Origin: Pseudolabrys sp.
Lineage (GTDB): Bacteria; Pseudomonadota; Alphaproteobacteria; Rhizobiales; Xanthobacteraceae
NCBI GenBank assembly: GCA_029255525.1
Contig: JANLJK010000200.1
Coordinates: 67 to 64,066 of the forward strand
Direction: 5' to 3'
Length of the DNA stretch: 64,000 bases
The notes beneath the pieces are model-generated. The model ran no database searches. It was not told the DNA's origin and was given only the letters and a program-made list of their open reading frames with translations. The translations under genes were made by a program, and so were the position numbers. Below are positions 1 through 64,000 of this stretch, piece by piece (the first letter of the stretch is position 1; the number at the start of each line of letters is the position of its first letter).

Positions 1-945
1 GCGCCGGATCTCGTCGCGGCCTTCCAATTGGCCGGTCTTGGTGGTGACGAGACCCAGCACCACCGTCTTGTCCTTGGGCAACAGCTTGAGCGGGTCGAAC
101 GAGCCAGCGCGCGGCGAATCGTACTCCATGAAGAAGCCGTGCACCTTGATCTTGTTGAACAGAATCTCCTGCACGGCCTCGTAACCGCCTGCGCCCATAT
201 AAGTCGACTTATAATTGCCGCGGCACATATGCATCGTGATGGTCATGTCGGATGGAATATCCGACATGGCGACGTTGATGAGGTCGGCATAAAGCTCGCC
301 AAGCTTTTCCGGATCGTCGCCGCGCGCGCGCATCTGCTGACGGTATTTCTCGTCGCACAGCATGGCGATGAACACCTCGTCGAGCTGCAGATAGCGGCAG
401 CCGGCATCGGCGAAGTCGCGCACCGCCTTGCGGTATGCCAAGCCTAGATCCTCGAACATCGCGGCGAGCTGCGGATAGACGTTCTTGTCGACAGGCGTGA
501 GGATCGGCCGGCCCCACAGCGCCGATGGCGCGGGGATCGTGATCTTCGGCGTCTCTCTGGTATGCGCGGCCACGAACTTGAAGTGCTCGATCATCGGATG
601 ATGTTTCGAGCCGATTTTGCCGGTGACCTTGGTGCCTTCGTTGCGCGTATTGACGGCGGCGAAGGCAACGCCGGTGTCCATGACGTGCTTCTCGATGCCG
701 TCGAGGCCCCACAGAAAATCGAGATGCCACCACGAACGGCGGAATTCGCCGTCCGTAATCGACTTGAGGCCGACCTCCTCCTGCTTCTTGATGACGCGCT
801 CGATCTCGCGGTCCTCGACCGCCTTCAGCGCCGCCGCGTCGATCTCACGTTTTGCGAACTTCTCGCGCGCTTCTTTCAGCGCCGCCGGACGCAAGAGGCT
901 GCCGACATGGTCGGCGCGAAACGGCGGCTTGGTGCGTTGAGACAT
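1..945 (-). CDS. Cobalamin-independent methionine synthase II family protein (catalytic-domain-only MetE-like), paralog 1; 3' end runs off the window
   Basis: Not in the ORF track (open-ended). Read manually from ATG 945: MSQRTKPPFRADHVGSLLRP...TDGEFRRSWWHLDF...LQLDEV...TMHMCRGNYKST...FMEYDS...VVLGLVTTKTG; collinear with the three upstream paralogs. Confidence 0.92.
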   Translation of the reverse strand, partial: MSQRTKPPFRADHVGSLLRPAALKEAREKFAKREIDAAALKAVEDREIERVIKKQEEVGLKSITDGEFRRSWWHLDFLWGLDGIEKHVMDTGVAFAAVNTRNEGTKVTGKIGSKHHPMIEHFKFVAAHTRETPKITIPAPSALWGRPILTPVDKNVYPQLAAMFEDLGLAYRKAVRDFADAGCRYLQLDEVFIAMLCDEKYRQQMRARGDDPEKLGELYADLINVAMSDIPSDMTITMHMCRGNYKSTYMGAGGYEAVQEILFNKIKVHGFFMEYDSPRAGSFDPLKLLPKDKTVVLGLVTTKTGQLEGRDEIRR

Positions 946-968
946 GGTCGTGCTTCTCCCTTTTCTTT

Positions 969-1090
969 CTTATCCCTCCCCTGAAAGGGGAGGGTCCGGC
1001 GCGAAGCGCCGGGGGTGGGGTCGCCTACAAATGCCCCCCACCCGGCTCGCTTCGCTCGCCACCCTCCCCCGCGAGCGGGGGAGGGATAAG
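969..1090. repeat. REP/RIME-like palindromic element (CCCTCCCC...GGGGAGGG class)
   Basis: Terminal inverted repeat CTTATCCCTCCCC / GGGGAGGGATAAG with nested hairpins (gcgaagcg / cgcttcgc). Confidence 0.85.
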
Positions 1091-1095
1091 GAAGA

Positions 1096-2205
1096 CTAGC
1101 CCCAAACCTCTTCCGCCAATTCGACGATCATACGCAGTTTGGCCCATTGCTCTTCCTCCGCCAGCACATTGCCTTCTTCCGTGGAAGCGAAGCCGCACTG
1201 CGGCGACAGACATAGCTGGTCGAGCGGCACGTACTTGGCCGCCTCGTCGATGCGACGCCGGATCTCGTCTTTCGATTCGAGCTGGCCGGTCTTCGAGGTG
1301 ACGAGCCCGAGCACGACCATCTTCCCCTTCGGCACGAAGCGCAGCGGCTCAAAGCCGCCGGCACGCTCGCTGTCGAACTCCATGAAGTAGCCGTGCACGT
1401 TGATGGCGTTGAACATCGCATCGGCCACCGGCTCGTAGCCGCCCGCGGCGATGAAGGTAGAGCGGAAGTTACCGCGGCACAGGTGCATGGTGATGGCCAT
1501 GTCCGACGGAATGTCGGCGATCGCCGTGTTGATCATACCGGCATAGGCCTCGAGCAGCGCGGCCGGGTCCTCGCCCCGGTCGCGGATCTTCTGCACCAGC
1601 TTCTCGTCGCAAAGATAAGTGAGGTTAACCTCGTCGAGCTGCAGATAGCGGCAGCCGGCGCCTGCAAAGGCGTTCACCACCTTGCGGTAGGTCGTGCCGA
1701 GATCGCGATAGAACTCGTTCATGTCGGGATAGACCGACGCCGGCACGGCCTCGCGGCCGTCGCGGAAATGCAGCGCCGACGGCGACGGGATCGTCATCTT
1801 CGGCGTCTCGCGCGTGTGCGCGGCGAGGAACTTGAAGTGCCCAATCATCGGATGATCGGTAAAATCGCCGAGCTTGCGCGCGACCCGCGTCAGCACCTGC
1901 TGCGGCTGCACGCCGCCTTGGAAACTGACCTTGCGCTGGTGCGGCACCGTCTCGATGCCGGGCAGCGCCGAGATGAAATCGGTCTGCCACGACTTCCGGC
2001 GAAATTCGCCGTCGGTGATCGACTTCAGGCCGACCGCTTCCTGCTTGCGGATCAGCGCCTCGATCTCGCGATCCTCGATCGCTGTCAATTGTTCGGCGGA
2101 GATCGCGCCGCTGGCACGGTCGGCGCGCGCCTGCTTCAGCGCGGCGGGCCGCAGCAGGCTGCCGACCTGGTCGGCACGAAAGGGCGGCCTGGTGCGTTGG
2201 GGCAT
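1096..2205 (-). CDS. Cobalamin-independent methionine synthase II family protein, paralog 2
   Basis: 369 aa; RADQVGSLLRP, TDGEFRR, Zn ligands HLC / MEFD / SPQCGF. Confidence 0.93.
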   Translation of the reverse strand: MPQRTRPPFRADQVGSLLRPAALKQARADRASGAISAEQLTAIEDREIEALIRKQEAVGLKSITDGEFRRKSWQTDFISALPGIETVPHQRKVSFQGGVQPQQVLTRVARKLGDFTDHPMIGHFKFLAAHTRETPKMTIPSPSALHFRDGREAVPASVYPDMNEFYRDLGTTYRKVVNAFAGAGCRYLQLDEVNLTYLCDEKLVQKIRDRGEDPAALLEAYAGMINTAIADIPSDMAITMHLCRGNFRSTFIAAGGYEPVADAMFNAINVHGYFMEFDSERAGGFEPLRFVPKGKMVVLGLVTSKTGQLESKDEIRRRIDEAAKYVPLDQLCLSPQCGFASTEEGNVLAEEEQWAKLRMIVELAEEVWG

Positions 2206-2221
2206 GGTTGTCTTCCTATGA

Positions 2222-2294
2222 TCCGTTCGTCCCCGCGAAAGCGGGAACCCAGTTCTTTTCCAGTTGGATTTCCGCTTTCGCGGGAATGAGCGGA
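2222..2294. repeat. REP-like palindrome (CCCGCGAAAGCGGG class)
   Basis: TCCCCGCGAAAGCGGGAACCCAG...GGATTTCCGCTTTCGCGGGAATGA; near copy at 22003-22075. Confidence 0.88.
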
Positions 2295-2302
2295 GGACTT
2301 GG

Positions 2303-3409
2303 CTATCCCCACACCTCTTCCGCCAATTCGACGATCATGCGCAGCTTGGCCCACTGCTCTTCCTCGGCCAGCACATTGCCTTCTTCCGTGGAAGCGAAGC
2401 CACATTGCGGCGACAGGCAAAGCTGCTCGAGCGGCACATATTTTGTTGCTTCGTCGATACGCCGCTTGATGTCGTCCTTCGCCTCCAACCGCCCGCTCTT
2501 GGAAGTGACCAGCCCCAGCACCACCAGCTTATTGCCCGTGAGATGGCGCAGCACATCGAAGCCACCGGCGCGGTCGGTGTCGAATTCGAGAAAATAACCG
2601 TCGATATTGACCTTGCCGAACAATTCCTCGGCGACGAATTCGTAGCCGCCGGAGGCGATGAAGGTAGAGCGAAAGTTGCCGCGGCAGGAATGCATGGTGA
2701 TCACCATGTCCTTGGGCTTGGCCTCCAGCGCCTTGTTGGTCATGCGCGTGTAGTGCCGCGGCAACGCGTCCGGATCGTCGCCGCGCTTTTTCGAGTCTTC
2801 ACGCTGCTTGGGATCGCAGATCATCGCCCAGGCTGTGTCGTCGAGTTGCAAATAGCGACACCCGGCGGCGTAGAAGGCCTTGATGGCGTTCTGGTAGGCG
2901 ATCGCGACATCGTCGAAATAGGCGTCGAGATCAGGATAGACGTCTTTGCTGATCGACTGCCGGCCCTGGCGGAAGTGCAGCGTCGAAGGCGCAGGGATCG
3001 TCATCTTCGGCGTCGCCTTGGCGTGCGCCTTGAGGAACTTGAAATGGTCGAGATGCGGATGGGTCGGCGAGAAACCGATCTTGCCGACAATGCGGACACT
3101 TTCCGCCTTGGTATCGACACCGGCGAAATGAATGCCCTCGCCGGTCTGGTAGAATTCCGCGCCATCGAGGCCCTTGTAGAAATCAAAATGCCACCAGGAG
3201 CGGCGGAATTCGCCATCGGAGGCGAGCTTCAGGCCGACCTCTTCCTGCTTCCTGATGACCTTCTCGATCTCACGATCTTCGATGTCCTTCAGCGCCGCGG
3301 CATCGATCTCGCGCTTGGCGAATTTGGCGCGCGCTTCCTTCAGCGCGGCGGGCCGCAGCAGGCTGCCGACATGGTCGGCACGAAAGGGTGGCGTGGTGCG
3401 TGAAGACAT
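2303..3409 (-). CDS. Cobalamin-independent methionine synthase II family protein, paralog 3
   Basis: Start trimmed to ATG 3409 (MSSRTTPPFRADHVG) by alignment with paralogs; HSC / LEFD / SPQCGF motifs. Confidence 0.93.
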   Translation of the reverse strand: MSSRTTPPFRADHVGSLLRPAALKEARAKFAKREIDAAALKDIEDREIEKVIRKQEEVGLKLASDGEFRRSWWHFDFYKGLDGAEFYQTGEGIHFAGVDTKAESVRIVGKIGFSPTHPHLDHFKFLKAHAKATPKMTIPAPSTLHFRQGRQSISKDVYPDLDAYFDDVAIAYQNAIKAFYAAGCRYLQLDDTAWAMICDPKQREDSKKRGDDPDALPRHYTRMTNKALEAKPKDMVITMHSCRGNFRSTFIASGGYEFVAEELFGKVNIDGYFLEFDTDRAGGFDVLRHLTGNKLVVLGLVTSKSGRLEAKDDIKRRIDEATKYVPLEQLCLSPQCGFASTEEGNVLAEEEQWAKLRMIVELAEEVWG

Positions 3410-3508
3410 TTTGGTTTCGCTCCCGGATTTCTTATTCACGGCCGATATGTTTCGGCTCGGTCTTCGTTGCCGATGGCCGGCTTGCCCGGTCATCGCATCT
3501 TACTCCGC

Positions 3509-3604
3509 TGTCATGCCCGCATAAGCGGGCATCCAGTAATCACAGGCACCGAGAGTGAATCGAGGCGCGGAGTTGACTGGGTCCCCGCTTTCGCGGGGAC
3601 GACA
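3509..3604. repeat. REP-like palindromic element
   Basis: TGTCATGCCCGCATAAGCGGGCATCCAG...CTGGGTCCCCGCTTTCGCGGGGACGACA; two hairpin arms related to 2222-2294. Confidence 0.85.
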
Positions 3605-3611
3605 CGCCGGC

Positions 3612-4721
3612 TCAGCCCCAAACTTCCTTGGAGATATCGACGATCATCTTCAGCTTGGCCCACTGCTCTTCCTCGGCCAGCACGTTGCCTTCTTCCGTGG
3701 AAGCGAAGCCGCACTGCGGCGACAGTGCAAGCTGGTCGAGCGCGACGAACTTGGTCGCCTCCTCGATGCGCTTCTTCACATCCTCTTTCTTCTCGAGGGT
3801 GCCGCTCTTCGAGGTGACGAGGCCGAGCACGACGATCTTGTTGCCCTTGGGCAGGAAGCGCAGCGGCTCGAAACCGCCGGCGCGGTCGGTGTCGTATTCA
3901 AGGAAGTAGCCGTCGTAGTTGCACTTGGCGAGCAGGCTCTCGGCCACCGGCTCGTAGCCGCCCGACGAGATGAAGGTGGAGCGGAAGTTGCCGCGGCAGA
4001 CATGCGTGGTGATCACCATGTCGGCGGGCTTGGCCTCCAGCGCCTTATTGATGCACTTGGTGTAGGTGTCCTGCAGGTGATCGACGTCGAGGCCGCGTTC
4101 GCGCGCCTTCTTGAGCTCCTCCTGCGAGCACAAATAAGCCCAGGCGGTGTCGTCGAACTGCAGATAGCGGCAGCCGGCGGCGTAGAACGCCTTGATCGCG
4201 TTCTGATAGGCGACCGCGAGATCATCGAAGATGGCGTCTCGATTGGCATAAGCCGACGCGCTGACCGAGCCCGGTTCGAGGCGGAAGTGCATCACCGTCG
4301 GCGACGGGATCGTCATCTTCGGCGTCTTGGTCGCATGCGCCTTCAGGAACTTGAAGTGCTCCAGCATCGGGTGATTGGCAGCGAAGCCGATCTTGCCGTT
4401 GACGCGCAGCACCTTCATCTTGGTCTGCATGCCCTGAAACTGGATGCCGTGGTCGGAGTCCTCGACCGTGACGCCGTCGAGCATGCCGAAGAAGTCGTAG
4501 TGCCACCAGGCGCGGCGGAATTCGCCGTCGGTAATGGCGTGCAGCCCGATCTCTTCCTGCTTCTTGATGATCTTCTCGATCTCGCGATCCTCAACTTCCT
4601 TGAGTTGAGCCGCAGTGATCTCGCCCTTCTCGCGCTTGGCGCGCGCTTCCTTCACCGGCGCGGTACGCAGGATGCTGCCGACATGATCGGCACGGAAAGG
4701 CGGTCTGGTCCTCTGAGCCAT
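3612..4721 (-). CDS. Cobalamin-independent methionine synthase II family protein, paralog 4
   Basis: 369 aa; RADHVGSILR, HVC / LEYD / SPQCGF; GGAGG SD upstream. Confidence 0.93.
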   Translation of the reverse strand: MAQRTRPPFRADHVGSILRTAPVKEARAKREKGEITAAQLKEVEDREIEKIIKKQEEIGLHAITDGEFRRAWWHYDFFGMLDGVTVEDSDHGIQFQGMQTKMKVLRVNGKIGFAANHPMLEHFKFLKAHATKTPKMTIPSPTVMHFRLEPGSVSASAYANRDAIFDDLAVAYQNAIKAFYAAGCRYLQFDDTAWAYLCSQEELKKARERGLDVDHLQDTYTKCINKALEAKPADMVITTHVCRGNFRSTFISSGGYEPVAESLLAKCNYDGYFLEYDTDRAGGFEPLRFLPKGNKIVVLGLVTSKSGTLEKKEDVKKRIEEATKFVALDQLALSPQCGFASTEEGNVLAEEEQWAKLKMIVDISKEVWG

Positions 4722-4767
4722 TTAGGTTTTCCTCCGCGTATTGCCCCCGGCCGCAACGGCGGGGATC

Positions 4768-5634
4768 TCAAGGTGGGTGAGCCATAGCACGGTCCGCGCC
4801 GTGCGTCTTGCACGCCACTTCGCATGCGTAGCGCGCCGTTTCAACGGCACCGCCGAAGGAAAAATAATGCGGGGCAATGTCGCCGAGGCCTTCGGCCGCG
4901 GCGAGCGTCTCGATGATGCGGTCGGGCCCGACATGGCCGATCAGGCCGGTCGCCGCGCCCGAGACGAGGCCGCGCAAGGACGCGCCGACGCCGCAGCGCT
5001 TCGCGTAACGGAAGAGCGCCGGCATGCTGGTCGGTCCGGCCATGCCGACCTTGACCGGCCAGTTGATGCCGCAGGCGCGCAACTGCTGCAGCCAGGCAAG
5101 TATCCGCTCGGGCGCGAAGGAGAACTGGCTCACGATATGGACCATTAGGCCCTGCGCCGTGGCCACCGCGATCTTCTGATCGAGCGCGGCCTCCAGGCGT
5201 TCAGGCGGAATGCGCGGATGACCTTCCGGATAAGCGCCGATACCGATCTCTTCGAAACCCGCTTCGCGCAGCCGGCCCTTGCGGATGACCGCCAGCGCGT
5301 CGTGGAATGGCCCGGCCGCTTCGACATCGCCGCCAATCACCAGCAGACGGCGGACATCGGCCTCGCCGCGCAAGCCCGCGAGCAGATCTTGCAAATGTTG
5401 CTCGCTCGGCAGCCGGCGCGCCGCGATGTGCACCACCGGCTCCAGCCCCGCCTTGCGCAAGGCCGCCGCGCCCTGCACGATCTCGGCGCGCGACACCGTC
5501 GGCACCGCCGTGAAATAAATCTCCGTGCCCGCCGGCAGGACCGTCGCGAGCGCGGCGATTTCGGCTGTGTCCGGCCGCGTCGCTTCGAGCGAAAACTTTC
5601 GCCCGAAGTCCGCGGCCGGTGCGAGCGCGGTCAT
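4768..5634 (-). CDS. metF: Methylenetetrahydrofolate reductase-like flavoprotein (atypical MetF subfamily)
   Basis: FSLE, PVVHIAAR, LVIGGD, GAYPEGHP, QKI, VSQFSF, VGMAGP motifs; start trimmed to ATG 5634 to avoid overlap with the upstream gene. Confidence 0.8.
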   Translation of the reverse strand: MTALAPAADFGRKFSLEATRPDTAEIAALATVLPAGTEIYFTAVPTVSRAEIVQGAAALRKAGLEPVVHIAARRLPSEQHLQDLLAGLRGEADVRRLLVIGGDVEAAGPFHDALAVIRKGRLREAGFEEIGIGAYPEGHPRIPPERLEAALDQKIAVATAQGLMVHIVSQFSFAPERILAWLQQLRACGINWPVKVGMAGPTSMPALFRYAKRCGVGASLRGLVSGAATGLIGHVGPDRIIETLAAAEGLGDIAPHYFSFGGAVETARYACEVACKTHGADRAMAHPP

Positions 5635-5650
5635 CGACCAAGTCCGGCGC

Positions 5651-7075
5651 TTAATCGCGGCGGCGGGAAATAACGAAAGACTCGTCATAGAACCACAGGC
5701 CCCCGTGCTGCTGCAGCACATCGCGCGTGGCGTCGATGTAGCGGCGATCGCTGTTGACGTCGGAGAGCCGGTCGTCCTCGACCTGCGCGACATAGATCGC
5801 CGCATTCCAGGCCGCGAGCAGCGTGGACGTACCGATCGACGAGGAGATCTCCGAGGGCAGCGTGTGCATGTCGTAACGGAACAGCGAGCGCTGATCGGAA
5901 TAGGCGTTGAAGTTGAGGTCGCGGCCGGCCACCCCCAACTCGTGCTTCACCGCCTTCAAGAGGTCATGGCGGTTATGCATGAACGGATTATCGCCCGGCC
6001 ACACCTTGTTGATGATGTCCATGCCTGGATCGTTGCCGTGCGACTGGATCGCGATCATGCGGCCACCGGGCCCGAGCGCACGCGCGAGCGGCGCCAGCAC
6101 GCGCTTGGCCTTGAATTCCAGCGAGGCACGGGCACGATAAGGCTGCGAGGCGATGACGAGGTCGTAATCGGCGACGGTACCGCCGGGCTTCGGCACGATC
6201 TGGTCAAGCAGGAATTTGTGATCGTTGCGGTACAGCACCAGGATCACCGGCCGCTCATAGACCGGGTTGCCGCTCTTCGGCGACACCCGCGCCTTCCAGC
6301 TTTCCGCCAGGAAGGGCTCCAGATCGGTGATCTGCTTCTCGAACGAATGGGCGGTATTGCCGTCCATCGCCACCTCTTTCCAGATCAAGCTGGTGGCGGC
6401 GCTGAGCGACTTTGTGGCGAGCCATGGCGCCTCGGCATAAGCGAGGTTGGTGAGCACGACGACGCTGGAGGGATGCTCGACGAAACGATCCGGCAGTTTC
6501 TGCAGCGTGAGACGCACGTCCTCCAGGCTGATCTCCTTGCCGACGATGTAGAACGGCATGGTCGGGAAGCGGTCATGCATCGAGCGCATCACGCGCGCCA
6601 GTACGGTGCCGTCGCCGACGCCGGCGTCGAACACGCGCACGGCCGGCGGCCGCGGATGGATGTTGGCGAGCTCAAGGCTGACGCGGTTGGCGACTTCCCA
6701 CTTCTCGCTGCACGTATTCACGAACAGCAGGTATTTCTGCCGGTTATCGAAAAAGCGGAAATTGCGCTGCGGATCGTCGCTGGCCTGGCCCTCGGCCACC
6801 AGCGGTGCCGGCGGCTTCACCACCGGCAGCGGGGACGGCGTGTAGCCGGACGTGGAGGAAGGATCGAACAGAACGCGCCGGCGACCCGGCGCATCTTCAT
6901 GACCGAGAGACATGAATGCCCTTATGCGTTCGAGCGTGTCGGTGGTGATACGACCGCCATTGCGAAGGCGGCTGGCGAGCTTGCCGTCGTTGACGGCGCG
7001 ACGGCCGAAGGTGGATTCGGCTAATCCGCGCTGGCGGCAGAAATCAGTGATTTCCTGGATGATTTGCTCGTTCAT
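5651..7075 (-). CDS. Cro/XRE-like HTH domain fused to a class I SAM-dependent methyltransferase-fold domain, function unknown
   Basis: N-term AESTFGRRAVNDGKLASRLRNGG, Pro/Ser linker, then VFDAGVGDG (motif I), GKEIS, YDLVIASQPY, LGPGG; AAGGA SD before ATG 7075. Confidence 0.75.
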   Translation of the reverse strand: MNEQIIQEITDFCRQRGLAESTFGRRAVNDGKLASRLRNGGRITTDTLERIRAFMSLGHEDAPGRRRVLFDPSSTSGYTPSPLPVVKPPAPLVAEGQASDDPQRNFRFFDNRQKYLLFVNTCSEKWEVANRVSLELANIHPRPPAVRVFDAGVGDGTVLARVMRSMHDRFPTMPFYIVGKEISLEDVRLTLQKLPDRFVEHPSSVVVLTNLAYAEAPWLATKSLSAATSLIWKEVAMDGNTAHSFEKQITDLEPFLAESWKARVSPKSGNPVYERPVILVLYRNDHKFLLDQIVPKPGGTVADYDLVIASQPYRARASLEFKAKRVLAPLARALGPGGRMIAIQSHGNDPGMDIINKVWPGDNPFMHNRHDLLKAVKHELGVAGRDLNFNAYSDQRSLFRYDMHTLPSEISSSIGTSTLLAAWNAAIYVAQVEDDRLSDVNSDRRYIDATRDVLQQHGGLWFYDESFVISRRRD

Positions 7076-7292
7076 AGCGCAATCCTTGGCGCGTTTCCCG
7101 TTCGGCTCTAACGGCCGTTGACGGTGCAAGCGAAACAACTCGCTCGCTTTCCGTCAACCACAAAACACATATGGGAAAGATGGGCAGAGTGGGTGGGCAG
7201 AATAAAATTACCGAAAATAACGGTATTCAAGTTGGAATGCAGTAGCTTCCCGCACCGCACGATGCTTCGCGAGATTTGTTAAATTTTTTGAA

Positions 7293-7315
7293 TGGGATAT
7301 ATCCCACTAAGTGGG
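7293..7315. promoter_or_regulatory. Overlapping palindromes, candidate operator
   Basis: TGGGATATATCCCA (7293-7306) and CCCACT-A-AGTGGG (7303-7315) in an AT-rich intergenic region. Confidence 0.45.
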
Positions 7316-7322
7316 CAAACGG

Positions 7323-8339
7323 TTACGCCGAAATTGCCGCTTCCTTCCGCGCGTCCGCCGCGAGGTCGACGCTGCGATAGGCGGTGTCGACGACGATGAC
7401 GCCGCCGACGGCGCGCGACACGCAGGCGCAAATCCTCTTGTTTTCTTCCCGCTCGTGCTCGCTGAAGAAAACGTCGCGATGATCGATCTCGCTTGAGGAC
7501 TCGAGCACGTTGAGCACGCAAAGCCCACATTCGCCACGGCGGCAATCCCACATCACATCGACGCCGGCCTCGACCAGCGCATCGAGCATGGTCTTGTTCT
7601 CGGGCACCAGCACCTCGATGCCCTGCGGCGAGGTGCGCACACGGAAAGCCTGCGGCGCGAAGCGGCCGCTGGAGCCGAACGTCTCGTAACGCAGGCCGGA
7701 GGTCTTGCGGCCGCTCTCCGCCCAGGCGCTGCGCGCAGCATCGAGCAGACGCATCGGCCCACACAGATAAAGCTGCCCCTCCGGATCGAGCCTGGCGATC
7801 TCGGATGCGAAATCGAGACGCCGCCCTTCGGAAGAGACGAATACCGCGAGCTTATCGCCGAGCTGCGCCGACAGCTCAGGCAGGAATGCAAGTTCTTCGC
7901 GCGAGCGCGCGGCATAGAGAAAGCGGAACGACATGCCGCGACGCAGCAACGTCGCCGCCATGCCAAGCATCGGCGTAATGCCGATACCGCCGGCGACCAA
8001 CAGATAGTCCGGACGACTGAATTCGAGTTCAAAATGGTTCTTCGCCGACGACACTGAGACGCGCGCGCCTTCCCGGAGCGCGTGCATCGCGCGCGAACCG
8101 CCGCGGCCCTGATCGTCGCGCTTGACGGCGATGCGATAGACGGCGCCGTCAGGCTCGCCGACGAGCGAGTATGATCGCAGGTCGGCACGGCCATCGATGA
8201 CGACGCCGATGTCGATATGGCTGCCCGGCGCCCAGACCGGCACGCCGCTGTCGGGCGCGATGTCGAACTGACGGATTGTCGGCGTCACGTCGCGGATGGC
8301 GCGGATCGTCGCCGTGGTCCAGGTAATGTCGCTGCGCAT
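7323..8339 (-). CDS. vanB: Vanillate O-demethylase oxidoreductase (PDR/VanB family)
   Basis: RSYSL, GGIGITP, C-terminal 2Fe-2S CRRGECGLC...C; near vanA. Confidence 0.9.
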   Translation of the reverse strand: MRSDITWTTATIRAIRDVTPTIRQFDIAPDSGVPVWAPGSHIDIGVVIDGRADLRSYSLVGEPDGAVYRIAVKRDDQGRGGSRAMHALREGARVSVSSAKNHFELEFSRPDYLLVAGGIGITPMLGMAATLLRRGMSFRFLYAARSREELAFLPELSAQLGDKLAVFVSSEGRRLDFASEIARLDPEGQLYLCGPMRLLDAARSAWAESGRKTSGLRYETFGSSGRFAPQAFRVRTSPQGIEVLVPENKTMLDALVEAGVDVMWDCRRGECGLCVLNVLESSSEIDHRDVFFSEHEREENKRICACVSRAVGGVIVVDTAYRSVDLAADARKEAAISA

Positions 8340-8360
8340 GATCGGTTCCTCGGCAAGCCG

Positions 8361-9119
8361 TTAGAAATCATTACGCCGGCGGATCAACACCGCGCCGGGC
8401 ACCAGCTCGCGCGTACGTTGGTTACGCAACGCGAGTTGCAGATTGCGATGGGCAAGCCGCGCATGTTCGCGCATCAGCGCTTCGGCGCGACCGCCTTCGC
8501 GATCCTCAATAGCGCGCACGACGCAACGGTGATGCTCCTGCGCGATGGTGAGGATGTACTGCGCTTCGGGCAGCATCGCCTGCACCTTGACGAAGCCGCT
8601 CTCGGACGCAAACGGCAGACTGACCACGCGATCGATCTGGCGCGCCAGCGCTGGGCTGTCGGCGGCGACAACCAGAAGCGTGTGGAATTCGCGGTTGAAG
8701 CCGACATACTCTGAAAAATCGTCGATCGTCAGCTTCGGCCGCACGACCAGTTCATCGAGTTTTTCGAGGCAAGCCTTGAGATCGGCAAGACGCGAAGCGC
8801 TGACGCCCCGCTCGGCAGCAAAGCGCGCGGCAAGACCTTCAAGTGTGCCGCGCACTTCAATGGCATCGTGAATGTCGGCTTCGGAGAATGCCTTTACGGC
8901 GAAACCGCCGGAAGGAATGCCTTCGAGCAGCCCCTCCTCTTCCAGACGCACCAGCGCCATACGGATCGGTGTCCGCGAAATGCCGAGCCGCTCAACGACC
9001 GACAGTTCGGAAATACGGTCGCCGGGCTTGAGTTCGCCGGACAGGATGAGATCGCGCAACGCCAGTTGCGCCTTCACCGTCTGCGACGACGAGACATTCT
9101 CCAGGGACGTCGCCGCCAT
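8361..9119 (-). CDS. vanR: GntR family (FCD) regulator, VanR-like
   Basis: ILSGELKPGDRISE...LGISRTPIR wHTH and FCD domain (NREFH, EHH, MREH); between vanA and vanB. Confidence 0.85.
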   Translation of the reverse strand: MAATSLENVSSSQTVKAQLALRDLILSGELKPGDRISELSVVERLGISRTPIRMALVRLEEEGLLEGIPSGGFAVKAFSEADIHDAIEVRGTLEGLAARFAAERGVSASRLADLKACLEKLDELVVRPKLTIDDFSEYVGFNREFHTLLVVAADSPALARQIDRVVSLPFASESGFVKVQAMLPEAQYILTIAQEHHRCVVRAIEDREGGRAEALMREHARLAHRNLQLALRNQRTRELVPGAVLIRRRNDF

Positions 9120-9124
9120 CGCCG

Positions 9125-10177
9125 CTACTCGGCCGCTTCGAGAATGGGCCGGCGCTCCTCCGCCGCAATCATGCGGTCGATCAGGCGGCGCGCCCACATC
9201 GCCCCGGCGTCGATGTTCAGGTTGTAAAAGACATGGCCGGGATTTTCGTCGATGGCGATCTGCTGCGCCTCGAGGATGGTTTCGTCCTCGCGGAAAATGC
9301 GGGAGACGCCCTCACGCAGTTCCGTGGTGCGGCGCTGGTCGTTGCGTTTGTGATTGCGCACGAACGCCCAGTGATAGTGACAAGTACGGTCGGTCTCCGG
9401 CGTGATTGTATTGAGCACAAAGCCATTGACGCCTTGCGAGCGATCCCCCTCCGGCGCGCCGGTGCCGGCTGGCGCAACGCCGACATCGATGGCGATGGTA
9501 CACGGCGCCTCGAAATTGATGATCTGCCAGCGATCGACCTTACCCGGCTTGCCGAGTTGGCCGGCCCAGAAGGGCGGCGGATCGATGTCGCGCATCCAGC
9601 GCGTGATCGTGGCGGTGCGGTCGGTATGCGTCGGCTCGAACGGCGCTTCCGCAACAGCACGGTTGCCGATGCTGGAGCTGTGCACGAAGGTCTCGTGCGT
9701 AAGATCCATCAGGTTGTCGATGACGAGGCGATAGTCGCATTTGACGCGAATGGTCTTGCCGTCGCCTTCCCACTCCGGGTCGTCGTTCCAATGCAGATCC
9801 GGGACCTTGGTGGGGTCGGCCAGCGCGGGATCGCCCGGCCAGACCCAGACAAAGCGATGCTTCTCAACGACCGGGAAGGTGCGTACGCAGGCCGACGGGT
9901 TGATCGTTTCCTGCGACGGCATGTGCGTGCAGCGGCCGTGCGGATCGAAAACGAGACCATGATAGCCGCACACGACCTCATCGCCTTCGAGCCGCCCCAT
10001 CGATAGCGGCAGCAGGCGATGCCAACAGGCGTCTTCCAGCGCGACGGCGCGGCCGTCGGCGCGGCGATAGAACACCATCTTTTTGTTGCAGATGACGCGC
10101 GGCAGCAACTCGCGGCGCAATTCGGCATCCCAAGTGGCGGCGTACCACGCATTGAGCGGGAAGGTGCGGTTCGGCAT
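9125..10177 (-). CDS. vanA: Vanillate O-demethylase Rieske oxygenase subunit
   Basis: FPLNAWY, Rieske CWH...CGYH, mononuclear Fe DNLMDLTHETFVH, NLNIDAG. Confidence 0.92.
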   Translation of the reverse strand: MPNRTFPLNAWYAATWDAELRRELLPRVICNKKMVFYRRADGRAVALEDACWHRLLPLSMGRLEGDEVVCGYHGLVFDPHGRCTHMPSQETINPSACVRTFPVVEKHRFVWVWPGDPALADPTKVPDLHWNDDPEWEGDGKTIRVKCDYRLVIDNLMDLTHETFVHSSSIGNRAVAEAPFEPTHTDRTATITRWMRDIDPPPFWAGQLGKPGKVDRWQIINFEAPCTIAIDVGVAPAGTGAPEGDRSQGVNGFVLNTITPETDRTCHYHWAFVRNHKRNDQRRTTELREGVSRIFREDETILEAQQIAIDENPGHVFYNLNIDAGAMWARRLIDRMIAAEERRPILEAAE

Positions 10178-10202
10178 GTTTGTTTCGTCCCTAGAGAATA
10201 CA

Positions 10203-10307
10203 ATCTGTATACAATATTATGCATCGCCCCGGCAATTGGATTATTTCTGCGGTAAAAACTCCGTTTTTAGCAATTCTGCATGCCATTCGCGTCAATATGG
10301 TATACAT
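10203..10307. promoter_or_regulatory. Two GntR-type GTATAC-centred palindromes upstream of vanA (candidate VanR operators)
   Basis: TGTATACA at 10206-10213 and GGTATACA at 10299-10306. Confidence 0.55.
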
Positions 10308-10358
10308 AAATTCCCCGGCGTGTGGGCCAGCGGGCAGCCGATATCGCGGGGCGGCAAC

Positions 10359-10388
10359 AAAAAACCCCGGCGCGCGCACCGGGGTTTT
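10359..10388 (-). terminator. Intrinsic terminator after pcaG (bidirectional shape)
   Basis: AAAACCCCGG-8 nt-CCGGGGTTTT, followed by a T-tract on the minus strand. Confidence 0.8.
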
Positions 10389-10429
10389 CCGCTTTGGGGG
10401 CTTCTCCGCTTTGTTTGCGGAGTCGCCGA

Positions 10430-11044
10430 TCAGATGTCGAAGAACACCGTCTCGTTGTCGCCCTGCACACGGATATTGAAGCGATAGACGACCGTGTCGC
10501 CCTGCACTTCCTTCTTCGCAATCAGAGTGTCGCGGCGATCCGCCGGCACCAACGACAGAATCTGATCGGTCGCATTGGCCGCCTCGTCCGCGAAGTACAG
10601 GCGGGTGTATACCTGCCGCAGCATGCCGCGCGAGTAGATGCAGAACCCGATATGCGGCGCCTGCGGCTTGCCGTTCGGGCCGGGCACCGAACCGGGCTTG
10701 ATGGTCGAGAAGCCGAATTCGCCATTCGGATTAACGGCAGAGCGGCCGAAACCCTTGAACTGCGTATTGGGTCTACGACTGTCGTAGGGGCTCGCGTAAC
10801 GCCCCTGCGCATCCGCCTGCCAGATTTCCAGCATCGCGTCGTTGATCGGCTTGCCATCGCCATCGACGATCTGACCTTCGATACGGATCTTCTCGCCGGT
10901 AGCGTCAGGCGTGATCAGATTGTCGCCGATCGTTTCCTTCCAGCTATAGGTGCCGTCAGGATCCCACTTGAGCCGACCCTTGGGGGTGAGGCCGTATGCG
11001 AAGTATGGGCCGACGGTCTGCGAGGGGGTAATGATTTCAGACAT
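10430..11044 (-). CDS. pcaG: Protocatechuate 3,4-dioxygenase alpha subunit
   Basis: TPSQTVGPY, EIWQADAQGRY, TIKPG, APHI, ETVFFDI. Confidence 0.95.
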   Translation of the reverse strand: MSEIITPSQTVGPYFAYGLTPKGRLKWDPDGTYSWKETIGDNLITPDATGEKIRIEGQIVDGDGKPINDAMLEIWQADAQGRYASPYDSRRPNTQFKGFGRSAVNPNGEFGFSTIKPGSVPGPNGKPQAPHIGFCIYSRGMLRQVYTRLYFADEAANATDQILSLVPADRRDTLIAKKEVQGDTVVYRFNIRVQGDNETVFFDI

Positions 11045-11059
11045 AAGGGCGTGTCCGTC

Positions 11060-11767
11060 TCAGTGCTTGTCGGTGTCGAGCGGGGTCGCTTCGCGGCCGC
11101 GCAACACGATGTCGAAGCGGAAGGCGAGCGCCCAGTCGGGAATAGTGTTGTCCAGATCGAAGCTGGAGACCATGCGCAGGCGCGCCTGCTCGTCCGGCAC
11201 CGAATTGAAGATCGGATCGAACGGGAACAGGTAATCGCCTGGGAAATACATCTGAGTGATCAGGCGCGACAGGAACGAGTGGCCGAACACCGAGAAGTGG
11301 ATGTGGTTCGGCCGCCAGGCGTTGTGGTGATTGCCCCACGGATAAGCGCCCGGCTTGATGGTGATGAACTTGTAGTAGCCGTTTTTGTCGGTGACGGTGC
11401 GACCGCCACCGGTGAAGTTCGGATCGAGCGGCGCCGGATGCTGGTCGACGAGGTGCACGTAGCGGCCGCAGGCATTGGCCTGCCAGATCTCGACCAACGT
11501 ATCCGGGATCGGGCGTTTGTCCTCGTCGTACACGTGACCGTGCACGATGATGCGCTCGCCGAGCGGCTCGCCCTTGCCCTGCTTGGTGAGGTCGTTGTCG
11601 CCTTCCTGGATCACATCATGGCCATAGACCGGCCCGGTGAGCTCGGACAGCGTATGCGGCATCAGGATCAGCGGCTTCGACGGCGAGCGTTTGACCGTGC
11701 TTTTGTATTCCGGAGAGAGGTGCTTGGGATAAGCACTCAGGCTCTCCCGGGGGTAAATGAGCGACAT
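11060..11767 (-). CDS. pcaH: Protocatechuate 3,4-dioxygenase beta subunit
   Basis: ELTGP, GERIIVHG, WQANACGRY, PGAYPW...WRPNHIH Fe ligands. Confidence 0.95.
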   Translation of the reverse strand: MSLIYPRESLSAYPKHLSPEYKSTVKRSPSKPLILMPHTLSELTGPVYGHDVIQEGDNDLTKQGKGEPLGERIIVHGHVYDEDKRPIPDTLVEIWQANACGRYVHLVDQHPAPLDPNFTGGGRTVTDKNGYYKFITIKPGAYPWGNHHNAWRPNHIHFSVFGHSFLSRLITQMYFPGDYLFPFDPIFNSVPDEQARLRMVSSFDLDNTIPDWALAFRFDIVLRGREATPLDTDKH

Positions 11768-11802
11768 TCTTGTTGTCCTTCGTTGCCCGTTTTCGTTTGC
11801 CT

Positions 11803-13008
11803 TTACGACAGGCGTTCCAAGGCGAGCGACGCGCCCTGGCCCACGCCCACACACATGGTGGCGATCGCACGTTTGCCGCCACGCTCTTCCAGGCCATGCG
11901 TCGCCGTCAGCACGAGACGCGCGCCCGACATGCCGAGCGGATGGCCGAGCGCGATGGCGCCGCCATGCGGATTAACGTGCTCAGCATCATCCGACAGACC
12001 GAGTTGACGCATCACGGCCAGCGACTGCGAGGCGAAGGCCTCGTTCAGCTCGATGAGATCGTAGTCGCCGATCTTATGACCAAGCCGCGCCAGCAGCTTC
12101 TGCGTCGACGGCACCGGGCCGATGCCCATGATGCGCGGCGGCACCGCCCCCGAGGCCATGCCGAGGATACGCGCGCGCGGCGTCAGGCCATGGGCCTTCA
12201 CCGCCTCTTCCGACGCGACGATGAGCGCGGCCGCGCCGTCATTGACGCCCGACGCGTTGCCGGCTGTGACTGTGCCAGGATTGCGGAACGGCGTCTTCAG
12301 CTTGGCGAGTTGATCCATCGTCGTCTCGCGCGGGTGCTCGTCCTTGTCGACCGTCACCACCTCGCCCTTACGGCCGGCGATCTCGACCGGGACGATCTCC
12401 TTGGCGAAGTAGCCGGCGGCGATCGCTTTGGCGGCGCGCTGCTGCGAGCGGAACGCGAAGGCGTCCTGATCGGCGCGGGTGACCTGGAATTCCTCGGCAA
12501 CGTTCTCGCCGGTCTCCGGCATCGAGTCGACGCCGTACTGCGCCTTCATCAGCGGATTGATGAAACGCCAGCCGATGGTGGTGTCGAATATCTCGGCCGA
12601 GCGCGAGAAGGCTTCCGTCGCCTTGCCCTGCACGAAGGGCGCGCGCGTCATCGACTCGACGCCGCCGGCGATGGCGAAGTCCATGTCGCCGGCACGGATG
12701 GCGCGGGCGGCCGCGCCGACGGCCTCGAGGCCCGAGGCGCAGAGGCGGTTGAGCGTGACACCCGGCACGCTGACCGGCAGACCGGCCAGCAGCACGGCCA
12801 TGCGCGCGACGTTGCGGTTGTCCTCACCGGCCTGGTTGGCGCAGCCATAGAAGACCTCGTCGAGCTTCGACCAGTCGACCTTCGGGTTGCGGGCCATCAA
12901 AGCCTTGATCGGAATGGCAGCAAGGTCGTCGGTGCGCACCTTGGCAAGCGACCCGGCATAACGGCCAATCGGGGTGCGAACGGCGTCGCAAATGAACACG
13001 TCACGCAT
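11803..13008 (-). CDS. pcaF: 3-oxoadipyl-CoA thiolase
   Basis: GCANQAGEDNRNVARM, NRLCASG, NEAFA, GHPLG, CVGVGQG. Confidence 0.93.
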   Translation of the reverse strand: MRDVFICDAVRTPIGRYAGSLAKVRTDDLAAIPIKALMARNPKVDWSKLDEVFYGCANQAGEDNRNVARMAVLLAGLPVSVPGVTLNRLCASGLEAVGAAARAIRAGDMDFAIAGGVESMTRAPFVQGKATEAFSRSAEIFDTTIGWRFINPLMKAQYGVDSMPETGENVAEEFQVTRADQDAFAFRSQQRAAKAIAAGYFAKEIVPVEIAGRKGEVVTVDKDEHPRETTMDQLAKLKTPFRNPGTVTAGNASGVNDGAAALIVASEEAVKAHGLTPRARILGMASGAVPPRIMGIGPVPSTQKLLARLGHKIGDYDLIELNEAFASQSLAVMRQLGLSDDAEHVNPHGGAIALGHPLGMSGARLVLTATHGLEERGGKRAIATMCVGVGQGASLALERLS

Positions 13009-13036
13009 CTGTCTTTCTTCCTTCCTTACCTTTGCC

Positions 13037-13083
13037 CGTCAGCCTGAGGTGGCTTCGCGCCGCGAAGCCCTCGAAGGATGACG
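13037..13083. repeat. Short REP-like palindrome upstream of pcaF
   Basis: CGTCAGCCTGAG-GGCTTCGCG/CGCGAAGCC-CTCGAAGGATGACG. Confidence 0.7.
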
Positions 13084-13277
13084 ATCAGAGTCATATAAGT
13101 TCCTTACAGCCGGTACGCAGCCGCACGCGCCTTATTTGTGCGTGCATACAAGTCGCGCAGCGCTCCGGCTCAGTCGCGGTGGGCGCGGGAGTTCTTCCCA
13201 GTTTCGGCCCCGTATTTACGGCCCGTCCCTGACAGGGTCAAATGCCGGGAAGGCCGCGCCACCCGCAGGTCTCAGGC

Positions 13278-14012
13278 TCATTTCGACGCTGGCTGGAATT
13301 CCAGACCATCGCCAACCTGCTCCATCGTCAGCAACCGCCGCGGGGGCAGCGTCACCCAGGTCACCTTGCTGTTATCGGTCGAGATATTCCCGGCGCTGCG
13401 CTTCATACGGCGCGTCACATAATTGATGCTTACCTCGTTGATTGTGCCTTTGAAGCGCTCGACATTGACCCTGTCATAGCCGATGAGCTCGAAATGGCCG
13501 TTTCGGAACCGGAATGTATAGGCCATGTGCCCCATGTCACCGCCGAAATAGCCGAGCGTCACCACCAGCGCGCCGCGCTTGATGTCGACCCCTCCGGCCT
13601 GGACGCCGTCCGGATCGAGAGGGTCTTGAAAGGACGGCTCCGTCGTCCGCGCGACAAATGTGTGATTTTCGAGGGCGAGATTGTAACCGCCCGCGGCATC
13701 GGCGAAGGCCACCGCAAGAATGCGCGGATTGGTATCGTAGCGCTCAGGCCCGCCGCGGCCGCGGGCGTCGATCACATTGCGCGGATTGTCGTCGCGGAGA
13801 ACCAGGGCCGCATCGTCCCGCCCGTCGCCATTCAGATCGCCGGATACTTTGCTTTCAAGCTTCCAGCCCGCAGGCACAAAGGCCTCGACGGAAGGCGCGC
13901 GCGGCGCAAGCTTCGGATAAGTCACCGGCGGGACAATCAGATCTCCGTTTTCGGCGGCCACTGGGCCGGCAACGCAGAACAACAAGAAGACCGTGGCGAC
14001 CGCGACGCGCAT
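13278..14012 (-). CDS. Exported hypothetical protein with a DxNGDG (FG-GAP-like) Ca-binding motif
   Basis: Signal peptide ending AVA/AAE; GDLNGDGRDD; YTFRF...FELIGYD. Confidence 0.7.
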   Translation of the reverse strand: MRVAVATVFLLFCVAGPVAAENGDLIVPPVTYPKLAPRAPSVEAFVPAGWKLESKVSGDLNGDGRDDAALVLRDDNPRNVIDARGRGGPERYDTNPRILAVAFADAAGGYNLALENHTFVARTTEPSFQDPLDPDGVQAGGVDIKRGALVVTLGYFGGDMGHMAYTFRFRNGHFELIGYDRVNVERFKGTINEVSINYVTRRMKRSAGNISTDNSKVTWVTLPPRRLLTMEQVGDGLEFQPASK

Positions 14013-14163
14013 TCGTTCTCCACTAGAGGGCAGCTCAGGACTTTCCGGCGCTATCTATTTGCGCCGTGAAGAATTTTCGCGCTTAAGCGCCGTATTTACG
14101 ACTGCCCATGAACTGGGTCAAATAGCGGCCCCAGTTGATTGGGGCTCCAACCAACGGACCGCC

Positions 14164-14616
14164 ATGCTCAGCGCGCAACCCATTTTCACGATCCGCTGCG
14201 AACTCGAAGCCATCCTGAACCTCGGCCAGACGCCGCTTGGGGAGCGGCGGATCATCAATATCCTCGGCGGGCCGGTGGACGGGCCGAAGCTGCAGGGCCG
14301 GGTCCTGCCCGGCGGGGCCGACTGGCAGATCATCCGCGCTGACGGCGCCGCCGACATCCAGGCTCGCTACACCATCGAGACTGACGCCGGGGCCCGTATC
14401 CTGGTCTCGAGCGAAGGGCTGCGGCACGGCCCGCCCGAGGTGATCGCGCAACTGGCGCGCGGCGAGAATGTCGATCCGGCGCTGTATTATTTTCGCACCC
14501 TCATGCGGTTCGAGACCGCCGATCCGGCAGTCGACTGGATGAACCGCATCCTGGCCATCGCGGTGGGCCAGCGCGAGCCGCAGGCGGTGCGCCTCGACGT
14601 CTACGAAGTCCTCTAG
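14164..14616 (+). CDS. DUF3237 family protein
   Basis: GERRII.I.GG, GRVLPGGADWQ, ARY..ETD.G, YYFRT..RFET. Confidence 0.85.
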   Translation: MLSAQPIFTIRCELEAILNLGQTPLGERRIINILGGPVDGPKLQGRVLPGGADWQIIRADGAADIQARYTIETDAGARILVSSEGLRHGPPEVIAQLARGENVDPALYYFRTLMRFETADPAVDWMNRILAIAVGQREPQAVRLDVYEVL

Positions 14617-14664
14617 GTCCCGCAGGGGGACCGGCCCAGGCGGGCTGCCGACGCGGGCCCACCG

Positions 14665-14715
14665 GATTGTTGTCCGAGACAACAATCTTGACGGCCTTTG
14701 TTGTCCCTGACAACA
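14665..14715. promoter_or_regulatory. Tandem operators TGTTGTC-N3-GACAACA flanking a TTGACG -35-like hexamer
   Basis: GATTGTTGTC-CGA-GACAACAATC (14665-14687) and TGTTGTC-CCT-GACAACA (14699-14715). Confidence 0.7.
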
Positions 14716-14777
14716 TTTGCCCCGCGGTCGACAACAAACGCTTCAACGCGCCGCCTTCAGTCCTCGGGAGGGACCCC

Positions 14778-15989
14778 ATGCAGAAACCACTTCAATTTGC
14801 TGCGCTTATGGCCGTGCTGATCGCGGCGCCGGCGCTCGCCGAGCAGAACGGCACGCTTCGCATCGGCGTCATGAACGACATGTCGAGCGTCTATGCCGAC
14901 TTCCAGGGCCCGGGCTCGGTGCTCGCCGCCCAACTGGCGATCGAGGACTACGCCAAGCAATCCAAGCGCAAGGTCGAAGTCACCTCGGCCGACCACCAGA
15001 ACAAACCCGACGTCGGTGCCGGCATTGCCCGGCGCTGGTTCGACGTCGAAGGCGTCGACATGGTCATCGACCTGCCGAACTCGGCGGTCGCCCTCGCGGT
15101 GTCGGACATCGCGCGCGAGAAGAACAAGGTCGTGATCGGCTCGGGCGCCGGCACCTCGCTGCTCACGGGCGCCAAATGCTCGCCCAATTTCGTACATTGG
15201 ACCTACGATACCTGGTCGTTCGGCCATGGCTCCGCGCGCGGCGTGCTGGCGCAGGGCGGCAAGACCTGGTTCTTCATCACCGCCGATTATGCCTTCGGCC
15301 ACGACCTCGAGAAGCAGGCCAGCGATGAAGTCAACGCCAGCGGCGGCAAGGTGCTCGGTGTGGTGCGCCATCCGCTCGGCACCAACGACTTCTCATCTTA
15401 TCTGCTGCAGGCGCAGGCCTCGAAGGCCGACGTAGTGGCCCTGGCCAATGCCGGCGGCGACACGGTCAACAGCATCAAGCAGGCGGCGGACTTCAAGATC
15501 GGCGACAAGCAGAAGATCGTCGCGCTGATCTTCGACCTGCAGAGCGTGCCGGCGGTCGGCCTGCAGACCGCGCAGGGCCTGACGGCGATCAATGCCTGGT
15601 ACTGGGACCTCAACGACGACACCCGCGCTTTCGCCAAGCGTTTCGCCGCACGGCATCCGAAGAAGATGTATCCCAACCACATGCAGGCCGGCGTCTATTC
15701 GGGCGTGCTGCATTACCTCAAGGCGGTCGACAAGGTCGGTGCGCCCGCCGACGGCAAGGCCGTGGTCGATGCCATGAAGGCGATGCCGACCGACGATCCG
15801 CTGTACGGCAAGGGCACTATCCGCGCCGACGGCCGCAAGATCCACCCGCTCTATCTGCTGCAGGTGAAGTCGCCGGCGGAATCGAAGAGCGAATGGGACG
15901 CCTTCAAGATCTCCGGCACGATCCCGGCCGACAAGGCCTTCCGCCCGCTGGCCGACGGCGGCTGCCCGCTGGTGAAGGCTGCGAACTGA
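14778..15989 (+). CDS. ABC transporter substrate-binding protein (LivJ/HAAT-like, aromatic-binding clade)
   Basis: Signal peptide, IGVMNDMS, ADHQNKPDVG, FITADYAFG; GGAGG SD; no permease or ATPase adjacent. Confidence 0.88.
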   Translation: MQKPLQFAALMAVLIAAPALAEQNGTLRIGVMNDMSSVYADFQGPGSVLAAQLAIEDYAKQSKRKVEVTSADHQNKPDVGAGIARRWFDVEGVDMVIDLPNSAVALAVSDIAREKNKVVIGSGAGTSLLTGAKCSPNFVHWTYDTWSFGHGSARGVLAQGGKTWFFITADYAFGHDLEKQASDEVNASGGKVLGVVRHPLGTNDFSSYLLQAQASKADVVALANAGGDTVNSIKQAADFKIGDKQKIVALIFDLQSVPAVGLQTAQGLTAINAWYWDLNDDTRAFAKRFAARHPKKMYPNHMQAGVYSGVLHYLKAVDKVGAPADGKAVVDAMKAMPTDDPLYGKGTIRADGRKIHPLYLLQVKSPAESKSEWDAFKISGTIPADKAFRPLADGGCPLVKAAN

Positions 15990-16076
15990 CCGCAGTTACT
16001 TAAGGCACTACCCGGCCACATCTTCTCGCCGCAGCCCGGGCCATCCGGGCCGCGGCACCAACTCAGGAGTATTTGA

Positions 16077-16886
16077 GTGAACTCGACGAATTCAGTCGGC
16101 GCCTGGCATGAGGCCCTGCCTGCCTCGCTGCATGCGGAGCAGCAAGGGCCCGTAGCCATCCTGCGGCTGCGGCGCCCACACAAGCGCAACGCGCTCGATG
16201 ACGAGACTGTGTTCGGCATCGAAGCTTTCTTCGGCTCTTTGCCGGCGAGCGTCGCTTCCGTGCTGCTGTGCGGCGAAGGCGAACACTTCTCGGCCGGCCT
16301 CGACCTCAGCGAACTAGAAGAGCGCGACATCCAGCAGGGCATCGCACATTCGCGCTCCTGGCACCGCGCTTTCGAGAAGATTCAGTTCGGGCGGGTGCCG
16401 GTCGTCGCCGCACTGCATGGCGCCGTGGTCGGCGGCGGCCTGGAACTCGCGGCCTCCACGCATGTGCGCGTTGCCGAGCGCTCGACCTATTACGCTCTGC
16501 CGGAAGGCAGCCGCGGTATCTATGTCGGCGGCGGCGGTTCGGTGCGGCTACCGCGCCTCATCGGCGTGGCGCGCATGATGGACATGATGCTGACCGGCCG
16601 CACCTATTCGGCCGAGGAAGGCCAGGCGATCGGGCTAACCACCTATCTGGTCGACGCCGGCAAGGGCTTCGCCAAGGGACTGGAGCTTGCCAACCGCATC
16701 GCACAGAACGCGCCACTGACCAATTTCGCCGTCACGCAGGCGTTGCCACGCATCGCGGAGATGGATCCGGGTAGTGGCTACGCCATGGAAGCACTGATGG
16801 CCTCGATCGCCCAGGCCGATCCGGCCGCGAAAAGCCGGCTCAAGGACTTCCTGCAGAAGCGCGGGCCGAAGGTCACGCACTCCTAA
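16077..16886 (+). CDS. Crotonase/enoyl-CoA hydratase family (hydroxycinnamoyl-CoA hydratase-like)
   Basis: KRNALD, FSAGLDL, GAVVGGGLELA, LPEGSRG; GTG start with AGGAG SD. Confidence 0.88.
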   Translation: MNSTNSVGAWHEALPASLHAEQQGPVAILRLRRPHKRNALDDETVFGIEAFFGSLPASVASVLLCGEGEHFSAGLDLSELEERDIQQGIAHSRSWHRAFEKIQFGRVPVVAALHGAVVGGGLELAASTHVRVAERSTYYALPEGSRGIYVGGGGSVRLPRLIGVARMMDMMLTGRTYSAEEGQAIGLTTYLVDAGKGFAKGLELANRIAQNAPLTNFAVTQALPRIAEMDPGSGYAMEALMASIAQADPAAKSRLKDFLQKRGPKVTHS

Positions 16887-16896
16887 AACGTGATCG

Positions 16897-16923
16897 GACC
16901 GGGGCCACACGGCGGCCCCGGTC
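16897..16923. terminator. GC-rich hairpin after the crotonase gene
   Basis: GACCGGGGCC-7 nt-GGCCCCGGTC; no clear U-tract. Confidence 0.45.
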
Positions 16924-17003
16924 TGGAAATAAGCTTCACTTGAGATGGTATGCGGGACCAAAGTATCGGTGTCGCAGGCAATAATAAAACGAACAGGGAC
17001 GAG

Positions 17004-18890
17004 ATGCCTTCTGTAATCCGCAAGGCGGAATCCGCGTCATCAGCGCCTTTGCGCACCGTGCGCCTGGGCACGCCTGAGGCCGTGCTCGAACGGCGGCCCG
17101 ACGGCACGCTCTATCTGCGCGCCAAAGAATCCCTGGCCGATTATCACGACAAGCTGAGCCAGCCCTTGGATCATTGGGCCAAGGCCGCACCGGACCGCGT
17201 GTTCCTGGCGCAGCGCGATGCCGAAGGCCGCTGGCGCGAGATGACCTACGCGCAGGTGCACGATGCCGTACGACGTATCGGTGCGTCGCTGTTGCGACGA
17301 GGGCTGTCGCCCGAACGACCAATCGCCGTGCTGTCCGGCAACTGCATCGAGCAGGCGCTGTTGGGCCTTGCCGCCATGTATGTCGGCATTCCTTACGCGC
17401 CGATCTCGCCTGCCTATTCGCTGATGTCGAGCGACTTCGGCAAGCTGCGTATCATTATAGCGCTGCTCACGCCCGGCATGGTGTTCGCCAATGATGGCGC
17501 GTCCTTCGCGCGCGCGATCGACACCGTCATCCCCGAGGACGTCGAACTAGTGGTGGCGCGCAATGCGCCGGCGAACCGCAAGACAACGCTCTTTGCCGAG
17601 TTGATCGGCACCGAGGACGCAGCCAGCGTCGCCGCAGCGCACGGAGCCGTCACCCCCGACAGCATCGCCAAGTTTCTGTTCACGTCCGGCTCGACCGGCA
17701 CGCCGAAGGGCGTCATCAATACGCACCGCATGCTGTGCTCGAACCAGGCGATGCTCGGCACGGGCTTCCAGTTCCTCACCGACGAGCCACCCGTGGTGCT
17801 CGACTGGCTGCCCTGGAGCCACACCTTCGGCAGCAACCACAACTTCAACATGGTGCTGATGAACGGCGGCTCGCTCTATATAGACGACGGCAATCCGACA
17901 CCGCCGGGCGTGCCGAAAACCGTACGTAATCTGCGCGAGATCGCACCGACGATCTATTTCAATGTGCCCAAAGGCTATGAGGCGCTGATCTCGCATCTGC
18001 GCGCCGACGACACGCTGCGCAAGAACTTCTTCAGCCGGCTAAAGGCGCTGTTCTATGCCGGCGCCGGCCTGAACCAGACGACATGGGACGAACTGACTGA
18101 ACTCGCGGTCGAGACCACCGGTGAGCGCATCATCTTCCTGACGTCCCTCGGTTCGACCGAGACCGCGCCGGGGGCGCTCGCCTGCACTTGGGACTTCGAC
18201 AAGGCTGGCAATATCGGCCTGCCTTACCCCGGCGTCGAATTGAAGCTGGTGCCAAACGAAGGCAAATTGGAAGCGCGCCTCCGCGGCCCACTGATTACGC
18301 CGGGCTATTGGCGGCAGGAGCACCTGACGCGCGACGCCTTCGACGAAGAAGGCTTCTACAAGATCGGCGACGCGCTCAAGTTCGTCGATCCAACCGATCC
18401 GCAGAAAGGCCTGTTGTTCGACGGCCGCATCGCCGAGGACTTCAAGCTCTCAACTGGCACCTGGGTGAGCGTCGGACCGTTGCGCGGGCGCTTTGTCGAC
18501 GCGTTGGCGCCCTATGTGCGCGACGTGGTCTTCGCCGGCGCCAACCAGGATGAGCTCGGCGCGCTGGTGTTCCCGGACATCGAAGCCTGCCGCAAGCTCG
18601 CGGGGCTCGATGCAACAGCTTCACCGGCCGACATCGTCGCCCATCCCAAAGTGCGCGCCACCTTCCGCGATCTGCTAAAGTCGCTGGCCGCCACCAGCGC
18701 CGGCTCGTCGACGCGCGTGACCCGCGCGATCCTGATGGCGGAACTACCGTCGATGGACAAAGGCGAGATGACCGACAAAGGCTCGATCAACCAGCGCGCC
18801 GTGCTGGCGAACCGCGCCAACGTAGTGGCGGCGCTCTATGCCGAGCCGCTTGCGCCCGACGTCATTTCAATCGCGGAACGTACACAATGA
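17004..18890 (+). CDS. fcs: Feruloyl-CoA synthetase-like acyl-CoA ligase, copy 1
   Basis: FTSGSTGTPKG, DWLPWSHTFG, GSTET, EDFKLSTGTWV, EMTDKGSINQRAVL. Confidence 0.88.
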   Translation: MPSVIRKAESASSAPLRTVRLGTPEAVLERRPDGTLYLRAKESLADYHDKLSQPLDHWAKAAPDRVFLAQRDAEGRWREMTYAQVHDAVRRIGASLLRRGLSPERPIAVLSGNCIEQALLGLAAMYVGIPYAPISPAYSLMSSDFGKLRIIIALLTPGMVFANDGASFARAIDTVIPEDVELVVARNAPANRKTTLFAELIGTEDAASVAAAHGAVTPDSIAKFLFTSGSTGTPKGVINTHRMLCSNQAMLGTGFQFLTDEPPVVLDWLPWSHTFGSNHNFNMVLMNGGSLYIDDGNPTPPGVPKTVRNLREIAPTIYFNVPKGYEALISHLRADDTLRKNFFSRLKALFYAGAGLNQTTWDELTELAVETTGERIIFLTSLGSTETAPGALACTWDFDKAGNIGLPYPGVELKLVPNEGKLEARLRGPLITPGYWRQEHLTRDAFDEEGFYKIGDALKFVDPTDPQKGLLFDGRIAEDFKLSTGTWVSVGPLRGRFVDALAPYVRDVVFAGANQDELGALVFPDIEACRKLAGLDATASPADIVAHPKVRATFRDLLKSLAATSAGSSTRVTRAILMAELPSMDKGEMTDKGSINQRAVLANRANVVAALYAEPLAPDVISIAERTQ

Positions 18891-20746
18891 CCGACGCCGC
18901 CCGCTCCCTCACGGCCCGCATCCGCCCGGTCAAGCTCGGCCCACAGGATGTCACCGTCGAGCGCCGCGCCGACGATTGCCTCATCCTGCGCTCGCCGCAG
19001 CCGCTGAGCCCTTATCCCGAAAGGCTCACCGAGCGGCTGGAGTACTGGGCCAAGGCGGCGCCCGACCGCGCTTTCATGGCGCAGCGCGACGGCAAAGGCG
19101 GATGGCGCACCGTGACCTATGCGCAGGCGCTTGCGAGCGCGCGGGCCATCGGCGAGGCGTTGCTCGCGCGCAAGCTGTCGCCCGAGCGGCCCATCGTCAT
19201 TCTGTCCGGCAACGACATCGAGCATGCGCTCATCGGCCTTGCGGCGATCTATGTCGGCGTCCCTTACGCGCCAATCTCGCCCGCCTACTCGCTGGTGTCG
19301 CAGGACTTCGCCCGGTTGCGCGCGATCTTCGACCTGATCACGCCCGGCCTCGTCTTCGCCGCCGACGGCAAGACCTTCGCCCGCGCCATCGACACCATCG
19401 TGCCGAAGGACGTCGAGATCGTCGTCGCGCGCAATCCGATCGCCGACCGCACCACCGACTTCGGCGACCTGCATGCGACACCCACCGCCGCGGTCGACGC
19501 CGCCAATGCCGCGGTCGGCCCCGACACCATCGCCAAATTCCTGTTCACCTCCGGCTCCACCGGCACACCGAAATGCGTGATCAACACGCAGCGCATGTGG
19601 TGCGCGAACCAGGTGATGCTGCGCCAGGGGCTCGCTTACTTCGAGGACGAGCCGCCGATCGTACTTGATTGGGCGCCGTGGCATCACACCGCCGGCGGCA
19701 ATCACGACGTCGGCTTGGTGCTGTTCAACGGCGGCACGTTCTATATCGATGAAGGCAAACCGCTGCCCGGCGCCATCGAGGAAACCGTACGCAATCTGCG
19801 CGAAATCGCCTCGACTTGGTACTTCACCGTGCCCAAAGGCTACGAGGCGCTGCTGCCGCATCTGCGCGCGGACGCGGACTTGCGCCGCACCTTCTTCAGC
19901 CGCGTGAAGGTGCTGTGGTTCGCCGGTGCCGGCATCGCGCAACACGTGTTCGACGAGATGAACGAGCTCGCCGTGCAGGCTTGCGGCGAACAGGTACTGT
20001 TTCTGACCGGCTTCGGCGCCACAGAGACGGCGCCTTGCGTGCTGGCGCGCACCTGGGCGACGGACAATGCCGCCAATATGGGCCTGCCGGCCGCAGGCCT
20101 CGAGCTGAAGCTCGTGCCCTTCGAAGGCAAATTGGAAGCGCGCGTACGCGGACCCAACATTACGCCTGGCTATTGGCGGCAGCCGGAATTCACCGCCGCC
20201 GCCTTCGACGAGGAAGGCTTCTACCGGCTCGGCGATACCTTTAAGTTCGCCGACCCGAACGATCCCAAGCAGGGCCTGTTGTTCGATGGCCGCATGGCGG
20301 AGGACTTTAAGCTCTCGACCGGCACCTGGGTGAGCGTCGGACCCTTGCGCGCGCAATTCATCAATGCCTGTGCGCCTTACGCCCGCGACGTGGTCTTCGC
20401 CGGCCTCGACCGCGATGATATCACTGCGCTCGTGTTCCCTGACGTCGATGCCTGCCGCAAGCTCCTGCATCGCGCACCGGAGACTCCGGCCACGCAGATC
20501 ATCGAGCACTACGACGTGCGCCAGCACTTCGCCAAGCTCTTGTCCGCTATGGCGCGAAAAGCGACCGGCTCGTCCAACCGCGTGGCGCGCATCATTCTGT
20601 TGACCGACCCGCCGTCGATGGACAAAGGCGAGATGACCGACAAAGGCTCGATCAACCAGCGCGCCGTGTTAAAGAACCGCGCGGCGCTGGTGAACGAGCT
20701 TTACGCCGACGAGGTGTCGGCCCGCGTGATCAAGATCGAGGAGTAA
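18887..20746 (+). CDS. fcs: Feruloyl-CoA synthetase-like acyl-CoA ligase, copy 2
   Basis: FTSGSTGTPKC, DWAPWHHTAG, GATET, TDKGSINQRAVL; ATGA overlap with copy 1. Confidence 0.88.
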   Translation: MTDAARSLTARIRPVKLGPQDVTVERRADDCLILRSPQPLSPYPERLTERLEYWAKAAPDRAFMAQRDGKGGWRTVTYAQALASARAIGEALLARKLSPERPIVILSGNDIEHALIGLAAIYVGVPYAPISPAYSLVSQDFARLRAIFDLITPGLVFAADGKTFARAIDTIVPKDVEIVVARNPIADRTTDFGDLHATPTAAVDAANAAVGPDTIAKFLFTSGSTGTPKCVINTQRMWCANQVMLRQGLAYFEDEPPIVLDWAPWHHTAGGNHDVGLVLFNGGTFYIDEGKPLPGAIEETVRNLREIASTWYFTVPKGYEALLPHLRADADLRRTFFSRVKVLWFAGAGIAQHVFDEMNELAVQACGEQVLFLTGFGATETAPCVLARTWATDNAANMGLPAAGLELKLVPFEGKLEARVRGPNITPGYWRQPEFTAAAFDEEGFYRLGDTFKFADPNDPKQGLLFDGRMAEDFKLSTGTWVSVGPLRAQFINACAPYARDVVFAGLDRDDITALVFPDVDACRKLLHRAPETPATQIIEHYDVRQHFAKLLSAMARKATGSSNRVARIILLTDPPSMDKGEMTDKGSINQRAVLKNRAALVNELYADEVSARVIKIEE

Positions 20747-20751
20747 AGCGA

Positions 20752-21993
20752 GTGACAGACAAGACCGCCGGTATCGGCGCAACCTATGAAGATGCTTGGC
20801 TGATCGACGGCGCGCGCACGCCATTTGCCGATTACAACGGACCACTGGCCTCGGTGTCGCCCATCGACCTCGGCATCAAGGCCGCACGCGAGGCGTTCAA
20901 GAAGACCGGTATCACGCCGAAGGACGTCGGCACGGTTATCGCCGGCAACATGGCGCAAGCCAGCTTCGACGCCTATATGCTGCCGCGCCACATCGGCCTC
21001 TATTCCGGCGTGTCAACCGAAACACCGGCTCATCTCGTGCAGCGTGTCTGCGGCACCGGCATTGAAGTCTTGGCGCAAGCCTCCGACGCGGTATCGCTCG
21101 GCCGCGCCGAGTTGGCGCTCTGCGTCGGCACCGAAAGCATGAGCCGCAATCCGGTCGCGGCCTATACCCATCGCGGCGGCTTCCGCATGGGTCAGGTGGA
21201 GTTCAAGGACTTCCTGTGGGAGGCACTGCTCGATCCCGCCGCCGGCTGCACGATGGGCGACACCGCCGAGAACCTCGCCAAACAGTACCAGATCACGCGG
21301 CCGCAGGTGGACGAGTACGCCGCGCGCTCTTTCGAGCGCGCCGTGAAGGCGCAAGCCAGCGGTTTCTTCGACGGCGAAATCATGCCAGTCGCCACGGAGA
21401 AGTTTGAGATCGATGGCCTGAACGCGCGTGGTATCAGGATCAAGGCCGAGGTCACGGCCGACACCCACGTGCGGCCATCGCCGGTGGATCAGCTCGCCAA
21501 GATCAGGCCGGCCTTCGGCGGCGTGCAGACCGGCGGCAACTCATCGGCGATCGTCGATGGCGCGGCGGCCATTCTGGTCGGCACCAAGGATTACGCCCAC
21601 AAGCACGGCAAAACGCCGTTGGCGCGCATCATCGCCAGCGCCGCCGTCGGCGTACCACCGGAGATCATGGGCATCGGCCCGGTGCCGGCAATCCAGGCTG
21701 TGCTCAAGAAGGCTGGCCTCACGCTCGATGCCATCGACCGCTTCGAGATCAACGAAGCCTTCGGCGCGCAGGTGATGGCCTGCGCCCAGGCACTGCCGCT
21801 CGACGAAGACAAGCTCAACGTCAATGGCGGCGCCATCGCCATCGGCCATCCGTTAGGAGCCACCGGCATCCGGCTGACGCTGACGCTCGCGCGCGAATTG
21901 AGGCGCAGCGGCCTGCGCTATGGTATCTCCTCCGCCTGCATCGGCGGCGGCCAGGGCATCGCACTGCTGATCCAAAATCCGGACGCCGCTTGA
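20752..21993 (+). CDS. Thiolase family protein
   Basis: ARTPF, QRVCGTG, NEAFG, GHPLG, CIGGGQG. Confidence 0.9.
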   Translation: MTDKTAGIGATYEDAWLIDGARTPFADYNGPLASVSPIDLGIKAAREAFKKTGITPKDVGTVIAGNMAQASFDAYMLPRHIGLYSGVSTETPAHLVQRVCGTGIEVLAQASDAVSLGRAELALCVGTESMSRNPVAAYTHRGGFRMGQVEFKDFLWEALLDPAAGCTMGDTAENLAKQYQITRPQVDEYAARSFERAVKAQASGFFDGEIMPVATEKFEIDGLNARGIRIKAEVTADTHVRPSPVDQLAKIRPAFGGVQTGGNSSAIVDGAAAILVGTKDYAHKHGKTPLARIIASAAVGVPPEIMGIGPVPAIQAVLKKAGLTLDAIDRFEINEAFGAQVMACAQALPLDEDKLNVNGGAIAIGHPLGATGIRLTLTLARELRRSGLRYGISSACIGGGQGIALLIQNPDAA

Positions 21994-22002
21994 TAACGAG
22001 AA

Positions 22003-22075
22003 CCGCTCGTCCCCGCGAAAGCGGGGACCCAGTTGTGCAGTCCAACTGGATTCCCGCTTTCGCGGGAATGAACGG
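22003..22075. repeat. REP-like palindrome, same family as 2222-2294
   Basis: CGTCCCCGCGAAAGCGGGGACCCAG...CTGGATTCCCGCTTTCGCGGGAATGA. Confidence 0.88.
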
Positions 22076-22105
22076 AGTGTGGGGCTGGCAAAGAGGATAA
22101 ACGGT

Positions 22106-22867
22106 ATGGAAATCAAAGGACATTCCGCCATCGTCACCGGTGGTGGATCGGGCTTAGGGGCGGCAACTGCACGCGCTCTGGCGGCGGCGGGCGCCAAGGT
22201 CGCGCTGCTCGACATCAACGAAAAGGCGGCCGCCGAGGTGGCCAAGGAAATCGGCGGCGTGGCAGTGGCCTGCGACGTCGCGGACAGCGCCAGCGGCGAA
22301 GCGGCGGTGAAGAAGGCCAACGAAGCGGTCGGCGTGCCGCGTGTGCTGGTGAACTGCGCCGGTGTCGGTCCCGCCAAGCGCATTGTCGGCAAGGACGGCC
22401 CGATGCCCCTCGCCGACTATGAGCGCGTGATCCGCATCAACCTGATCGGCACCTTCAACATGATGCGACTGGTCGGCCACGCGATGCAGTCGCTTGAGCC
22501 CCTCGCCGATGGCGAGCGCGGCGTCATCGTCTCGACCGCCTCGGTCGCCGCCTTCGAAGGCCAGGTTGGCCAAGCGGCCTATGCGTCATCCAAAGGGGGC
22601 GTCGCGGCGCTGACCATGCCGGCGGCGCGCGAGTTCTCGCAGTTCGGCATCCGCGTGATGGCGATCGCGCCGGGCATTTTCGCAACGCCGATGCTGACCG
22701 CGCTGCCGAAGGAGACGCAGGACTCGCTCGGCGCCGCCGTGCCCTTCCCGAAGCGCCTGGGCCAAGCCCGCGAATACGCCGCCCTGGTGCTGCACTGCGT
22801 GCACAACACCTATCTCAACGGCGAGGTGATCCGTCTCGATGGCGCGTTGCGCATGGCCCCGCGCTGA
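22106..22867 (+). CDS. SDR family 3-hydroxyacyl-CoA dehydrogenase (type II-like)
   Basis: [40 protein letters not shown]. Confidence 0.9.
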
Positions 22868-22874
22868 TCGCGGC

Positions 22875-23495
22875 ATGACGCAAGACGCCGAGCGGATCGT
22901 CGGCCTTTACGAGCGCCACGCGCGCGCCTGGCACGCCGACCGCAACCGGAATGCCGCGGCGCTTATGGAAAAGGCGTGGCTCGACCGCTTCCTGACCTTC
23001 GTTCCCGACGGCGGGACGGTGCTCGATATCGGCTGCGGCTCGGGCAAGCCGATTGCCGCCTATCTCATTGGGCGCGGCTACGATGTGACGGGCGTCGATT
23101 CCTCGCCCACGATGATTGAGCTCGCCCGCGGCAATTTTCCCGGCCAGGACTGGCTGGTCGCAGACATGCGCTATCTTGCGCTCAGACGACGCTTTCAGGG
23201 GTTGATCGCCTGGGACAGCTTCTTCCATCTCACCTATGACGATCAGCGGCGGATGTTTCCCATCTTCCGTGCACATGCGGCACCGGACGCCGCCCTGATG
23301 TTCTCAAGCGGCCCGCGGTATGGCGAAGCCATCGGCAACCTGCATGGCGAGCCGCTCTATCACGCGAGCCTCGACCCCGACGAGTACCGTTCCTTGCTCG
23401 CTACTAACGGCTTTGCCGTCGTGGCCCATGTCGCCGAGGACCCGACCTGTGGCGGCCATACCGTTTGGCTGGCCCGGCGCGTCAAAGACGGCTAA
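22875..23495 (+). CDS. Class I SAM-dependent methyltransferase
   Basis: VLDIGCGSG, GVDSS, ADMR, AWDSFFHL. Confidence 0.85.
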   Translation: MTQDAERIVGLYERHARAWHADRNRNAAALMEKAWLDRFLTFVPDGGTVLDIGCGSGKPIAAYLIGRGYDVTGVDSSPTMIELARGNFPGQDWLVADMRYLALRRRFQGLIAWDSFFHLTYDDQRRMFPIFRAHAAPDAALMFSSGPRYGEAIGNLHGEPLYHASLDPDEYRSLLATNGFAVVAHVAEDPTCGGHTVWLARRVKDG

Positions 23496-23537
23496 GACGA
23501 TCTCAATTCACGCTCCGGGGCCTTGGACCATCGCCGC

Positions 23538-23951
23538 ATGACCTTCAGCATTTCCCGCACTGTGCGCATCGAATGGGGCGACTGCGACCCCGCCGGCATC
23601 ATCTTCTACCCGCGCTATTTCGAGATCTTCGACGCCTCGACCGCGCTGATATTCGAAGCCGCGCTCGGCATCACCAAATTTCAGATGTTCAAGACGCTGG
23701 ATTTTTCCGGCTGGCCCATGGTGCGCACCCACGCCCGTTTCCTCAAGCCCACCCGCTTCGGCGACGACGTGATCGTGGAGAGTTCCATCACTTTCGGCCG
23801 GTCGAGCTTCGACGTCGAACACCGGTTGAGTCTCAACGGCGAAACCTGCGTCGAATGCTCCGACAAGCGGGTCTGGACCGTGCGTGACACCGAAGGACGG
23901 ATGAAGTCGCATCCGGTACCGGAAGACGTGCTGGCGAAATTCAAGCAGTAG
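23538..23951 (+). CDS. Hotdog-fold acyl-CoA thioesterase (4-hydroxybenzoyl-CoA thioesterase-like)
   Basis: EWGDCDPAGIIFYPRYF, P.RFGD. Confidence 0.88.
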   Translation: MTFSISRTVRIEWGDCDPAGIIFYPRYFEIFDASTALIFEAALGITKFQMFKTLDFSGWPMVRTHARFLKPTRFGDDVIVESSITFGRSSFDVEHRLSLNGETCVECSDKRVWTVRDTEGRMKSHPVPEDVLAKFKQ

Positions 23952-23952
23952 T

Positions 23953-24447
23953 CTACTCGATCTCCGCGGCGATCCGCTTCAGGATATCCAGGAACCGCTT
24001 CTTATCGCGCAGGCCGATGATGCGATCGAGATTGCGCTCGTGCCGGCGCGCCGCGCGCGTCATCAAGGCGAGCGTTCTCTTGCCGGTTGCCGTCAGGTTG
24101 AGCCGGTAAGTCCGCCGGTCGCTGTCGACGCGCTTACGTTCCACCAGACCGCGCCGCACCAGATCCTCGACTACCGGCGTGAGGCTGGACTTGTCGCGGC
24201 CGTTCGCTTGGCTGAGCTCGGTCTGGCTGATGCCCGGATTGCACGCGATCAGCGTCAGCGTACCGAAGCGGCCGGGGCTTTCGCCGATCGCCTTCGAACG
24301 GTGAGAGAACGCATCGAAAGTCGCCTCCTGCGCCATGCGCAGATTGAAGCCGACCCAGGTCGCGAGCGGCCCGAAATCAATCGATTTGGCAACGGCTTCA
24401 CCGTTCTTGCCACGGCGGGTCGCGCCTTTGCCTTTTCGCACTGCCAC
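23953..24447 (-). CDS. MarR family transcriptional regulator
   Basis: NPGISQTEL, DKSS, LV.RGLV.R, DRR.Y.L.LT..G; GTG 24447 has a GGAGG SD (ATG 24486 is the alternative). Confidence 0.9.
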   Translation of the reverse strand: MAVRKGKGATRRGKNGEAVAKSIDFGPLATWVGFNLRMAQEATFDAFSHRSKAIGESPGRFGTLTLIACNPGISQTELSQANGRDKSSLTPVVEDLVRRGLVERKRVDSDRRTYRLNLTATGKRTLALMTRAARRHERNLDRIIGLRDKKRFLDILKRIAAEIE

Positions 24448-24499
24448 AACGATCGCCTCCAGTGGGATTCCGATGGCCTTGCCCATCGGGCCCTCGCCT

Positions 24500-24519
24500 A
24501 TAGTTTGAGATCAAACTAA
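24500..24519. promoter_or_regulatory. Candidate MarR operator between marR and dctP
   Basis: Perfect TAGTTTGA-GA-TCAAACTA inverted repeat; related site at 27631. Confidence 0.7.
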
Positions 24520-24598
24520 CTCTTTACAACGCCCCGGACATCCGGCTCAATGTCGTAAAAGTTGGCGATGCAACCAACACCAACCAAGGGAGGATGCC

Positions 24599-25630
24599 AT
24601 GAGAACCCGTTTTGCGGGCTATGTCTACGCTACCGCTTTGGCCATGGCCGTCGGTGGCGCTTCCGGCGCGATGGCGCAGGAAAAAACCTTTGATCTCAAA
24701 TTGTCACATTGGGTCCCACCTTCGCATCCGTTGCAGAAGGCCTTGGAAGATTGGGGCTCGTCGGTCGAGAAGGATTCCGGCGGTACAATTAAGTACAAAG
24801 TTTATCCGGCACAGCAACTCGGCAAGGCCTTCGACCATTATGACATGGCGCGCGACGGCATCGCCGATCTCACTTACATCAATCCCGGCTATCAGCCCGG
24901 CCGTTTCCCGATCATCGGTGCCGGCGAGCTACCGTTCCTGATGACCAACGGCAAAGAGGGCTCGCAGGCCTTCGATGCCTGGTACCGCAAATACGCCGAG
25001 AAGGAGATGAAGGACGTCAAGTTCTGCCTCGCCTTCGTGCACGATCCCGGCACGTTTCACTCCAAGTCCAAGAAGATCATGGTGCCCGGCGACGTGAAGG
25101 GCATGAAGATCCGCCCCGCGCACGCCACCATGGCAACCTTCGTCACACAGCTCGGCGGCACCAACGTGCAGTCGAGCGCGCCCGAGGTCCGCGACATCCT
25201 GGAGAAGGGCGTCGCCGACGCGGTCACCTTCCCGTGGGGATCGATCCCGCTGTTCGGCATCGACAAGGTGACCAAGTATCACATGGAGGTCCCGCTCTAC
25301 GTGACCACCTTCGCCTTCGTGTTCAACAAGGACAAATACAACCAGATGTCCGCGAAGCAGAAGAAGGTGATCGACGATCATTGCACCAACGAATGGGCGC
25401 TCCGCGTCGCAAGCCCCTGGGCTGACTTCGAGCACGGCGGCATCGCCAAGCTCAAGGCAGCGGGCAACGACGTCTACCAGATCACACCGGCGCAACTCGC
25501 CGAATGGAAGAAGGCAGCCGAGCCGTTGGAGAAATCGTGGGCCGACAACGTCAAGAAGGTCGGCGGCAACCCCGACACCATCATGAAGGAGCTCAAGGCC
25601 GAGCTCGTCAAGTTCAAGTCGGCCTATTGA
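24599..25630 (+). CDS. dctP: TRAP transporter substrate-binding protein (aromatic acid, TarP-like)
   Basis: Signal peptide, LKLSHWVP, PAQQLG, KGMKIRP, LEKGVAD; GGAGG SD. Confidence 0.92.
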   Translation: MRTRFAGYVYATALAMAVGGASGAMAQEKTFDLKLSHWVPPSHPLQKALEDWGSSVEKDSGGTIKYKVYPAQQLGKAFDHYDMARDGIADLTYINPGYQPGRFPIIGAGELPFLMTNGKEGSQAFDAWYRKYAEKEMKDVKFCLAFVHDPGTFHSKSKKIMVPGDVKGMKIRPAHATMATFVTQLGGTNVQSSAPEVRDILEKGVADAVTFPWGSIPLFGIDKVTKYHMEVPLYVTTFAFVFNKDKYNQMSAKQKKVIDDHCTNEWALRVASPWADFEHGGIAKLKAAGNDVYQITPAQLAEWKKAAEPLEKSWADNVKKVGGNPDTIMKELKAELVKFKSAY

Positions 25631-25661
25631 TGCCCAATTGGGGCCATTGACCGCAGCAACA

Positions 25662-25691
25662 CGCATCGGACGCCCCGCATCGTCCGATGCG
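25662..25691 (+). terminator. Intercistronic hairpin after dctP
   Basis: CGCATCGGACG-8 nt-CGTCCGATGCG followed by cctctttt. Confidence 0.5.
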
Positions 25692-25709
25692 CCTCTTTTG
25701 AGGACATAC

Positions 25710-26291
25710 ATGGCCGAAAAAGTCATGAATGAGGAAGACGTCGACAAGCGGCTCGCGGGTGGAGACGGCGCACCACCAGCGCGGCGCAGCATGATGGACC
25801 GCTTCATCGACGGTATCGAACTAATTGCCGCCTTCTTCGTCGGTATCGTGGCCGCCGATATCTTCGTCTCGGTGCTGCTGCGCTACTTCTTCAGCATCCA
25901 GATCCCGGACGCTTACGACTTCGGTCGGCTGCTGCTCGGCATTCTGATCTTCTGGGGCATCGCCGCGACGTCTTACCGCGGCACGCACATCACCGTCGAC
26001 TTGGTCTACACGAACGTCAACGAACGTTATCAGCGTTTCATCGACGTATTTGCGACGCTGGTTCTGCTCTTCGTGGTGACGGTGCAGACTTACACGTTGT
26101 TCGACAAGGTCACCAGCACATACAGCGACAACGTCCTCACCTTCGACCTGCGCCTGCCGACTTGGCCGTTCTTCCTCGTGGCATGGCTTGGCGACGTGTC
26201 CGCGGTGCTGCTGATTGCCGTGCGCACCTATCGCCTGATCTTCCAGCCCGAGAAAATGGAAGGCGGCTACCGAATGAAGCCGGTAGAATGA
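25710..26291 (+). CDS. dctQ: TRAP transporter small permease
   Basis: About 4 TM segments, V..RY, HITVD; GAGGA SD before ATG 25710. Confidence 0.9.
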   Translation: MAEKVMNEEDVDKRLAGGDGAPPARRSMMDRFIDGIELIAAFFVGIVAADIFVSVLLRYFFSIQIPDAYDFGRLLLGILIFWGIAATSYRGTHITVDLVYTNVNERYQRFIDVFATLVLLFVVTVQTYTLFDKVTSTYSDNVLTFDLRLPTWPFFLVAWLGDVSAVLLIAVRTYRLIFQPEKMEGGYRMKPVE

Positions 26292-26292
26292 C

Positions 26293-27600
26293 ATGCCTGA
26301 ATTGAGCACAAACGCCGTCGCTATCATCGGCTTTCTCAGCTTGTTCGCGCTGATGCTGCTGCGCGTCCCGGTGGGCATGGCCATGGGCCTCGTTGGCGTC
26401 ACCGGATTTGCCTATCTCAACGGCAGCGGGCCGGCGCTCAAAATCGTGGGCCACACGTCGATGCGGACGGTGACCGACTACACGTTCGGCGTCATCCCGA
26501 TGTTCCTGCTAATGGGCGCCTTCGTCACCAATTCAGGCATGAGCCGTGAACTGTTCCGCGCCGCCAACAGCTTTCTTGGCCACCGCCGCGGTGGTCTCGG
26601 CATCGCGACCATTGCGGCCTGCGGCGGCTTTGCCGCCATTTCCGGCTCGTCGGTCGCGACCGCAGCAACCTTCTCCACCGTCGCCTATCCGGAAATGCGC
26701 CGCTACGGCTACCCGCAGAGCTTCGCCACCGGCGTGATCGCCGCCGGCGGCACACTCGGGGCCATGCTGCCGCCATCCACCGTGCTCGCGGTTTACGGCA
26801 TCCTCACTGAACAGGACATCGGCAAGCTATTCATCGCCGGCGTGCTGCCCGGCCTGCTCGCCGCATCGATGTACATCACCACCGTCCTACTGATCGGTTT
26901 GGCGCGCCCCGACTTCCTGCCGTCCGGCCCGCGCCATAGCTGGAAGGAGCGGCTGCATGCGTTGCGTGACGTCTGGGCGACGCTGTTGCTGTTCGTGTTC
27001 GCGATCGGCGGTCTTTACGGCGGCCTGTTCACGCCGACCGAGGCCGGCGGCATGGGCGCTGGCGGCGCGTTTCTGATCGGCATCCTGCGCGGACGTCTCG
27101 ACCGCAAATCCGTGCGGCGCTCCCTACTGCAGGCAACGCGCACCGCTGCGGCGGTGTTTACCGTGCTGATCGGCGCACTTCTCTTTGGCTACTTCCTCAC
27201 GATCACCCAAACGCCGCAGAAAGTCACCGAGTTCCTCACCGGTCTGGGCATCGGCCGTTACGGTGTGCTGGCCCTGATCATGTTGATGTACCTCATCCTC
27301 GGCTGCCTGATGGACGCCTTGGCGATGGTAATCCTGACCGTACCGATCATCTTCCCGGTTATCGTCCATCTCGGCTTCGACCCGATCTGGTTCGGCATCA
27401 TCATCGTGATGACCGTGGAGTTGGGCCTCATCCACCCGCCGGTGGGCATGATCGTCTTCGTCATAAAAAGTGTCGTACAGGACGTCAGTTTTGCAACAAT
27501 CTTCAAGGGCGTGTTGCCTTTCATCGTCACCGATTTGATCCGGCTGCTCATCCTGATTGCGTTCCCGATTATCGCGCTCTGGCTGCCCTCGCACATGTGA
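26293..27600 (+). CDS. dctM: TRAP transporter large permease
   Basis: IPMFLLMG, SGSSVATAA, GTLGAMLPPS, FTPTEAG, FDPIWFG, HPPVG. Confidence 0.93.
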   Translation: MPELSTNAVAIIGFLSLFALMLLRVPVGMAMGLVGVTGFAYLNGSGPALKIVGHTSMRTVTDYTFGVIPMFLLMGAFVTNSGMSRELFRAANSFLGHRRGGLGIATIAACGGFAAISGSSVATAATFSTVAYPEMRRYGYPQSFATGVIAAGGTLGAMLPPSTVLAVYGILTEQDIGKLFIAGVLPGLLAASMYITTVLLIGLARPDFLPSGPRHSWKERLHALRDVWATLLLFVFAIGGLYGGLFTPTEAGGMGAGGAFLIGILRGRLDRKSVRRSLLQATRTAAAVFTVLIGALLFGYFLTITQTPQKVTEFLTGLGIGRYGVLALIMLMYLILGCLMDALAMVILTVPIIFPVIVHLGFDPIWFGIIIVMTVELGLIHPPVGMIVFVIKSVVQDVSFATIFKGVLPFIVTDLIRLLILIAFPIIALWLPSHM

Positions 27601-27628
27601 TCGCGGCCCCATTTTTCTTTCTCGCATC

Positions 27629-27652
27629 AGATAGTTGAGCAACAAACTATCT
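27629..27652. promoter_or_regulatory. Second candidate MarR operator
   Basis: AGATAGTT-N8-AACTATCT; same core and spacing as 24500-24519. Confidence 0.65.
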
Positions 27653-27676
27653 TTTCCACGTCGAAAGGATCGACGC

Positions 27677-29386
27677 GTGTACACGGCCGGAACTGCCTTT
27701 CTCGAGGCCCTCAAGGAGGCAGGCGTCTCCTATATCTTTGCCAATCTCGGCAGCGACCATCCGGCTATCGTGGAGTCCGTCGCCGAAGGCGTGGCCAACG
27801 GCCGCGGTTTCCCCACGCTACTCACCTGCCCGAACGAGATGGTGGCGCTGAGCGCCGCGCACGGCTACGCGCAGGTGACGGGCGAAGCGCAGGCCGTCAT
27901 CGTCCACGTCGAATGCGGCACCCAGGCGCTCGGCGGCGCCGTGCACAACGCGCTGCGCGGCCGCGTGCCGGTGCTGATCTTCGCCGGCGCCACGCCTTAC
28001 ACCCAGGAAGGCGAGCTGAAAGGCACGCGCAACGAATGGATCCAGTGGATCCAGGACATCGCCGACCAGCGCGGCATCGTCCGCAACTATGTGAAGTTCG
28101 ACTACGAATTCCGCACCGGCCGCAACATCAAGCAGGTGACGCACCGCGCGATGCAGCTCGCCAAGAGCGATCCGCAGGGGCCGGTCTATCTCGTCGGCGC
28201 GCGCGAGGTGATGGAAGAGGACGCGACGCCCGTCGCCATCGACATGGCCGAATGGCCGGCGATCGCGCCGCTGCCGTTGCGCGACGAAGACGCGAAGGCG
28301 CTCGCGCAGGCGCTGTCGCAGGCGAAGCGCCCGCTGGTGGTGACGAGCTATGTCGGCCGCAACCCGCAAGCCGTGAGCGAGCTGACGCAGCTCTGCCACC
28401 GGCTCGGTATCGCCGTGCTGGAGCAGTCGCCGACCAACGTCAACTTCTCGCCGGATGACCCGCTCTATATGGGCCACCGCTGGAGCGAGCCGCATCAGGA
28501 GCCGGTGCTGGCCGAGGCCGACGTCGTGCTGGTCATCGACAGCGACGCGCCATGGGTGCCGTCGGCCAGCAAGCCGAACGACAAGGCCGCCGTCTTCCAT
28601 ATCGACGTCGATCCGCTGAAGGACGACATCCCGCTCTGGTACATCAAGGCGCGCCGCGCGTTCCGCGCCGACGGCGCGACCGCGCTCGCGCAGATCAACG
28701 CCGCACTCGACGGCATGACGGTCAACGCCGCGGCCGTCGAAGAGCGTGCCAAGCACTATACCGCGATGCACGACAAGCGCGCCGCCGAGCTGACGCGCCG
28801 CGAGCAGCCGGGCGACGTGCTCACCGGCGAATACTTCACCGCTGTCTTGCGCAAGCACGTCGACGCCGACACCGTCGTGCTGAGCGAGACCATCACCAAC
28901 TACCCGACCATCGCCAACCACCTGCGCCCGTCGCGACCCGGCAGCTATTTCCTCAGCGGCGGCTCGTCGCTCGGCTGGAACGGCGGCGCGGCCATCGGCG
29001 TCAAGCTCGCCTGCCCGGACAAGACCGTGATCGCACTCTGCGGCGACGGCTCCTACATGTTCACGGTGCCGTCGAGCGTGCACTGGATGGCGCGCAAGTA
29101 TCAGACGCCGTTCCTGCAGATCGTCTACAATAACGGCGGCTGGCGCTCGCCGAAGATGTCGGCGCTCGCCGTGCATCCGAAGGGCTACGCCAGCCGCGCC
29201 AATTCCATCGGCGTCGAATTCGATCCAGCCCCCGATCATTCCGCCATCGCGGCCGCGGCCGGCGGCGCTTACGCGCGCAAGGTCGAAAAGCCCAGCGAGG
29301 CCGAGGAAGCCATCGCCGAGGCACTCCGTGTGGTGCGCGAGGAAAAGCGCTGCGCGGTGCTCGACGTGCGCATTCCGCATCTCTGA
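27677..29386 (+). CDS. Thiamine diphosphate-dependent enzyme (AHAS/decarboxylase-like), copy 1
   Basis: FANLGSDH, catalytic Glu in CPNEM, GDGSYMF...YNN; GTG start with AAGGA SD. Confidence 0.88.
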   Translation: MYTAGTAFLEALKEAGVSYIFANLGSDHPAIVESVAEGVANGRGFPTLLTCPNEMVALSAAHGYAQVTGEAQAVIVHVECGTQALGGAVHNALRGRVPVLIFAGATPYTQEGELKGTRNEWIQWIQDIADQRGIVRNYVKFDYEFRTGRNIKQVTHRAMQLAKSDPQGPVYLVGAREVMEEDATPVAIDMAEWPAIAPLPLRDEDAKALAQALSQAKRPLVVTSYVGRNPQAVSELTQLCHRLGIAVLEQSPTNVNFSPDDPLYMGHRWSEPHQEPVLAEADVVLVIDSDAPWVPSASKPNDKAAVFHIDVDPLKDDIPLWYIKARRAFRADGATALAQINAALDGMTVNAAAVEERAKHYTAMHDKRAAELTRREQPGDVLTGEYFTAVLRKHVDADTVVLSETITNYPTIANHLRPSRPGSYFLSGGSSLGWNGGAAIGVKLACPDKTVIALCGDGSYMFTVPSSVHWMARKYQTPFLQIVYNNGGWRSPKMSALAVHPKGYASRANSIGVEFDPAPDHSAIAAAAGGAYARKVEKPSEAEEAIAEALRVVREEKRCAVLDVRIPHL

Positions 29387-29445
29387 TTGCCTGGACTACG
29401 GCGGCCGCGTGGCCGCCGCACGACATAAAACAAAGGGAGGAACAC

Positions 29446-30888
29446 ATGAACGTCGCTCTTCTGATCAATGGCGCCGACGTGAAGGCGCGCAACGGCGCCA
29501 CCTTCGACCGCAAGGATCCGGTGACGGGCGAGGTGGTAAGCACCGCTGCCGCCGCTTCGGTCGACGACGTGAACGCCGCCTGCGATGCCGCGGCCGCCGC
29601 GTTCCCGGCCTGGTCGGAGACCGGCCCCAACGATCGCCGCAAGATTCTATTGAAGGCTGCCGACATGCTGGAGGCCAAGGCGCCAGACTTCATCAAGCTG
29701 ATGATCGAGGAGACCGGCGCCACCGGTCCCTGGTCCGGCTTCAACGTGATGTTCGCCGCCAAGCTGCTGCGCGAAGCCGCCTGCATGACGACGATGATCC
29801 ACGGCGAGGTGATTCCCTCCGACAAGCCGGGCTGCTTCTCGATGGGCTATCGTCAGGCCGTGGGCGTCTGCGTTGGCATGGCGCCGTGGAACGCGCCGGT
29901 CATCCTCGGCATGCGCGCAGTGGCGATGCCGCTCGCCTGTGGCAACACCGTGGTGATGAAGGCTTCCGAAACCTGCCCCGCCACGCACATGCTGATCGGC
30001 AAAGTGTTGCAGGAGGCCGGGCTGCCGAAGGGCGTCATCAACGTCATCACCCATTCGCGCGAAGACGCGCCGGCGGTGACGGAAGCATTGATCGCGCATC
30101 CGGCCGTGCGCCGCGTCAACTTCACCGGCTCGAGCCATGTCGGCCGCATCATCGCCATGACGGCGGCGAAATACTTGAAGCCCGTGCTGCTCGAGCTCGG
30201 CGGCAAGGCGCCGCTTTTAGTGCTCGACGACGCCAATCTCGACGACGCCGTCGACGGCGCAGCGTTCGGCGCTTTTATGCACCAGGGCCAGATCTGCATG
30301 TCGACCGAGCGCATCATCGTCGACAACAAGATCGCTGACGCTTTCGTCAGCAAGCTCGCCGCCAAGGCCAACGGCCTGTCCTACGGCAATCCGCGCGACA
30401 AGGTCGTGCTCGGCTCGCTGGTGAGCGCGCAGGCGGCCGACCGCATGGACGACCTGATGAAGGACGCCGTCGCCAAGGGCGCCAAGCTCGTCGCCGGCGG
30501 CAAGCGCACCGGCACGATCTGGTCCGCCACGCTGCTCGACCACGTCAACCCGCAGATGAAAATCTATCGTGAGGAATCGTTCGGCCCGGTGAAGAGCATC
30601 ATCCGCGTCGACGGCGACGACGAGGCGGTCAGCGTCGCCAACGACACCGAGTATGGTCTTTCCTCGGCGGTGTTCAGCGAGAATATCCAGCGCGCGATGG
30701 GAGTGGCCAAGCGCATTCAGGCCGGCATTTGCCACATCAACGGCCCGACCGTGAATGACGAGCCGCAGATGCCGTTCGGCGGCACCAAGGATTCCGGCTA
30801 CGGCCGCTTCGGCGGCACCGCTGCGATCGCCGAATTTACAGAGCTGCGCTGGATCACCATCGAGAGCCATCAGCACTATCCTTTCTGA
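29446..30888 (+). CDS. Aromatic aldehyde dehydrogenase (vanillin/salicylaldehyde dehydrogenase-like)
   Basis: PWNAP, FTGS, ELGGK, GQICMS, EESFGP, MPFGG. Confidence 0.9.
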   Translation: MNVALLINGADVKARNGATFDRKDPVTGEVVSTAAAASVDDVNAACDAAAAAFPAWSETGPNDRRKILLKAADMLEAKAPDFIKLMIEETGATGPWSGFNVMFAAKLLREAACMTTMIHGEVIPSDKPGCFSMGYRQAVGVCVGMAPWNAPVILGMRAVAMPLACGNTVVMKASETCPATHMLIGKVLQEAGLPKGVINVITHSREDAPAVTEALIAHPAVRRVNFTGSSHVGRIIAMTAAKYLKPVLLELGGKAPLLVLDDANLDDAVDGAAFGAFMHQGQICMSTERIIVDNKIADAFVSKLAAKANGLSYGNPRDKVVLGSLVSAQAADRMDDLMKDAVAKGAKLVAGGKRTGTIWSATLLDHVNPQMKIYREESFGPVKSIIRVDGDDEAVSVANDTEYGLSSAVFSENIQRAMGVAKRIQAGICHINGPTVNDEPQMPFGGTKDSGYGRFGGTAAIAEFTELRWITIESHQHYPF

Positions 30889-30910
30889 CCGCTTCGACGT
30901 TTGACATTAC

Positions 30911-30945
30911 AGGCCCGCCGCGGATGCATGCCGCGGCGGGCCTTT
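30911..30945 (+). terminator. Probable intrinsic terminator
   Basis: AGGCCCGCCGCGG-7 nt-CCGCGGCGGGCCT followed by TT. Confidence 0.65.
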
Positions 30946-31036
30946 GCTTGTAAGGCTTGTCCCTTCCGGCTAAGACTCTGCGAAACAAAAATGGTCCTTA
31001 GTTACATTTTGTGGACGAAAACCAGGGAAGAAACGC

Positions 31037-32737
31037 ATGTCTGCTACGCCTGCCGCTCGGCCTCCCCTCGCCGCCGAAGCTTTCCTGCGCGCGCTCGCAG
31101 ATCACGGCATTGACTATTTTTTCGCCAATCCCGGCACCGACTTCCCGCCCATTGTCGAAGCCTTCGACCGGGCCAAGAAGACAAACGCCAAGGTTCCAAA
31201 GCCGGTCCTGGTGCCGCATGAGAACTTGGCGGTCGCCATGGCGCACGGCGCCTATCTGATGAACGGCCGGCCGCAGGCCGTCATGGTGCATGTCAACGTC
31301 GGTACCGCCAACACCATCAACAACCTGACCAACCTCTCCCGCGATCGTATTCCATTGATCCTTGCCGCCGGCCGCACGCCGATCACCGAAAAGGGTTCGT
31401 TCGGCTCGCGCAACCGCCCGATCCATTGGGCGCAGGAGATGTTCGATCAGGCCGGCATGCTGCGCGAATTGGTGAAGTGGGATTACGAACTGCGCGTGCC
31501 GGCGCAAGTCGGCGATGTGGTCGCGCGTTCGGTGGAGGTGTCGATGGCGCATCCACGCGGGCCGGTTTATCTCGTATTGCCCCGCGAACCCTTAGCAGCC
31601 CCCCTCACCGAGCCGACGATGCCGATGAAGCCGCGGGCGCGCGCGGCGCAGACACATCCCGATCCCCAGGCCATCGGCCAGCTCGCCGAGTGGGTCGCCA
31701 CCGCCGAGCGGCCGCTGATCATCGCCGCCACGCTGCCGGGCGACGCCGTGCCGGCGCTGTCGCATCTCGCCGAGCGCTGCGCCATCCCGGTGATCACGCA
31801 TAACCCGCGCAGCGTGTGCCTGCCCTCGAGCCATCCCATGCATTTCGGCTACGAGCCCGGCACGCTGCTGGCCGACGCCGACCTCATTATCGTGCTCGAT
31901 TCCGACGTGCCGTGGATGCCCCATCTGCAACATCCGCAACCAGGCGCCCGCATCGCCCATGTCGGCGAAGACCCATTTTATGTGCGCTATCCGATGCGCT
32001 CGTTCCCCAGCGATCTCTCGGTGCAGTCCGGTGTCACCAATGCCTTGCGTGCTTTGAGCGACACCGTCGAACACAAGCTCACCCTGGCCGAGGCCCGTAT
32101 CGCCTCGCGCCGCACCCGCCTGGCCGAGCGCATGCGCACGCGGCGCGCGCAACTTGCCAAGGATTCCGCGCCGGGCGAGCGCATCTCGCCGGCCTATCTC
32201 TCGCATGCCATCGGCGAAGCGGTCGGCCAGGACGCCGTCATCTTCAACGAATATCCGCTGCGCGCCGATCATTGCCCGCGCGAGAAGCCCGGCACCCTGT
32301 TCGCGCTCGGTCCGGCCGGCGGTCTCGGCTGGGGCCTCGGCGCGGCGCTCGGTGCCAAGCTCGCCGCGCCGGACAAGTTCGTCGTCGCAACGCTCGGTGA
32401 CGGCGCCTACATGTTCTCCAACCCGATGGTGGGGCATTGGGTGTCAGCCGCGCACAACCTGCCGATCCTGACCATCGTCTTCAACAACAGCCGCTATGGC
32501 GCCGTGCGCAACTCGACTTTGTCGATGTTCAAGGACGGCGTCGCCGGCGAAAACGACGGCAATACGCTGGCCGATCTCGGCCCCGCCCCGCCTTACGAGG
32601 AAATGGCCCGCGCGCAGGGCGCCCATGCCGAACGGGTCGAGAAAGCGGCCGAGCTGCCGGAAGCGCTTGCCCGCGCCCGCAATGCCGTGCTCATTGAAGG
32701 CAGACAGGCCTTCCTCAATGTGATCACGCCCTACTGA
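31037..32737 (+). CDS. Thiamine diphosphate-dependent enzyme, copy 2
   Basis: FANPGTDF, PHENLA, GDGAYMF...FNN. Confidence 0.88.
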   Translation: MSATPAARPPLAAEAFLRALADHGIDYFFANPGTDFPPIVEAFDRAKKTNAKVPKPVLVPHENLAVAMAHGAYLMNGRPQAVMVHVNVGTANTINNLTNLSRDRIPLILAAGRTPITEKGSFGSRNRPIHWAQEMFDQAGMLRELVKWDYELRVPAQVGDVVARSVEVSMAHPRGPVYLVLPREPLAAPLTEPTMPMKPRARAAQTHPDPQAIGQLAEWVATAERPLIIAATLPGDAVPALSHLAERCAIPVITHNPRSVCLPSSHPMHFGYEPGTLLADADLIIVLDSDVPWMPHLQHPQPGARIAHVGEDPFYVRYPMRSFPSDLSVQSGVTNALRALSDTVEHKLTLAEARIASRRTRLAERMRTRRAQLAKDSAPGERISPAYLSHAIGEAVGQDAVIFNEYPLRADHCPREKPGTLFALGPAGGLGWGLGAALGAKLAAPDKFVVATLGDGAYMFSNPMVGHWVSAAHNLPILTIVFNNSRYGAVRNSTLSMFKDGVAGENDGNTLADLGPAPPYEEMARAQGAHAERVEKAAELPEALARARNAVLIEGRQAFLNVITPY

Positions 32738-32774
32738 ATTAACGACCTCAAGAAGAACAAGTCAGGAGCTCCCG

Positions 32775-33791
32775 ATGCGCGTCGACGCCTACACCCATTT
32801 CATGCCGAGCCGGATGTTCAAGAAGCTTGTGGACTCGGGCTACCCGGACATCGGCAAGCGCATGCGCGAAGTTCCGTGCATCCACGACCTCGACGAGCGC
32901 CGCCGCGTCGTCGACCTGTTCAAGGACTATGCGCAGATCCTGTCTTATCCGATGCCGCCGCTGGAAATGCTGGCGAAGGGCGACGGCGCCCAGGTGCAGG
33001 CCGACGCCAAGCTGATCAACGACGAATTCCAGGAAATCTGCGCCAAATACGGCGATCACTTCCCCGGCTGGGTGGCGCAGGGCGCGCTCGGCTCGGCCGA
33101 TGCCGGCGTCGCCGAAGCCGAACGCGCGATCAAGAACGGCGCGCTCGGTGTGCAGATCTACACGAACGTCGCGGGCAAGCCTCTCGACGATCCGGCCTTC
33201 GAACCGTTCTTCGCCGCCATGGAGAAGATGGACAAGCCGATCTGGCTGCATCCCGCGCGCGGCGCGGTCTTCGCCGACTATCCGACCGAGAAGAAATCGA
33301 AATTCGAAATCTGGTGGGCGTTCGGCTGGTCCTACGAAACCGGCGCGGCGATGGCGCGGCTGGTGTTCTCGCGGCTGATGGACAAGTATCCGAAGCTCAA
33401 GATCATCACCCACCACTTCGGCGGCATCGTGCCGATGCTGGAAGGCCGTATCGGTCCCGGCTGGGATCAGCTTGGCTCGCGCACCTCGGATGAAGATCTC
33501 ACGGTGCTCTTGAAAGAGCTCAAGAAGCGCCCGCTCGATTACTTCAAGCACACCTTCTACGCCGACACCGCGACCTTCTCCGCCAAGCCGGCGCTGGATG
33601 CGGGCTTTGCCTTCTACGACCTCGACAAGATCGTGTTCGCTTCCGACTGCCCGTTCGATCCGGAGAAGGGCACGATGTACACGCGCGACGCATTGCGCAT
33701 GATCGAGGAGCGCGACATGCCGAAGGCCGACAAGGACATGGTCTGGCACGGCAACCTCGAGCGCATCACGGGCGTTAAGCTGGTGAAGTAA
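32775..33791 (+). CDS. Amidohydrolase_2 family protein (ACMSD-like decarboxylase/hydratase)
   Basis: DAYTHF, WLHP, ITHHFGG, FASDCPF; AGGAG SD. Confidence 0.85.
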   Translation: MRVDAYTHFMPSRMFKKLVDSGYPDIGKRMREVPCIHDLDERRRVVDLFKDYAQILSYPMPPLEMLAKGDGAQVQADAKLINDEFQEICAKYGDHFPGWVAQGALGSADAGVAEAERAIKNGALGVQIYTNVAGKPLDDPAFEPFFAAMEKMDKPIWLHPARGAVFADYPTEKKSKFEIWWAFGWSYETGAAMARLVFSRLMDKYPKLKIITHHFGGIVPMLEGRIGPGWDQLGSRTSDEDLTVLLKELKKRPLDYFKHTFYADTATFSAKPALDAGFAFYDLDKIVFASDCPFDPEKGTMYTRDALRMIEERDMPKADKDMVWHGNLERITGVKLVK

Positions 33792-33799
33792 AACGAACT

Positions 33800-33881
33800 G
33801 CGCATGGCCGGGCTCGGCCCGGCCATGCGCGCCTGGTGCGACGAAAAGTCGTGGATGCCCGGCATAAAGCCGGGCATGACG
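33800..33881. repeat. REP-like double hairpin (ATGGCCGGGC/GCCCGGC class)
   Basis: GCGCATGGCCGGGC..GCCCGGCCATGCGC and ATGCCCGGC..GCCGGGCATGAC. Confidence 0.8.
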
Positions 33882-33938
33882 GGCCGAGAGACCCCCTCGC
33901 CCATGAAATCCCGGTGAGCATCTGCTACGGTGCCGCCC

Positions 33939-36692
33939 ATGGCGCTGACCCAACCCTCCGGCCTCGACGAGCCTGACGAAACCCTGCCCGTTCCCCCTGC
34001 CCCGGTGGAAACGAGCGGCGGCGTCACGCCAGTGATGGCGCAGTTCATCGAGATCAAGGCCGCTAATCCAGACTGCCTACTGTTCTACCGGATGGGCGAC
34101 TTCTACGAGCTGTTTTTCGAGGACGCCGAAATCGCCTCGCGCGCGCTCGGCATCGTGCTGACCAAGCGCGGCAAGCATCATGGCCAGGACATCCCGATGT
34201 GCGGGGTCCCGATCCATCGCTCCGACGAGTATCTGCACCGCCTGATCGCGTTGGGTCATCGCGTCGCGGTTTGCGAGCAGCTCGAAGACCCGGCCGAGGC
34301 GAAGAAGCGCGGTTCCAAGAGCGTCGTGCGGCGCGACGTCGTGCGCCTGGTCACGCCCGGCACCCTCACCGAGGACACGCTGCTCGACGCGCGGCGCAAC
34401 AATTACCTGTTGGCGGTCGCGCGGGCGCGGCTGTCCTCCGTCGGCGAGGACACGCGCTTCGCCCTGGCCTGGATCGACATCTCCACCGGCGAGTTTCGTA
34501 TCACCGAATGCGAGCGCGCATCGTTGCCGGCCGAGATCGCGCGGCTTGAGCCGGGCGAGATCGTCGTCTCCGACGCGCTCTATGCCGACGCCGATCTCGT
34601 GCCCTTCTGGCGCACGCTGCCGGCGGTCACGCCGCTGACGCGCGACGTGTTCGACAGCGCCACGGCCGAGCGCCGGCTGACATCGTTCTTTGCCGTCGCC
34701 ACCAGCGAGGCCTTCGGCACACTGACACGGCTGGAGCTGACCGCCGCCGCGGCCTGCGTAACCTATGTCGAGCGCACGCAGCTCGGCCAAAGGCCGCCTT
34801 TGTCGCCGCCCGCGCGCGAAAGCGCCGGCGCGACGATGGCGATCGACCAGGCGACGCGCGCCAATCTCGAATTGACCCGCACGCTCGGCGGCGAGCGGCG
34901 TGGCTCGCTCTTGGAAGCCATCGATCGCACCGTGACTTCGGCCGGCTCGCGCCTGCTAGCGCAGCGCCTGTCGGCGCCACTCACCGCGCCCGCCGAGATC
35001 GGGCGGCGCCTCGACGCCGTCGGTGCTTTCGTGAGCGATATCGTCGCCCGGGCGGAGACGCGCTCGCGCCTGCAAGCCGCGCCCGATCTGGCCCGCGCAT
35101 TGGCGCGGCTCGCGGTCGGCCGTGGCGGTCCGCGCGATCTTGCCGCGATCCGCGATGGCGTGAAGGCCGCCGCCGATCTCAGCAATGCGTTGAGTGCGCT
35201 CAAAGAGACGCCGACGGAGATCGCCGACGCCTTGCGCACCTGTCGCCGCCCCGACGCGATCCTCACGGCCGAGCTTGGCCGCGCACTCGCCGACGAATTG
35301 CCACTGATCAAGCGCGACGGCGGCTTCGTGCGCGAAGGATACGATGCCGCGCTCGATGAGCTGCGCGCGCTACGCGACGAATCCCGCCGCGTCATTGCCG
35401 CGCTGCAGGCGCGCTACGCCGATGACACCGGCGTAAAGATCCTGAAGATCCGGCACAACAATGTGCTAGGCTATTTTGTCGAGGTGACGGCGCAGCATGG
35501 CGAGAAGCTGATGGCGGCGCCACTCAACGCCACCTTCATCCATCGCCAGACGCTCGCCGGCCAGGTGCGCTTCACCACCACCGAGCTCGGAGAGCTGGAG
35601 GCCAAGATCGCCAACGCGGCTGAACGCGCGCTCGGCCTAGAGCTCGACGTTTTCGAGCGACTGTGCGGCGCGGTGATCGCCGATAGCGCCGCTATTAAGG
35701 ACTGCGCCGAAGCGCTGGCGCGCCTCGACGTCGCCAGCGCGCTGGCCCAGCTTGCCGCCGAGCGCGATTATGCACGGCCGGACATTGACGACAGCCACGC
35801 CTTCACCATCGATGGCGGCCGCCATCCGGTCGTCGAGCAGGCGCTGGCACGCGACGGCACGCCCTTCGTCGCCAATGACTGCGATCTCTCGCCGCCCGAC
35901 GAAGGCGAAGCTGGCCGCATCTGGCTGATCACCGGCCCGAACATGGCCGGTAAATCGACCTTCCTGCGTCAGAACGCGCTGATCACGATCATGGCGCAAA
36001 CAGGCAGCTTCGTGCCAGCGCGGCACGCCCATATCGGTGTGGTCGACCGGCTGTTTTCACGCGTCGGCGCGGCCGACGACCTCGCGCGCGGCCGCTCGAC
36101 CTTCATGGTCGAGATGGTGGAGACCGCCGCCATCCTCAATCAGGCCGGCCCGCGCGCACTCGTCATCTTGGACGAAATTGGCCGCGGCACCGCGACTTTC
36201 GACGGTCTTTCCATCGCCTGGGCCGCGGTCGAGCATCTGCATGACGTCAACAAATGCCGTTCACTGTTCGCCACGCATTTCCACGAATTGACCGCGCTGT
36301 CGACGCGTCTGTCGCGCCTACACAATGCGACGGTGAAGGTGAAGGAGTGGAAGGGCGACGTGGTGTTCCTGCATGAAGTAACGGCCGGCGCCGCCGACCG
36401 CTCTTACGGCATTCAGGTCGCCAAGCTTGCCGGTTTGCCGACGAGCGTGATCGAGCGCGCCAAAGTCGTGCTGGCCAAGCTCGAGCAGGAAGACCGAGCG
36501 GCGCCCAAGGGCTTCGAAGACCTGCCGCTGTTCGCTACGCCGTTCAAGGCGGCGCAACAGGCGCCGGACGCCGCGCAAGACGCGCTCATCAACGCACTCG
36601 CCGCGCTCAATCCCGACGACATGTCGCCGCGCGAGGCGATGGAAGCTCTTTATGCCTTAAAGGCGAAGCTGGCGGCGAAGGCCCGAACCTAG
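33939..36692 (+). CDS. mutS: DNA mismatch repair protein MutS
   Basis: [49 protein letters not shown]. Confidence 0.98.
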
Positions 36693-37483
36693 ACCGCCAC
36701 GCCGTGCCGTCGCGCAAGCAGCACTAGCAAACTCCAACCGACAGAGGCACCAAGCGCCAAGGCGAGCCCCATTGCCGAGCCAAACGGCACCGCCGTGACG
36801 TGCAAAGTGATGCAGGCAAAGGCAAAGCCGACGAGACCGAGCACCGCATTCGCCATCACTGCCGCCGTCGGCTTACCGCCGACGCGGCTGTGCAGGATGA
36901 GGATGATGCTGATCAGGATGATCGGAAACACGGCGAGGATGCCGCTGCCGGACGGCCCGATGCGGAAGCTCAAGGTCACGGTGACGCCGACCAGCGCCGC
37001 CACCAAGCCGGCGCGCAGCACGAGATCATACCAGCGCCGGTACAGAAACGGGATCTTCACGTTGCGCAGCGGCCGCGCCAAGGCGATGCAGCCAGCCAGC
37101 ACCACGACATTGAGCACAAGTGCGGTCGTCAGCGTCCACGGCACGGCATAGACGGCGAGCGCCAGCACGAACCAGACGGCGACCGCGAGCATCAAGCTGA
37201 CAGCGAGCGAGCACCGCTGCGCCAACAGCGCGTAGACCAGCGCAAAGGTCACGTTCGCCGCATTGACGGCGAGACTCATCACCGCGCTGGCGGCGATAAA
37301 AGCCGCATCGTGATCCATCGCCAGGAACACATAGACCGGGCCGCCACCGAGCGGCAGCGTCGCCACTAGGCCGCCGACCAACGGCCCCGCGCGCTCCGCC
37401 GTCACCGTCGCGACGAGCACGAAGACGGCGGTGATCGCCATGCGCAGGGCGAGTATGAGCGTGAAGTCCAAGTCCGAGGGCAT
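36689..37483 (-). CDS. Hypothetical integral membrane protein with an internal two-fold repeat
   Basis: About 8 hydrophobic segments; repeated GP..(G/S)G....(L/F)P motif in each half. Confidence 0.75.
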
Positions 37484-37525
37484 TGAGGTTCCTCTCTCCC
37501 GCGACGCCGGGAGAGGCCGCGAAAG

Positions 37526-38035
37526 TTACATCCGCGCCAGCTTCACATCCACCGGCGGACCGCTTTTGATAGTCTGATACACTACGCAATAGCGCTCGGT
37601 CAGCTTGAGCAATTGATCGAGAACCTCCTGGGGCGCGTCAGTATCGAGATCGAAACGCAGGCGGATCCGAGCAAAGCCGACCGGCGCGTCCTTGGCCACG
37701 CCGAGCGTGCCGCGAAAATCGAGATCGCCTTCCGCCGACACGCCAGCCGCGCGAAGGGGGATCGAGAGTGCGGTCGCCACGGCCTTCAGCGTGACGCCGG
37801 CGCAGGCCACCAGCGCTTCAAGCAACATATCGCCAGAGCACAATTCCAGCCCTGATCCGCCAGTCGCCGGATGCAGTCCCGCCTTGGCGAGTGCGAGCCC
37901 GGTTTCGAGCTTGCAGGCGATGCTGGTGTCATCGAGTGTCCCGCGCGCTTTCAAGGTGATCATCGCCGCTTGTGGATCGCTCTTGTAATGCTCCTTGATC
38001 GGTGCCTGCATGGCGCGCAATGTTTCTGCGTCCAT
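37526..38035 (-). CDS. OsmC/Ohr family protein
   Basis: LCSGDMLLEALVACAG, GDLDFRGTLG, TERYCVV. Confidence 0.88.
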   Translation of the reverse strand: MDAETLRAMQAPIKEHYKSDPQAAMITLKARGTLDDTSIACKLETGLALAKAGLHPATGGSGLELCSGDMLLEALVACAGVTLKAVATALSIPLRAAGVSAEGDLDFRGTLGVAKDAPVGFARIRLRFDLDTDAPQEVLDQLLKLTERYCVVYQTIKSGPPVDVKLARM

Positions 38036-38151
38036 TCTCTTTCCTTCCCTGATCTTTTCGTTATCGCGGATGACGCACACGAGTGCGACGGCCTAAGCCG
38101 CGCATGGATTGCGCTAGACGATTGCGCGTTAATCAAGAACTCAATTAATTG

Positions 38152-39210
38152 TTACGCTGGCGTCAGCACGCGGCGTCCGACAACCTTTCCCGCTTTCAAT
38201 TCATCGATGATCGCCTGAGCGTCTTCAAGTGGCTGGGTCTGGGTCGGCACCAAAGGCAGGCTGCGGTTGCCGACGAGCTTCACCAGTTCGGAAAGCTCCT
38301 TCAAACTGCCGGTGTAGGATCCCTGCAGCCGCATCGCGCGCATCGGAATGTATGGCAGTGGCAAGGTGATCTCGCCGCCGAACAGGCCGACCATGATCAG
38401 CGTGCCGCCTTTCACCAGGCTGTCGATGCCGAGACGGGCCGTCACCTCCGCGCCGACGAAATCGATCGCCTGCCAAACACCGCCGCCGGCCATCTGCTTA
38501 AGCTGCGCCAGCACGTCCGGCGCCTTGCCGTCAATTGCCGCCAGCGCACCGGCCTTCATCGCCGCGGCGCGTTTGACCGGATCGATGTCGACCACGATGG
38601 CGCCTTTACCCCTCATCAGCTTGAGGATGGCGATGCACATCAAACCAAGACCGCCAGCGCCAATAATGACCACCGGCTCGCGCTTGATCAGGTCGCCGAG
38701 CTTCTTCAGCGCACCATAGGCGGTGAGCCCCGAGCAGGCGAGCGGCGCCGCCTGCTCGGGCTTCATGGCCTTGCCATAGGGCAGCAAATACTTCGCGTGC
38801 GGCACCATCAGATGCGTGGCATAGCCGCCGTCGCGGTAGACGCCGAGGAAGCGCGGCGACTGGCAGAGCTGGTCCTCGCCGCGCTTACACACAGCGCAGA
38901 TGCCGCAGCCGATCCAAGGGTACACCAGCCGCTTATCGCCGACCTTGATACCGCGGGCGCGCGGCCCAACCGCGACCACCTCGCCGACATTCTCGTGGCC
39001 CATGGTGAGCGGCAGCTTCACGCCGCGCTCCTGGAGTTGCAACCTTTTGCCGCCGCCGAGCTCGTAGTAGCCTTCCCAGATGTGCAGGTCGCTGTGGCAC
39101 ACGCCGGCCGCCAGCACCTTCAGGAGCACCTCGCTGCCCGTAGGCTTCGGATTGGCCGTCTCGGCGAACTGCATCGGCTCGCCGCAGCGGCACACCTGGA
39201 AACTGCGCAT
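38152..39210 (-). CDS. Zn-dependent alcohol dehydrogenase
   Basis: GVCHSD, GHE, CGIC..C..C, ACSG, GAGGLG. Confidence 0.92.
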   Translation of the reverse strand: MRSFQVCRCGEPMQFAETANPKPTGSEVLLKVLAAGVCHSDLHIWEGYYELGGGKRLQLQERGVKLPLTMGHENVGEVVAVGPRARGIKVGDKRLVYPWIGCGICAVCKRGEDQLCQSPRFLGVYRDGGYATHLMVPHAKYLLPYGKAMKPEQAAPLACSGLTAYGALKKLGDLIKREPVVIIGAGGLGLMCIAILKLMRGKGAIVVDIDPVKRAAAMKAGALAAIDGKAPDVLAQLKQMAGGGVWQAIDFVGAEVTARLGIDSLVKGGTLIMVGLFGGEITLPLPYIPMRAMRLQGSYTGSLKELSELVKLVGNRSLPLVPTQTQPLEDAQAIIDELKAGKVVGRRVLTPA

Positions 39211-39463
39211 GGCCTTCCCTCCCCGCACTTTTTTGTGTTGGCGGCAAAGCTTACCGCGGGTTGCAGCTTTGTCACCCTGCGGCCGGGGTAAGGCAGCTTT
39301 GTCCTATCAGGGCGCGGCGGGGCCTGGCCGGCGCCATGGGCGGCGGCCGAGGAGCCGGCTAAAGGGAAAATTATTCCATTCCCAGTGAAATCCCGCCGTC
39401 CGCAAATATCTTCCCTGCAAACCGTGACTTGAACCACCGTCTCCGCTATCCACGGATCGCGCC

Positions 39464-42280
39464 ATGGCCTCCCTCGCCCTCGAACGCGACACGCAACCGC
39501 CCCTCGAGCCCATCACCAAGGGCTCGAGCGAGCTGATCGATTCCGCTGCAGTTGCTGCGGATCTGGAGAAGCTCGCCTCCGGTCATGAAGGCAGCGAGGG
39601 CGAGTTGCGGACCCTGCTGGCGCAGCGGCTCAAGGCCGCGCTGATCGCCGGCCGCGCCAAGGCCGAGCAGATGCTGCTCAAGGACCGCCACGGCCGGCGC
39701 TGCGCCGAACGGCTGTGCGAGATGCAGGACGAGATCATCCGCATCCTGTTCGAGTTCACCCGCAAGCACCTCTACCCGTCCGAGAACCCCTCCGAAGCCG
39801 AACACATGGCCGTGGTGGCCACCGGCGGCTATGGCCGCGGCTTGCTGGCACCCGGCTCCGACATCGATCTGTTATTCCTCCTGCCCTACAAGCAGACCGC
39901 CTGGGGCGAGCAGGTCGCCGAAGCGATCCTCTATTGCCTGTGGGACACCGGCCTGAAGGTCGGCCACGCCACCCGCTCGATCGACGAATGCATCCGCCAG
40001 TCCAAGGCGGACATGACCATCCGCACCGCCATCCTCGAAGCGCGCTTCCTGCTCGGCGACAAGGCGCTGTTCGACGAAATGGTGACGCGCTTCGACAACG
40101 ACGTGGTGCGCAACACCGCAACCGAATTCGTCGCCGCCAAGCTGGCCGAGCGCGAGGAGCGCCATCGCCGCGCCGGCCAGTCGCGCTATCTGGTCGAACC
40201 GAACGTGAAGGACGGCAAAGGGGGCCTGCGCGATCTCCATACCTTGTTCTGGATCGCCAAATACGTCTACCGCGTCAGCGGGACGGACGAGCTGATCCAG
40301 CGCGGCGTCTTTGACAAACCGGAATATCAGCTGTTCCGCCGCTGCGAGGACTTCCTCTGGTCGGTACGCTGCCATCTGCATTTTGTTACCGGCCGCGCCG
40401 AAGAACGGCTGTCCTTCGACATCCAGCGCGAGATCGCGCAGCGCCTCGGTTACACCGAACATCCCGGCCAGCAGGATGTCGAGCGCTTCATGAAGCACTA
40501 CTTCCTGGTCGCCAAGGATGTCGGCGACCTGACCGCCATTCTCTGCGCGGCGCTGGAAGACAGCCACGCCAAGAGCGTACCAGTGCTGAGCCGGGTGATG
40601 TCAAAGCTACGCCCGGTCAAGCGCAAGGAACTTTCGGGCACCAAGGACTTCATCGCCGAGAACAACCGCATCCTGTGCACTCGCGTCGACGTCTTCGAGC
40701 GCGACCCGGTCAATCTGATCCGCATTTTCCATCTGGCGCAGAAGCACAATCTCGCGCTGCATCCAGATGCCATGCGCGTGATCACACGCTCGCTGCACCT
40801 GATCGGCGCCGATCTGCGCGAGGACAAGGAAGCCAACAAGCTCTTCCTCGAGATACTGACGTCGAAGAACGACCCGGAGACCGTGCTGCGGCGGATGAAC
40901 GAAGCCGGCGTGCTCGGCCGCTTCGTCCCGGCCTTCGGCAAGGTCGTCGCCATGATGCAGTTCAACATGTACCACCACTATACGGTGGACGAACACCTGC
41001 TGCGCTGCATCGGCGTTCTGGCGGAAATGGAGCACGGCACCAGCGCCGACACGCCGCTCTCCAACGAGCTGTTCCACAAAATCCAGCCCGAGAATCGCGC
41101 GGTGCTCTATGTCGCGCTGTTCCTGCACGACGTCGCCAAGGGCCGCCCCGAGGATCATTCCACGGCGGGTGCGCGCCTGGCACGGCGCCTCTGCCCGCGG
41201 CTTGGCCTCACCGCCGCCCAGACAGAGACGGTCGCCTGGCTCATCGAATTCCATCTCGTGATGTCGAGCGTCGCGCAATCGCGCGACCTCTCCGACCGTA
41301 AGACCATCGAGAACTTCGCCGCTGTCGTGCAGTCGGCCGAACAATTGAAGCTGTTGACCATCCTCACCACCGCCGACATCAAAGCGGTCGGACCGGGCGT
41401 GTGGAACGGTTGGAAGGCGCAGCTCATCCGCACGCTTTATTACGAGACCGAGCCGGTGCTCACCGGCGGCTTCTCGGAGGTCAATCGTGCCCAGCGCGTC
41501 GCCATGGCGCAGGCCGAGTTCCGCGCGGCGATGACGGATTGGCGACCGCAGATGCTGGAAGCCTACATTGCCAAGCAGTACCCGGCTTACTGGCTGAAGG
41601 TCGACCTGCCACACAAGATCGAGCACGCGAATTTCGTGCGCGCCACCGAGCAGGCGGCCAAGACTTTGGCCACCATGACCGGCTTCGACACCAAGCGCGG
41701 CGTGACCGAGCTGACCGTTCTGGCGCCCGACCACCCCTGGCTGTTGTCGATCATCGCCGGCGCCTGTGCCATGGCCGGCGCCAACATCGTCGACGCACAA
41801 ATCTACACCACCACCGACGGCCGCGCGCTCGACACCATCTCGCTGTCGCGTGAGTTCGAACGCGACGAGGACGAGCAGCGCCGCGCCAACCGCATCGCCG
41901 ACTCGATCGAAAAAGCCTTGCGCGGCGAATTGCGGCTGCCGGATATGGTGAGCAAGAAGGCAACCAAGGGCCGCATCCGGGCCTTCGCGCTGGAGCCCTC
42001 GGTCACGGTCAACAACCAGTGGTCCCACCGCTACACCATGGTGGAGGTCACCGGGCTCGACCGCACCGGCTTGCTTTATGAGCTGACCGCGACGCTGTCG
42101 AAGCTCAATCTCAACATCGGCTCCGCCCACGTCGCCACCTTCGGCGAGCGCGTGGTCGACGTATTCTATGTCACCGACCTGATGGGCGCGCAGATCACCT
42201 CGCCGACCCGCCAGGCGGCGATCAAGCGCGCACTCATCGCGGTTTTCGCCGCGGCCGAGCCCGACCGCAAGCCGGCGTAG
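39464..42280 (+). CDS. glnD: [Protein-PII] uridylyltransferase / uridylyl-removing enzyme
   Basis: GGYGRG.LAPGSDIDLL, EPNVKDGKGGLRD, HHYTVDEH, LHDVAKG, two C-terminal ACT domains. Confidence 0.98.
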   Translation: MASLALERDTQPPLEPITKGSSELIDSAAVAADLEKLASGHEGSEGELRTLLAQRLKAALIAGRAKAEQMLLKDRHGRRCAERLCEMQDEIIRILFEFTRKHLYPSENPSEAEHMAVVATGGYGRGLLAPGSDIDLLFLLPYKQTAWGEQVAEAILYCLWDTGLKVGHATRSIDECIRQSKADMTIRTAILEARFLLGDKALFDEMVTRFDNDVVRNTATEFVAAKLAEREERHRRAGQSRYLVEPNVKDGKGGLRDLHTLFWIAKYVYRVSGTDELIQRGVFDKPEYQLFRRCEDFLWSVRCHLHFVTGRAEERLSFDIQREIAQRLGYTEHPGQQDVERFMKHYFLVAKDVGDLTAILCAALEDSHAKSVPVLSRVMSKLRPVKRKELSGTKDFIAENNRILCTRVDVFERDPVNLIRIFHLAQKHNLALHPDAMRVITRSLHLIGADLREDKEANKLFLEILTSKNDPETVLRRMNEAGVLGRFVPAFGKVVAMMQFNMYHHYTVDEHLLRCIGVLAEMEHGTSADTPLSNELFHKIQPENRAVLYVALFLHDVAKGRPEDHSTAGARLARRLCPRLGLTAAQTETVAWLIEFHLVMSSVAQSRDLSDRKTIENFAAVVQSAEQLKLLTILTTADIKAVGPGVWNGWKAQLIRTLYYETEPVLTGGFSEVNRAQRVAMAQAEFRAAMTDWRPQMLEAYIAKQYPAYWLKVDLPHKIEHANFVRATEQAAKTLATMTGFDTKRGVTELTVLAPDHPWLLSIIAGACAMAGANIVDAQIYTTTDGRALDTISLSREFERDEDEQRRANRIADSIEKALRGELRLPDMVSKKATKGRIRAFALEPSVTVNNQWSHRYTMVEVTGLDRTGLLYELTATLSKLNLNIGSAHVATFGERVVDVFYVTDLMGAQITSPTRQAAIKRALIAVFAAAEPDRKPA

Positions 42281-42334
42281 CTCCTGCCCCGCGTGGCCGC
42301 CGTCCGGCAAGAGCAACTCTTGCAACCGGCTTCT

Positions 42335-42348
42335 TTGAGCGAATTCAA
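42335..42348. promoter_or_regulatory. FixK/FNR-type box upstream of the VIT1 gene
   Basis: TTGA-GCGAAT-TCAA. Confidence 0.55.
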
Positions 42349-42466
42349 CGCCTCTCCGCTGCCATTCTCGACTTGGCGCAAAACGCGTAGCGGACTCGGC
42401 TCGATGCCGTTAAATTGCTTTCGGCTTCTTCGGCCAAGCGACTCTGATTTGGACACCACACATCGA

Positions 42467-43162
42467 ATGAGCCGCCTTTACTCGGAAAATCACCTCGTCA
42501 ACCGCATCGGCTGGTTACGCGCGGCGGTGCTCGGGGCCAATGATGGTATTGTCTCGACGGCAAGCTTGATCGTCGGCGTCGCCTCGGCAACCACGACACA
42601 AAACGATGTCTTGATCGCCGGCATTGCCGGACTTGTGGCCGGCGCCATGTCGATGGCCGCCGGTGAATATGTCTCCGTCAGCTCGCAAGCCGATACGGAG
42701 CACGCCGATCTGGCGCGCGAACGCAAGGAATTAAGCGAAAACCCGGCGTTTGAGCGCGATGAACTTGCCGGCATCTACATCAAGCGCGGTGTCGATCCAG
42801 CGCTCGCGCATCAAGTCGCCGAACAACTGATGGCGAAGGATGCCTTGGGCGCGCATGCGCGCGATGAACTTGGGATTTCAGCCGCAACGACGGCGCGCCC
42901 GGTCCAAGCCGCACTGACGTCGGCCGCCACATTTTCCGTCGGCGCGGCCATGCCCTTGCTGATGGTGGTTGTATCGCCGGCCGGCGCGCTCGTGCCCCTC
43001 GTGTCCGTGGCATCCTTAGGTTTTCTCGCGCTCCTGGGGGCGATCGGTGCCAAAGCAGGCGGTGCAACTATCCTGAGAGCCACAGTCCGCGTAACATTCT
43101 GGGGCGCGTTGGCGATGGCCCTCACCGCCGGTATCGGAAAGATATTCGGGACGATTGTTTGA
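42467..43162 (+). CDS. VIT1/CCC1 family Fe/Mn transporter
   Basis: LRAAVLGANDGIVS, GAMSMAAGEYVSVSSQ, HARDELG. Confidence 0.92.
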   Translation: MSRLYSENHLVNRIGWLRAAVLGANDGIVSTASLIVGVASATTTQNDVLIAGIAGLVAGAMSMAAGEYVSVSSQADTEHADLARERKELSENPAFERDELAGIYIKRGVDPALAHQVAEQLMAKDALGAHARDELGISAATTARPVQAALTSAATFSVGAAMPLLMVVVSPAGALVPLVSVASLGFLALLGAIGAKAGGATILRATVRVTFWGALAMALTAGIGKIFGTIV

Positions 43163-43281
43163 GAGGCGCGGGCCGCGTGACACGGTAACGGCCCCTCACC
43201 ACGGCGACGATCACTTTCCGCCCGCCGTGGTGCTTTCAGGAAATATCCAGACAGGCGCACACTAAGCCGCGGCAAGAATTC

Positions 43282-44874
43282 TCACGCTTCGCCTTCAAGC
43301 GCCCGTTTCAGCCTCCGGATGATCACGCCGCGTGACCGGTCATCGGCCGCGGCCTCGATCGCGGCATTGATGCCGAGGATCAGCTTGGACATGTCATTGT
43401 GCCAGTCGAGCGCGACCACCGCTTCCGGCGCGAGACGTCGGCGATGCGCGCCGTCAATCGGCGTCGGTGCCGCCGTGGTCAATTCGTAGACGTCATCGAG
43501 GACCGGCACGAATATCTGCGCCGCACGCACCGAGCGCTCGGCGATGCGTTTGGACAAGCCCTCGAGCTCCGGCTCTTCACCATGGGTCAGGAACACACCG
43601 CGTTTGATCGGCCGCCGTGCCGCGATCCAACGCGCCAGCTCCGGACCATCGGCGTGGCCGGAATAGTCGTCCATGCGGTGAATGCGCGCCGCGACCTTGA
43701 TCTCCTCACCCTGAATGCGCACCGCTTTCGCACCCTCGTCGAGAAAGCGCCCGAGCGTACCCTGCGCCTGATAGCCGGTGAGCAGCACCGTGGCCTCACG
43801 CCGCCACAGCCAGCGCTTGAGATGATGGCGGATGCGGCCAGCGTCACACATGCCGCTCGCCGCGATGATGATATGGAAGCCGGCGAGCCGCATGATCGCC
43901 TTGCTCTCGTCGACGGTCTCGGTACAGCGCAGATGCGGCGACGACAGCAAGCGGCCGACATCGGGTCCCATGTCCGCGGCATGTTGCCGGAACACTTCGG
44001 TGGCACGGATCGCCAAGGGTGAATCGAGGAACAGGGGCGCCGCCGGGATCACGCCACGGTCCATCAAGTCGACGAGATCGACGATCAGTTCCTGGGTGCG
44101 CTCGACCGCGAAGGCCGGGATGAGCAGGGCGCCGCCAGCCTTTTGTGCATCACGCACTTCTTCCGCCAGCCGCGCGCGCCGGCTTTCGTTCGTCACCGGC
44201 GGACGGTCGCGATCACCATAAGTCGATTCGCAGATGACATAATCCAGGTCGCTTGGGGCCTCAGGATCGGGCTGCAACAACTTGGCATCGGGGCCGAGAT
44301 CGCCCGACAGCAGCACGCGCAAAGGCGCACCGGCTTTGCCCGCACCGGCAAATTCGATCTCGATCGAGGCCGAGCCGAGCAGATGGCCGGCATTCCAATA
44401 GCGTGCCCGCACGCTGTCCATCACCGGCGTCCACGCTTCGTATTCGACGGACCGGAACGCGGTGAGCGCCGCGACCGCGTCGGCCTGGGTATAGATCGGC
44501 GTCACCTCGGCGCGGCCGCGCGCGGCACTGCGACGGTTCAAGCTAGCGACTTCCGATTCCTGGATGCTGCCCGAGTCGGGCAGCATGTAGGAACACAGAT
44601 CGATGGTGCCGCGCGTCGCCCAGATCGGACCGGAAAAGCCGGCTCGGACAAGCTTCGGCAGCAGGCCGCTGTGGTCGATATGCGCATGCGTCAGCAGCAC
44701 AGCATCGATATCGGACGGACGAAACGGGAAAGCACCGTAGTTCAGCGCTTTCAGCGTCTTCGGCCCCTGGAACATGCCGCAATCGACCAGCAGGCGGCCG
44801 GCAGGCGTCTCGAACAGATAGCACGAGCCGGTGACCGTGCGGGACGCGCCGCAGAACCGCAGCTTGACACTCAT
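43282..44874 (-). CDS. Metallo-beta-lactamase beta-CASP family nuclease
   Basis: VTGSCY, DCGMFQG, THAHIDHSG, AGHLLGS, ESTYG, SGMCDAGRI, SGHAD. Confidence 0.92.
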   Translation of the reverse strand: MSVKLRFCGASRTVTGSCYLFETPAGRLLVDCGMFQGPKTLKALNYGAFPFRPSDIDAVLLTHAHIDHSGLLPKLVRAGFSGPIWATRGTIDLCSYMLPDSGSIQESEVASLNRRSAARGRAEVTPIYTQADAVAALTAFRSVEYEAWTPVMDSVRARYWNAGHLLGSASIEIEFAGAGKAGAPLRVLLSGDLGPDAKLLQPDPEAPSDLDYVICESTYGDRDRPPVTNESRRARLAEEVRDAQKAGGALLIPAFAVERTQELIVDLVDLMDRGVIPAAPLFLDSPLAIRATEVFRQHAADMGPDVGRLLSSPHLRCTETVDESKAIMRLAGFHIIIAASGMCDAGRIRHHLKRWLWRREATVLLTGYQAQGTLGRFLDEGAKAVRIQGEEIKVAARIHRMDDYSGHADGPELARWIAARRPIKRGVFLTHGEEPELEGLSKRIAERSVRAAQIFVPVLDDVYELTTAAPTPIDGAHRRRLAPEAVVALDWHNDMSKLILGINAAIEAAADDRSRGVIIRRLKRALEGEA

Positions 44875-45761
44875 GCCTTCAACTCCTTACGCAGCGCGGC
44901 TGCGAGAACATCGTCGAGCGCGATGGCATTGCTCGGATGCGGCACGCTCGTGGTCGAGCGCACCGAACGAATGCCGGCGCGCTGGAAGTCCTCCAACATC
45001 GCCGGCGGAAACAGCGCGTGGGTGACAACGGCGTCGACCGATGCCGCGCCAGCCTTCAGCAGCGCCTGCGCGCACACCATGAGCGTGCCACCCGACGACA
45101 CGATGTCGTCGACCAGAAGAACAGGCCGGTCCTTGAACAACTCCGGCGCGGCGAATTGGATTTGCACCGAGCGGTCGCCGGCGCGCGTCTTGTGGCCGAC
45201 CGCATGGGCAAGACCGAGACGCCCGGCGAGATCGCTCACCCAGGGTGTGGATTCCTCGTCCGGCCCGACCACGACCGTCGTCTTATCGGCGCCGCGCAAT
45301 GCGCCGGCGATGGCCGGCATGGCGGAGAGATCCTCCGCCTCGGTTCCGGGAAACACCGCGCGGATATCGTGGGTACGATGCAGATGGGCATCGACCGTGA
45401 CGATGCGATCCACCGTATCACCCAGCAATCGGCCCATGGCCTTCTGGCTGATCGCCTCGCCGGCATGGAACGCCGTGTCCTGCCGCATGTAGCAGAGATA
45501 AGGCGCGACCAGCACCAGCCGCTTGGCACCGCCCCGCCGCAAGGCTTCCGCGACGAACAGCAGGGCCACCAACTTCTCATTCGGCGCGTCGAGCGGGATG
45601 TACAAGACCGTCGTCGCAGCCGCCGGACCGACGGTCACCTTCAATTCGCCGTCGGGGAAGCGATGGATGTCGATCACATGCATCGGCACGCCGAGCTTCG
45701 CGGCGAGCCGGCTTGCATCCGCCGCGCCTTCGGGCAGACTTTGCAGCACGACCGCGGTCAC
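44871..45761 (-). CDS. prs: Ribose-phosphate diphosphokinase-like protein (short PRPP synthase)
   Basis: [37 protein letters not shown]; 4-nt overlaps with both neighbours. Confidence 0.88.
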
Positions 45762-47287
45762 GCGTCTTGCTCGCCGTTGTTGCGCGCCCCGACCGCGTAA
45801 CCGGCGTCCTGCTTGGCCGCCGCGCGTGACAGATCGAATTCCGCGACGTCGACCGCATGGATACGATACAACGGCTCGCCCTTCTCGACCCGGTCGCCGA
45901 TCTTCTTGAACAACCTGATGCCGGCGCCCTTGTCGATCGGCGCGCCGGCGGTGCGCGCCAGGCGGTTGAGCCGCAGGCAGTCGATGGCCTGCACGACGCC
46001 GTCGCTCTCGGCCGCGATATCGACGGTGAGCGCGCCGATATCGGTGCGGCAGCCGCTCGGGCCCTGCGCATCGATGATCTTGTGCATCTGCTTGAGCGCG
46101 GCGCCACTCTCGAGCAATTCGCGGGCACGCGCATAGCCTTTGCCGCCGCGTAATTCGGGATCGTAGTCCAGGAGATGCGCGGCGAGCCGCAGCGACTTCT
46201 CGCGCAAGTCCTTCGGTGCACTGGGATCGTTCGACAGCACCGCCATCACATCCTGCGCTTCCAGCACCGGGCCGATGCCGTTGCCGATAGGCTGGCGTCC
46301 GTCGGTTGTGATCACCTCGACGGCGATTCCGAAATGGTCGCCGACAAACTCAAAAACCTTTCGCAACCGCAGGGCGTCCATCGCGGTCGCGAGTTTGGCG
46401 GAAGGGCCGACCGGCAAGTCGATAAATCGATGGGTCGAGCCGGCGGCAAGCTACTACGACATGAGCGCGGCGACCATCTGCTCGCGCGTATCGAGCGCGA
46501 GCGGCCGCTCGACCGAGATCAGGATATCGTCGGCAGGCGACAGGTTCACGTGCCCGCCCCAGACGAGGCAGCCGTGGCAGGCATTCACCACCTCGCGCAT
46601 CTCGTCGACGCCGAGGTCGACGCGCGCCAACACTTCCATCGTGTCGGCGGTGCCGGCCGGCGAGGTGATCGCGCGTGAGGACGTCTTCGGAATGGTCAGG
46701 CCATGCGCCGCGACGATCGGCACCACCACCATCGACGTGCGGTTGCCGGGAATGCCGCCGATGCAATGCTTGTCGACGACGATCGGCCGGTCCCATTTGA
46801 GCTGAGTGCCGGCGTCCGCCATGGCGCGCGACAACGCCAGCAATTCGCCGCTGGTCATGAAGCTCGCCGACGAGATCAGAAAGGCGGCGATTTCCATGTC
46901 GGAGTAGCGATAATGCGAGATGTCGTCGATGATGGCGCTGATCTCGCCCGGTTGCAGCGAGTGGCCCTGGATCTTGGCGCGCACGTAATCGAGGCTTTCG
47001 GGCGCGGTCGTCGGCTTGACCGACGCCAAGCTACCGACCGGCTGGCCGAAGCGGCGGAAGGCGGGCTCCGACAGGCCGAGCTCGTCGGTGCCGACGATGC
47101 CATCATCGGTGATCAGCAGCGTGGCCAGCAGTTCCCGACCGCCGGCGCGCAACTCGACGCGGCTGAAGCCACGGAAGACGTCCGGCCGGAACGCCTGCGA
47201 ACGACGGGAGATCACGACCACGTTCTCGCGGCCGGTATCGAGATTGATGCGCCTGATTTTCAGGCGCGGGGGCGAATTGTTGTCCAT
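45758..47287 (-). pseudogene. Thymidine/AMP (NMP) phosphorylase family gene interrupted by two in-frame TAG codons (46451-46456)
   Basis: ORFs 46454-47287 and 45758-46417 share a frame; [29 protein letters not shown]; junction reads [15 protein letters not shown]; about 509 codons overall. Confidence 0.85.
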
Positions 47288-47317
47288 TCCGCAGGTCCAT
47301 AGCCGAACTTGCGGAAC

Positions 47318-47359
47318 AGCATATTAACACCGGATGCCTTGGGGCTTGATCCAGGTCAT
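47318..47359 (-). promoter_or_regulatory. Candidate class II FixK/FNR-dependent promoter of the phosphorylase operon
   Basis: TTGATCCAGGTCAT (47346-47359) and -10 TATGCT (47323-47318), giving about -41.5 spacing. Confidence 0.55.
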
Positions 47360-47385
47360 GCCCCCCGGGCAGGGTCGTGGCGCGC

Positions 47386-48264
47386 TCAGGCGCCGCGGAG
47401 GAAGTCGAGGCTGACCTGGTTGAAAAACGCAGGCTCCTCGAAATGCGCCCAATGGGCCACGCCCTTCTTTTCGATCATCCTGGCATTGGGCATCAGCTTC
47501 GAGACCCGCAACGCCGTCTGATAGAAGTCTTCCTTGTCGTCCGGCGCGGCGATGACCAGCGCCGGCGACGTGATTTTCTTCCAGTCATCTTCGGGGATCA
47601 AGTTGCGCGGACGAATGTCTGGATTCTGCAGACACAACACATGCTCCATCGTCCGCTTCATCTCGGGCTGACGATAGGTCACCTGCCGCACAGCAATGAT
47701 GTCCGGAATGCGGTTGCGCTCGTCATGAATGAGTGAGGTGAAGATGGCCTTGATATTGTCCCAGCTTGGATCGTCGACGGCCTTGCCGCGCCGGGCACGG
47801 ATGTCGCCCATGGTGCCCTTGTTGGCGAGCAGGCCAGAGGCAGCCAGAAGCACAATTTTGTCAGCCAATTCGGGATGATCGATGGCAAGCTTGGATGCGA
47901 CCCAGGCGCCGAGCGAAACGCCGATGAAGGATGCCTTCTTGAGGCCTACGGCCTTCATGAAGTTACACACATGCTCGACATAGACCGGGATTTCGTAATC
48001 CACGTCCGGCTTGCCGGAGAAGCCGCTGCCCACCATGTCGAAGGCATAGCAGTTGAAATGCTCGGCATGCGCCGGAATGTTGGCGCAGAAGCCCTCCCAG
48101 GTGCCGGCCGTGCCGTGCAGCATGATGAGAGCCGGCGCGTCCGGCCGACCGGCTTGCACATAGCGCGTCCGAATGCCACCGGCGTCGATGTAATTCTGCC
48201 GAAACGGCGTACTGATCATATGCGTCCACACGCTGCGATATGCCGTGCCGTCTTGCGATATCAT
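47386..48264 (-). CDS. Alpha/beta hydrolase, probable meta-cleavage product hydrolase (MhpC-like)
   Basis: LHG, DMVGSG.S.KP, nucleophile GVSLG, AHWAHFE; divergent from mhpAB-like genes. Confidence 0.8.
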   Translation of the reverse strand: MISQDGTAYRSVWTHMISTPFRQNYIDAGGIRTRYVQAGRPDAPALIMLHGTAGTWEGFCANIPAHAEHFNCYAFDMVGSGFSGKPDVDYEIPVYVEHVCNFMKAVGLKKASFIGVSLGAWVASKLAIDHPELADKIVLLAASGLLANKGTMGDIRARRGKAVDDPSWDNIKAIFTSLIHDERNRIPDIIAVRQVTYRQPEMKRTMEHVLCLQNPDIRPRNLIPEDDWKKITSPALVIAAPDDKEDFYQTALRVSKLMPNARMIEKKGVAHWAHFEEPAFFNQVSLDFLRGA

Positions 48265-48289
48265 CGCCGAACTCCCGTATGAATTTTAT

Positions 48290-48411
48290 GTCTCGAATAT
48301 TGATCATTATGATCTATATTATGAGACAAAATAGCGCCGCGCGTCAACCAACGAATGGCGCCAACGCCTCGATTGACCATTAATTGAATAGTATGTATCA
48401 AATAATGAGAC
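48290..48411. promoter_or_regulatory. Three IclR-type boxes (GTCTCA-N5-TGAGAC variants)
   Basis: GTCTCGAATATTGATCA 48290, GATCTATATTATGAGAC 48311, GTATCAAATAATGAGAC 48395. Confidence 0.65.
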
Positions 48412-48497
48412 TAGCCTTCGGCTCGGCCGGGAGCTTGTGCGGCGGCACATCCGGGCCGCTGACAGCATAACCCTTCTTTTCAGCGACGGTGGCTGCA

Positions 48498-50093
48498 ATG
48501 CAAACAATCGAAACTCAAGTCCTCATCGTCGGGGCCGGCCCCTGCGGCGTGACGATCGCGAATTACATGGGCCTCTACGGCGTCGACGCCGTAATTCTCG
48601 ATCGATCTGCCGAGATTCTCGATTATCCGCGGGCCGTCGGCATCGACGATGAAGCGATGCGCGTCTACCAGACGATCGGCCTCGCCGACGAAATCACGGC
48701 GGATATGATCCGCAACCAGCCGCTGCGCTACTACGACGCCAAAGGCCGCTACCTCGCCGAAATCCGGCCCGTTCTCGAGCCATTCGGCTGGCCGCGACGT
48801 TTCGTTTTTATCCAACCGCGCATGGAAGTGTCGCTACGGCGAGGGCTGCAGCGCTTCCCCAGCGTCAAGCTACTGCTCGGACACGAAGCGGTCGCGCTGA
48901 CCCAGAGTGATCGCAAAGTCGAAACCAAGGTGACGACGGCCGACGGCGAAACGCTAATGATCCGCAGCGATTACGTCGTCGGCACCGACGGCGGCCGCAG
49001 CACCATTCGCGGCCTCATCGGCGTCCCCCTCGTCGGCAGCACGGCGGCATCCCGCTGGCTCGTCATCGACGTCGAGAAGGATACGCTCGATGCGCCCTAT
49101 TCCGGTAGTTATGTCGACGTGCGTCGTCCGCGCATGTGTATCAACCTGCCCTACGGCCAGCGGCGCTTCGAATTCCGCCTGAAGGTCGATGAGACCGAGG
49201 ACCAGATCCTTAAGCCGGAAAATATCGAACACCTGCTGCGGCCGCTCTATGGCAGCAACCCGATGCCGATAATCAAGCGAGCCCGCATCTACCAGCACCA
49301 TTCGCGCGTCGCCGAACGCTTCCAGGTCGGCCGTGTGTTCCTTGCCGGCGATGCCGCACACCTCCAGCCGCCATTCTTCGGCCAGGGCATGAACTCCGGT
49401 ATCCGCGATGCTTCGAACATCGCCTGGAAACTGGCCGCGGTGCTGCTGGGACGGGCGCACGAGAAGATGCTGGAGACTTACGATGCCGAGCGGCGTGGCC
49501 ACGCTGCCGAAATGGTTAAGTTCGCCACCTTCATGGGCGGCCTCTATTCGCCGAACAATCTGTTTACGGCCGTGCTGCGGCGCTGGGTCATGCAGATCGT
49601 CCAGCATCTGCCGAGTCTGCGCGATTACATCCTACAGATGCGTTTCAAGCCGCTGCCGTTCTACGAGACGGGTGTCGTCCTGCACGACGCCAGCGCCACC
49701 AAGAGCGCGGCGGTCGGCCGCATGATGATTCAGCCAAAAGTCGAAACGAAGGACAAAAAACATCTACGGCTCGACGACGCGGTCGGCGACTGGTTCGCCT
49801 TGATCGGCCTCGATTTCGACCCGGCCACGCATATGACGCCGGCCCAGATCGCCGACTGGCAGGCGATGGGCGGCACTATCGTGCGCATCAATAAATCGCG
49901 CAGCGCGCCGCAGCACTGGGAAAGCCACTCTGCCACCGTCGTACTGGAAGATCTCGACGGCGCTTTCCGCGACTGGCGCCTGAAGTCGCCGCGCGCGGAC
50001 GTCATCGTGATGCGACCGGACCGCTACGTCGCCGCCGTCTGCAATCAGACCGAGATGGCGGCGATGCTCGAGAAACTCAAAGCAATCATCTGA
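48498..50093 (+). CDS. mhpA: FAD-dependent hydroxylase, 3-(3-hydroxyphenyl)propionate hydroxylase-like
   Basis: GAGPCG, YPRAVGIDDE, DGGRS, GDAAHLQPP..GQGMNSGIRD, RPDRYV. Confidence 0.82.
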   Translation: MQTIETQVLIVGAGPCGVTIANYMGLYGVDAVILDRSAEILDYPRAVGIDDEAMRVYQTIGLADEITADMIRNQPLRYYDAKGRYLAEIRPVLEPFGWPRRFVFIQPRMEVSLRRGLQRFPSVKLLLGHEAVALTQSDRKVETKVTTADGETLMIRSDYVVGTDGGRSTIRGLIGVPLVGSTAASRWLVIDVEKDTLDAPYSGSYVDVRRPRMCINLPYGQRRFEFRLKVDETEDQILKPENIEHLLRPLYGSNPMPIIKRARIYQHHSRVAERFQVGRVFLAGDAAHLQPPFFGQGMNSGIRDASNIAWKLAAVLLGRAHEKMLETYDAERRGHAAEMVKFATFMGGLYSPNNLFTAVLRRWVMQIVQHLPSLRDYILQMRFKPLPFYETGVVLHDASATKSAAVGRMMIQPKVETKDKKHLRLDDAVGDWFALIGLDFDPATHMTPAQIADWQAMGGTIVRINKSRSAPQHWESHSATVVLEDLDGAFRDWRLKSPRADVIVMRPDRYVAAVCNQTEMAAMLEKLKAII

Positions 50094-50121
50094 TTCAAAG
50101 CAAGCAACGGGAGGCTTCATC

Positions 50122-51042
50122 GTGGCAATGATCGTCGGCTGTGTCGCGTTTTCACATTCGCCGTTTTGGGACATGTCGTTCGAAATCACCGGCCCTGGCG
50201 AAAGCTTCGTTCGTGGCGTGGCGCAGGCACGCGACATTGCACGCCGTCTCGAACCCGATGCTTATGTCATCTTTGGCCCGGACCACTTCCGCAATTTCTT
50301 TTATGATGTCCTACCGCCGTTCTGCATCGGAGTGAATGCAGTCGAGGGCGCCGGTGACTACGGTCTGCCGAAAGGGCAGCTGCCAGGCGCCGCCGCACTG
50401 GGCGCCGGCATCTACGATTACGTCATCCATCACGGCTTCGATCCCGCTGTTTCCATGCGCATGGGCGTCGATCACGGCATCACTCAACCCTATGTCGCAC
50501 TCGATCCGGACCAGAAAACGCCGATGGTTCCGATCATGGTCAATTGCAGCGGTCATCCACGGCCGACGCTCCGGCGCTGCTACGACTTCGGCACGGCCGT
50601 CGGCGCCGCGATCCGGTCTCTACCCACCACACAACGCATTTTGATCCTGGCCTCCGGCGGCATGTCTCATTGGATTCAGCCGGTCTCGCTCGACAATCCT
50701 GACACCAACACAGAAACCCGCGATTACGTTGTCAACGGGCGCACGCGCTCGGCCGAACACACGGCCAAGCGCAACGAGTCGGTCAGGACACGGAAAGCGG
50801 CACAGGTCAGCGGCCGGGTCAATGCGGAATGGGATCAATGGTTCCTCGACCGCCTCACCGCGAATGATCTCGACGCGCTGTTCGCGATCGAGGACAGAGA
50901 GCTGGAAGAAAAGGCAGGCAACGGCGCGCATGAGCTGCGCACCTGGATCGCCGCGGCCGGCGCCTGGAACCAGCCGCTGCGCACGATGTCCTATGAACCG
51001 ATGCCGAGTTGGGTCACCGGCATGGGCTGCGTCGTCGGCTGA
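50122..51042 (+). CDS. mhpB: LigB-family extradiol dioxygenase, MhpB-like
   Basis: SHSP, PDHF..FFYD..PPFCIG, VDHG, SGGMSH, GNGAHELRTW. Confidence 0.8.
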   Translation: MAMIVGCVAFSHSPFWDMSFEITGPGESFVRGVAQARDIARRLEPDAYVIFGPDHFRNFFYDVLPPFCIGVNAVEGAGDYGLPKGQLPGAAALGAGIYDYVIHHGFDPAVSMRMGVDHGITQPYVALDPDQKTPMVPIMVNCSGHPRPTLRRCYDFGTAVGAAIRSLPTTQRILILASGGMSHWIQPVSLDNPDTNTETRDYVVNGRTRSAEHTAKRNESVRTRKAAQVSGRVNAEWDQWFLDRLTANDLDALFAIEDRELEEKAGNGAHELRTWIAAAGAWNQPLRTMSYEPMPSWVTGMGCVVG

Positions 51043-51084
51043 CGCGACGATGCCTCCGGCGCGCCCCGCCCCGCTGGAACGAGA

Positions 51085-51903
51085 TCAACCAGGATTCGCG
51101 AGCGCCTTCGAAATCTTGGCTGCAGCGGTGGTCACGCCCTTGACCATCTCGGCGAGGCGCTTGCCTTGAAATTTCGCGATTGGGCCGCCCATCGACAGTG
51201 CGTAACTGCAATCATTGCCGAAGAAGATCGGTGCTGCGATGCCGGCGGCACCTTCATCGAATTCCTCGAGGCTGACGGCATAGCCCTGCCGCGCTATGGC
51301 CTTCACATCGGCCAGCAGGGCCTTTTGCGTGGTCAGTGTCTTTTTAGTGTAGCGGATCGGAACAGCGTTGCCGAGAACCGCCTCACGATCCGTCGCCGGC
51401 GCGAAAGCGAGTAGAACCTTGGCGCTGGCCGTTGCTGGCCACGGCAGCAGCCGACTCTGTGTCATGGTCGTCGAGACCGGATTACGGCTCTCGAGCCGCT
51501 CGAGCGTGATGATCTCCGAACCGACACGCTCCTGCAGCAGTACGGTGTCACCAAACAGGCTCGACAATTCGCTCAGAACGGGTGCGGCCACACGCAGCAC
51601 CGGGTCCTGCAGCTTGGCCACGCGCGCCAAGTGAAGGATCTTGTGGCCGAGCCGGTACTGGTTGCTGCTGTCTTCGGCCAGCAGGCCGCAATTGCGCAGC
51701 GTATTGATGTAGCGGTAGGTCGTGCTGCGCGGCATCTGGAAGTGCTGCGCGATTTCAGCTGCAGACCACACCGGCTTCTCGCTCGAGAACGCCAGCAGGA
51801 TGTCGATCGCACGATCGGCTGTACTGTTGACCGAGCGCGGCTTCTCCTCGCCTGCGCCTTTGTCGGAAGCGGTCGGGCCGGCCTTGGCGGCGCGTTGATG
51901 CAT
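51085..51903 (-). CDS. IclR family transcriptional regulator
   Basis: DRAIDIL, MPRSTTYR, YRLG, TASAKVLLAF, GIAAPIF. Confidence 0.9.
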   Translation of the reverse strand: MHQRAAKAGPTASDKGAGEEKPRSVNSTADRAIDILLAFSSEKPVWSAAEIAQHFQMPRSTTYRYINTLRNCGLLAEDSSNQYRLGHKILHLARVAKLQDPVLRVAAPVLSELSSLFGDTVLLQERVGSEIITLERLESRNPVSTTMTQSRLLPWPATASAKVLLAFAPATDREAVLGNAVPIRYTKKTLTTQKALLADVKAIARQGYAVSLEEFDEGAAGIAAPIFFGNDCSYALSMGGPIAKFQGKRLAEMVKGVTTAAAKISKALANPG

Positions 51904-52008
51904 GCAGTTCGATCTCGTTTTCGGCCGGCAGCTTCGGCAAGGCCTTGGTCTTATCAGAGCGTGCGGGCGCGCCTCAACGACAATCGCGCGTCGCCCCGCC
52001 GGCGGCGG

Positions 52009-52055
52009 TTGACAGGAGTTCCATAATTTAGGATACTTGGTTCAAATAATGAGAC
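52009..52055 (+). promoter_or_regulatory. Sigma70 promoter with an IclR box at the start site
   Basis: TTGACA-17-GATACT then GGTTCAAATAATGAGAC (52039-52055). Confidence 0.7.
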
Positions 52056-52078
52056 AATAAGTCTTAGGGGGAACCGCT

Positions 52079-53134
52079 ATGACAATCACGCGCGGCGCGC
52101 AACCGCACCGTTTTGAGCTGTCCGCCGATACCCTGGCGCAGACGACCCTTTCGTCCGGCGGCCAAACCCGCCGCTGGGCCCTGGCCGCACTCGCCGCCGC
52201 GGCGCTGCTGCTGCCCACCGGCCCCGCTCCAGCGCAGGACAAATACCCGGACCGGGCGGTCAAGATCATCGTGCCCTTCGCCGCCGGTGGCTCGACCGAC
52301 GTCATGGCGCGTAAAATTGCCGATCTGTTGTCGAAAAAATGGGGCGTAGCAGTCGTCGTGGAAAGCCGCCCCGGTGGCGGCACCGCAATCGGCGGCACGG
52401 CGCTCGCGAACGCAGCACCAGACGGCTACACAATCCTAATGGGCCCCGACACCACCTTCGCTATCAATCAATTGCTTTCATCGCGACCGCAATACGACCC
52501 ATTCAAGGATTTTGCACCGATTACACAAATCTTAGCGTTTCCGATGTCGATCGTCGTCGACGCCAAGCTGCCAGTGACAACCCTGAAGGACCTCGTCGCG
52601 CTCGCCAAGACGAAGCCGCTCAATTACGGCTCATTCGGTGTTGCCAGCGCCCCGCACCTGACCATCGAAATGTTCAAGCAGGCCGCCAAAGTCGACATCG
52701 TACACGTCCCCTACAAGGGCGTCGGCCCAGTCTTCCTCGCTTTGCAGTCAGGTGAAATTCAGATCAGTGCCTTTAGCCCCGCTGCGGCCGCGCCTTACAT
52801 CAAGGCTGGCACCATGCGCATCCTGGCTGTTGACGGCGTGAAACGCTGGCCGTCGGCACCCGACACCCCGACCTTTGCCGAAGCCGGTTTCCCAACGGTA
52901 CACGCACCGGGTTGGTGGGCGATCGGCGCGCCGGCCAAGACACCGGTGCCGATCATCAAGAAGCTCAACCACGACCTGCGCGAGATCATCGAGGCGCCAG
53001 ACTTCAAAGAGTATCTGGTCTCACAGGGCTACCAGCCCGCTTCCGGAACGCCTGAAGAGTTAACAGCCCTCATGAAGGATACGGCCGCACTGTGGGCACC
53101 GGTCATCAAAAAGCTGGAGATCGACCTCAAATGA
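52079..53134 (+). CDS. Tripartite tricarboxylate transporter substrate-binding protein (Bug/TctC)
   Basis: YP..AVKIIVPFAAGGSTD, PDGYT, HVPYKG, PTFAEAG. Confidence 0.9.
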   Translation: MTITRGAQPHRFELSADTLAQTTLSSGGQTRRWALAALAAAALLLPTGPAPAQDKYPDRAVKIIVPFAAGGSTDVMARKIADLLSKKWGVAVVVESRPGGGTAIGGTALANAAPDGYTILMGPDTTFAINQLLSSRPQYDPFKDFAPITQILAFPMSIVVDAKLPVTTLKDLVALAKTKPLNYGSFGVASAPHLTIEMFKQAAKVDIVHVPYKGVGPVFLALQSGEIQISAFSPAAAAPYIKAGTMRILAVDGVKRWPSAPDTPTFAEAGFPTVHAPGWWAIGAPAKTPVPIIKKLNHDLREIIEAPDFKEYLVSQGYQPASGTPEELTALMKDTAALWAPVIKKLEIDLK

Positions 53135-53261
53135 GCACACCGTAACTAGCTGACATATTATCGGAATTTCCATTTAACGGCGCCTTAAATCGGGCCCTCT
53201 AGCGTGCCTTCTGGGGATCGGCGGCGCTAAGGGTGCGCCGCGCGCGTTGTGTGGGTCGCGT

Positions 53262-55403
53262 ATGGCGTCGGGACGAAGACAAGTGGGCGGCCGCCGGGAG
53301 CCGGTTTTCGACTCTGCGCCCGCATTGCGCGTGTCCGCCGGCGATCGGCCGAGCGGCGGCGGAGGCAACAAGCCTGCGCCGCGCCGCAAGAAGTCCAAGA
53401 AGAAAGCCAGCCGCAAAGGACGTCCGCTCCTCGTCCGCATGGCCTATTGGAGCCTGGTGCTCGGCCTGTGGCTCGGCATCGCCGGCGTTGGCGCCGTGCT
53501 CTATGTCGGAGCGCATCTGCCGCCGATCCAATCGCTTGAAATCCCCAAGCGTCCGCCCTCGATCCAAATGGTCGATTATGAAGGCCATGCGCTGGCGCGA
53601 CGCGGCGATCTCGCCGGCGCGCCGCTGCCGCTGAAGGAGATGCCGGCTTATGTGCCGCGCGCCTTCGTCGCGATCGAAGACCGGCGCTTCTACGATCATT
53701 ACGGCATCGATCCGATGGGCATCGGCCGCGCGCTGGTCGCCAACATCCTGCATCGCGGCGTGGCGCAGGGCGGCTCGACGCTGACCCAGCAACTCGCGAA
53801 GAACCTCTTTCTGACGCAGGAACGCACGATCAAGCGCAAGCTGCAGGAGGTGCTGCTGGCGCTGTGGATCGAGCGTAAATTCTCCAAGACGCAGATCCTG
53901 GAGATGTATCTCAACCGCGTCTATTTCGGCGCCGGCGCCTACGGCATCGAGCAGGCCTCGCAGCGCTATTTCGGCAAATCCGCCAAGCAGATCACCGTCG
54001 CGGAAGCGGCCTTGCTGGCTGGCTTGGTCAAATCGCCGTCGCGGCTGGCGCCGACGCGTAACTTCAATGCCGCCGAACAGCGCGCCAAGATCGTGCTCGC
54101 CGCCATGGCCGAGCTCGGCTTCATCAATGCCGCCACCGAGAAGACCGCTTTGGCGAAGCCGCCGCGCATCGTCGCGCAGGCCGCCAACGGCTCGGTCAAT
54201 TATGTGGCCGACTGGGTGATGGACGTGCTCAACGACGTGCTCGGTCATGTCGAGCAGGACATCATCGTCCAGACCACCATCGACAACACGCTGCAGGTCA
54301 ACGCCGAGAAGTCGCTGACCGAGGAGTTGGCGGCGAAGGGTGACAAGCTCAACGTCTCGCAAGGCGCGCTCTTGGCGATGACGCCGGACGGCGCGGTGCG
54401 CGCCATGGTCGGCGGCCGCAGTTATGCCGACAGCCAGTTCAACCGCGCGGTCTCCGCCAAAAGGCAGCCGGGCTCCGCTTTCAAGGCCTTCGTCTATCTC
54501 ACCGCGCTGGAGCATGGGCTCACGCCCGACACCGTACGCGAAGACCGCCCGATCAAGATCAAGGACTGGCAGCCGGAAAACTACGGCCGCGAATATTATG
54601 GCCCGGTCACGCTGACCAAGGCGCTGGCGATGTCGCTCAACACCGTGTCGGTGCGGCTGACGATGGAAATGACGCCGATGGCCGTGGTGCGCACCGCGCA
54701 CCGGCTCGGCATCTCGTCACGGCTCGAACCCAACGCGTCGATCGCGCTCGGCACCTCGGAAGTGTCGATGCTCGATCTGGTCGGCGCCTATGCGCCCTTC
54801 GCCAATGGCGGCTACGCTATCGTACCGCACGTCATCGAGCGCATCACCGCCAGCAACGGCAAGGTGCTCTATAGCCGGAACACGCAGCAGCTCGGCCGCA
54901 TCATCGATGCGCGTTATGTGGCGATGATGAACGCGATGATGACAGAGACCTTGACCATCGGCACCGCGCACAAAGCGACGCTGCCCGGCTGGCCGGCCGC
55001 CGGCAAGACCGGCACTTCCCAGGATTTCCGCGATGCCTGGTTCATCGGCTACACGTCGAAGCTCGTCACCGGCGTGTGGCTCGGCAATGACGACGGCTCG
55101 CCGACCAAGAAGGTGACCGGCGGCAGCATTCCAGTTGAGATATGGAGCCGCTTCATGCGCAGCGCGCATCAGGGCGTGCCGGTCGCGAGCCTGCCCGGCT
55201 CCGGCGGCGGCTTCCTGTCCGGCCTCTTCGCCAACAACGGTGAGACTACGCAGGCGCAACCATCGCCCCAACCGATCTATGGCGATGAGCGAGCGCCGGT
55301 GCCGCCCGCACCCATTCGCGGCGGCGGTGGCAATGCGCCGGTCGCACGCAGCGGCGGCGGGCTCGACGGCTGGCTGCTCGATACCTTCTTCGCGCGCCGC
55401 TAG
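53262..55403 (+). CDS. Class A penicillin-binding protein (PBP1A family)
   Basis: EDRRF, GGSTLTQQLAKN, YLNRVYFG, SAFK, SLN, KTG. Confidence 0.95.
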   Translation: MASGRRQVGGRREPVFDSAPALRVSAGDRPSGGGGNKPAPRRKKSKKKASRKGRPLLVRMAYWSLVLGLWLGIAGVGAVLYVGAHLPPIQSLEIPKRPPSIQMVDYEGHALARRGDLAGAPLPLKEMPAYVPRAFVAIEDRRFYDHYGIDPMGIGRALVANILHRGVAQGGSTLTQQLAKNLFLTQERTIKRKLQEVLLALWIERKFSKTQILEMYLNRVYFGAGAYGIEQASQRYFGKSAKQITVAEAALLAGLVKSPSRLAPTRNFNAAEQRAKIVLAAMAELGFINAATEKTALAKPPRIVAQAANGSVNYVADWVMDVLNDVLGHVEQDIIVQTTIDNTLQVNAEKSLTEELAAKGDKLNVSQGALLAMTPDGAVRAMVGGRSYADSQFNRAVSAKRQPGSAFKAFVYLTALEHGLTPDTVREDRPIKIKDWQPENYGREYYGPVTLTKALAMSLNTVSVRLTMEMTPMAVVRTAHRLGISSRLEPNASIALGTSEVSMLDLVGAYAPFANGGYAIVPHVIERITASNGKVLYSRNTQQLGRIIDARYVAMMNAMMTETLTIGTAHKATLPGWPAAGKTGTSQDFRDAWFIGYTSKLVTGVWLGNDDGSPTKKVTGGSIPVEIWSRFMRSAHQGVPVASLPGSGGGFLSGLFANNGETTQAQPSPQPIYGDERAPVPPAPIRGGGGNAPVARSGGGLDGWLLDTFFARR

Positions 55404-56599
55404 GAGTGCACGGCGCTCAGCCGCGCCTTGCGCGTCACCAGCCATAAGACGAGCGTGAGACCGCCGAAGCCCGCGACCATGATCACCACCGGCCAGGCGC
55501 TCGGGCCCATGAGCAGGCCGATCACCGCGCCGCCGCTGGCAGCAACGCTCTGCTGGAAGAATCCGAACAACGACGAGGCCGCGCCCGCACGCTCGGGAAA
55601 GGGCGACAGCGCGCCAGCAATCGACTGCGACAGCACCATGCCGAGGCCGGCGATATAGACGGCGACGGCGATCACCAAGGAGATCGCCGATTGCGGCACC
55701 AAGGCGACCGACGCCAGCATGCCCAGGCCCCCGACGACCAGCAAACCACTGCCGATACCGACGATGGCATTGAGGCCGAGCCGCGTCACCAAGCGGGCGG
55801 AGAAGGTCGAACCCGACATGTAGCCGACCGCACCAAACGCGAAATAGACGCCGAAGCGGATCGGGCTCAATCCATAGAGGTCCTGCAGCACGAAAGCGGC
55901 GCTGGTGATCCACACGATCAGGCCGGCAAAGCTGAATGTGCCGAGCCCGAGATAAGCAAGATAGGCCGGATGACGCAGAAGCACGCCAAAGGACTTCACC
56001 ATCGACACCAGGGAGAAGCGATCGGACGCGCGCTCACGCAAGGTTTCCGGCAACAGCAGAAGAACGACGACGATGCCCATCAGGCCAATGAGCAGTAGCG
56101 CGAAAAAAACCGAACGCCAGCCAAAGGCGGTTTGCAGCAGACCACCGACGACGGGCGCCAGAACCGGCCCGAGCGCCATGACCGCGGCAATGACCGAGAG
56201 CTCGCGGCCGGCGCGCGCGCCGGTATAGAGATCTCGCACCACGGCCCGCGTGATCACCAGCAAGCCGGCGGCGCCAAGCGCCTGGAAGACGCGGGCGGTG
56301 ATCAGCAAGTCGATTGAGGCGGACACCGCGCAGGCGAGGCCCGCCAGGCTGTAAATGACAAGCGCACCGAGCATCACCGGCTTGCGGCCGTAACGGTCGG
56401 ACACCGGGCCATAGATGATTTGGCCCACGGCAAGGCCGATGAGATAAGCGGAGATCGTAAACTGCACCTTGGCGGGCGTCGTAAAAAGCTGACGCGCGAT
56501 GTCCGGCATCGAGGACAGATACATGTCCGTGGTGAGCGGCCCGAAGGCACTCAAGGCAGCCAAGAGGGCCGTGAGCGCGAATGTCCCCGGACGCAGCAT
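55400..56599 (-). CDS. Bcr/CflA family MFS efflux transporter
   Basis: TDMYL, GPVSDRYGRKPV, RAVVRD, FGWR, LPET. Confidence 0.9.
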   Translation of the reverse strand: MLRPGTFALTALLAALSAFGPLTTDMYLSSMPDIARQLFTTPAKVQFTISAYLIGLAVGQIIYGPVSDRYGRKPVMLGALVIYSLAGLACAVSASIDLLITARVFQALGAAGLLVITRAVVRDLYTGARAGRELSVIAAVMALGPVLAPVVGGLLQTAFGWRSVFFALLLIGLMGIVVVLLLLPETLRERASDRFSLVSMVKSFGVLLRHPAYLAYLGLGTFSFAGLIVWITSAAFVLQDLYGLSPIRFGVYFAFGAVGYMSGSTFSARLVTRLGLNAIVGIGSGLLVVGGLGMLASVALVPQSAISLVIAVAVYIAGLGMVLSQSIAGALSPFPERAGAASSLFGFFQQSVAASGGAVIGLLMGPSAWPVVIMVAGFGGLTLVLWLVTRKARLSAVHS

Positions 56600-56748
56600 G
56601 ATCGTTCCTTCGTCATGCTCGGCGAAGCACCGCGCATGTCCCTGCAATTTCGCTGATGGCTTAAGACTTCATGGCGGAGGCAGCCGTCAGGACGCCTCGC
56701 AATTGCCGCCCTATCGCGTTGGTTACTAGCGCAACCGTGGCCTTTCAG

Positions 56749-57531
56749 CTAGGCCGGATCGGCATGCGCTCCATACCGGTGTAAATCGGCGCCGTGCGCG
56801 TCGAGCCAGGCCTTGGCGCGCGGTACATGCGGGCAAATGCTGTCGACCAGCCGCCAAAACCGGCGCGAATGGTTCATCTCGACGATATGAGCCACCTCGT
56901 GCGCGGCAAGATATTCCAGCACGAAGGGCGGCGCGAGGATCAGCCGCCACGAGTAAGAGAGCATGCCCGTGCTCGAACACGAGCCCCAGCGGCTGGCCTG
57001 ATCGCGGATGGAAATGCGGCCGACGCGCACGCCCAAAGCTTGGGCAGCAAGCCGGCTGGCCGCGTCGAGATCCTGCTTGGCTTCGCGCTTGAGAAAATCG
57101 TGTACCCGGCGCGACACATGCGCTTCACCGCCGGCGACGCACAGCATATTGGCGCCATCGTCGCCGCATTCGATCCACGCGGTGCCACGCGCGCCGCGCC
57201 GGTGCTCGATACGATGATCGATGCCCCGCAACGGCAGCAGCGTGCCATGCGCGAAGGGTACGGCCTGCGGCAGCCGCTGCAGGCGCGCGGCGATCCAAGC
57301 ACCGTGCTTCTGCGCGAACTCAGTCGCCTGCTTGAGGCTGCCGCGCGGCGGCATGGTGAGCACGACCTCGCGCGTGGCCGCATGAATGCGCAAAGTGTAA
57401 CGGCGCGCCTGCCGGTTACGGCGCAGGCGCACGCCGTAGACCTCATCCTGGAACGCGACGGCAATGGCCGAAGGTTCGGCAACGGCGCTGGTGCGCGTGC
57501 GGAATAATGCGCGGAGCGACATGATTTTCAT
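56749..57531 (-). CDS. YgjP/SprT-like zinc metallohydrolase (often annotated M48)
   Basis: RWGSCS, SWRL, AHEVAH..EMNHS..FW. Confidence 0.88.
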   Translation of the reverse strand: MKIMSLRALFRTRTSAVAEPSAIAVAFQDEVYGVRLRRNRQARRYTLRIHAATREVVLTMPPRGSLKQATEFAQKHGAWIAARLQRLPQAVPFAHGTLLPLRGIDHRIEHRRGARGTAWIECGDDGANMLCVAGGEAHVSRRVHDFLKREAKQDLDAASRLAAQALGVRVGRISIRDQASRWGSCSSTGMLSYSWRLILAPPFVLEYLAAHEVAHIVEMNHSRRFWRLVDSICPHVPRAKAWLDAHGADLHRYGAHADPA

Positions 57532-57602
57532 CAACCCCGATTCGGCCGGGGCCGGTAGTGTGCCACGATTCGCGTGTGCAAATCTTCAGGCGGCGCGCGC
57601 GA

Positions 57603-58952
57603 TCAGTGCTTGACCGCGCCGCTGCCGGTCTCGCGGCGCTTGCCGCCGCCAATGCTGCCATTGTGCGACAGCAGGAAGTCGGAAATGCGCGGGGCGATCT
57701 CGGAGCGGAAGCGCGAGCCGTTGAACACGCCGTAATGGCCGACGGCTGGCTGCACGTAATGCGCCCGCATGTCGTCCGTCAGGTTGGCGCAGAGATCGTG
57801 GGCCGCCTTGGTCTGGCCGACGGCGGAAATGTCGTCGTTCTCGCCCTCGACCGTCATCAAAGCCGTGCGCGTGATCGCGCCCGGATCGATACGCCGGCCG
57901 CGATGCGTCATCTCGCCCTTTGGCAAGGCATGGCGGATGAACACCGTATCAACGGTCTGCAGATAGAACTCGGCCGACAGATCCATGACCGCGAGATACT
58001 CGTCGTAGAACTCGCGGTGCTTCTGCGCGGAATCGCCGTCGCCCTTCACCAGATGCGTGAACAGATTGTGGTGCGCCTCGATATGGCGATCGAGGTTCAT
58101 GCTCATGAAGCCATGCAGCTGCAAGAAGCCCGGATAGACGTCGCGCATGACGCCGGGATGCGGGAACGGCACCTTGGTGATGACGTGACTGCGGAACCAT
58201 TCCAGGTCGCGCGTGGTGGCGAGCCTGTTCACCGCCGTCGGATTAATGCGCGTGTCGATCGGCCCGCCCATCAGCACCATCGAGTAAGGCGCGTAAGGGT
58301 CGTTATCGGCGTTCATCACCGCCGCCGCAGCCATCACCGGCACCGACGGCTGGCAGACAGCGAGCATGTGCGTCTCGCCGCCCAGCATGTGCAGCATTGA
58401 GATGAGATAATCGATGTAGTCGTCAAGATCGAAACGGCCTTCGGCCAGCGGCACAGACTGCGCATTGACCCAGTCGGTGATGTAGACGTCGTGGTTGGGC
58501 AGGAAGGCTTCGACCGTACCGCGCAGCAGCGTGGCATAGTGGCCGGACATCGGCGCCACGATCAGAAGCTTCGGCTGCGGACGGCGCGGCGCGCGCGCAA
58601 AGACCCGTTCGAAATGCAGAAGCCGGCAAAAAGGGCGCTCCCACACCGTGGTGATGCGCACCGGCACGCGCTCGCCGCCGACAACGGTGTCTTCGATCAT
58701 CCATTCCGGACGGCCGTAGCGGCGCGTCGAGCGTTCGAACAATTCGGCCGCGGCGGCCATCGACTTGCCGTAAGTCGTGTGCGACAGCGGATTGGCCGGA
58801 TTCTTGTAGAAGAGCTTGGTCGCATCGGCGAGGGCGCGCGCGGGATTGAGCGCGGCGTGGCCCATCTCGTAGAGCCAGTACATCGGAGTTGCGAGCAGCC
58901 CACTGCTGTCGCCCGGGAGCGTCGCCGCCCCGTCGAATTCACCAATCGCCAT
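57603..58952 (-). CDS. phaZ: Intracellular polyhydroxyalkanoate depolymerase
   Basis: APMSGHYATLLR, AVCQP, EGENDDIS, GHYGVF. Confidence 0.92.
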   Translation of the reverse strand: MAIGEFDGAATLPGDSSGLLATPMYWLYEMGHAALNPARALADATKLFYKNPANPLSHTTYGKSMAAAAELFERSTRRYGRPEWMIEDTVVGGERVPVRITTVWERPFCRLLHFERVFARAPRRPQPKLLIVAPMSGHYATLLRGTVEAFLPNHDVYITDWVNAQSVPLAEGRFDLDDYIDYLISMLHMLGGETHMLAVCQPSVPVMAAAAVMNADNDPYAPYSMVLMGGPIDTRINPTAVNRLATTRDLEWFRSHVITKVPFPHPGVMRDVYPGFLQLHGFMSMNLDRHIEAHHNLFTHLVKGDGDSAQKHREFYDEYLAVMDLSAEFYLQTVDTVFIRHALPKGEMTHRGRRIDPGAITRTALMTVEGENDDISAVGQTKAAHDLCANLTDDMRAHYVQPAVGHYGVFNGSRFRSEIAPRISDFLLSHNGSIGGGKRRETGSGAVKH

Positions 58953-58974
58953 TGCTTCAGGCCCCGGCCTTTTT

Positions 58975-58986
58975 TGCACTGCGGCA
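58975..58986. promoter_or_regulatory. Candidate PhaR box upstream of phaZ
   Basis: TGCACTGCGGCA, a TGC-N3-GC(A/G)-type site about 23 bp upstream of ATG 58952. Confidence 0.4.
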
Positions 58987-59094
58987 CCCTGTCGCGTTTC
59001 TGTCACACGGTCAACATAGAGATAAGTCCTTGGTATCGGGTTTACAACGCCGGACGGGCCCGATAAGCCACCGAAAATAAAGGGATTTTTAGCC

Positions 59095-59907
59095 CTATTC
59101 GCCGGTCTGGAGCAGCGAGCCTTGCTCCCGCGCGCTCTGTAAAAGCCGCATGAAAGCGAATGACGCGGCCGCGAACAGGACGGTATTGAAGGCGAAGGCC
59201 TCCAGCATCAGATCAGCCCGGAAAACGTGGTCGATCAGCAGCGCGCGCATGCCCTCGAACACGTAAGTCGGCGGCAGCGCCCAGGCGACGTATTGCAGCC
59301 AATACGGCAGGACCGCCACCGGATAATAGACACAGGTGAGCGGCAGAAACAAAAACATGATGGTCCAAGCGAGGCTCTCCGCGCCCATGCCGTTGCGCAG
59401 CAACAGGCCGGACACGAAGATGCCGATCGACCAACTCGTCAGGATCAGATTGACGAAGAAGGCCGCCAGCGCGAAGCCGAGCGCCCATAGATTGAAATCG
59501 AAGAAGAAGATCGCGAGCACTGTCACCGGCACCATGCCGATCGACAGCCGTACGATGCTCATGATCATCAACGACACGATGAACTCGACCGGACGCAACG
59601 GCGACATCATGATGTTGCCGAGGTTGCGCGCATACATCTCTTCCAGGAACGAGATCGAGAAGCCGAGCTGGCCGCGGAAGAGAATGTCCCACAGCAGCAC
59701 GGCACCGATGAAGGCACCGCCGGTGCGCGCGAAGAAGCTGTCGTTCTGCGAAACGTAAAGCTGCAGGAAGCCCCACATCAGCATCTGCACCGTCGGCCAA
59801 TAGATCAGATCGAGGATGCGTGGCCATGACGAGCGCAGGAGGTACCAATAGCGCCGAACCAGCGCCGCGACGCGGGTGAGGGAGAAGGATGCGATAGCTG
59901 TCGTCAT
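59095..59907 (-). CDS. ABC-2 type transporter permease
   Basis: About 6 TM segments, EEMYARN....SPL, VYYPV..LP.W, LPPTY. Confidence 0.9.
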   Translation of the reverse strand: MTTAIASFSLTRVAALVRRYWYLLRSSWPRILDLIYWPTVQMLMWGFLQLYVSQNDSFFARTGGAFIGAVLLWDILFRGQLGFSISFLEEMYARNLGNIMMSPLRPVEFIVSLMIMSIVRLSIGMVPVTVLAIFFFDFNLWALGFALAAFFVNLILTSWSIGIFVSGLLLRNGMGAESLAWTIMFLFLPLTCVYYPVAVLPYWLQYVAWALPPTYVFEGMRALLIDHVFRADLMLEAFAFNTVLFAAASFAFMRLLQSAREQGSLLQTGE

Positions 59908-59924
59908 GGCACCCACCTCTCGTC

Positions 59925-60034
59925 GTCATGCCGGGCCGGCCCGAAGGGCCGGGCCCGGAATCCATACGCCGCAGCGTTAGCGTTGAGAATTATGGATTCC
60001 GGGTTCGCGGGCTGCGCCCGCGCCCCGGCATGAC
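59925..60034. repeat. REP-like element between ABC ATPase and permease genes
   Basis: GTCATGCCGGG...CCCGGAATCCAT / ATGGATTCCGGG...CCCGGCATGAC. Confidence 0.85.
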
Positions 60035-60043
60035 AAAGAGAAC

Positions 60044-60799
60044 TCATCGCGCCGCCTCCCGATTGCGGCCGCGCGCAACGTCGAGGAACACGTCTTCCAA
60101 AGTCTCGCGGCCGTAGCGCGCCAGGAGACGGTCCGGCGTGTCGTCGTCCTCGATCTTGCCCTTCTTCATGATAATGACACGCTCGCACAGCCTTTCGACC
60201 TCCAGCATGTTGTGCGAGGCGAGCAAGATGGTCGCGCCACAGGTCGCGCGGAAGCGCTCGAGCCGCCCGCGCACCCAATCCGCCGTGTCGGGATCAAGCG
60301 AGGCCGTGGGCTCGTCAAGCAGCAGCACCTCGGGGCGATTGAGTAGCGATTTGGCGAGCGAGACGCGCGTCTTCTGCCCAGCCGAGAGCTTACCCGTCGG
60401 GCGGTCGAGCAGATCGACGAGATCGAGATCGGCGGCGAGTTCCCGAATGCGTTCGTCGATATCGGGCACGGCATAAAGCTGCGCGAAGACCGAGAGATTC
60501 TGCCGCACGGTCAGCCGCATCGGCAGGTCGACATAAGGGCTTTCGAAATTCATGCGATGGAGCACGTTGTAGCGCTCCTTCGGCATCTCGGCGCCCAGCA
60601 CCCGCGCGCTGCCGGATGTGGGGGTGACCAGGCCCATGATCATGGCAATCGTGGTGGTCTTGCCCGCACCATTGCCGCCCAAGAGGCCTGTGACGGAGCC
60701 GGCCGGCAACTGGAACGAGATGCCGTCAACGGCGGTGCCGGTCTTGTAGTGCTTGACCAGGCGGTCGACGGCGATGGCGGATGTGCTCTGCGCGTCCAT
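60044..60799 (-). CDS. ABC transporter ATP-binding protein
   Basis: GGNGAGKTT, LSAGQ, LLLDEP, SHN; start at ATG 60799 (the longer ORF is an antisense extension over regB). Confidence 0.92.
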   Translation of the reverse strand: MDAQSTSAIAVDRLVKHYKTGTAVDGISFQLPAGSVTGLLGGNGAGKTTTIAMIMGLVTPTSGSARVLGAEMPKERYNVLHRMNFESPYVDLPMRLTVRQNLSVFAQLYAVPDIDERIRELAADLDLVDLLDRPTGKLSAGQKTRVSLAKSLLNRPEVLLLDEPTASLDPDTADWVRGRLERFRATCGATILLASHNMLEVERLCERVIIMKKGKIEDDDTPDRLLARYGRETLEDVFLDVARGRNREAAR

Positions 60800-60847
60800 G
60801 GCCGGGAAGATGTGACGCCACGGCGCCGGAAGCGCAAGCCCCGACCG

Positions 60848-60952
60848 GTCATCCCGGACGCCGCGCAACGGTGATCTGGAATCCAGCCGCGGAAACTGAC
60901 GCAGTATCTGGATTCCGGGTTCGCGCGCTAACGCGCGCGAACCCGGAATGAC
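60848..60952. repeat. REP-like element, same family as 59925-60034
   Basis: GTCATCCCGG...GGAATCCAG / CTGGATTCCGGGTTCGCG...CCCGGAATGAC. Confidence 0.85.
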
Positions 60953-61006
60953 GAGGGTCAAAGAGTCGCGTTTGGTGCCGCGCGCATGGGCCGGTACACT
61001 GCCGCC

Positions 61007-62326
61007 ATGCCATTGCCGGATCTCGTCCACTACCACCCGCGCCGCAACGTGCGCCTCGACACCTTGGTGCGGCTGCGCTGGCTCGCCATCATCGGCCAGA
61101 CCACCGCCGTGCTGGTGGTCGATTTCGGGCTCGAGTTCGAACTGCCGCTGTGGACCTGCCTCGCGGTGATCGCGCTGTCGGCTTGGCTCAATATCGCCCT
61201 GCGGCTGCGCTTCCACATGACGCAGCGGCTGGAGCCGGACCGCGCCGCCTGGCTCTTGGCCTTCGACATTGCCGAGCTGGCGGTACTCTTGTTCCTCACC
61301 GGCGGCCTGCAGAACCCCTTCGCTTTTCTGTTCCTCGCGCCGGTGCTGCTGTCGGCGACCGCGCTGCCGCCGCGCTTCACGTTGATGCTGGGCGGCTTCG
61401 CCGTCGCCTGCGCCACCGTGCTGGTGTTCGTGCACTATCCGCTGCCGTGGGACAGCGAGGATCCGCTGCAACTGCCGCCGATTTACATGATGGGCGTCTG
61501 GCTCTCGATCCTGCTCGCCATCGGCTTCATCGGCGTCTATGCGTGGCAGATCACCGAGGAAGCACGCCAGCTCGCCGACGCGCTCGCCGCCACCGAATTG
61601 GTGCTGGCCCATGAGCAGCATCTGTCGCAGCTCGACGGCCTGGCCGCCGCCGCCGCGCATGAGCTCGGCACGCCGCTCTCGACCATTTCGGTGATCGCCA
61701 AGGAATTGGAGAACGCGATCCCCGCGCAGGCGCCGCATGGCGACGACGTACGCCTGTTGCGCGAACAGGCGACGCGCTGCCGCGACATCCTCGCCAAGCT
61801 CACCGAATTGTCGTCGGACCTGGAGCCGTTCGACCGCATGCCGCTGACCACTTTGATCGAAGAGGTCATCGCGCCGCATCGCAATTTCGGTGTCGCCATC
61901 GCCGTCAATGCGCCGGAGGACCGCAGCACCGAACCGGTGGTCTCGCGCAACCCCGCGATCCTCTACGGCCTCGGCAACCTCCTGGAGAACGCCGTCGACT
62001 TCGCGCAGGAGAGCGTCACGGTCGGCGCCAAGTGGGACGACGAGACGATCGAAGTGGTGATCAGCGATGACGGCCCCGGCTTCGCGCCGGAGATCATGGA
62101 CCGCATCGGCGAGCCTTATGTAACAACCCGCCGGCGCAAACCGAACGCCACAGACGAGGAGCCGACCGGGCTGGGCTTGGGTTTCTTCATCGCCAAGACA
62201 CTCTTGGAGCGGGCGGGCGCCAACCTGTCGCTCGCCAACCGCACGGCCCCCGAGCGCGGCGCAATCATCACAATCCGCTGGCCCCGGTCCGAATTCGAGT
62301 GGCCGCTGACTGCCGCCGCAGCTTGA
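61007..62326 (+). CDS. regB: Redox-sensing histidine kinase RegB/RegS/ActS/PrrB
   Basis: TLVRLRW, TGGLQNPF, AAAAAHELGTPL, RCRDIL, GLGLG.FIA. Confidence 0.95.
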   Translation: MPLPDLVHYHPRRNVRLDTLVRLRWLAIIGQTTAVLVVDFGLEFELPLWTCLAVIALSAWLNIALRLRFHMTQRLEPDRAAWLLAFDIAELAVLLFLTGGLQNPFAFLFLAPVLLSATALPPRFTLMLGGFAVACATVLVFVHYPLPWDSEDPLQLPPIYMMGVWLSILLAIGFIGVYAWQITEEARQLADALAATELVLAHEQHLSQLDGLAAAAAHELGTPLSTISVIAKELENAIPAQAPHGDDVRLLREQATRCRDILAKLTELSSDLEPFDRMPLTTLIEEVIAPHRNFGVAIAVNAPEDRSTEPVVSRNPAILYGLGNLLENAVDFAQESVTVGAKWDDETIEVVISDDGPGFAPEIMDRIGEPYVTTRRRKPNATDEEPTGLGLGFFIAKTLLERAGANLSLANRTAPERGAIITIRWPRSEFEWPLTAAAA

Positions 62327-62454
62327 TGGCGCGGGGAACCATCACTATTTTTTTTATGATACAGGGGTGGCTTAGCCGCTAGGATGCGCCGCCCTGAAGG
62401 GCGCGACCGTCAGAATGCAGGTATGACGCCTGCAAACATGAATGGGGTGAAAGC

Positions 62455-63033
62455 GTGAATATTGCCATCGACGACGTTGCCGTGCCGATGACAAGGGAAG
62501 CTATTCCCGGCGAGCGATCCGTCCTGATCGTTGAGGACGACCGCTCGTTCCTGCAGCGACTGGCCAAGGCGATGGAAAGCCGCGGCTTTCTGGTTGCGAC
62601 CGCGGAATCGGTGGCCGAAGGCCTGATGCAGGTCGAGCATAGCGCGCCGGCTTTCGCCGTGGTCGACATGCGGCTCGGCGACGGTAACGGGCTGGACGTG
62701 ATCTCGGCACTCAAGCGCCGTCGGCCGGAAGCGCGCGGTATTATCCTCACCGGCTACGGCAATATCGCCACCGCGGTGAATGCCGTGAAGCTCGGTGCGG
62801 TCGACTATCTCGCCAAGCCCGTGGACGCCGATGATGTCGTTGCCGCGCTCTTGGCGCAGGACAACCGCAAGATCGAGCCGCCGGAAAACCCGATGTCGGC
62901 CGATCGCGTACGCTGGGAACACATCCAACGCATCTACGAGCTGTGCGGCCGCAACGTCTCGGAGACCGCCCGCCGGCTCAATATGCACCGCCGCACCTTG
63001 CAGCGCATCCTCGCCAAAAGGGCTCCGCGCTAG
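62455..63033 (+). CDS. regA: Response regulator RegA/RegR/ActR/PrrA
   Basis: PENPMSADRVRWEHIQR, NVSETARRLNMHRRTLQRILAKR. Confidence 0.97.
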   Translation: MNIAIDDVAVPMTREAIPGERSVLIVEDDRSFLQRLAKAMESRGFLVATAESVAEGLMQVEHSAPAFAVVDMRLGDGNGLDVISALKRRRPEARGIILTGYGNIATAVNAVKLGAVDYLAKPVDADDVVAALLAQDNRKIEPPENPMSADRVRWEHIQRIYELCGRNVSETARRLNMHRRTLQRILAKRAPR

Positions 63034-63046
63034 CGGAGACCGTTAA

Positions 63047-63529
63047 ATGAAAAACGCGCGCGCCGCGCTGATGGCAAGTAATATTTGGCAAGGCCGCTGC
63101 GGCGGCCTTTTTCTCACCGCCACGCTGACGCTTTCGGCCGCGCCGGCCTTGGCCAGCGCCAATGTCGACTGCTCGATCGACGACAAGTTCATTACTTTCG
63201 AGATGGAAGCGATCGCCGGCCGCACCGGCCCGATCAACCAGGTCAATGTCGGCAGCATCACGCTCAAACCGGCCATCGGTATCAAGCTGGCGTCGCCGGA
63301 GCTGACGTTCGACCGCACGCATATCAGCCAGCAATGGCTCTATGACGGCGAGTTGAAGCTGGACATCGAGACCTACGACGAGAAGACCCACGAGTCGGTC
63401 GTGCTCATCATCCTGGCGAAGCTCGACAAGAAGACAGAAAAATTTGCCGGCACTTATGTGCTGCGCCTCGCGCGCGACCAGATGTCCAAGGAAGTCAAAG
63501 GCCGCATCAAGGAATGCCTTGCCGGCTGA
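63047..63529 (+). CDS. Exported hypothetical protein
   Basis: Signal peptide ending ALA-S; beta-rich sequence with Cys near both ends; GGAG SD; 13 bp after regA. Confidence 0.7.
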   Translation: MKNARAALMASNIWQGRCGGLFLTATLTLSAAPALASANVDCSIDDKFITFEMEAIAGRTGPINQVNVGSITLKPAIGIKLASPELTFDRTHISQQWLYDGELKLDIETYDEKTHESVVLIILAKLDKKTEKFAGTYVLRLARDQMSKEVKGRIKECLAG

Positions 63530-63532
63530 GAC

Positions 63533-64000
63533 TCAGGTGAAATCCGTATAAGGCCCCGTCGGATCGGCGAGCGATTGCAGCCGCACGGCGGCAGCGCGGG
63601 CGAACAGCAGCATCATCGCCTTGCGCGTGGCAGCAGCGAGCTTGTGCTCGGGCGCCTCGCATCTGAATTCGGCGCCGAAAGAATCCGCCACGATCAGACC
63701 TGTGTCCGGCGGGAAGATTTCACAGGGCACTTCCAGCGAGGTGGCGAAGAACAGCCGGTCGCAGTGGATCCGGTACTCCTGCCATTTCTGATCGGCGCGG
63801 AAATCGGCGATCGAGGATTTGATCTCGACGATCCAGAATTCGCCGCGAACATCGAGCGCCACCAGATCGGCGCGGCGGCCTGACGGCAGCGGCAGCTCGC
63901 TCACCACACAGAAGCCGTGCGCATGCAACAGCCGCGCGGTGCCGCGCGCGACGGCGAGCGCGGTTTCCGACTGGCGGCCGTCAACCGGCAATTCGAGTTT
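63533..64000 (-). CDS. mmcB: MmcB (DUF1052) DNA repair nuclease-like protein; 5' end probably beyond the window
   Basis: RQSETAL.VARG, ELPLPSGRRAD, EIKSS..DF..D.KW..Y..HCD. Confidence 0.88.
   Translation of the reverse strand, partial: KLELPVDGRQSETALAVARGTARLLHAHGFCVVSELPLPSGRRADLVALDVRGEFWIVEIKSSIADFRADQKWQEYRIHCDRLFFATSLEVPCEIFPPDTGLIVADSFGAEFRCEAPEHKLAAATRKAMMLLFARAAAVRLQSLADPTGPYTDFT

Follow-up and report, generated by a model that had tools for sequence, protein, structure and literature searches.

Regulators in which a DNA-binding domain is fused to a SAM-methyltransferase-like domain are known from the SahR and SamR regulons (PMC4239095), where they head their own operon and act on sahR, metF, metH, metK and ahcY. 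The type 4 MTHFR S6MTHFR (PDB 7XG9) is encoded in the ligM-metF-ligH cluster of Sphingobium SYK-6 (PMC11868366), and the core methionine synthases MesA, MesB, MesC and MesD consist of the MetE catalytic domain only (PMC7857596, PMC7005905). A further group of short MetE-like proteins, the PRK06520/YxjH clade, includes a YxjH relative whose gene is under methionine T-box control and shares a transcript with luxS (PMC6004538). This clade carries a methionine synthase annotation and is widespread, being present in 56 of 400 sampled alphaproteobacterial genomes and also in Bacillus and Lactococcus (controls), and in the literature searched we found neither a measured activity for any PRK06520 protein nor a tested methyl donor for the clade. 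In enzymes of the BHMT/MmuM type, zinc-activated homocysteine accepts a methyl group from a nutrient.

We analysed a stretch of 64,000 nt from the soil bacterium Pseudolabrys sp. (the window), which holds six co-oriented genes on the minus strand. The head gene (7075..5651, 474 aa), encoding an HTH joined to a methyltransferase fold, is followed by a MetF-like gene (5634..4768, 288 aa) and by four MetE-like genes, a (4721..3612), b (3409..2303), c (2205..1096) and d (945..<1), the last of which ends with the contig after codon 337. The intergenic gaps, from head to tail, are 16, 46, 202, 97 and 150 bp, and the coordinates thus agree with the earlier note, which had described six co-oriented genes with gaps of 16 and 46 bp at the head. 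The three long gaps between paralogs carry REP-like repeats that recur genome-wide, namely hairpins at 3410..3611, a hairpin with one long stem (-45.5 kcal/mol) at 2206..2302 and a repeat present on many contigs at 946..1095; neither TTGAC nor the operator box described below was found inside any paralog gap. The gap between MetF and paralog a is tight (33-82 bp in 15 of 16 cases), and 14 of 42 gaps between paralogs measure at most 15 bp, one of these being a mis-call of -612; those long gaps that were inspected consist of REP hairpins. A search for known RNAs and riboswitches over positions 1-11000 returned just two chance matches to miRNA families, both on REP hairpins, and a sigma-70 and terminator scan gave nothing that exceeded shuffled controls. 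From its layout, the block is likely a single operon.

The head protein comprises a Cro-like four-helix head (residues 1-57), a disordered linker (61-106) and a class I SAM-methyltransferase fold (112-471), and its AlphaFold model (pLDDT 88) places no wing on the four-helix head. Pfam and NCBIfam scans gave zero matches, a PDB sequence search with the family profile returned no real homologs, an Atlas comparison retrieved its own unnamed clusters at 0.99 with all methyltransferase leads below 0.9, and the viral contigs searched held no relative. Its best structural matches are small-molecule N-methyltransferases, led in Foldseek by histamine N-methyltransferase (E 7e-8, identity 12%), and the DAGxGDG, GKE and SQPY motifs are conserved in its homologs. 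The gene is present in 139 of 200 genomes of the family. In 48 homolog loci the methyltransferase-fold body is encoded without the HTH and without a separate HTH gene, and these were compared with 114 HTH-bearing loci, excluding duplicates and 6 truncated loci; the SAM motifs and SQPY are retained in both forms.

The evidence for regulation comes from the upstream sequences. The palindrome TGGG-N6-CCCA, the predicted binding site of the head protein, lies at 7293..7306 as the sole perfect site in the window, and a run of four CCCA half-sites ahead of a conserved, -35-like TTGAC (7153..7197, minus strand) forms the predicted promoter of the block, where the sigma-70 scan made no call. The box was found upstream of 50 of 114 HTH-bearing homologs (a perfect copy being absent from the other 64) versus 0 of 48 HTH-less ones, and the CCCA..TTGAC arrangement in 91/114 versus 1/48. 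Upstream of sahR it occurs in 11 of 15 genomes with the head gene and in 0 of 15 lacking it, and a CCCAC half-site abuts the TTGAC of metK in 13/14 versus 0/15, a pattern that was set after the sequences had been inspected; the genomes in these comparisons are related, hence the counts are not independent. SahR was not found in 5/5 genomes of the MT>metK>ahcY clade (MT being the head gene), and in all five metF carries a perfect box. The predicted box promoters are thus its own, sahR and metF, with half-sites at metK, and the regulator would fill the SahR gap of the Bradyrhizobium-like clade. Perfect boxes are lacking at all 16 class-level promoters of sahR, at all 14 loci that carry the second MTHFR type in MT-positive genomes and at the 3 importer promoters. 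The background in the Pseudolabrys genome is 14 of 3677 upstream regions with the box. Genome-wide, the box does not exceed its reversed control in frequency, and only its position is informative. Rank 1 of the box scan is a circular result, the window's own site having gone into the matrix, and ranks 2 and 4, an MTHFR on contig C174 and a binding protein on contig C341, were dropped from the regulon because their box is not conserved in other genomes. We also rejected the idea that this is the SahR box: a distinct palindrome, which we take from its pattern to be of the SahR type, lies upstream of sahR and ahcY and occurs in MT-negative genomes as well, and at the sahR locus on contig C397, where the SahR-like gene proper is located, both boxes stand side by side. 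Since the box tracks the HTH gene, the head protein is probably a transcription factor regulating the methyl cycle of the cell, and the earlier proposal that it controls the block probably holds on this operator evidence. There are good grounds for expecting that the HTH binds TGGG-N6-CCCA while the methyltransferase-fold body senses SAM or SAH, and the protein likely represses its own block and other methyl-cycle promoters.

The MetF-like protein scores 31.5 bits with PF02219, and its best PDB match is 7XG9 (E 5e-55), the next MTHFR reaching only 9e-8. It keeps the catalytic Glu/Asp/Gln and the equivalents of Pro49, Arg78, Cys219 and Phe269 of type 4, with substitutions at three signature sites (Leu48 to Val, Phe215 to Tyr and Pro268 to Ser). 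Motif by motif, loop b2-a3 reads Val-Pro, bulky and not Gly, together with the Arg; helix a8 has Tyr and Cys; and loop b8-a11 has Ser-Phe-Gly-Gly in place of Pro-Phe-Gly-Gly, the Pro occurring in just 5 of 67 aligned relatives. We therefore consider it quite likely, from the 7XG9 match and this motif check, that the enzyme is a type-4-like MTHFR running oxidatively, from methyl-THF to methylene-THF, in keeping with the possibly catabolic working of the block suggested in the earlier note.

All four MetE-like proteins have PF01717 as their sole Pfam domain above cut-off, score 593, 587, 517 and 409 bits with NF005085/PRK06520 (cut-off 313) and share 51-67% pairwise identity. The zinc ligands H-x-C, E and C are present in all four, the last Cys of d falling within the 66 contig bases that precede the window. 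A fifth close copy, 85% identical to d and with Gln replacing the His ligand, is cut by the end of contig C138, which carries beyond it the genes that in relatives lie behind the array; the claim of at least four core-MetE paralogs is therefore right, with five likely, the array probably continuing on this contig. As had been anticipated, the paralogs are no set of recent duplicates that could replace one another: they sort into four old positional ortholog clades (a to d, with c on a divergent branch of its clade), identity being 77-86% within and 59-67% between clades, with 24 clade-diagnostic columns, several of which adjoin the conserved motifs DGE, D-D/E and H-x-C. They have neither full-length MetE's folate-binding domain at the N-terminus nor the partner gene of split MetE, PF08267 giving no match in the 85%-complete genome apart from sub-threshold ones in the paralogs themselves. 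They fall far below the cut-offs of PRK00957 and PRK04326, unlike MesA, MesB and MesC with their corrinoid-protein donor and methanogen or Wood-Ljungdahl hosts, and reach only 29-50 bits against a cut-off of 392 with PRK09121, which we take to be the MesD-type model; no gene the size of MesX (the DUF1852 partner of MesD) occurs in the block. In the genome, no free corrinoid protein was found, B12-binding domains being confined to MetH and to one long ORF that is presumably a mutase. Because the genome also encodes sahR-metF-metH, ordinary methionine synthesis is handled elsewhere and does not require the paralogs. We see about an even chance that the paralogs are methyltransferases acting on homocysteine, each with a donor of its own and independently of folate and corrinoids.

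Taken together, these features are compatible with a regulated operon of methyl-scavenging enzymes, a model that we hold with moderate confidence as a whole. The head protein would repress the operon and other methyl-cycle promoters, a set of four or five zinc enzymes, old and divergent, would pass methyl groups to homocysteine from various small molecules that the cell imports, and the MTHFR would oxidise methyl-THF. Overall, methyl groups would be salvaged into methionine/SAM and into the one-carbon pool according to methyl status, alongside the housekeeping sahR-metF-metH and not for everyday methionine. The Ser at the Pro268 signature counts against this model, which also leaves the methyl-THF source for the MTHFR unexplained, a LigM/GcvT-type THF-dependent demethylase not being found in the 85%-complete genome. 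So does the distribution of the block: linkage of the three families stood within the genus (20/20 loci) and failed as a widely conserved unit (0/40 other loci of the family, plus a few distant loci), the core conserved across loci being the head gene with MTHFR or metK-ahcY. The families nonetheless occur together in many genomes: in a class sample of 400, PRK06520 is present in 25/38 MT-positive versus 31/362 MT-negative genomes and at least three copies in 13/38 versus 3/362, 13 of these 16 genomes carrying the regulator.

As for the donors, a vanA-like Rieske oxygenase, a GntR regulator and a vanB-like reductase (7323..10177, minus strand; Pfam VanA_C/Rieske, GntR/FCD, Fer2/NAD/FAD) lie directly upstream only in the genome studied, the vanA family occurring in no other annotated locus. 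Beyond them lie genes (10430..13008, minus strand) that we read as pcaF-, pcaH- and pcaG-like protocatechuate genes, named from their sequences rather than from a family scan; the pcaH/G-like family recurs in 19/20 genus loci, and a LigM scoring above cut-off lies within the array in 3/20. The MetE-like gene lies behind an ABC importer in 6 of 13 MT>metK>ahcY loci, one of the importer's binding proteins matching PDB 4EY3/4EYG/4EYK (E 1e-223). These aromatic-acid importers, LigM, vanAB and pca point to methoxy-aromatics, and some donors may, with low confidence, be methoxy-benzoates, but the known link between LigM and type 4 MTHFR could by itself account for the pca, van and ligM neighbours.

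A rather unlikely alternative is that the methionine cycle runs in reverse and that the head protein acts as an enzyme, either in addition or chiefly. The paralogs would methylate homocysteine from the donor to give methionine, MetK would make SAM, the head protein would use SAM to methylate tetrahydrofolate, the type 4 MTHFR would yield methylene-THF and AhcY would regenerate homocysteine. This would supply the missing methyl-THF and account for the head gene in multi-copy genomes, and it fits the N-methyltransferase matches, the motifs retained in both forms of the protein, the 18 of 48 HTH-less loci that adjoin MTHFR or ahcY and two gammaproteobacterial loci with the order MT>type 4 MTHFR>PfkB kinase>metK>ahcY. 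However, no folate site was identified in the head protein, no methyl-cycle gene adjoins the other 30 HTH-less loci, type 4 MTHFR is found in just 15/38 MT-positive genomes of the class sample (400 alphaproteobacterial genomes) but also in 58/362 MT-negative ones, and SahR provides a precedent for a methyltransferase fold as a pure sensor. Improbable as it is, such a backward cycle could constitute a new demethylation pathway for lignin-derived methoxy-aromatics and other methylated compounds, in which the MetE-like zinc-thiolate enzymes would transfer the methyl groups to homocysteine with no need of B12, folate or oxygen and a bifunctional repressor-enzyme would hand them on from SAM to tetrahydrofolate, for oxidation by the type 4 MTHFR into the one-carbon pool.

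It is also unlikely that the array is a lineage-specific add-on behind a regulator-MTHFR operon, with other zinc-thiolate chemistry outside the methyl cycle, such as transferring alkyl groups or opening epoxides by means of another thiol, for which epoxyalkane:CoM transferase is a precedent with the MetE fold. The missing joint linkage outside the genus would be expected, the genome holds 11 single-domain MetE-like loci in varied contexts, and PRK06520 is found in 31/362 MT-negative genomes. Yet MetE-like genes come together with the head gene in different layouts as well, immediately after it in loci L088 and L089, within the fetched region of 10/13 metK-type loci and in L159, L160, L216, L230, L236 and L237. 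The paralogs moreover retain motifs that bind homocysteine in MetE, and the T-box of the YxjH relative speaks for methionine. That the paralogs are back-up, B12-independent methionine synthases using methyl-THF, perhaps with the adjacent MetF as a folate-carrying partner replacing the N-terminal domain, is quite improbable: the tight MetF gap, the lack of full-length MetE in the 85%-complete genome and the NCBI subfamily name would suit it, but the MetF belongs to the oxidising type, a type 4 match occurs in just 12 of 56 PRK06520-positive genomes (a hand tally) and four clades are kept although one copy would do.

With its four clades of orthologs, its candidate donors and a regulator whose box is defined, the locus makes the question of the donor directly testable; a homocysteine-dependent aryl O-demethylase, if true, would be a further route of lignin-monomer demethylation, free of oxygen and B12. 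Compared with SahR and SamR, the head protein shares the C-terminal class I SAM-methyltransferase fold, as modelled, and a palindrome at SAM-cycle promoters, but the palindrome is a different, predicted box and the DNA-binding part is a Cro-like four-helix bundle with no Pfam match instead of an ArsR-type winged HTH; unlike them it has HTH-less forms, and it coexists with SahR in Pseudolabrys. S6MTHFR is the closest structural homolog of the MetF-like protein, which is linked to the head gene and to MetE-like genes rather than to ligM and ligH. The folate-independent homocysteine methylation modelled for the paralogs matches that of the Mes core synthases, from which they differ in family scores, in a block without a partner gene and in an aerobic host. 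With BHMT and MmuM they would share the reaction, carried out by another protein family and by several paralogs. The nearest relatives remain the PRK06520/YxjG-YxjH proteins, by NCBIfam membership, the match of paralog a to 1YPX (E 1.8e-132) and the H-x-C/E/C zinc site, and among these the Pseudolabrys set stands out in that four to five clades are retained in tandem within a putatively regulated operon.

The six co-oriented genes of the earlier note were found where it had placed them, all on the minus strand: the head gene (7075..5651), encoding a protein with an HTH and a class I SAM-methyltransferase fold (MT), a MetF-like, type 4 MTHFR gene (5634..4768) and the MetE-like paralogs a (4721..3612), b (3409..2303), c (2205..1096) and d (945..<1), with gaps from head to tail of 16, 46, 202, 97 and 150 bp, the first two being the head gaps it had given. 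Since the window starts 66 bases into its contig, paralog d is cut by the assembly. Contig C138 of the host genome terminates within a fifth MetE-like copy (C138:6250-6960), 85% identical to d and with Gln replacing the zinc-ligand His; it is a recent duplicate of d and may be decaying or altered. After it come acyl-CoA dehydrogenase, MFS, HlyD and MarR-like genes, as they do after the array in relatives, so the array probably continues onto C138. Those close homologs that bear a name are from Pseudolabrys, hence the genus assignment used here. The claim of at least four MetE paralogs was borne out, with four copies of the PRK06520 subfamily in the window and the fifth on C138. Judged from sequence, the block is likely one transcript. 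Between paralogs, 14 of 42 gaps measure ≤15 bp (one through a mis-call), and none of the 42 contains TTGAC or the candidate operator TGGG-N6-CCCA (the box); the longer gaps inspected hold REP-like hairpins. In the window, REP-like repeats lie between paralogs at 946-1095, 2206-2302 and 3410-3611, a different repeat family in each gap, recurring on dozens of contigs.

Family-model scans gave no family match for the head protein, and the methyltransferase matches of 88 homologs were all weak. In its AlphaFold model (pLDDT 88) a disordered linker joins a four-helix head to a Rossmann-like body, and Foldseek put histamine N-methyltransferase on top (E 7e-8), with many other class I methyltransferases below. 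MT was present in all 36 genus genomes, in 139 of 200 at family level, 38 of 400 at class level and 16 of 400 at phylum level, and also in MAGs with Actinomycetota, Chloroflexota and Beta/Gammaproteobacteria labels; many homologs are without the four-helix head. Upstream of MT genes with a Cro-like HTH head (HTH+), we found the box plus runs of CCCA half-sites adjoining TTGAC. The perfect box was present at 50 of 114 HTH+ versus 0 of 48 HTH-less loci, and the CCCA..TTGAC arrangement at 91 versus 1, the HTH+ set being rich in close relatives; none of the 48 HTH-less loci showed a separate HTH gene. The same promoter architecture accompanies an HTH+ MT in a record titled Klebsiella pneumoniae MAG, a label that seems doubtful. 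We infer that MT binds the predicted box.

Of 22 box sites in the host genome 8 are intergenic, and one site adjoins the SahR box at sahR-metF-metH. Among 15 family genomes with MT (MT+) and 15 without (MT-), chosen without prior view of their promoters, 11 versus 0 have a box ≤260 nt upstream of sahR, and SahR of five MT- genomes is as near to the host SahR as that of MT+ genomes. At metK, the TTGAC is directly adjoined by a half-site in 13/14 MT+ versus 0/15 MT- genomes, a pattern defined after seeing the sequences. In the MT>metK>ahcY clade SahR was not found in any of five genomes, and metF has a perfect box in all five (background 14/3677). Counting against this operator reading, the perfect box is missing at class-level sahR promoters (16/16), second-MTHFR loci of MT+ genomes (14/14) and importer promoters (3/3). 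A third, YitJ-domain-like MTHFR of the host genome (C174:855-1757) has a perfect box 86 bp upstream; this type is found in 12/15 MT+ versus 2/15 MT- family genomes.

The block MTHFR matched 7XG9 best in a PDB search (E 5e-55), the next MTHFR reaching only 9e-8. It retains the equivalents of Glu, Asp, Gln, Pro49, Arg78, Cys219 and Phe269 of the 7XG9 enzyme, but Leu48 is replaced by Val, Phe215 by Tyr and Pro268 by Ser. Type 4 MTHFRs usually have a THF-dependent demethylase as partner. None was found in the 85%-complete host genome, where PF01571 gave one weak partial match and LigM no match; LigM above cut-off lies within the array in 3/20 genus loci. PMC11868366 demonstrates methyl-THF oxidation by the 7XG9 enzyme and defines three motifs. 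The likeliest model, to which we give about even chances, is that the head protein would act as a methyl-status-sensing repressor controlling the operon, the paralogs would move methyl groups of different imported compounds to homocysteine, and the MTHFR would drain methyl-THF to methylene-THF. The step lacking in it is that from methionine to methyl-THF, in a host genome without LigM. Were the head protein a SAM:THF methyltransferase, this gap would be closed and HTH-less operons accounted for; we consider this unlikely.

The linkage of the three families expected by the earlier note held within the genus and not at the family loci sampled from other genera: in long regions fetched for 20 of 36 genus genomes, 20/20 loci run MT > type 4 MTHFR > 1-5 MetE-like genes, versus 0 of 40 family loci, spread over other genera, with all three together. 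In these 40, MT is followed by type 4 MTHFR (21), metK-ahcY (13), a MetE-like array (2), ahcY then MTHFR (1), another MTHFR type (1) or neither (2); of the 13 metK-type loci, 10 have MetE-like genes elsewhere in the fetched region. One genome (G201) has two MT copies, L117 and L118, one preceding metK-ahcY and the other type 4 MTHFR. At 38 class-level loci the most frequent neighbour is a second MTHFR type (11 loci). Shuffled orders include MT>type 4>PfkB kinase>metK>ahcY (L242, L272), MT>second MTHFR>MetE-like (L236, L237) and MT>LigM-like (L225); L242 and L272 share one gene string, with HTH-less MT, in gammaproteobacterial MAGs. In the sample of 400 class genomes, PRK06520 was found in 25/38 MT+ versus 31/362 MT- and type 4 MTHFR in 15/38 versus 58/362 (hand tallies), and at least three PRK06520 copies, with up to four candidates scored per genome, in 13/38 versus 3/362; in all MT+/MT- comparisons related genomes were counted that are not independent, and significance is overstated. 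That the array is an unrelated add-on seems unlikely.

Paralogs a-d all score above the NF005085/PRK06520 cut-off, have the catalytic domain as sole Pfam domain above cut-off and keep their zinc ligands intact; the nearest solved structure to the MetE-like proteins is 1YPX (E 1.8e-132). In a FastTree tree of 87 proteins from the fetched loci, read for topology only, four clades correspond to array positions and are common to the genus and two loci of other genera, with identities of 77-86% within and 59-67% between clades. Several of 24 clade-diagnostic columns adjoin the DGE, D-D/E and H-x-C motifs, and these columns may line the predicted donor pocket. A scan of the host genome gave 13 matches at 11 single-domain MetE-like loci. 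Besides the array paralogs, six single-domain MetE-like genes lie on contigs C449, C4, C55, C283, C330 and C344, those on C283 and C344 adjoining branched-chain-type ABC importers. In the 85%-complete host genome sahR-metF-metH stands apart from the block, B12-binding domains are confined to MetH and one long ORF, and no MetE N-terminal domain was found. Of the readings weighed, a biosynthetic back-up role of the paralogs is the least probable.

A branched-chain-type ABC importer precedes a MetE-like gene in 6/13 metK-type loci, directly in 5 (gaps 19-154 bp), and in 3 a gene that we take to be purU-like lies near the pair. One importer binding protein (L125) matches 4EY3/4EYG/4EYK (E 1e-223), presumably hydroxybenzoate, vanillate and protocatechuate complexes, and shares 84-90% identity with two others; 4EVS we take to be RPA0985. 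pcaH/G-like genes lie upstream of the block in 19/20 genus loci, and in this window alone an inserted vanA-gntR-vanB-like cassette (7323-10177) separates the head gene from the pca genes. In other genus members LigM lies inside the array instead, so that the locus alternates between two systems for vanillate demethylation. The related binding protein RPA0985 binds 4-hydroxybenzoate (PMC3223731). The aromatic-acid importer match and the pca/van neighbours point, circumstantially, to methoxy-benzoates as predicted donors for at least the a-like clade. Several genus members (among L036-L055) have a Peripla_BP_6 binding protein between paralogs b and c, for which the structure search gave no close solved relative.

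Searches of the full-text literature, with subscription journals outside their scope, turned up no paper about the MT family, the box or a tested PRK06520 donor; PMC2885750, PMC10861871, PMC12134932, PMC6079105 and 10.64898/2025.12.19.695462 contributed nothing decisive. The block is real, undescribed in that literature and assembled from partly known parts. Core methionine synthases MesA-D are described in PMC7857596 and PMC7005905, whose passages on them do not treat the PRK06520 clade, and the YxjH relative is under methionine-T-box control and co-transcribed with luxS (PMC6004538). Compared with the ArsR-type, SAH-responsive SahR (PMC4239095, PMC8877191), MT probably works like that regulator but is not a member of its family.

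Follow-up and report, generated by a model that had tools for sequence, protein, structure and literature searches.

A predicted HTH-methyltransferase-fold protein as a likely second controller of methyl-group supply in Xanthobacteraceae

A 474-aa protein encoded in the 64,000-nucleotide stretch of Pseudolabrys sp. DNA analysed here (the window) combines an N-terminal helix-turn-helix (HTH) head, a long linker and a methyltransferase-fold body. Judged from its sequence and from the promoters around it, it is probably a transcription factor that regulates the SAM cycle in response to a ligand and whose targets would be its own operon, metK and sahR-metF-metH. Because a TGGG[AC]/[TG]CCCA box recurs at its own, the metK and the sahR promoters almost only where the gene is present, the protein is likely a second, undescribed controller of cellular methyl-group supply.

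The initial annotation had described a Cro-like HTH fused to a methyltransferase fold with an NPPY-like motif, linked to methyl-cycle genes, and had proposed either a regulator with an architecture unlike the ArsR-type SahR or a DNA-tethered N-methyltransferase. The HTH, the fold, the methyl-cycle link and the regulator branch are retained here, whereas the NPPY motif and the DNA-tethered enzyme are not. It had not included that more than half of the diverse homologs are HTH-less and that SahR is encoded in the same genome.

Domain structure and distribution of the protein

The feature is a real gene of a conserved family (Table 1). Since all 8000 scored candidate relatives were found at E<=1e-3 and matches were present in 39 of 401 alphaproteobacterial genomes, a chance reading frame was dismissed. 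At 50% identity the family comprised 313 representatives with E<=1e-30. Within the host family, the Xanthobacteraceae, the gene was found in 41 of 60 genomes, two weak HTH-only matches being left out of the count. The nearest named relatives are Pseudolabrys records (82-89% identity), and Bll5946 of B. diazoefficiens USDA 110 falls in the 90% cluster of one relative. Searches of Pfam, NCBIfam and PDB sequences with the single protein and with a 102-row alignment gave no significant match, the ESM Atlas returned clusters without names and methyltransferase leads all below 0.9, and in the open-access literature no paper was found that names bll5946 or describes its architecture or box.

Table 1. 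Features of the gene, its upstream region and its downstream neighbours in the window.
Feature	Position	Strand	Remark
Gene for HTH-linker-methyltransferase-fold protein	5651..7075	-	474 aa, ATG start; relatives cluster with Bll5946
XRE/Cro-type four-helix HTH, residues 1-56	6908..7075	-	phrog_7669 E 5.5e-7; Foldseek top matches all XRE/Cro-type
Disordered Pro-rich linker, residues 61-109	6749..6895	-	low-confidence stretch in AlphaFold2
Class I SAM-methyltransferase fold with N-terminal capping helix and lid, HNMT/SABATH-like	5651..6757	-	VIA, Foldseek
Motif I DAGVGDG, predicted SAM-binding loop	6608..6628	-	intact
Motif II KEIS	6527..6538	-	E181 kept in 58/60 homologs
Strand-4 motif YDLVIASQPY	6137..6166	-	aligns with SahR FDVVILHQVL, not NPPY
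TTGAC, predicted -35 box, kept in relatives	7153..7157	-	
Proximal TGGG[AC]/CCCA box cluster, predicted operator	7172..7200	.	rank 2 of 1026 genome clusters
Distal palindrome TGGGATATATCCCA and third box, predicted operator	7293..7316	.	rank 1 of 1026
Type-4-like MTHFR, 17 bp downstream, likely co-transcribed	4768..5634	-	S6MTHFR 7XG9 E 6e-55
MetE-like core methionine synthase 1 (PRK06520 family)	3612..4721	-	
MetE-like core methionine synthase 2	2303..3409	-	
MetE-like core methionine synthase 3	1096..2205	-	
MetE-like core methionine synthase 4, cut by window end	1..945	-	

The 474-aa protein was modelled with AlphaFold2 at a mean pLDDT of 89.5, and the motifs quoted earlier were all located, with the N-domain stretch at residues 20-40 (6956-7018), DAGVGDG at 150-156, KEIS at 180-183, YDLVIASQPY at 304-313 and LGPGG at 334-338. 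The head resolved as an XRE/Cro-type HTH and the body as a methyltransferase fold. The N-domain consists of four helices (2-16, 20-28, 33-38 and 45-56). In Foldseek the isolated head matched C.Esp1396I, HipB, SinR and phage repressors with TM scores of 0.6-0.8 and probabilities of up to 0.98 (PDB) and 1.0 (viral library), none of these reaching E<=0.001. No Pfam model passed for the head, the best being HTH_26 at E 0.03, and weak HTH_26 matches were obtained in 6 of 29 cases. Together with the phrog_7669 match, these results uphold the Cro-like HTH. Small stand-alone proteins related to the head were seen in four phage records. The lambda-repressor-like four-helix fold is thus common to the head and to XRE/Cro-C1 proteins such as C.Esp1396I, HipB, SinR and the Cro-like phrog_7669, but the HTH described here is tethered to an enzyme-fold body, through a linker of ∼28-65 aa in the 14 homologs measured.

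The best structural match of the body was histamine N-methyltransferase (1jqd; Z 16.9, rmsd 4.3, 261 residues aligned in VIA, with which Foldseek agrees), followed in VIA by a mycobacterial fatty-acid O-methyltransferase (5f2k; 16.7), TmtA (5egp; 16.6) and xanthosine methyltransferase (16.5), with OxaG and SAMT also among the matches, down to Z 16.1. Like HNMT, SABATH, TmtA/GtmA and OxaG enzymes, the body carries a capping helix and a lid over a small-molecule pocket on the class I fold; over model residues 103-474 the comparisons covered 241-278 residues at Z 16.1-16.9 and rmsd 3.4-4.8. The identity is 8-12%, and the body differs from these enzymes in being fused in some lineages to an HTH or to an alpha/beta-hydrolase. 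The Rossmann-like body with its motif I and acidic motif II agrees with the proposed methyltransferase fold.

In amino-methyltransferases the motif after strand 4 is [DNS]-P-P-[YFW]. In the present family the motif reads S-Q-P-[YFW], and SQP is near-invariant. As 58 of 60 homologs have Gln at the second position and FDVVILHQVLH is the aligned stretch of SahR, SQPY is an ordinary post-strand-4 pocket motif and not the NPPY-like motif for which it had been taken. E124, K125 and Q311 were found in 60, 59 and 58 of 60 homologs, respectively. The pocket of HNMT uses Glu28, Gln143 and Asn283 according to PMC9867436; judging from aligned ranges and position, these plausibly correspond to E124, Q311 and D/N464. 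Two divergent HTH-bearing members (P0135, P0139) carry a degenerate motif I and strand-4 motif (e.g. EANLGEG, SHLY), and this branch is possibly sensor-only or inactive.

The HTH is not a constant part of the family. Among 41 diverse loci, the window included, 19 encode a form with and 22 a form without HTH, and in a quick tree with midpoint rooting the deep branches are mostly HTH-less. A single origin of the HTH fusion was rejected (p-AU 0.005; quick tree of 56 rows, from which 5 long or unclear rows had been dropped). The pocket residues are conserved equally in both groups, between whose bodies the median identity is 54%. Ten of 31 longer relatives (P0461-P0467 and P0469-P0471; 659-664 aa) carry an N-terminal alpha/beta-hydrolase in front of an intact methyltransferase body, as read in four of the ten; two of these four have GHS[FL]G as nucleophile motif, the other two GHGFG. 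Such a protein could possibly form a pair that makes and breaks a methyl ester. In L136 and L137 an upstream open frame gives the false appearance of a long fusion. In two small genomes (L155, L156) an HTH-less homolog lies near an aldehyde dehydrogenase; L155 also has what we take to be phosphodiesterase-family and class V aminotransferase genes, and its context resembles aminoethylphosphonate catabolism.

Boxes at the own, metK and sahR promoters

At least four TGGG[AC]/[TG]CCCA half-sites were present in the 300 bp upstream of the gene in 14 of 19 HTH-bearing and in 0 of 20 HTH-less diverse homologs, in a count from which L144 and L156 were dropped and for which the motifs had been chosen after inspection of the same sequences. 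Two HTH-bearing loci examined later (L372 and L373) also carried box clusters, and with a box matrix made without the host genome the two top clusters of 1026 both lay upstream of the gene. The commonest half-site geometries were inverted with an offset of 10, everted with 13 and tandem with 9-13. Boxes were missing from some members, i.e. G722, L254 and L263, the latter two being gene-metK operons. The predicted promoter was missed by an E. coli-type promoter scan.

Perfect TGGG[AC]N4[TG]CCCA palindromes are not enriched genome-wide (12 versus 8.6 expected). Three of the 12 are clearly intergenic, before the gene itself, before sahR-metF-metH and before a second MTHFR; C55, C341 and C393 appear to sit in coding sequence and were not counted as intergenic. 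The palindrome at the second MTHFR was perfect in the host genome only, among 24 loci, and no boxes were seen upstream of 13 stand-alone type-4-like MTHFR genes in 13 genomes of other families. At about 8 of the 24 host-family loci (L182, L183, L185-L190) a conserved TGTCCAG[AG]AAG element precedes the second MTHFR type, possibly the site of another regulator.

At the host metK, tandem boxes abut the -35 and no SahR box is present. This pattern occurs at 4 of 5484 TTGAC sites of the host genome, metK being one of the four. In 26 host-family genomes the gene lies apart from metK, and in 22 of them tandem boxes abut the TTGAC of metK; the same arrangement was seen in 1 of 18 genomes in which a search for the gene gave no match. 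These counts exclude a second metK copy as well as G715, whose metK start lies off the contig, and G072, for which metK was not found. A canonical sahR-metF-metH operon that has a box of its own is also present in the host genome. At this operon TGGG[AC]N4[TG]CCCA was found in 14 of 22 host-family genomes with the gene versus 0 of 17 without, compared with two matches in total over seven other spacings. The sahR palindrome often adjoins the start codon, and it ranked 176 in the genome-wide matrix scan. As at the own promoter, the patterns counted at metK and sahR had been settled with the same sequences in view. The Fisher p-values of 2e-7 (metK) and 2e-5 (sahR) overstate the case because related genomes are not independent; the well-supported independent pairs, four for metK and two for sahR, are too few for significance and nearly all point in the same direction. 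On the metK tree, gene presence was not clustered (12 changes versus 14.1 when shuffled).

Individual genomes depart from this pattern. In G681 (92% complete) metK boxes are present, yet the gene was not found even by profile search, and in G678, G688 and G697 the gene itself is preceded by boxes while metK is not. In 15 further host-family genomes the gene lies immediately before metK; SahR was found in none of these 15, and in this group boxes also occur between promoter and start. Upstream of metK in L253 (G716) stands TTGTGGTTGAC, as in the -35 context of the gene's promoter. Boxes and the gene are both missing, which suggests that the gene was lost from a former gene-metK operon. Outside the host family the metK promoters showed no general enrichment (on average 1.29 half-sites for 17 copies, compared with 1.0 for 21), with box clusters recognized by eye in four. 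This small difference, the lack of conservation of the second-MTHFR site and the 13 MTHFR genes without clusters argue against a wide regulon.

SahR and SamR consist of an ArsR-family HTH and a SAM-methyltransferase-like domain (Leyn et al., 2014, PMC4239095). The 474-aa protein shares with them the combination of an HTH and a class I SAM-methyltransferase-like body with an alignable post-strand-4 motif; control of the SAM cycle (metK, metF, metH, sahR) and autoregulation are likewise common features, though for the 474-aa protein these are predicted only. The differences are considerable. The winged HTH model PF01022 matches the host SahR and not the 474-aa protein with its XRE/Cro HTH, which furthermore has a long disordered linker and a larger HNMT/SABATH-like body; the sequence match between body and SahR covered 41 columns only, at a probability of 43%. 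The predicted box TGGG[AC]N4[TG]CCCA also differs from ATAAAG-N4-CTTTAT of SahR.

The latter box is found at sahR and ahcY and, by its position, is presumably that of SahR. Its 20-bp palindrome is not present at the gene's own promoter, which carries TGGG/CCCA boxes, and with the pattern used it was found at 0 of 59 metK copies in the host family. The 474-aa protein coexists with SahR and appears to control sahR. As SahR is present in the same genome, the protein adds to SahR, and a replacement of SahR was rejected for the host genome. It is concluded that the protein resembles SahR in its proposed way of working and yet is not a SahR member, but a variant architecture. The regulator reading of the initial annotation, with an architecture unlike SahR, gains weight from a box that tracks both the HTH and the gene.

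Gene neighbourhood and alternative readings

Of 80 close loci, 76 have the MTHFR as the next gene downstream, 67 have a MetE-like gene following and 16 a ligM-like gene nearby. Among the 41 diverse loci, 19 contain an MTHFR, which belongs to one of three subfamilies, 8 contain metK, 5 ahcY, 6 a MetE-like gene and 1 ligM. At least one of MTHFR, metK, ahcY, MetE-like or ligM-like genes was present in the fetched flank of 27 of the 41, a count for which some queries were derived from these loci themselves. The link to methyl-cycle genes noticed in the window thus holds in the family.

The downstream MTHFR keeps the equivalents of Pro49, Arg78, Cys219 and Phe269 of type 4 MTHFR, whereas Leu48 is replaced by Val and Pro268 by Ser, so that its reaction direction is not assured. 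Type 4 MTHFR is described as encoded in a ligM-metF-ligH operon and as marked by three motifs, Leu48-Pro49, Cys219 and Pro268-Phe269 (PMC11868366). LigM was not found in the host assembly (85% complete).

The four tandem MetE-like core synthases (window 1-4721) have no folate-binding domains, the others being 54-67% identical to the first, and 11 such loci were counted in the genome. Palindromic repeats between them (950-1090, 2208-2290 and 3520-3600) recur elsewhere in the genome, e.g. before ahcY. On the other side of the gene lie vanB-vanR(GntR)-vanA and, further upstream, pcaG, pcaH and a thiolase (7323-10177 and 10430-13008), so that genes for vanillate demethylation and protocatechuate cleavage adjoin the methyl-cycle operon. 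The vanAB linkage was seen only in the window when the 80 close and 41 diverse loci were compared. Rfam revealed no riboswitch in window 1-16000.

The boxes might belong to another factor, e.g. MraZ, or reflect lineage noise, in which case the protein would be a local autoregulator only. MraZ-type CCCA repeats have the same half-site in the host family, the mraZ promoter came 9th in the matrix scan of the host genome, and trans sites are weak outside the host family, with few independent pairs. However, MraZ is of an unrelated family (PF02381), and in host-family mraZ promoters (L163:4040-4110, L376-L404) three to four TCCCA repeats stand in strict 10-bp direct spacing downstream of the -35, whether the gene is present or not (29 of 30 loci), which differs from the inverted sahR site. 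MraZ was not found in 26 of 60 host-family genomes. Because 17 of the 19 genomes without the gene, in which metK boxes hardly occur, do encode MraZ, and because no MraZ was found in 7 of 22 genomes with metK boxes, MraZ does not explain the boxes and was rejected as their binder at metK and sahR; purely local autoregulation is accordingly considered unlikely. Far less probable still is a DNA-tethered amino-methyltransferase with N6-adenine, N4-cytosine or HemK-like activity on DNA or a bound protein. SQPY does sit after strand 4, where NPPY is located, and S-P-P-Y is found in N4-cytosine enzymes. Against this stand the Gln at position 2, the alignment with the HQVLH segment of SahR and the HTH-less majority of the diverse homologs. 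The closest folds listed are small-molecule enzymes with capping helix and lid, and neither the 50 rows from VIA nor those listed by Foldseek included a DNA N6-adenine methyltransferase or HemK entry. Moreover, no restriction or mobile-element context was seen around the gene, and 72,556 plasmids contained no match to the protein. This branch of the initial annotation was therefore considered unsupported.

The main rival concerns the body. In a bifunctional trigger enzyme, the body would be an active small-molecule methyltransferase, ancestrally free-standing and joined by the HTH later, whose catalytic state or substrate sets DNA binding; a role as methyl-overflow valve or as carboxyl, N- or S-methyltransferase could be imagined. 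Such a protein is compatible with the proposed regulon, and it is a serious contender, though the odds are somewhat against it. Its nearest folds are active enzymes, and the HTH-less and hydrolase-fused forms imply that the body has a function without need of DNA binding. Because 22 of 41 diverse homologs have no HTH (9 of these 22 adjoin an MTHFR) and an alpha/beta-hydrolase takes its place in others, the body may have remained an enzyme. Because the body is as conserved in HTH-less forms, with E124, K125 and Q311 near-invariant, it need not be a sensor. However, the neighbours of homologs point to no consistent substrate, the nucleophile Ser of the hydrolase is Gly in two of the four fusions read, and the conserved pocket fits a binding-only sensor equally well. 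Alternatively, the body could be an obligate SAM-sensing partner subunit of the adjoining MTHFR, comparable to the regulatory domain of eukaryotic MTHFR, with the HTH as an accessory. The three adjoining MTHFR subfamilies fit this arrangement, and so does the distribution of type-4-like MTHFR, which occurs in 19 of the 38 gene-bearing genomes and in 55 of the 362 others. However, 55 of 74 type-4-like MTHFRs occur without the gene, and the apparent MTHFR fusions that were read seem to be frameshift read-throughs, because their ends diverge at the conserved last strand; the MetE fusions read likewise resemble frameshift artefacts. An obligate partnership is considered quite improbable.

Proposed control of methyl-group supply

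The ligand-controlled transcription factor remains the preferred explanation, and its parts differ in strength. That the protein binds DNA is very probable, and control of metK and sahR within the host family can be assumed with good confidence from the distribution of the boxes. At all three targets, the own operon, metK and sahR-metF-metH, the XRE/Cro HTH would bind the TGGG[AC]/[TG]CCCA boxes. Somewhat more probable than its opposite is that the protein dimerizes through the body, that the long linker spreads the two HTHs over half-sites and that SAM or SAH is the signal; SAM or SAH in the body would then likely set DNA binding, and inverted or tandem half-sites of variable spacing could be read.

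The sign of control is the most speculative part and is proposed only tentatively. Boxes just upstream of a -35 are the geometry of activators, as in lambda CI and C-proteins. The boxes at metK and at the own promoter lie immediately upstream of the -35 and would thus favour activation, while the palindrome near the sahR start would favour repression. Upon a methyl surplus, SAM synthesis and methyl-THF oxidation might then be favoured over methyl-THF synthesis. The sign is uncertain because the gene-metK group also has boxes between promoter and start, fitting repression.

In published Tn-seq data for B. diazoefficiens (PMC8225791, Table S4), bll5946 shows a strong depletion of insertions, as do metK and ahcY; its central part received 2, 2, 0, 1 and 5 insertions in the five samples, with z from -1.5 to -5.4. 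The gene was not called essential. Polarity on metK-ahcY could be the cause of this depletion.

A bolder picture, which is rather doubtful, is that of a new family in which a phage Cro-like HTH was grafted on a still-active small-molecule methyltransferase, forming a tier above SahR and the missing SAM-cycle regulator of Bradyrhizobium-type rhizobia, with a linker that reads either half-site orientation. Table S1 of Leyn et al. lists no MetJ, MetR, SahR or SamR for B. japonicum USDA 110 and Bradyrhizobium BTAi1, and likewise none for R. palustris CGA009 and N. winogradskyi (PMC4239095). Bll5946 is a candidate SAM-synthesis regulator for those bacteria, for which both a box and predicted target promoters can be named. 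In addition, the forms that are HTH-less or fused to a hydrolase suggest that a methyltransferase family with links to folate one-carbon metabolism is widespread. If the proposed function is true, the protein would represent a second, independent invention of an HTH joined to a methyltransferase fold for methyl-cycle control and, in the host family, a regulator that appears to control SahR itself.
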